Translations under genes and position numbers: made by a program
Shown here: positions 1 through 64,000 of the stretch, one piece after another
How the letters are laid out: each line of letters opens with the position of its first letter
Position numbering within the stretch: the stretch's first letter is position 1
The notes under the pieces: model-generated
What the model saw: only the letters and a program-made list of their open reading frames with translations
Told to the model about the DNA's origin: nothing
Databases searched by the model: none
From: Eledone cirrhosa
Taxonomy: Eukaryota
Length of the DNA stretch: 64,000 nt
Direction of reading: 5' to 3'
NCBI GenBank assembly: GCA_964016885.1
Contig: OZ024747.1
Location: 806,001-870,000 of the forward strand

Positions 1-469
1 TGACTGCTTAGTGTCCATGTTGTCTGGTGAAGTGAAAAAAAATATATATAAGTGTGAATGAATGTGGGATCTATTAAAATAATAAGGGAGTCAGGTGAAT
101 GTATTCTTGAAAGTCTATGTAGGATGTCAGTGGTTTAGTGGTGTTGGTGAGGGGCCAAGTGCTAGTGCTGGGTGACAATAGAGTATGATACTTACTGAAT
201 CCATGGTAGATAGAACAGAAAGATAGTCAACTGTCAATTTAAATATATACATGCATATACATTTATACACATTATACATATATATATATATATATATATA
301 TTCCAAAGATGTTGGTGATATTGAAGGGCATCTAGTTGTAAAAGCCATGCCAAATAACATGAAAACATACACAAGCCATACAGGAAGGAAGTAACTCTAA
401 ATAAGTTCTGTTACAAACAGTGGCATTCATGATAACAAAGATAGCCTGTATTCTCAGTTGTAGTGCATA

Positions 470-1070
470 TCAGATAATGAAAGACTAGACACAGTAAGAC
501 ACATCTATGGAAAAAGGCATATAAAATGTATGTGGTAGATGTACAGGGATAGTTGGCTTTTTCCAATCCTAGGAAGATTCTATAGAAGTGGTTGATAGCT
601 TCTGATACCTAGGTGATATAATTAGCAGTGCAGGAGGTTTCTTCAAGAGCAAAATAGCTGGAATAGGATCGAAAAAGTTGAGGAAGATACTGTGTTGATA
701 ACAAAATGTTTCTTTCTATGAAGAAAGAGCCATCTGTATGATACTCCATGGAAGTGAGACATGGGCAGTGAATGCAGAGAGTTTGCAAAGGTTGAGAAAT
801 GAAGCGAACATGCTTCAATGAATGTGCATGAACAACGCATGGAAAAATTGGGTATAAGAAGAAGCAGGTGTAGTGTGCAAAAGAAAAGACTGTGCTGGTA
901 TGGACATGTGATATGTATGGATGATGAACACCGGGTGAAGTACCAAGTAATCTGCAGTAGAGGAAGACCTGGCTAACGATCATGAGACCTAATCCCAAAT
1001 CGTCCAACCCATGCAAGCATGGAAAAGCAAATGTAAAATGATGATGACGATGATAGTGATGTATCATCAT
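470..1070 (+). mobile_element. Old degenerate RTE LINE 3' fragment
   Basis: Decayed matches to the RTE C-terminal coding sequence (catggaagtgagacatggg, tggtatggacatgtg) and the shared tail aacccatgcaagcatggaaaa...(ATG)n. Confidence 0.75.
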
Positions 1071-1999
1071 CACTGTTTTATGTCTATTTTCTATGTTTGT
1101 GTGGTTTAGATGGGTGCTCGTCTGGGTGTGTTTTATTGTGACACTAACACTTCCACATTCCAGTGTGACCTGAGTGTATTTTATTGTATCAATATTAGTT
1201 TATTTCAACACTAGTGCACTTACATCCTTTGTTGTGCTTTGGAGGACAGTAGTAGGGAATGGGTGACTGAGGGAAGAAGGCAGAGTTTGGGTTGCTTGTG
1301 GAGGGTGAGGCAGTGTAGCCTTAAGGCAAATGGCATCTACCAGCATTGTTGGGTGAGACCAGCTTTCCATACTAGCATGGTTGTTTAAGGAGTGGGGGAA
1401 TTGTGAGGGGGTGGTCCTAGAGATGGTCGGAAGGGAAAGAAAAAATGAGGAAACAGCGTCTAGCAATACAGTGAGGATGATGAATGGGGCAGCCTAAGTG
1501 TTGTTACATCTTTTTGCCTTTTACAGCCATCCCCCTCTTGCTTGTCTCATCCTACATGTTTAACGATGCAGGTCTTCAGTAATACACCATATTACCAGCT
1601 GACTTGATCCTCTCTCATCTCTTCTATGAAGTCCAACTTTGTAGGTTAGCTGTTACCACTTCGTCCCATGTTTTCCTTTGTCTTTCTCTTCCACAGGTTC
1701 CATTAACTTTGTGTGCCCTGCACTGTATATATTTATGTAGGTATATATGTATATATGTGTACACATAACATGGATCTCATCAATATATTAAACAGTACAC
1801 AGATACAGAACAGATATACCAGTACACAGATACACATCAGTAAATTAAACTTTTGCTATTATAGTTTTCTCATTCATGTCTTTAAACAATGTAATAACAA
1901 ATACAATGTAATAATAGATGTAATGTGATTTACATGAAATAAAACACTGCAACAATAACTTCAATGTTTCTTCTATGTCAATAATATCATCAGTTAATT

Positions 2000-2192
2000 G
2001 TAGGTGTAAGATACATAATGTGAGGTGTAAGATACATAATGTGAGATGTAAGATACATAATGTGAGATGTAAGATACATAATGTGAGATGTAAGATACAT
2101 AATGTGAGGTGTAAGATACATAATGTGAGATGTAAGATACATAATGTGAGGTGTAAGATACATAATGTGAGATGTAAGATACATAATGTGTA
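2000..2192. repeat. 21-bp minisatellite (GTAAGATACATAATGTGAGRT), about 9 copies
   Basis: Direct tandem repeat. Confidence 0.95.
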
Positions 2193-2475
2193 AGGCTGAA
2201 AGGTGAAGTAAAGTAAAATATAAAGTCTCCTGTTTACCTCTAATGCAAAATAGGATAATAAAAATAATAATAATTATAAGAGGAAATATAAAACTGCTGA
2301 AGTTAAACAAGATAAATTCTTGAAAAAAAAAAAAAATTGTTTTTTTTAATGATTGGTTAGATGTGTGTGTTTTCTATTACAAGAGAAAGACAAGATTTAA
2401 ATGTGTAGTCAATACAAATTATTAGAGAAAATATATTTTATTAACATTATTTAACCCTTACAAACAATGTTAATA

Positions 2476-2536
<61 letters not shown>

Positions 2537-4489
2537 TAGTATAAGAATAAAGGAACAAAGAATCAGTGTTGCATCATTACATATTTAATAATGTGCTCAC
2601 CCAGCATACCAGTTACGAACACAATTATCTTGCACCTATACCCCTATGTATATACATATACACACACATGGTATAAATAGAAACTGATTGTGAAGGTGAT
2701 TAACACAATGTACTGTATATACACATGTTTAGTACATTATATATATATATATATATATATGGTATAAACATAGATTGTGTATAGTGTAGCATGTATACAG
2801 ATGGTATAAGGAGAGATTGATAACAAAAGTACCTGAGGTTAGCACTGGTATCAATAAGATCAACTAAAATTGTTATTACTGTTATAAGATCAACTAAAAT
2901 TGCTATTATTGTTATTACTGCTAAAGTTGAGGTGAACCTCGTGGGCCTTATAAAAGTATTCATACTGATCATGAGGGTCCATCTTCTAGCAAAGTTTTTT
3001 AATTGGATGCCTTTCTTGATGTCAGTCCTTTTAGTCACTTCTTATGACAGAGATATGGTCTACCTAAACTAGATACACACTGTTAAATAAATAGAATTTA
3101 ATATAGCTGTGATGACTGGCTTTAGGGTTGTCTCCATCTATTATTTCACATTCAAGGTCCTCATGGAAAAGAGGCCACTAGCGTTGAGTTGTATTTAGGG
3201 CATCAGCTGGCCTTCAGCCTTTTTCTCTAAATTATATATTGACAATTGACCAAGATAGTGGTATTAGAGCTTGATCTGTTAAAAATAGCAGTCAAATCTC
3301 TCTCAAATGACACAAAATAAAAAGAATACATTAGATAATGTTGTTACTGATATACAAAAAGACAAGATGGTCATGGTTGGAACATCCTTTGATTGTGGGT
3401 CTAATGAATCAGGCTTTACATGAGGTTAAACAACAATATTTTTATCACTGGGATGTAGCTTAGCTAAGGAAAAAATCTGCAAGAATTCTGTCTTTGATAG
3501 CAGAAGAAATTTGTGAGAAATTTTACAAGACATGGTGACTTGCTGATGTCAACATCTGAGTTATGATTTCTGATGCTGACACGAGAGGACGCGGAGGTTG
3601 TAGCTATAGTCAATTATGTTGATACCAGTCTATGACTGGTATATTATTTTATCAAACTAAGGAAGATAAAAGGAAAGTTAGACCTCATCAGAATTTCAAC
3701 ATAGAAGGGATGTAACTAAATACTATAATATTGAGAGAGTAGTATTACTGAAGAAATGTCTTCTGCCATTTACTTTCAGATCTTTGGATTCTAAGTTCAA
3801 ATCTAATGAAGGTAAACTTTGCTTTTCATCCTTTCAAGGGGTGTGAGAAGGAGGGATTCGCAAAAATAGTACCAGTAATACACTGGGACAATTCAACTGA
3901 CAACATTTATAAAGAACAAACATGTGAAATCATTACAATTATGTTCTTTAGCAAGGGTTCTGGTCATGCTGGAGTAACACCACAAATTATTATGAATAAT
4001 ATCATTATTATTATCTTCATTTGAATTGGCAGAATGATGAGAGCATCAGACAAAATGACTTGCAGTATTTGTTTCAGCTCCATTACCTTTTCAATTCATA
4101 CCCTGCCAAGGTGAACTCTGCCCTTTATTGTCAGATTCATTAAATAAATTTTCCATAAAAAATGCTTCGTGTGAAGTTATTATTGTTGTTGTTACAAACA
4201 AAATAGAAGAACAACAATAAATATTTGGAGAAGTTGAGATTGTTCCAATTTATTTTGATATGGCTGGGTATGTTTTCTCTGGTCTGTGGGGCAAATAGAA
4301 ATAAAATGAAACCACATTAATATATGTTTCTACATAGAAACATGCGGATGATAGTACTCAATACAAACAAGTAGAGTGGAATATTTATTCAACGCTGAAG
4401 TTTCTAATAAAAAATATAAATAAATAGAAATGAGAGCTATACTCTGCTGCCTTCGGTGCTTGATATTTGGAGTTGGGAGAAACTTGATA

Positions 4490-4980
4490 GAGAGTACTCA
4501 ATGTAAACTATGGGTGCACATCATATGTAAGCAGGCTAACAGGGAAAAGTGATATTGTGAGTGGCAGACATACAGGGATAGTTAGCTATTTAGCACTTAG
4601 AACACCAGTGAAGTATACTCTTTTCAATACAAGTAAAGCTCTTTAGAAGTAGTTGATAGCTTCTGTTACATAGGTGATCAAAGGTAGATTGTATGATGTT
4701 TGTATACATAGTGCAATGTTTCTTGATAGCAAGAATACTTCATTGAATGTATAACATTGTGCATGAAGGACAAAGCAGAGATGCATTGAGAGAAAAACTG
4801 GGTATAAAAAGAATTGGATGTTTGCAAGAGAGAAGACTGCACTGGCACCAACAAGTACTGTGCATGGATGACGACGATTGGGTAAAGATGTGCCAAGAAT
4901 TCCAAATAGAAAGAGATGTGATAAAGGAAGACTAAGGAAAACAGGCAGAAGTGTTGGAAGCTGAATTTTTAGATTTCTTG
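4490..4980 (+). mobile_element. Old degenerate RTE LINE fragment
   Basis: Encodes LREKLGIKRIGCLQERRLHW..DDDWVKMCQ, matching the RTE C-terminus. Confidence 0.75.
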
Positions 4981-5502
4981 ATTTTAAGCTCTGTATCCAG
5001 TTCAAAACATTTTCTCTTAATTCCTTGACGCATTCAACTATGAGAAGTTATCAGCAAACTGCAGTTCCCGTATATACTTAATTTTTAATTCTTCCTTCTG
5101 GTATGGTTTGGTGAAAAATGAAAGAGTAAAAAACTGATGGACACCTATCTTAATACTAAATTTATCTCTGAGCTCCTTGTACATGGCTTGCATGGTTTTT
5201 ACAAACTATTCACCTATACCTAATGTTCTTAGTGACTACCAGACTACAGAGAGTGGTACCCTGCCAGAGGCCTTCACTTGGTATTGTGGCCAACACTTAG
5301 CTAAGAACTTCTGTAGTTGTCACACTGGGAAAGTAAATCAGTAGAACTTCATCAGCAATAGTTGTGTGGGACTGTGAAATGTAAGTAAAATATGAGAGTT
5401 GTGAAATGTGAGAAGAGTGGGGATAGTGAACTGTAAAGGGTAAGATTGTGTATGAAATGTGAAACTAATGGAGTGTGGGTATTGTGAAAATAAACAAATA
5501 TC

Positions 5503-36020
<30,518 letters not shown>

Positions 36021-36517
36021 GTTGGTCTGGCACCTATTATAAAGAAACCGTTTTGAATTATGTATACATGTGTGTATATAACGTTAGAACTTACATTTAA
36101 GTTATAAAGTCTTACTATAAATGTATAGTCTTATTATATATTTGTAGAAGTAATTTGGTATGAATGCTAAGACAAACTAGATAGTAGCTCAGTTAATAGA
36201 AACAAATACATGCGTGTTTGTGTGAATTTCTAGTTGAGAAATTTTTATGTAAAATAACCAGTATTACTACCTACCTTGATAACTTGTAATCTTGAACGTG
36301 TGAATATATATATAAATTAGGATGGATTCAGTTTGAAATTAATTAAACCATTATTCAACAGTGTATTTGATGGAGTAGTAGAGTATGCTTATATTATAAA
36401 GAGTCGAGACCCGTTTCAACAGCTAGTTCCAGACTATATATTTATATATATTTATAACTGACTGCCAAGACTGGAATTGAACCATCAGCACAATTGAGGT
36501 ATGTTATACATCAATTT

Positions 36518-36588
36518 ATGTATTTTATCTGATGAGGACGTACTGAAAAAAACAGCACAGTACCTCCGAAATATATATAATAAAACAT
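36518..36588 (+). ncRNA. Minimal type-I hammerhead ribozyme candidate
   Basis: uuuuau-CUGAUGA(36529-35)-GGAcGUACUG..CAGUACcUCC-GAAA(36568-71)-UAUAUAUA|AUAAAA; intact core and palindromic loop III. Confidence 0.7.
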
Positions 36589-36854
36589 ATATTTTGATTA
36601 TGTGAATGTATCCATTTATTAATATTTTGAATAATATATATATATATATATATATTTAAACGTCTTAATAGTTTCATGTGGAGAATTAATTCTAAAGTCA
36701 GTTTTGTCTCAAGTTAAAAATTAACAATGGGGTGATGAAATATAAACATAACATTGTAATTCTGGATTGTAAAGTGAAACTTAAGATTTCCGAGAAATTT
36801 ACCCGACACATCTTTTACTTTCGATAATAAATCAAACGTTCCAACACGAGTTAC

Positions 36855-36900
36855 CTCCCTTGTAAAAACAATGCTGAGCAGAACTGGATTTTTGGTGGAT
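36855..36900 (-). other. Candidate non-coding 5' exon end of NMNAT
   Basis: Minus-strand GAG|gtaact donor about 820 nt upstream of the acceptor that precedes the ATG. No transcript evidence; the upstream boundary is a guess. Confidence 0.3.
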
Positions 36901-37310
36901 TGACAGTATCGATAGAGGGTCGGACGCCATGCTTTGACGTATAGAGTTACGGCCCTTGCCATTCTGAGTTCAAATCCCGCCGAGGTTAACTTTGCCTTTC
37001 ATCCTTACGGGGAGTCGATAAAATAAAGTACCAGTAATGCACTGGGTAATTGCTGGCCTTGTGCAAAAGGTAGAAACAATTAATGTCATATTATTGGTGA
37101 CATATGCTGCCTCCGTCTGGATTAGCAGAATCGGTAGAGCGTCGGACAACATGCTTAGCGGTATAGAGTTACCGCTAAGCATGTTGTCCGACGTTCAAAT
37201 CCCGGGGTCAATAAAATATAGTAATGGTACTGGTAACGCACTGGGGTCGATATAATCGACCTTCCATCCCTCTTCCCAAATTGCTGGCCTTGTGCCTATA
37301 GTAGAAATCA
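36893..37310 (+). mobile_element. Two tandem family-A SINE copies
   Basis: A/B boxes and core GCCTTTCATCCTTACGGGG..GATAAAATAAAGTACCAG; the second copy has an inverted duplication. Confidence 0.85.
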
Positions 37311-37746
37311 TTATCAGCAAATGGGGCCTATACGCTGGCCGCCCCGTGACCTCGGAAGAGCCATTCCAGCTGACGAGGCTCACACCTGCGAGTAGCCAAC
37401 CCTGTAGCGATGGTGGCAAGGAGGTGGTGCTAGGGCCAAAGACACCAGAAGTCTCCACTGCTGGAATTAGATAACAGCTGCTAGTTTCGAGGAAAGTGAG
37501 TGATGTTTGGCAGAACATGGTCGTGGCTTTTACTAATTAAGTATACATACACATCCAACATCCCCCCCCCCCCAAAAAAAAAACCTCTCTTCTCCTTGTT
37601 AAACACCACCAAAGTTATCTTGCACCCATGATATACCTATCATACTTCCCTTATCTTATTTCTACCCTACACCCCCATAGGGTAGAGGACCCTTTATTAG
37701 TCATTACACACACACACATATATGAATACATATACATTCATACACA

Positions 37747-37780
<34 letters not shown>

Positions 37781-37920
37781 AAAGGTAAACAGAAATAACA
37801 ACACAATCGGTACAGTATATGGAAGGAATATATTAGGTTGATGCTTAAGTAGCAGGAAGAGGGTCTTAACGTTTTGGACGCTAGTCCTTCATCAGAAGAA
37901 AGAATAGATACATATCTCAT

Positions 37921-38032
37921 AAAAAAGAAAAATGTAATTTTAGCTTAAGTTTAATATATTTTAATACTTCTCTGAGCTCAGAGAAGTATTAAAATATATT
38001 AAACTTAAGCTAAAATTACATTTTTCTTTTTT
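37921..38032. repeat. About 110-bp near-perfect AT-rich palindrome centred on GAGCTC
   Basis: AAAATGTAATTTTAGCTTAAGTTTAATATATTTTAATACTTCTCTGAG followed directly by its reverse complement. Confidence 0.9.
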
Positions 38033-39840
38033 TTCTTATAATTTATTAATATATCTTCTCCTTTCATTGAGATGTTTACATATTAGAGATAGTAAACTAT
38101 ATAAAGTTATAAATTAATATTGACTGCTCCATCAGTTGAGCTAATGTAGACGGTTTTGGTTGCTATTTCTAGCGTCAATATAAGCCTGTCGTATTACCCT
38201 AATACCTTAAGTAGATAATATATAGTAACACAACATGTATGTATCATATATAGTCAACTTTGGGTGGAATATAGTCATACAATAATTCAATGATACAATA
38301 CCATATTTTCCATGCAGTCTAACAGTGAAATGGTATGTATATATTTTCAACCTGTCCCCTTATTTGTAAGAATTCACCTCCCGATGAAAGAACTTTAATT
38401 CTTCCAATATTGGTTATTCCAATGTCTTGGAATTCCTGATGTATCTTGAGTTCCAGAAACCATGATTGAGGCGTTATATAAGTTGAAGCTGATTTGGCTT
38501 ATATCACCCCAAAAATGAAATTTTGGCTTAAGTTTAATATTTTATATATATGTATATATATAGGATAACAAAGTATCATTTAAGGTAATCCAGCTAGAGG
38601 TTGTGAGTACTCTGTGTCGAGGATAGTTTTAATGTACAGCGTTGTCTGACTCAACAAGAAGTTTCCTTATTAAGACTCACCTGATTAATGAAACAATTGC
38701 TAATACTGTAAATACTTTTGTACAGCCGACCATGTTATTCATCATTCTTTTACTATATATATATATACACACACACACATATACATACATATCTATACAC
38801 ACATATGTGTAAACACACGTGTGTACACACGTTATAGAAACATATTAAGACACTATAGAAATATTTATCAATCTAATCCAGCAGTAAATATTAAAATGTT
38901 ATCAATTGGCTCCCGTCAGTGGTCAACAGTGAGTAAAGGTCAAGAGATAATAGAGTTTCAAACATACCACCACAGAGAGAGGAGTCACAACAGTCATTGA
39001 TAAGGTCACAGTAAATGTGATGAATGTACTTTCACAATTAGATATGATAAACTATCATCATCATCGTCTAACATCCATTTTCCACTCTAGCATGGGTCGA
39101 GTTACTAAATTGAGGAATGGATTAGTTGCTTAATTAATAATGAAACTGAAGTGAAACACAACTGGTGTGTGTATTTTTATTGCTAACATAACCCTGCCAA
39201 AGTAGAACAATAAGCATATTTATATATATATCATCATCACTGGTTAACGTCCATTTTCCATGCTTGCATGGGTTATACGTGTTGTCCACGTCATGAGACG
39301 AGTCTGGCCAGATTGGCTGCAATGTACTTTGTTCAGACAGAACTGTAAAATTTGGCTGGAATTGTCCTTCCTAACACCATGGATGTCCTTCCTAACACCA
39401 ACCACCACATTTATGAGGAGGGACAGGCCAGTTAGCTGCACCATACCTTGCTCACAGCAGAACATAATTTGGGAGCCAGGTCGTCCCACAATGAAGGAGA
39501 TCTGGCCATTTGGCCGCACCAAGCCTTACACATGGTATAGCCCTCGGTGGCACTGTTATGAGGAGGGTCTGGCCAAGTTGACAGCGTTGTACCGTACTCA
39601 CACCTGGGTGGCACTGTTATGAATACAGTTTTGGTTATGTAGAAGTCATTTCTATATTAATTAATGATGCTTACACTCTACTAATGTATTGAGTAACTTT
39701 TTTAAAAGTGGTTATCCTCCGATTTTACTTGGGATCTACATATATGTGTGTAAGTAAAGTGTAAATTTTATATATATTAACCAAGCATATATACTACTCC
39801 TTTCTCCATATATTTTATAGCAATGAATGTAGTTTTGCTT

Positions 39841-41473
39841 CAGAGGGTGTAGTCTACCTCCACCATTAAATAGGCAGCACTAGAGTAGTCGCTAACCAAA
39901 GCTACAGACCCACTCTATCCGTCTGGAGATACGTTGTACTAGCTTACCAGCATACTAGTAGCAGGAAGTTGACTTTTCCGGCACTGCAGCGCCTTTCGGC
40001 GAGCCGTGCTGGTTTTGGATGGCCATTGACTCCAAGAGCTCTTAAGAGCTCCCAGGAGTTCCTTTGTCCTTTGACAGGTTTTGTTTTTAGTCCTGCAGGA
40101 TGTCCAAAGTCAACCACTACACGGAGGAGAAAGCACCTTCTTCAAAACTTGGCTGTCAAATTCTTTCACATGTGTGTAGTAGTGGCGCCCACACACATTA
40201 TTAGCTATTTGAAAAGATGATGGATTTCGCAACTGACTGCACCAGGGTTCCTGTTCATCAGAGAACCACACTATATGGGGGACAGGAAATTCTGGGGCAT
40301 GAGAGTGAGATCCATCATCTCAACAGTAGTCGAAGAATGATGATGATGAAATAGGCAGAGAGTGTAGTCTACCTCCACCATTAAATAGACAGAGGGTGTA
40401 GTCTACCTCCACCATTAAATAGGCAGATGGTGTAGTCTACCTCCACCATTAAATAGGCAGAGAGTGTAGTCTACCTCCACCATTAAATAGACAGAGAGTG
40501 TAGTCTACCTCCACCATTAAATAGACAGAGGGTGTAGTCTACCTCCACCATTAAATAGGCAGAGGGTGTAGTCTACCTCCACCATTAAATAGGCAGAGGG
40601 TGTAGTCTACCTCCACCATTAAATAGGCAGAGAGTGTAGTCTACCTCCACCATTAAATAGACAGAGAGTGTAGTCTACCTCCACCATTAAATAGACAGAG
40701 GGTGTAGTCTACCTCCACCATTAAATAGGCAGAGGGTGTAGTCTACCTCCACCATTAAATAGGCAGAGAGTGTAGTCTACCTCCACCATTAAATAGACAG
40801 AGAGTGTAGTCTACCTCCACCATTAAATAGGCAGAGAGTGTAGTCTACCTCCACCATTAAATAGGCAGAGGGTGTAGTCTACCTCCACCATTAAATAGAC
40901 AGAGAGTGTAGTCTACCTCCACCATTAAATAGGCAGAGGGTGTAGTCTACCTCCACCATTAAATAGGCAGAGGGTGTAGTCTACCTCCACCATTAAATAG
41001 GCAGAGAGTGTAGTCTACCTCCACCATTAAATAGACAGAGAGTGTAGTCTACCTCCACCATTAAATAGGCAGAGAGTGTAGTCTACCTCCACCATTAAAT
41101 AGACAGAGGGTGTAGTCTACCTCCACCATTAAATAGACAGAGAGTGTAGTCTACCTCCACCATTAAATAGGCAGAGGGTGTAGTCTACCTCCACCATTAA
41201 ATAGACAGAGGGTGTAGTCTACCTCCACCATTAAATAGGCAGAGAGTGTAGTCTACCTCCACCATTAAATAGACAGAGGGTGTAGTCTACCTCCACCATT
41301 AAATAGGCAGAGAGTGTAGTCTACCTCCACCATTAAATAGACAGAGGGTGTAGTCTACCTCCACCATTAAATAGACAGAGGGTGTAGTCTACCTCCACCA
41401 TTAAATAGGCAGAGAGTGTAGTCTACCTCCACCATTAAATAGGCAGAGGGTGTAGTCTACCTCCACCATTAAA
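39841..41473. repeat. 34-bp minisatellite (TAAATAGRCAGAGRGTGTAGTCTACCTCCACCAT), about 33 copies at 40349-41473 plus one orphan unit at 39841
   Basis: Direct tandem repeat with essentially two variable sites; a roughly 470-bp insert ending in (ATG)n separates the orphan unit from the array. Confidence 0.95.
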
Positions 41474-42439
41474 AATTGACAGAGTTGTTAGAACGTCAGA
41501 TAGAATGCTTTAAGGTATTTCAGCTCTCTGAGTTCAATCTTGCTGAGGTCAACTTTGCCCTTTATCCTTTCAAGGTTGATAAAAAAAAGTATCAAACTAG
41601 AACTGGGGTTGATTCTTCCTCTATATCTTTTTCTCATTTCCTCTCTCTCACTTTCTATCCTTCTCTGGAAATCTGCTGTACTCAGGCCTGAAGCGGGATG
41701 GGCTCTACCGGGTTTAAAATGCCTAAGAAACGTTGTATGTCACTATGGCGCCCCTACAGCTCCAGGAGTTACGGGACTATACATACATATCTCTTGCGCA
41801 TCCACTGTCCACACTAAGTGCACTGTATGGCTTTTTTAAAAATCTGATGGAGCCTGTCTCCTTTCCAGCCGAATTCTGACAGAGAAAGAGAGAGTAAAAT
41901 GCCAAGTTGACCTCAGTGGGATTTGAACTCAGTGCTGAGAACCAGAAGGAACACTGCAAAGTACTGTGTTCAATGTTCTAAACGAATCTGCCAATTCCCA
42001 GCCTTCACTATAGGTTAATATCTGTAGAGAAAACATTGACTCAGAAAGAATCATGTTTTGGGTAGACTAGAATGGAGTGGATAGCTGGTTACTTCTGCGG
42101 AATAGAAACTGTTGCAGTAGTGGTAGCAGAAAATGACAGAGACGATATAGTATGTATATTGATGTGTCATTCATTGAAGTGTTGTTGAATGAAGGCTTAG
42201 ATGTTTTGGGGTGGTTTTGATGAGATAAATACTGTGTAGTAGATGCGACTATAGATTTTAAGTGAACACTTTGTCTTATATATATCTGCGTCTATATATA
42301 CTTTTGTCTTTATATATATCTCCGTGGGAAAAAAGGACCAGCCAGATTAGTTGGGATTTCTTTTTAACGAGCTAGAGTGTGTTTTCAGTGAGATTTGGTT
42401 GTTGTTTCTAACGGTTTGAGCGACAACGTAGAGGCAAAA

Positions 42440-42485
42440 TTATTGACGGAAGTGCTAGATATAACGAATGCTGTGACGTGTGTTT
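42440..42485 (+). promoter_or_regulatory. Possible promoter motifs upstream of the FANCC-like gene (ETS-type CGGAAGTG, CRE-like GTGACGTG)
   Basis: CGGAAGTG at 42447-42454 and GTGACGTG at 42473-42480 in a locally CpG-richer, apparently unique stretch. Confidence 0.25.
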
Positions 42486-43922
42486 ACAGGGAATATTAAC
42501 TAAAGTGAAACTGGTCTTAACAAGAAACTAAAGCGATGAATTGGGTTCGGCTCTAATATAAAGATTTATTTGAAGCAAGTAGAAACATGAGATAATGTGG
42601 CATTTCCCGTTTACAATAGAGGTGTACGCATAGCTGGAGCAGTGGCCGTAAGGCGCTTAAAAGCTTATGGTGACCTCACCACCCCATATATAAAGATTAT
42701 GGTGACCCCACCACCCCATATATAAAGTCTGCAAAGAAAAAAAAATTTAATATAACAAATGCAATTAATTTGAATAAAATGGTGCCCCTCTTCTCTTGAT
42801 GGCATAACCATCAGCTACCTTTTCTTAACGGTTTACCCAGTCTTGAATGTAAAATATAGTTACATCAATCGTGGTACAGTTTTGACCTGATTGTGAGTTC
42901 TCGCTTTATTCTTTTAATATACTGGACGAAACCTTACTGGAAAAGACCAAAGTTGAAAGCAGGGTCTAGAATCAAGAGACCCACAACCCAACCGATCAAA
43001 AACAAGTTTTAACAGAGTTTTAACATGTTGGACTTAGGCATGTGGGTCACTTATAGGAGAAACGTGGACGGAGAGAAGCGGGATATTGCCCGAATTCTTG
43101 CAACACATGGAACTCCACTGAAAACAGTGGTCACTGAAGTCCTACAGAGACCATAGGTAGAATACCTTCCTTTACATGTAACCAATAAATACAAATAAAC
43201 TAAAGACGAGGTGTGTTCTACAACATTCTTTCTTTGTCAACTACAACCCAGCTAATAATATCTGTTTAAATGATGATTAGCTTACATATTTTTTATATGA
43301 TGCTTCATATATACAGTGGATGAATAAATATGTCTTGCTGTGATGACCATACTTATTCCAATATACGGTAAAGTGTGTTTTCTGTGTTGAGATGAAACTA
43401 AAATGTTACTTACAGAACTTAGGACAACACCAAGGGGACATAACTATAACAGACTAGTAACTTTGTTTTTACTTCTTTGTTTCGTATTCAACTTTCGCTT
43501 TTTTCGTTTATTTTTTAAATAATTTTACTTTTATTATTATTTGAGCAAAATAAAATGTAAATATTTTCATTCACAACTGAGACTATTATTTACAACAGAG
43601 TTAATCTGTACTTCACAATCTATGTGTGACCCCCACTATCAAGCGTGATCCTAATACCAACACTGTTCGTACTGCACTCTTTGTTATTTACTTATATATA
43701 TATGTATATATATATATATATATAATTATTTCTACTTTAGGCACAAGGCCAGCAATTATCCAGTGTATTACTGGTACTTTATTTTATCGACTCCGTAAGG
43801 ATGAAAGGCAAAGTCAACCTCGGCGGGATTTGAACTCAGATATAATATATATACGTGTGTGTACGTGTGAGTGATACGAAACTAAATATATCAGCTCCTA
43901 TCTAAAGCCAGTGTTGACAGGC

Positions 43923-45809
43923 ATGGAGGATTTTAGATGCAATGTATTATTAAAATCTGATACGACATTGGAAAAGAGGATAACTACATTGCTGAATCGA
44001 TTACATTTTACTGATGATGGAAGTGTAATGAAATCAGAAGATAATGTGTCAAAAATGTTTCTAGAAATTATCGAAGTACTTCAACAATTGAAACAGTATT
44101 TATCGGAGAAAGCGAATAATAATAATTGTTCGTTATTCACAGATATGAAAAGTGTTTATAGATTGTTGGATTGTTTGAGTCAGGTAAATAATTTAATGTT
44201 ACACTCAGACATCAATCGACTTGTGATCGAGTGTATTTTTAGTATATATGACTATAGTTATGTTCAACCAACAGAAACCCACACCAGGGCGTGGGCAATA
44301 TCAAAACTCCGAAACCCTTTGATGTATATAGACACTGAAAGAAAGTCAACCGTTTTTGATAATCTCGGTTTGCATACTGAATTAATCTGTGAAAACGCCA
44401 TATCAATGTTAAGGCAGTATATTCGTGATATGGAGAGAAACACCAACACGATTAACGGTAGACTTATACCAAGTGGATTATATATGGCATCTGACCAGCT
44501 TTCTGATGTCTGTTCAATATTGATTTATATTTTGCACAATTCGTTGCAGCCGCATGTTCAAATCTTGGTTGACGTATTCATGAACTATTTTTCAAAGCTG
44601 CCTTGTCCAGAGGTCGTTGTAGACTTTTACCGAAAGTTGGACAGTTTAGAAGTGGGGATATATGCCGGGAGCTTCACAGCTGCTAATGTATCTTCTCGTG
44701 GGTATCTAAGCTTTTTCAGTCGATGTAAGTTATGGACAAGTTACATGCCGAGTTTAGAACGTGAAATCTTATCATTGATCCGTGCAAACTTTGAGTGGAA
44801 TTTCAGCAGAAAACACATGGAGGGAATAATGAATTCTAGACAGTTCCCGAAAGCTTGTGCTCAAAGTACGCAGCTATTTCTGGAAACTTCAACTATATTC
44901 CACTCTATTGTCGAGAAACTAGTCGCTGTAACAAAGAAAAACATTACAGTGGCAACACATTGCGGTGGTACAGCCATTTTCAGTGTCTTGTCTGTCTTTT
45001 ATGATTGTGTTCACCGACATACAGCAGAATACAGCTTTAATGAGGACTCTTTGTCGCTTTATTCCCTGTACCCTTCGTTCTTCCATGAAATACTGAGACA
45101 ATATACCCGAATACCCTACCAGGACACATCAGGTGTCGAGAATGTGAAATATCTTTTCCAACAAATAGAAATTTGGAAGGGGTGTCATGGATTCGATCTC
45201 GTTCACGTTTGGATTCGGACGCAGCACTTTCGCTTGAAATTTATAGCCTATCTATTAAGACATGGTTTCACTGTGCCAGAAACTAACCTGGACGACTGGT
45301 TAAACACTTTACTGTGGTTCTACCAGTCTGACCTCATTTCAGCTAACTACATACACATGAAGGAGCTACTCTTCAGGTTTATGAAAGAACTGAGACAAGT
45401 ATTCTGTGAATACAGCCCTACATGGGACAACCTTAAACACATCTTGCCAGCTGCTGACAATTTTCATTCTGAGTCCGTCGTAGTCAAATCAGTTGTAGAC
45501 AGTTTGTTGTTAGCCTTTGTGCTTTACAGCAAGGTTGACCTACGTTTTGTAGACCATGTTCTACAGTTCATCACAGGTAGTGATGAAAATAATTCAATCC
45601 ACTCACACCTTGTTGTTCTTTTATCTGCTGAATCCTTACTACAGTTTGAAGCAGCAGCTACTCAAAGCAGATATGTTAGTCTCATCACATATTATAGGTC
45701 AAAGTGGAAAGAAGAAAATCATACATCTCAGGATGGCAGTTCTTTGTCCACGGTTACCCCTGCACAAATTTTGGCTGGATGTGAGGTTGTCATCAAAGAT
45801 TATTCTTAG
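43923..45809 (+). CDS. FANCC: Fanconi anemia complementation group C-like protein, single coding exon, 628 aa
   Basis: Long stop-free non-repetitive ORF; ttgacag|GCATGG acceptor plus ATG. Colinear motif matches to human FANCC recalled from memory: LWTSYMPSLEREILSL ~ LWLRHLPSLEKAMLHL; LSDVCSILI ~ LSRVCVPLI; FPKAC ~ LPQAAC; LLWFY ~ LLAFYY; VVDSLLLAFVLYS ~ LIRHLLLNFLLWA. Confidence 0.72.
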   Translation: MEDFRCNVLLKSDTTLEKRITTLLNRLHFTDDGSVMKSEDNVSKMFLEIIEVLQQLKQYLSEKANNNNCSLFTDMKSVYRLLDCLSQVNNLMLHSDINRLVIECIFSIYDYSYVQPTETHTRAWAISKLRNPLMYIDTERKSTVFDNLGLHTELICENAISMLRQYIRDMERNTNTINGRLIPSGLYMASDQLSDVCSILIYILHNSLQPHVQILVDVFMNYFSKLPCPEVVVDFYRKLDSLEVGIYAGSFTAANVSSRGYLSFFSRCKLWTSYMPSLEREILSLIRANFEWNFSRKHMEGIMNSRQFPKACAQSTQLFLETSTIFHSIVEKLVAVTKKNITVATHCGGTAIFSVLSVFYDCVHRHTAEYSFNEDSLSLYSLYPSFFHEILRQYTRIPYQDTSGVENVKYLFQQIEIWKGCHGFDLVHVWIRTQHFRLKFIAYLLRHGFTVPETNLDDWLNTLLWFYQSDLISANYIHMKELLFRFMKELRQVFCEYSPTWDNLKHILPAADNFHSESVVVKSVVDSLLLAFVLYSKVDLRFVDHVLQFITGSDENNSIHSHLVVLLSAESLLQFEAAATQSRYVSLITYYRSKWKEENHTSQDGSSLSTVTPAQILAGCEVVIKDYS

Positions 45810-45895
45810 AGTTTTGTCCAAACATATCCTGATAATTTGGTAGGTGGACTGTGGTCTGAGATTGAATCACATTTACTGACACATACACACATATT

Positions 45896-46078
45896 TGGAT
45901 TGGCAGTATCGGTAGAGGGTCGGACGCCATGCTTTGCAACACAGTTACGTCCCTTTACGGATTGAGTTCAAATCCCGCCGAGGTTAACTTTGCCTTTCAT
46001 CCTTACGGGGTCGATAAAATCAAGTACCAGTAATACACTGAGATAATTGCTGGCCTTGTGCCAAAAGTAGAAACAATT
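45896..46078 (+). mobile_element. Family-A SINE immediately downstream of the FANCC-like stop codon
   Basis: TGGCAGTATCGG A-box, GAGTTCAAATCC B-box, conserved core. Confidence 0.9.
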
Positions 46079-49000
46079 ATATATATATATGTATAGAAAC
46101 AGAGAGAAAGAGGCTTTCACACTTGTACGAGATTGCACTGAAAAGGCATTGATACAACTGAGGTTAAAGAAGGTGTCAGAATCAAGTAGTTGTGAAGCAT
46201 ACTTGTTAAACAGCCGTCAGATTAACATTTTATGAAGAAAGAAAACTAGCTGACAATAACAAAGAACTTTATAGATTTTTAAATATATTTTATTAACAGA
46301 ACTTTGAACTGATAACAAGTAGCGAAACAGTCTTAAATACATCATTCTAGAATTTTCTGGGTGAACAATTTAATAATAATAATAATTGTAGTGGTAGAAG
46401 TAATAATAATAACAATAATAATAATCATGATTATAATGGTAATGTTTTCTTACGCATGAAGCAGGTGATATTTTTTGTTTTAGTTTTCAAAGGGAGGGAA
46501 GATGGGAGTTGTGGCGTTCATACCTTTCCCAATGGTATTAGCAATATTTAGTGAAGTGAAGATCAAGGTAGAAATTGTATGCAACACACTATGGTCTAGC
46601 TTCACTACACCATGTTACCCGCAACAACAATAACAACAATATTTTTCCGATAACAACAACAATGACGTTAAAGAAACTTGAAACCTAGGACTGTTGGCTT
46701 TTTAAAAAAATTTTTTACAGGGTGGGGGTGGAGGATGAGAAGTGGTGAAGTAGATGCCTTTCTTAAGGGAGTTTAATTAATGACACTGTAAAGGTTTCAA
46801 ATGTGTATTGGAACTTTGCTGGGAACGTAGTCACACCACAACGCACACTATAAAGAACAACAATAATAATAACGTTGAATTCTTAATTAGTTACAGGGCC
46901 ACTGAACAATATCCCCGCCCCCTCTTACCCCTTAATTTCACCGACCGTGGGCAGGATTTGAACTCAGAAAACAGAAATGAATCTAAATCTTATTTAGTAT
47001 GAAGTTCTATTGGTTCTGTCACTGTATCCCAGTAATAATAATATAAATAATAGCAACAACACTGCACTATGGTTATTATTATAGGAAAAATAATGTTAGA
47101 AATAATGATTATTATAAAAAAAAAAAAATAAATAGTAGCCATGTGTGGGGTCACAATCTGTTTTGAAATTGCCTTATATTCCCATTAATATATACACAAA
47201 CACATTCATGTATATATATATGCATAGACATACACACATATATATATTTATATATCTTTAGGTATTTAATTTTTTTCTCATGTGGGATTATATATATATA
47301 TATACACATATATATATATATACACACATATATGTACACACACACATATATATATACATATACTTTTTCTTCTCTCCCATTTTATTTTTAAAAAAATGAA
47401 TTTAATTTAAGATAAATTGGGTTCAAGAAGTTTGCAAAAATGATTTAAATAATTTTTAAATCTTAAAAAAACAAAAAAAAAACAATATAATTACATTTTC
47501 ATTGTTTTTATCTTTATTCTTTTAAAATAAATATTTAAGTTTCGTCTGTTTTACAATTTATCCTTCCCTTACCTCACTCCTTTCCACACGCTAACCATTC
47601 ATTTGACAAACATAACACAGGTAAATGTATTAAACCTTTCAAAAAATCCTTAAACAAACTCTTTGCTGAACCATAAAAGGTTTAGAGGGGGTTTGATGGG
47701 TGACTAAGTCCTCCTTGGTCTATGGGGTTTTGATGTGTGATTAGGCTCTCTCTAGTCTACAGAGGGTTTAATGTGACTAAGCTCTCCTTGGTTTACAGGA
47801 GTTTGTTTGATGTGTTACAAAGACTTCCTTGGTCTACAACAGTTAAATGTGAGTCCCCCTTGCATACAATATCCACATTAGCCATTTGTTTTCTATTTTA
47901 ACCGTATAGTATAATTTTGGGGGAGATTTTGATTCTATTTCCAGCAAGTCAGGTGATCACAGAGAGACCTTTCTTGTTGGCTCTTTCAGTTGTCTTTTTT
48001 TTGTGTAAGCTAACTGGAAATGATAGATCTATTTTAACAGAAAGGAGGAGCTGAGAGATAGCTCCACCTCATCTGGGGGGATAGCGCCACTCCAACTGGA
48101 AGATGTAATATAGCTCCACTCCAACTGGGACACTAGTATAGAGTAACAGACAATCTGGTATTCTCCCAATAGCACAGTTAACCTGATGTAATGTTGAACT
48201 TACATCCTCTGACCCCAATGATACAGTACAAGGGCAATTGACTGCCTTTAACAGGATATGAATAGCTGACTCAATTCCACAGTACTATAGCCATTTCACC
48301 TACACACATACACAGATGTGTAGGTGAAATGAAAGTATATATATACACACCCCATACATGTACATTTGGTTTTATAAGTAGAACAAATTGAACTTAGTAT
48401 TTAAAACGGACTATATGTAATGTATTTATTTGTAGTTGAGAAAACTACTTGAGTTACTCAGGGATCTAGAGTTTTAGGTTAAAATAACTGCTAAAATTCA
48501 ACAAGTGTTTTGTGTTTTGGTACGAAACATTAGGTCCCTGAATAACTATTATAGTCTTAACTAATATAAAATTTATACACACATGTATATATATATATTT
48601 CTGTGTATATATAAAAGAAAAAGAGGAAGTAGGGATTACAATTCTTAAAAAAATAAACAAAAATAAAAACAGGTTAAATATATTTAATATATATAAAATT
48701 TCACTAGAAATAAATTAACAAATATTTTAACAAGTGGGAAATACATCATGTGACTTTGTAATAACAAATAGAAGGGGGAGAAGAAAAAAACAATATTTTA
48801 TAAACTTTATAACTGAAAGGAAAAACATAGTTGTTTATTTTTAAAAATTAAATTTATGATTGTTTAATGATTTGTATATATTAGGCTTAGAGATTGTTTA
48901 GTTGACTGCCAGTTGACTACAATTTGACTGCCAGTTGACTACCAGTTTATCATCAAAGCTGCCAACTCCACAGCCTTGAAAAGATGATAAAAAGTCAAGT

Positions 49001-50298
49001 GTAGCAGTGAAGTCTGATGGTAACCAGAAAGACTAAATACTGAAGGTGATTTAGTTTGATGCTGGTTAAAGGATAGAATGATGAGAGAAGAAATGGTAAG
49101 AAATTCCACAACGTTGTGAATGGCTTTGTCCTTGAGGACATTTGTGCTAAGTAAGCAAAGTGAATTTAGTTTTAAGCTGGGAACTGAAACCTCAAAGACT
49201 CCATTTGCAAGGCAACCAGTCTCTTTTATAGAGAGGTCTAAATTGTGTGTATTGAGGGGGTACACAATCTCCCCAATTATAACCCAGTTTTACTGTGAAA
49301 GAAATTTGGTGGTACAACAAAACATATTCACACAGAAAATATAAACAGAATTCAATAATTATGATCCCCTGGACAAATTGTTTCAGTAATGACAAAGGTT
49401 CTACAGTGAGGACCTTAATAAATAATTAGAATTTATTTTACGCACTGAATGAAAAAGAGGCATACATTGCCCCTGGATAACATGCTAGTTCTATTGCAAA
49501 TAACATTTTCCCTACACAAAGGTAATCAGAAGCAAATGTAGGAGTTACAATTCCCAACACACCTCCATCTCTCACCCTTCAATGAATTAAAGATTTGTAG
49601 TGTAATGTAATTTAAATGCGTTCCTCCATAGGACTGATGTACAACTTGACTTTCTAAAGAGCTGTGGCCAATATATTCCCCGCATCAGTGAATCCTCCTA
49701 TACAGGGAGTATATTCTAATAAATTCTTGTAGTTCTCTTGGGGATGTCCACTCTCTCCCTCACACACAATATAATCTTGTCCACTGGGCTATTTCAGCTC
49801 AACATAAAATATATATTCTTTTTAACAACAGCAATAACAACAGGGATGAGAGGACAATGAATGAAAAATTAGACAAATATGGGCAGAATAAATTAACATA
49901 AAAGAAAAATAAATTTCTGTTTTTGTTTCTGTAGAGTTTTTTGGATATTTCTTTTTTCGTTTGTGTGGCACAAGGCCATTATTATTATTATTATTTTATT
50001 GTCAGGGATATTCTATAGAATATGAGTATGATGAGGCACATGGCCATATTTCTTCTGTAGAGGATATATATGTGTATATGCGTGTGTGTATACATATATA
50101 TATCAGTAGTACTAAGTGAGTAAACATCACTGATGATGGATAAACATCTTGAAATACTTGTCTTGCATTCTCACATGACTACTGACATGATCACAGTTTA
50201 AAACCTTCATAGCAAGACTTATGTTTATTATACATAAACATAGTAATTCCCTTTATATATGTTGCTATTGTTACTATATATGCATGTATGTATATGTA

Positions 50299-50329
<31 letters not shown>

Positions 50330-51239
50330 TCTACTCTATATTTTTATATACCTTCTGTTTGGCAAGGAGATAAATTTGAGTAATAAACATCACTTTTTCT
50401 TCCTTTGCTAAAAGATATCTTTAGATAATCTGCATGTTACACACACATATATAGATATATACACACACACATATAGATATACACACACACATAGATACAC
50501 TCACACACACACATAGATATACTCACACACACATATATATATATACACACACACACATATAGATATACACTCACACACATATAGATATACACTCACACAC
50601 ATATAGATATACACTCACATACATATAGATACACACACACACATTTCCAAATTTTCATTTCAATTGCTACACATTTTAAGCAATATTTTCTTATATTTCA
50701 AATATTAGAAAACTAATTAAAATGATATTCCGTACATTATTAAGCAAACCCAAGAATATATTAGTAATTAATATAGCTACTGTTTTAACATCATTTTAGT
50801 TAACTTAATAAATTAATTAACAAGGACGTAGTTTTGACTAGAACACCACCATTACTTCATGTGAATTTCAAAGATAACATAATATAACATGTGTGTATGT
50901 GTGTAATTATGTAGATTTGTAGATTTTATCATGTGTTAAAAGCCATTCCAATGATTAGAAACAATCTAATTCCCATTTATCCATTTTTAACTCACAGAAA
51001 TATTTGTTATTAACCCTCACCAACACTTAGTAACTTTTTAATGAATATTCACATATTCTTCGATCTTTGAGAAAAAAAAATGGAATTTACATCTCATATT
51101 AATGCAGGTATCTCTGGTGAAAGAGGCCAAAGTCCTATGAAAAGCTATGTAAATATAAGTATCCTACACAAGAATATGGTGCTCTGCCCATCTGGAAATT
51201 CAACCTACAACCTAAAGATCATAAGTACAACACTCTAAG

Positions 51240-51518
51240 TAGTGGTGGTGGTAGTGGTAGTTGTGATGGTGGTGTTAGTGGAGGTGGTTGTGATAGTAGT
51301 AGTGGTGGTGGTGATAGTGGTAGTAGTGGTGGTGGTTGTGATAGTAGTAGTAGTGGTGGTGATAGTGGTAGTTCTGATGGTGGTTGTGATAGTAGTAGTA
51401 GTGGTGGTGATAGTGGTAGTAGTGGTGGCGGTTGTGATAGTAGTAGTAGTGGTGGTGATAGTGGTAGTAGTGGTGGTGATAGTAATAGTATCAATAGTGG
51501 TGATAGTAGTAGTAGTAA
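51240..51518. repeat. (GTG/GTA)n trinucleotide-based low-complexity repeat
   Basis: Direct reading. Confidence 0.9.
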
Positions 51519-51759
51519 TTTCTGTATTTAAAATGAAATTGATTTCTAACATTGGCCGGAAGACCAGATATGGGGGGGGGGGGGGGGGGTTAGATATAGT
51601 TGGTTCTACCTCAGTATACTACTGGTATTTAACAGGTTGACAGGTAGAGATGGCTGGGAGGTATATAGCACAAGGGTCACATAAAACTTGGATGGATTGA
51701 ACAGTTAACAAACAAGATAAACAATAAAAGTAATAAATAAATTGTCATCGTTAGTGTTT

Positions 51760-52345
51760 TATATACATACATATATATATATATATATACATACATATAT
51801 ATATATATATATACATACATATATATATATATATTATATATATATATATCAAAATAAGTAACGGAGTCAGAAACTCACGTTAGTCCCTGTACCTTGATAA
51901 ACACACACTATATATATATATATATATACATAATATATATATATATACATACATAATATATATATAATATATATATATACATAATATATATATATATTAT
52001 ATATATATACATACATAATATATATATTATATATATATACATACATAATATATATATTATATATATATACATAATATATATATTATATATATATACATAA
52101 TTGTTTCTACTTTAGGCACAAGGCCAGCAATTACCCAGTGCATTACTGGTACTTTATTTTATCGACCCCGTAAGGATGAAAGGCAAAGTCAACCTCGGCG
52201 GGATTTGAACTCAGATCGTAAAGGGACGTAACTATGCTGGGAAGCATGGCGCCCGACCCTCCACCGATACTGCCAATCCACCGCCCTTATATATATATAT
52301 ACATAATATATATATCATATACATAATATATATATCATATACATA

Positions 52346-52376
<31 letters not shown>

Positions 52377-52738
52377 ATACATAATATATATATATATTAT
52401 ATATACATAATATATATATATATTAATATATATATTATGTATATATATATATATATTATGTATATATATTTATTATGTATATATATATTAAGTATATATA
52501 TATATTTAATGTATGTATATATATATATATATATTATATATATATATATACATACATAATATGTATATATATATATATATTATGTATATATATATATATA
52601 TTATGTATGCATTTATATATATATATATATATATATTATGTATACATATATATATATATATAGTAATAATAATAAATTTGAAGACTAAAATCCAAAGAGG
52701 GCTGTTATTTTAATAAATATATATATATATATATATAC
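51760..52738. repeat. Long (TA)n/(TACA) microsatellite field with a family-A SINE inserted at 52100-52285 (minus)
   Basis: Direct reading; SINE A/B boxes on the minus strand. Confidence 0.9.
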
Positions 52739-52770
52739 AATGTTCAATATTAAATAAATGGAAACTATAT

Positions 52771-52838
52771 TTATTCTATTATATATATTTCAAGGGTACC
52801 AAAAACTTTGGTACGCTTTCATCAGATAAAATACAAAG
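52771..52838 (-). ncRNA. Minimal type-I hammerhead ribozyme candidate (mirror copy)
   Basis: Reverse complement of the plus-strand motif; TCATCAG at 52819-52825, TTTC at 52788-52791. Confidence 0.7.
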
Positions 52839-52946
52839 AGTGTTTTATAAATTTTGATCTTATCAGTTGAATTTTCTTGGGTACCCAAGAAAATTCAACT
52901 GATAAGGTATGATTTACTTGGCTATGTCAAAATTTATAAAACACTC

Positions 52947-53014
52947 TTTGTATTTTATCTGATGAAAGAGTACCAAAGTTTTTGGTACCCTTGAAATATA
53001 TATAATAGAATAAA
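52947..53014 (+). ncRNA. Minimal type-I hammerhead ribozyme candidate
   Basis: uauuuuau-CUGAUGA(52959-65)-AAGaGUACCAAA guu UUUGGUACcCUU-GAAA(52993-96)-UAUAUAUA|AUAGAAUA. Confidence 0.7.
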
Positions 53015-53264
53015 TATGGTTTTATAAATATAGTTTCCATTTATTTAATTGGTTCTACTTTAGGCACAAGGCCAGCAATTACCCAGTGCATTACTGGTAC
53101 TTTATTTTATCAACCCCGTAAAGATGAAAGGCAAAGTCAACCTCGGCGGGATTTGAATTATTTAATATCATTTAATATTATACTCCAGAAATCTGTCGAG
53201 TGCTCTGAATCAGTTATAAACATTTATATTTGTTGTATTTCCAACAAATTAAATATCCCTTCTA

Positions 53265-53298
<34 letters not shown>

Positions 53299-56200
53299 CT
53301 TGTGATTATCGTAGTCCACAAAAGGAAAAAGAACTCAATATTTATAATAGAATATTTTATAGGTAGATTTATTCCCATTCTTACAACATGGCCACAATGT
53401 TTCAGCAAAGTCTGTGTTTGCAAAGCCTCATCAGTTTAGCACAAAACTGTTTTACTGGAACATTGTGGCCATACTGTAAACATATGAATAGACTTCTCTC
53501 TCTCTCATGTATGTATATATATATATATATACAAACACACACAGATTTATAAAAGGTCTCTTGTTCAAGACATAACATTGTATTATATTAAAAATTTGAA
53601 AAGCAACAACATTAACAAGAACATTTTCAGCACCTGAGATGTTAGAGGGAACTGCATAAAATAGAAGAATGATGTGACAGATCAGTATATGCTGCTCAGA
53701 TAGATAAATAGATGTTGTTATTCTCAGAACTCTCACAAATACTTATATCTGTATAAATACATATGTAGGTGCCATCTGCTCTGTGTCACTTTCCTTCTTT
53801 CTAGTGTCAGTAAAATCAACAGCTGGATTGGTACTTTTATCAATCCAGGAAAGTTGAAAAGCAATGTTGATCTCAGTGATATTTCAACTCTGAACATAAA
53901 GAAATATGAACTGAATATTTCAAGACATTTTGTCAAATCTTCCATTGATTCTGCTGCTAATCAATGTTAACAAATATTTAAGAATTGTTAACTTTTGGGA
54001 CGAACACAAAGCCACAGATTGATAGAGGAATGGATAACAGTTAAATTGAGCCATTCCATTTAACAAGACAATAAAACTGTAGACCTCAGCAAACTAAACT
54101 ATGCCCTATATTGTAGAATGTAGAAAAAAACAGGGTAAGGAATATTGAAACCCCACAAACACATTATATATATATAATATACATATACATACATTATACA
54201 TATATATATACATATGCAAGCGTGGAAGATGGACGTTAAACGATGATGATGATACATATACATATATACACACATATATATATACATACACGAGTCCCGC
54301 ATTCAATCAGGGTTAACCACAGTTAGAAAGGTACTCAATACATTAGTAGAGTGTAAACATTATGTTTAATATAATAATATAGAAATGGCTTCTACAGGAA
54401 TAGAACTGTTTCATTCAAAAGAAATAATGAGGAAAGCCGACTGTTGTATTTATGTTTTCTGGTGGTTGGGGAAGGTGGTGATTTGGGGGTTGGGTGGAGG
54501 TCATTAGCCAAGGGATTTTAAAGAATAAGGATTCTTTGAAAAAGAAATATGTTTAGAAATATACACAATAATACAATGACACAGATAAAAGACAAGGTTC
54601 ACATTCTCCCTCACCTACCTATATATACAGGAAGCTATTCTTTAAACATTAAAGAAATAAAACCAGTTTATATGCATTGGTGAGTGAATCACTGTAGAGG
54701 CTGTAGTAGTAGTGGTAGAAGAGACAGAGAGAAGACTGTTTGCAAGCTAGTGGTTATAGTATGTTGGTGAGTGACTTATTGTAGAGGCTGTAGTAGTAGT
54801 GGTAGAAGTATGTTGGTGAGTGAATCACTAGAGAGGCTGCTGTAAGAATGGTAAACAATAACGGAGAAAAAATAGTCTATAAGGTAGTTGTGTCGTTGAA
54901 TCTTTTTAGTGAATCAGCCAGATGGTATGGGACATATGTAGTGGTATTGTGGCTCTATTATTAAGCTCACTTTGTAAGCATGACATCCCAATTTCTCTGC
55001 ATGATATCTTGGATTATAGTTGTAAATCAAAAGGAAGCCACACTGAATCTCCCTGAGAATTATATTAATGGTATTAGTGTCTGAGGAATATTCAACCACA
55101 TATAATGCAGAGGTAATTCCAATAACTCAACAACTCATTGTTAAAACTAAAGCCAGAATATATTTATTTTTAGAGAGTAACAACATCAATAAAAACCACA
55201 GCAGTGTTATATAGAGGGATATATCTACATAAGGGTAGATTTTTATGAGCAATAGCAACCTTGTGTCAGATATAGATGTATACACTTGTGTGTATGTATC
55301 TCTGTATACACACCTGTGTGTTTGACTTTCAAACCACACCCAGCATTGTTAACTTATTTTGTTGAAGCTCTATTGTAATGTTGTACTTTATTGTACCCTG
55401 TGAAAAATAAAGACCCCCACCACCATTATTATTATTATTGTGTCTTTAAAATTCTTTTTTATCTACAATGAATCTGACTTCTTATTTGTTGGTGTTATTA
55501 AAAAGAAATAGTTCTACATATTTGACTCTTGAGTTCAAGCTGGACTGATGTAAGCTTGCCCCCCCCCCCCCAATCCAAGAGTCAATAATGATTTATAATA
55601 GACACAAAGCCAACAATTTGAGGATTTGGGGGTCGATTACATTGACTCCAGTACGTAACTGGTACATCCGAAAGGATGTAAACCAAGATGACCTTGGTGG
55701 TATTTGAACTTGGAATGTAAAAAGCTATAACTGTACACCACAAAGCATTCTGCCTGACACCCTAATGATTCTGCCAATCCACTGCCCTCTGAGGGTCAAT
55801 ATCATCATCATACACCCACCTCTCCCTGCTTGCAAGGGTGGGATGGGAACTGATTCTGGCTTGATTTCTACAGCTGGATGCCCTTCCTAACACCAACCTC
55901 ATTTACAGTGTAGGCTGAGTGCTTTTTTGTTGTGGCACCTCCACGACCACTTTGCAGTGGAATGATAGGGACCCCAGTCCTATCATCTCATTTCTACAGC
56001 TGAGTAATATAAATAAAACTATATCCTTTCACTTAAAAAAACTGACTAGGTATCTACCACCTCTCCTACCTAAGAACACTTGTTTTATTGATAAACTACA
56101 GTCATAAATAATAAAACACAATAATGCTGTTCTAATTTATTCACTAGATCAGCAATTTGGAGGAGGGAAAAGTAGTTTATATTAAACTCATTGATTGCTA

Positions 56201-58056
56201 CTTTATTCTATCAACCCCAGAAAGTTGAAAGGCAAAGCTGGTCTTGACATGAATTTAAAGAACCAGAAATAATATCTTGAAGCTTTAATGATTCAGCCGA
56301 TCCATTGCAACAACAACAATATTTCTAAAATAAGTACAAAGCCATAAAGTGGATGTGGTAAGTATAGTATACAACTCAAATTTGTGCATGTTTAGCTGGC
56401 TCCTTAGGAAGTTACATCTTATAGGAGGTTTTGGGGATGTTTTAATGATAGTGGCTCCAGTCCTATTATGACAAACAATGTAAAATGAAGCATCTTGCTC
56501 AAGAACACAATGCAGTGTCCAGTCTAGGAATTAAACCCACAACTTGAGTATCATTAGTCCAACACCCTAACCACTAAAGTACGCACCTCACTAACACTGG
56601 CACTCTACCGATTCAGAAGTAATGACAGCCAGTTTCCCTCAATGCAGTAATCTAAAATAATATTGATAAATAAAAATAAAGAAAGACATGAAACGACCTG
56701 TGTGGAGGAAGAAAGAAAAAAATATTATCAAGGGAGATAACTACGAATATTATCTCCTTAAACTAACTAGAGAACTGTGTGTGTTATAGTTAGATTTCCA
56801 TAAAGGATGTGAGTGGCACAAACTTATATTAGAATGATCATTAATAACAATATACGTAACAGTCAGCAGTATCACTATAACCTAACACTTTTCATATCCA
56901 CTCTTAACTTTCTTTTACTCAGAATTCTATGGTAGACTAACACTTAACAAGAACAAGATTCATTATAATTATTTCTACTTTTGGTACAAGGCCAGCAATT
57001 ATCCAGTACATTACTGGTACTTTATTTTATTAACCCCGTAAGGATAAAAGGCAAAGTTAACCTCGACAATAATGAAAATTATTGTGTAGTGCTTAGGTGC
57101 ACTACAATATGTTGGCACATTGTTTAGTTGATGCCAGCAGGATTTTAACTAAGACTGGAAAGATAGGTTTAACAGTGTAGTGTTTAACTTTCTTCTCTAC
57201 AACTTGTAGTAGTAGTAATAATAATAATGGTTTCTCACATGACAGACTCTACCCCAATACCCTCTATAGATTGTATTAATCTACGAGGAATCATATGCAA
57301 TGAAGATTCCACTAAGATTTGGATTCAAAAATTTGAGGCAAAAAACTAAATACCGTTAGGTATTTCGTCATGCCCTCTAATGCTTGGAAAATAATAGTTT
57401 CTATCAAGGCCCTAGTACTTTATTTTAACAAACCCCAGAAAGATAAAAGGCTAAGATGACTTACATCAACTTAGCCTTTTATTGGGATTTGAACTTAGAA
57501 TGTAAAGAGTCAAAACATAGACCACGGGGCATTTTGTCTCACGCACTAACAATTTTGCCAATCCACCCAGGAAAAAATATGAGAGAGAGAGAGAGAGTAG
57601 TTTATTGTTCTATGTGTTAAAAAGGCATGCATCAATCATAATTGAGGACTGTTAAGTAAAACTAAACCAGTTCCTTGTCATTGTAAAGTAAGAGAGAGAC
57701 AAGAACCCAGTTTAGTAGTTTACTGAAGTAGAGAGATGCAGCTGTGGTGCAGCCTTTGCACTGTTGAAATATAGCAACAAAAGCAGTAAGAAAGCCTCAG
57801 TGTGCTGTGTATATTGTGTAGAAAGGGACGGATCTCTGTCAGTTGCGATGATGAGTGTTCTAGAAATTTAATTAATGGAAGAGCCTGCTCAGGAAATTAA
57901 CAGATTAGTGGTTGAGCATTCAATATACACATGTACCCTTAACATAATTCTCAGTGAGATTCTTTGAATTAGTTGGTCCATTCGACAAGCTCCCAAAAGA
58001 TTGTCAACCCAATTTCATTAACAAGGCATAAGTCCACCTGAGGTTATAGTAAATAA

Positions 58057-58243
58057 TTGTTTCTACTTTTGGCACAAGGCCAGCAATTACCCAGTACATT
58101 ACTGGTACTTTATTTTATTGACCCCGTAAGGATGAAAGGCAAGGTTAACCTTGGCAGGATTTGAACTCAGACCATAAAGGGCCGTAACTCTTTGCTGCAA
58201 AGCATGGCGTCCGACCCTCTACCGATACTGCCAATACACCGCC
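58057..58243 (-). mobile_element. Full-length family-A SINE with TSD AGGTTATAGTAAATAAT
   Basis: A/B boxes and core; duplicated flank at about 58041 and 58246. Further partial family-A copies at about 13865, 41476, 41890, 43727, 53050, 56970 and 60700. Confidence 0.9.
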
Positions 58244-61200
58244 TAAGGTTATAGTAAATAATGTTTACTCAAGATGTTATACAGTGGGATCAAACTGAGA
58301 ACCTAATGATTGTGAAGCAAACTTCTTAACCATACCACACCCACATATGTATATAGGGGGATCTATTCTGACCTAAAAACTGCTTCAACCAGTTTGGCTG
58401 CCACTAAGTGGTGTGTGACATAGGAGGTGTTAGTTTGCAGCCCCAGATCTCTAAACTGATCAACAATACTGAAATGGACCTGTCAATTTCATTATGAAAG
58501 TTCCAACTGTTCAATGGACCTCTGTCAATTTCAACGTGAGAGTTCCAACTGTTCAATGGCTGAGTATTCCATAGACACACTGATCGACAGAGAGATTCAG
58601 TGTGACTAAGTCATATCTACGTAGGTTTCCATCAACTCAATTTCACTGACTTGCTGAAGCAGTGGGATTCAACATGCAATATCAAAACAAACCTGTTAAA
58701 CATTTGGGTATAAACAATAACAATAACAACAGCAACAGTGGAAGAGAAGCTAAAATCAATGTTGAGATCAATCAATGGAATGTTAATAAATTATATTAAT
58801 ATTTTACAGAGATATGGGAGAGAATGATGTTCATGCCTTTCCAAATAATTATAAATGATGATTTGAGATGTACTACATGCAGGATATTCCGAGTGAGAAT
58901 TGCAACTGGAACATCCAGCTTTTAACTAAAAGCATTTCAGCTCAAGACCTCTGCATCAGGTATAATTCATTAGAATAAAGAATCCGAGTTCAATCCCCAC
59001 GAGAAGACTGGAAATGAGGTTAAAACAGCCACATGTGTGTTGTATTTACTTAATCTTGTCAGAAAGATAAAATGAATAAAGATGAAGTAGAAACACTGAA
59101 AAGGAAGATTAGTCATTGAGAAGGTCACATAATGTGTGATGAAAGAGCTTTGACAAATAATTATCTGGTTACTAAACTAACTAATGGATTAGTTACCTGA
59201 CTAATAATAAAACTGAAACTTAACTGACAAGTGTTTCTTATATTGGTAACATGACCCCCCCTAAGTAGAACAATAGCTTTTTTAACACAGGATTTTTCAT
59301 CAAGAATCTTGCAACACAAATTCAAAAACGAAATACATTCACACACACACACATATATGTGTATATATATATATATATATAAACTACACACACACACACA
59401 TTAGGAAAAATGCTTAAAGGCATGTTTATACAAAACACTTCTGCAAATTCAATTAACTCTTTTTGTATGAACGTTTAGAGCAATCACCTCCTTCCCATCC
59501 TCTCTATATTTTTACACACACATACATATTATGTATCCAGTTTTTAGAGTAGGTACAGTGTCTCCAAGGGGCAACTAACAGAGTTGGCATGAAGAAGGAT
59601 ATCTGACTGTGAAAGACTGCTTCAACAGGTCCTGACCAACTCATCACAGCATGGAGAAGTAAACATAAAAACAATGATGATGATATATGTAGGTGTATGT
59701 GTGTGTAGGTATATGTAGGTGTATGTGTGTGTAGGTGTATGTGTGTGTGTGTATAATTTGGAATGCAAATTATCCAGGTTAGCATATCACAAGATGTAGT
59801 TTACATTAATTAAAAAATAGTTAATGGTTTATTGTGAGGGGCTGGGAGGGGGTGTTTCATAAATGTAAAGAATTTAGCAATCAATGACACAGAGACAGAG
59901 ACAGAGAGAAAGGGTAAGGCAGAAAGGATAAGAGAGGTGGAGTTGAGAGAGAAGAGAAAAATAAAATATGGGAATGAGAGAGAGAGAAAGAGTTGGAGAT
60001 AGAATTGTGAAAAGCAGATTATTTAATGCAGAGTGGAAGAAGGGAGTTTGAGGTTATTGAGGATGGTCAGCATTGGACACCAGTGGTGATTGTTGGACTT
60101 GTTGGTCACCACTGGACATCTCTGGGTACCCACTGGCACCACTGAACAAATTGGGTTTTGTCTGTCTACATCATTCTGTACCAGATATATACTCTGGTTC
60201 ATCTAATCAACTATACCATTCCACCCTTGTGCCAATGTCAGAAATCATTATTATTATTATTGGTAGTGCATTAGAAGAACTGGTAAAATGTCAGATAAAT
60301 ATTACCTGGAGGTATTTATTTAAGGCCCATTATGTTGTGAATTCAAATCCTGCCAAGGTTGACTTTACCTGCCAACAAACTATAAATGATTTATTGCAGG
60401 ACAGTTTGGGGAGCAAAGGGCTTCCTCAGTGTAAAGAATCTAACAGTAACAGGTATACACAAACAAATGATGTAGAAAGTTCTATAAAATAAAAGTACCA
60501 GTGATATACTAGGGTTAGAATATTTCCCTCTCTTTATCAAATAGTTATGGCCTACTATAGCATACTGGATAGTTGGCTAGGTGAAGTGTAAAGGATTGTC
60601 TTTAGTAGCTTCCGAGTGTTAACACTAGACATACTACATCACACCCAACTTATTAGATTATCACCAGCCTCATACAAACTCTACTTTATCATGACTACTT
60701 ATGGTGGTAGATTGACAGAATCATTAAAGTTTTGGACAGGAAAATTTGAGGTTTTCAGTTATATCTCTTTTCATTCTGAGTTCAAACCCAGCCGAGGTCA
60801 ACTTTGCCGTTTAATCCTTTTGGGATGGACAAAATAAAGTACCAGTGAAATACTAGGGTGGGTATAATTGACTTTTCCTTGACTTTGGGATGGACAAAAT
60901 AAAGTACCAGTGAAATACTAGGGTGGATATAATTGACTTTTCTTTGACTTTGCCAAAATTAGATAACATAATTATCATTACTTCATAATCAAATGAAGGC
61001 TACGTGCTTTCTGATGACCACTCAATTAGCCATGAAACACGTAAAAGAAAACTGAATATTTTTCATATTTGTTTAAATTTTCAGTGAGGCTAATATTTTA
61101 ATATTTTAGTTATACCTGCATTAAATATATCTTATATGCTGTGTTGTGTATAAATATATAATATATATCAATATATATATATATCTATATATATATAACT

Positions 61201-63207
61201 AACCCGCCTTCACACAGATAAATGGACATACAGACAGACATATATACTCACACACTTTTCTCTCTGAAATGTTTTCCTACTACCAAAGATATTATGCATT
61301 GTAATATTTTTTATTGGAACTCCAATAGCAATATAATAAAGGTTTCTTTATTAGCAACACAGGGCTGACATTAAGAAGACAATACACAGTGTGGAAATAT
61401 AACAATAATAATAATGGTTTCTTTGTAATAATAATAATTATATAATGTCATGTTAACTTCTATAAAGTGAGGTTCATAACTTGGTTTTGCTTCTTGGTTG
61501 TTGTTATCACCTAAACGCCCTACGGAGAAGCATGCACATAAGATCCTAGTCCACCCACCTCTTAAAAGCAGAAGATTTCATACCACATAATAAAGAACTA
61601 CTATTACAACATTTACTACTATTCACAATTGTAATAAACATGTTTAAGTTAGTAGTTATAAAGAACACAGGTGTGGCAATACAGATGATAGATAGAATCA
61701 CTGTTCACTGCTGCAACCAGGTAAATCTAAGAAAGTATCTAAGTTCTAGATTAGGTACACTGTATCTCTGCTTTTTGTAAGAGGTGACTAAAAGGACTGG
61801 TTTAATGAAGGGCATCCAGCCGTAAAACACTGCCTCAAAAATTCGTCAAACCCATGCCAGAATAAAAAAGTAGGCTTAAAAACAAAGTATTAAAAGAGTT
61901 GTTATATACTCTGCCAAAAGAGTATATCATTTATTGAGGTATATATGTAGAATATATACAATTAAATATCCTGCTCATGACTATATACAGTAGCAATTCA
62001 CCACCAGCTACCAACTACCTCTAGTACAACTACTAATCACCACCAGCTACTAACCACCTCTAGTATAGCTACTAGCTACCACAATATATTCTGTGGTCTA
62101 CCTACAATTCACCACCAAATAGTATGTCTTCTTCCGTCTCATCCACAACACACCAGATACTTAGCAACAACAGTAACAATAACAATAACAATTTCTAGTC
62201 AACCCATAATAACGACAGGAGAGGACTGGATGGAAACTGGAGAAAGGGAGAAAAGCTTGGGGGGGGGGGTGATGACGACGACACAAACAAACAAGGATTA
62301 AAAAAAAAACATTTCTCAGGAAATCCCAGGAAAAGTTGTATGAAAGAGGGTAAAAATAGATCACTGTAGGGTGGGCTATCATAGAAACATGCCTAAATAG
62401 GTTAGGAACCTAGTTTTAGTAGTGATATAGCAACTGTACAGTTTGTAAGGAGAGAGAAAAAAATAAAAATAAATAAACCAGCAACAGCAGGGAGCTTGGA
62501 CAAAGTAGAAGAATGTAATGTATTCCTTGGGGACAAGGGCCAGGTTTATATATATAAACTAAGTATGCCCATGATTCAGAATCAAAGACAACTTAGTAAT
62601 ATGTAACATGTTTTATCTAATGGTTATAGGTATGTTGTCGGCCATCCCACCGTTGATCCAGTGGGATATATTGTGACTGAGGAAGAAAGGACTGCATTAG
62701 CACTAGGATAGTATTCTCTTTATCAACCTGAAAAAAATGGAAGGTAAAGCAGGTTTAAATACTGACCACAGAGAACTGGAACAAATGTTGCCAGACATTC
62801 TACCCAATGTTCCAATCACTCTGCCAATCAGACACCTTATATGTGTGTATGTCTGTGTACATATATATATGTATAAAGACGTGTTTGTTGTGTGGTGGTG
62901 GAGGGGTGAAGAATATGTGTGAGGGGGCAGGAATGTGAGGAGGGTGAGGAATATGTGTGGGGGGAGGGAATATGTGTGTGTAGGGGGGGATATGTGTGTA
63001 CCATTGATGACAATGTCGTGAGATAAAACAAAACAATAAAACCAACACCATGTCATTTCCATTAGCTAAACAATGCTCCCACCACCTCCAAGTGGCATGA
63101 GAAGCGGTATATCACTGGTATTTAGACTATTCAATGAGCAGGATGATAACTTGTGTATAACAAGTGAAGTCTTCATATATTTCAGGCAATTCTTTATTGC
63201 TCAGAAA

Positions 63208-63505
63208 ACACCAAGGCCCTATTTCTATGGGTCAGTAATTATCAAGACCCTATTTCTATGGATCAATATACACCAAGGCCCTATTTCTATGGATCAGTAT
63301 ACACCAAGGCCCTATTTCCATGGATCAACATACACCAAGGCCCTATTTCTATGGATCAACATACACCAAGGTCCTATTTCTATGGATCAACATACATCAA
63401 GGTCCTATTTCTATGGATCAACATACATCAAGGCCCTATTTCTATGGATCAACATACATCAAGGCCCTATTTCTATGGATCAACATACATCAAGGCTCTA
63501 TTTCC
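63208..63505. repeat. 31-bp minisatellite (CAAGGCCCTATTTCTATGGATCAACATACAC)
   Basis: About 9 tandem copies. Confidence 0.93.
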
Positions 63506-63948
63506 AATAATAACTTTCAACATTAACACACATTTTAAAGGTGTATTGCCAACTGTATAGACCCCAGTATTTCCCTGGTACTTTATTTTATCACAGCCAC
63601 ACCACTATCACCATCAGCATAATCATAGAAGTGGTGTTGTAACTATAAACTCCAGTATTTTACCAGTAATATCACTACTACATCACCACCACCACCACCA
63701 TTACCATCATCATCATCATCATCATCATCATCATAGTAGTAATATTGACTACATATCTCAGTATTTTACTGGTAATTCATTTTATCAGCACCACACCACC
63801 ACCACCACCAGTCATCATGACAATGGTGGTGGAGTGATCACTCCTCCCTTCCTTCTCCATCATCTTGATGAGCTCAACTCTGGAATGACAGCTAAACCAA
63901 ACATCATTAACATGGCTCAAAAATAAATTGACAATTAAGCAATTGCAC

Positions 63949-64000
<52 letters not shown>

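Follow-up and report, generated by a model that had tools for sequence, protein, structure and literature searches.

A head-to-head pair of hammerhead-bearing pLTRs in Eledone cirrhosa, probably a stub of a Hydra-clade Penelope-like element

Introduction

What kind of element carries a hammerhead ribozyme motif on each strand, back to back around a perfect palindrome? We addressed this question for a foldback in a 64,000-nucleotide stretch of the Eledone cirrhosa genome (contig OZ024747.1, positions 806,001 to 870,000; hereafter the window). An earlier note, made from the letters of this DNA, had read the foldback as a compact, self-contained ribozyme unit that might belong to an undescribed family derived from retrozymes or Penelope-like elements (PLEs). 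Our analysis makes it very probable that the locus is a stub of a Hydra-clade PLE, in which two short hammerhead-bearing pLTRs lie head to head in (TA)n, likely through one insertion event, with uncleaved sense RNA primed from both ends of the target. A single locus of this kind is ordinary, and its value lies in the family to which it belongs.

Results

Two inverted arms with an interrupted right half

The foldback with a hammerhead motif on both arms was confirmed in the sequence, with a descriptor match on each strand. The feature is therefore present, but the extent first given to it (52750..53048) was too narrow, as the element covers approximately 52738-53266. Comparison with other copies identifies the former right edge, 53048, as the landing point of a 108-bp repeat inside the element. 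The features are as follows.

52738..52882, minus strand: left arm, a short pLTR copy that ends at site A, without a tail, against (TA)n
52772..52833, minus strand: minimal type-I hammerhead motif, core starting at 52825, predicted cut 52780/52779
52859..52906, no strand: perfect central palindrome of 48 bp, the head-to-head junction of the arms
52883..53049, plus strand: right arm, first part of the pLTR
52907..52912, plus strand: splice-donor-like motif, putative start of a 5′-UTR intron
52951..53012, plus strand: minimal type-I hammerhead motif, predicted cut 53004/53005, with an A.C mismatch in stem II
53050..53157, presumably minus strand: a piece of an abundant repeat, 108 bp long, nested between the two copies of a 9-bp target-site duplication (53041-53049 and 53158-53166)
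53158..53266, plus strand: remainder of the right arm, comprising the pLTR end and a tail of about 92 nt, ending at site B against (TA)n
36436-36634, plus strand: third hammerhead (descriptor match at 36529), with a compensated stem II, in a solitary pLTR stub from a second family

The arms form an inverted repeat of 96 nt with 98% identity, and the palindromic element has a fold z of -27.6. The junction lies 2 nt inside the inferred transcription start, and the arms share a TA. Relative to the right arm, the left arm carries deletions of 19 nt and 14 nt, one of which removes the donor-like motif. The right arm is interrupted at 53050-53157, resumes at 53158 and continues to about 53266 when aligned with other copies, and its tail reads as the 5′ UTR of the next unit. 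The nested repeat, which we take to be SINE-like, has a second copy in the window at about 52100-52209. An assembly artefact was ruled out because the arms differ by substitutions and indels and because the structure is present at many loci.

Elsewhere in the window we observed a 644-aa single open frame with a Pfam Fanconi_C match (43875-45809, plus strand, E 1e-9), located 7 kb from the element. Decayed pieces of a DDE (Tc1/mariner-like) transposase with a weak DDE_3 match are found at 17518-18257 (plus strand), and several LINE-type RT fragments were recognised by eye (8610-10695, 27151-30784, 21227-23525 and 32663-35759).

A covarying hammerhead in both arms

In the plus-strand motif, stem I pairs 52951-52958 with 53005-53012 (8 bp, one G-U), followed by the core CUGAUGA (52959-52965), stem II (52966-52992, 11 bp and one mismatch), GAAA (52993-52996), the self-complementary UAUAUA of helix III (52997-53002) and an AUA cleavage triplet. 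The minus-strand copy differs by a single base within the 66-nt motif. This difference falls in stem II, where the minus-strand copy has the C.C mismatch found in most relatives.

A strict hammerhead descriptor, one of the checks that the earlier note had suggested, returned three motifs in the window (cores at 52959 on the plus strand and 52825 on the minus strand, and the third at 36529) and none in each of 100 dinucleotide-shuffled windows. Both of the proposed hammerheads are thus matched. The Rfam hammerhead models, also suggested there, recognised neither motif: a scan of 50000-56000 gave no hammerhead family match at E<=1, and the Rfam matches in this region were only miRNA-type hairpins below their cut-offs.

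For the analysis of covariation, 16 variants were hand-picked from 39 distinct stem II sequences, all retrieved by a core pattern that left the stems unconstrained. The core is invariant in 16/16 variants, which is partly by construction because the variants came from that pattern. Two-sided changes occur in 14 of the 19 stem pairs and 92.7% of cells are paired, a value reached by 0/500 shuffles and compared with 37-51% in slid controls; relatedness among variants inflates such counts. The assignment to minimal type-I hammerheads thus holds in these related copies, with an invariant core and covarying stems I and II, and the pattern indicates that selection acts on the structure of the motif in the parent lineages.

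The motif shares its type-I topology, long stem II, weak palindromic helix III and mostly dispersed occurrence with the minimal hammerheads of metazoan PLEs (Cervera and de la Pena 2014, PMC4209133). Unlike the conserved G-C described in the accessible part of that study, the 10.1-11.1 pair is A-U in 11 of the 16 variants (G-C in 3, unpaired in 2) and in both window hammerheads. Two further differences are the 8-bp stem I and a C.C mismatch at stem II position 4, kept in 13/15 variants while the neighbouring pairs covary. This mismatch possibly marks a tertiary or protein contact. A different type of hammerhead, with a short stem II and a CUAG loop III, was seen at two loci (L022 and L066) and comes from another repeat family.

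Arms match the pLTRs of a Hydra-clade element

A search of the 3.0-Gb genome of the same species with one arm gave 1,613 first-look candidates, of which 40 were scored. In the 30 arm loci that were read, the arm stands alone, forms an inverted pair at varying distance, or extends by more than 1 kb upstream. At one locus, a 372-aa ORF piece lies about 1.25 kb upstream of the arm on the same strand. Thirty loci were found with this ORF piece and their 1.5-kb flanks were inspected. An arm is present sense-downstream of the RT/GIY-YIG-type ORF in 14 of them, the other 16 having no downstream arm inside the 1.5-kb flank. Several carry an arm upstream, direct or inverted; at five (L039, L043, L048, L050, L063) the upstream arm continues through the tail into the ORF start. 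These results bear out the PLE origin suggested previously, together with the view of inverted pLTRs as mobile and multi-copy. Head-to-head pairs are common.

Across loci, the ORF contains RW[KR], DKT, Y[RH]DD, a CxCX5C linker and a C-terminal Y-V-G domain with CxxC and CxH. For example, RW[KR] and DKT (which replaces DKG) are found in L038 and L048, DKT is found in the 689-aa open frame of the parent PLE at L065, and the C-termini of L046, L053 and L043 contain the linker and the endonuclease CxxC/CxH around conserved E and N residues. The set RW[KR], DKT, CxCX5C and endonuclease CxxC/CxH is diagnostic of the Hydra clade (Craig et al. 2021, PMC8557442), and the ORF fits the published Hydra alignment in the supplement by eye. 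From these motifs and this comparison we assign the parent ORF to the Hydra clade and regard each arm as a pLTR of such an element. Pfam and PDB sequence searches with the ORF gave no match; in its Atlas neighbours at 0.95-0.96, part of the members bear RVT_1, GIY-YIG or HTH_animal.

The parent unit is about 2.7-3.3 kb long in two loci, and insertion into (TA)n is seen in the flanks of the head-to-head loci and in the contigs. With the Hydra clade of C-terminal EN+ PLEs the family therefore shares, besides these ORF motifs and the GIY-YIG-type domain, a hammerhead near the 3′ end and the (TA)n target (PMC8557442), and it differs by a tail of about 92 nt compared to the 30-40 bp described for PLEs in the accessible part of the same source. 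We take the hammerhead to be a conserved cis-element of the parent PLE that probably works as a dimer or with the help of a protein.

One octopus Hydra family, Hydra-1_Obim from Octopus bimaculoides, appears in that supplement; its hammerhead row differs, and a 21-nt stretch of our motif is absent from the accessible supplement text. On this hammerhead comparison we consider the present elements a new family within an already described kind of PLE structure. No paper describing this family came up in literature searches, which covered few subscription papers, nor did any on twin priming in PLEs. A Hydra ORF beside L021 was rejected as the linked ORF, as it is part of a different family that has a hammerhead of its own. 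At L036 (4874-7370, minus strand) we observed an 832-codon open frame of another Hydra-type PLE family, again with a separate hammerhead close by.

One tailed and one untailed arm

We assembled 32 head-to-head loci, comprising 21 distinct loci from the 30 best matches to the centre of our element and 11 from the one-arm search. Their outer ends are A+B in 22 loci, A+A in 2 (the right end being masked by another insertion in one of the two) and B+B in 1, and 7 loci have one arm shortened. Among classifiable pairs, 22/25 thus have one tailed and one untailed arm (P=8e-5). The same holds in other subfamilies, where a tail was found on exactly one arm in 10/10 fetched pairs (5 compact pairs and 5 more under 2 kb, out of 16 pairs counted). 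Contigs from three runs of one sample contain loose ends at both A and B that lead into (TA)n, and their depth on the pLTR is far above that on the ORF start.

This is the structure of a PLE insertion, with an inverted, 5′-truncated copy at the 5′ end and a single-ended tail. As in the insertion units described by Arkhipova et al. (2013, PMC3846280) and in the Fig. 2 legend of Craig et al. (PMC8557442), inverted pLTRs meet head to head in a junction palindrome, one end has a tail and the pLTR contains an initiator-like TCACT. Unlike those units, as far as the accessible parts describe them, the whole insertion here consists of two pLTR stubs without ORF, frequent enough for the rule at the ends to be counted.

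Such motifs are abundant. A looser core pattern ending in GAAA-UAURUA-UA has 79,446 matches genome-wide compared to 110 in the control, about one per 38 kb, in many subfamilies. Given this excess and the failure of Rfam to recognise either of the two motifs here, Rfam-based counts can miss nearly all such motifs; a giant squid annotation lists 235 hammerhead-1 hits. A count by eye over the first 100 of the 79,446 matches gave 16 head-to-head pairs of one family within 5 kb, of which 5 are below 300 bp, and same-family neighbours in these rows are mostly head to head. The second family in the window (36529) has 1,988 first-look candidates, a sharp 5′ end and inverted pairs as well.

Could the palindrome nevertheless be a dedicated non-autonomous unit, retrozyme- or MITE-like, transcribed and self-cleaving from either strand and copied whole? 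Both hammerhead motifs are intact, compact pairs are as frequent as the count above indicates, and a few centre types recur. Against this, arms also occur alone or on full elements, centres vary and the spacing between arms ranges from 0 to several kb. The centre type of our locus recurs only once among the 32, at L094, which has other subfamily bases, and the ribozyme fold is predicted to be disfavoured by 63-67 kcal/mol in read-through RNA. A MITE-like foldback would have a fixed junction and symmetric termini, whereas the centres vary here and the termini are asymmetric in 22/25 pairs. Non-LTR retrozymes are likewise non-coding, PLE-related, about 300 bp long and equipped with a type-I hammerhead (PMC7229834; bioRxiv 10.64898/2026.07.22.740005). 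Their repeats of 150-450 bp, each with a hammerhead, are defined by same-strand tandem arrays that yield circular RNA (PMC7229834), whereas the present locus is an inverted pair with one motif per strand and none of the 30 arm loci read contains a same-strand short array of the arm. We therefore regard a dedicated unit as highly improbable. The idea of a self-contained ribozyme unit finds no support, as the arms are ordinary pLTRs whose junctions vary by locus; of the suggestion of a new retrozyme- or PLE-derived family, the PLE part stands and the retrozyme part, for which tandem arrangement was to be looked for, does not.

The centres also bear on how the stub, as a PLE by-product, was made. 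Across the 32 loci they include perfect joins, short spacers and inserted or duplicated bases. Besides the type of our locus, other centre types recur in two or three loci (L096/L098/L102; L113/L116; L089/L090), and some copying of whole palindromes may have occurred. L003 and L004, on one contig, have the same palindrome junction and the same right-hand insertion, which we take to be a Helitron-like end; their resemblance is likely due to duplication.

A self-priming or fold-back origin of the palindrome, for example on an antisense template, has been proposed for head-to-head junction palindromes (PMC3846280). Several centres resemble hairpin tips with short loops, and 25 non-majority sites are common to both arms. 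However, 92 non-majority sites are restricted to one arm. Which arm reaches further at the centre differs between loci, with at least 6 examples of each kind, a pattern that simple fold-back of one cDNA does not produce. At least 6 loci combine a tail-less arm that is the longer at the centre with a tailed partner, so that neither is a plain copy of the other. Two arms from one locus resemble each other only slightly more than arms taken from different loci do, which is compatible with one RNA template or with two. Junctions, moreover, cluster at the inferred sense start site. Because of this clustering and because either arm can be longer, we favour two independent primings, with the caveat that later deletions at the hairpin tip could mimic the 'either arm longer' pattern. 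Self-priming thus appears a rather unlikely origin, roughly a one-in-four prospect.

Signals near the 5′ end and in the tail

Sense-arm 5′ ends start 46-79 nt upstream of the core in 17/28 cases, 15 of them at 65-79. The initiator-like TCACT is located at -79 from the core and, in other subfamilies, at -64 to -91 in 7 arms. Of 30 arms from other subfamilies, 23 have a donor-like GTAYGT at 26-47 nt upstream of the core, the putative start of a 5′-UTR intron. An internal promoter has been described for the Penelope element of D. virilis, along with an intron that begins 46 bp after the start (PMC2377424). Three contig sets of one sample contained no joint that skips from the donor-like site, a result with no bearing on splicing. 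We dropped an acceptor-like site in the tail as intron end, as its AG is missing in other subfamilies, where the surrounding stretch resembles a conserved small stem. Right after site A (53173-53205, plus strand) we noted a short ACTC...GAGT stem and a GAGTGC motif, which recur in tails of distant subfamilies (L167-L184) and are a candidate RT-binding or initiation element.

We also looked at the junction for a cap-like extra G. It is present in 10 of the 13 family copies that start at the inferred start, among the first 30 of 224 matches by position (hand-sorted, with 3 rows moved); the other 17 read through with a templated C. This is weak evidence because the extra G was read by eye in 0/4 cases in other subfamilies and because the partner arm can often supply a G. 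Literature searches for cap-derived G in PLEs found nothing relevant. A genome-wide count with 11-base patterns (G 5,194 compared to 616 in the control; A/T 2,798 to 3,260; C 1,615 to 2,490) was rejected as evidence, as 18/20 fetched G matches lie in the coding region of another repeat and 0/20 have a hammerhead. An abundant coding repeat, often in head-to-head pairs, was observed at L147-L166 and is probably another PLE family.

Folding of the palindromic transcript

With stems I and II enforced, the ribozyme fold in whole-element RNA costs 62.7 kcal/mol on the plus strand and 67.0 kcal/mol on the minus strand. Read-through RNA is therefore predicted to fold into a single long hairpin in which both ribozymes are buried; whichever strand is read, transcription passes through the antisense arm first. 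Accordingly, the earlier statement that a transcript from either strand could self-cleave is unlikely to apply to read-through RNA. In RNA starting at the centre, with one arm alone, the ribozyme fold costs 1.0 kcal/mol, and self-cleavage by such outward transcripts is possible. Published minimal hammerheads were not cleaved as monomers and showed low cleavage as dimers (PMC4209133).

We also considered an acquired function, in which the locus would act as a divergent promoter for two outward, dimer-cleaving ribozyme RNAs or would supply small RNAs against the family from its hairpin. Both arms start close to the inferred start site, D. virilis Penelope provides a precedent for an internal promoter (PMC2377424), one arm alone is predicted to fold the motif at the low cost given above, and the self-complementary UAUAUA suits dimers (PMC4209133). 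The locus itself has no sign of selection: the left arm has two deletions, one of which took the donor-like motif, and the right arm is interrupted by the nested repeat. It is one of very many similar insertions. An acquired function is therefore improbable, although slightly less so than a dedicated palindromic unit.

Discussion

Based on these results, we favour a PLE stub formed through priming from both target ends. The protein of the element would cut both strands of a TA-rich target, and both free ends would prime reverse transcription on a sense RNA that is neither cleaved nor spliced, within its 5′ region. Site A, about 55 nt downstream of the ribozyme cut, would be used by one end, and site B, about 92 nt beyond A, by the other, which would produce the tail. 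Both cDNAs would extend to the RNA 5′ end near TCACT and be linked there by end-joining. Copies span the predicted ribozyme cut site. The palindrome would likely be rebuilt at every insertion rather than spread as a self-cleaving unit. As a long hairpin is predicted to enclose the ribozyme in read-through RNA, the locus is likely a dead end, into which another repeat later inserted.

Several of these steps have published counterparts. The PLE protein of Anolis cuts and extends both strands, reverse transcription starts at two internal sites whose spacing equals the tail, hammerhead mutants have no effect on insertion and the protein assists hammerhead cleavage (PMC11167929). Published examples also exist of inverted pLTRs tailed on one side, of palindromes at the junction, of hammerhead pairs on opposite strands (about 100-700 bp apart in Schistosoma, PMC4209133) and of an octopus Hydra family. 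Arkhipova et al. favoured antisense-template self-priming and left unspliced sense RNA open (PMC3846280), and the formation of inverted, tailed PLE insertions was stated to be unresolved in PMC8557442.

The genome studied here offers thousands of natural insertion products and a countable rule: one tailed arm, one untailed arm and a junction at the inferred start. We give about even chances to the broader proposal that such stubs are a genomic record of PLE insertion, in which both target ends would start cDNA synthesis at two fixed internal sites in the 5′ end of sense RNA, and the transcription start would be the meeting point of the cDNAs. If true, the question of sense versus antisense template raised in 2013 would be settled and the single tail of inverted units explained. 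The ribozyme would then lie within or overlap a 5′-UTR intron, and the tens of thousands of hammerheads in this genome would have been copied from uncleaved, unspliced RNA.
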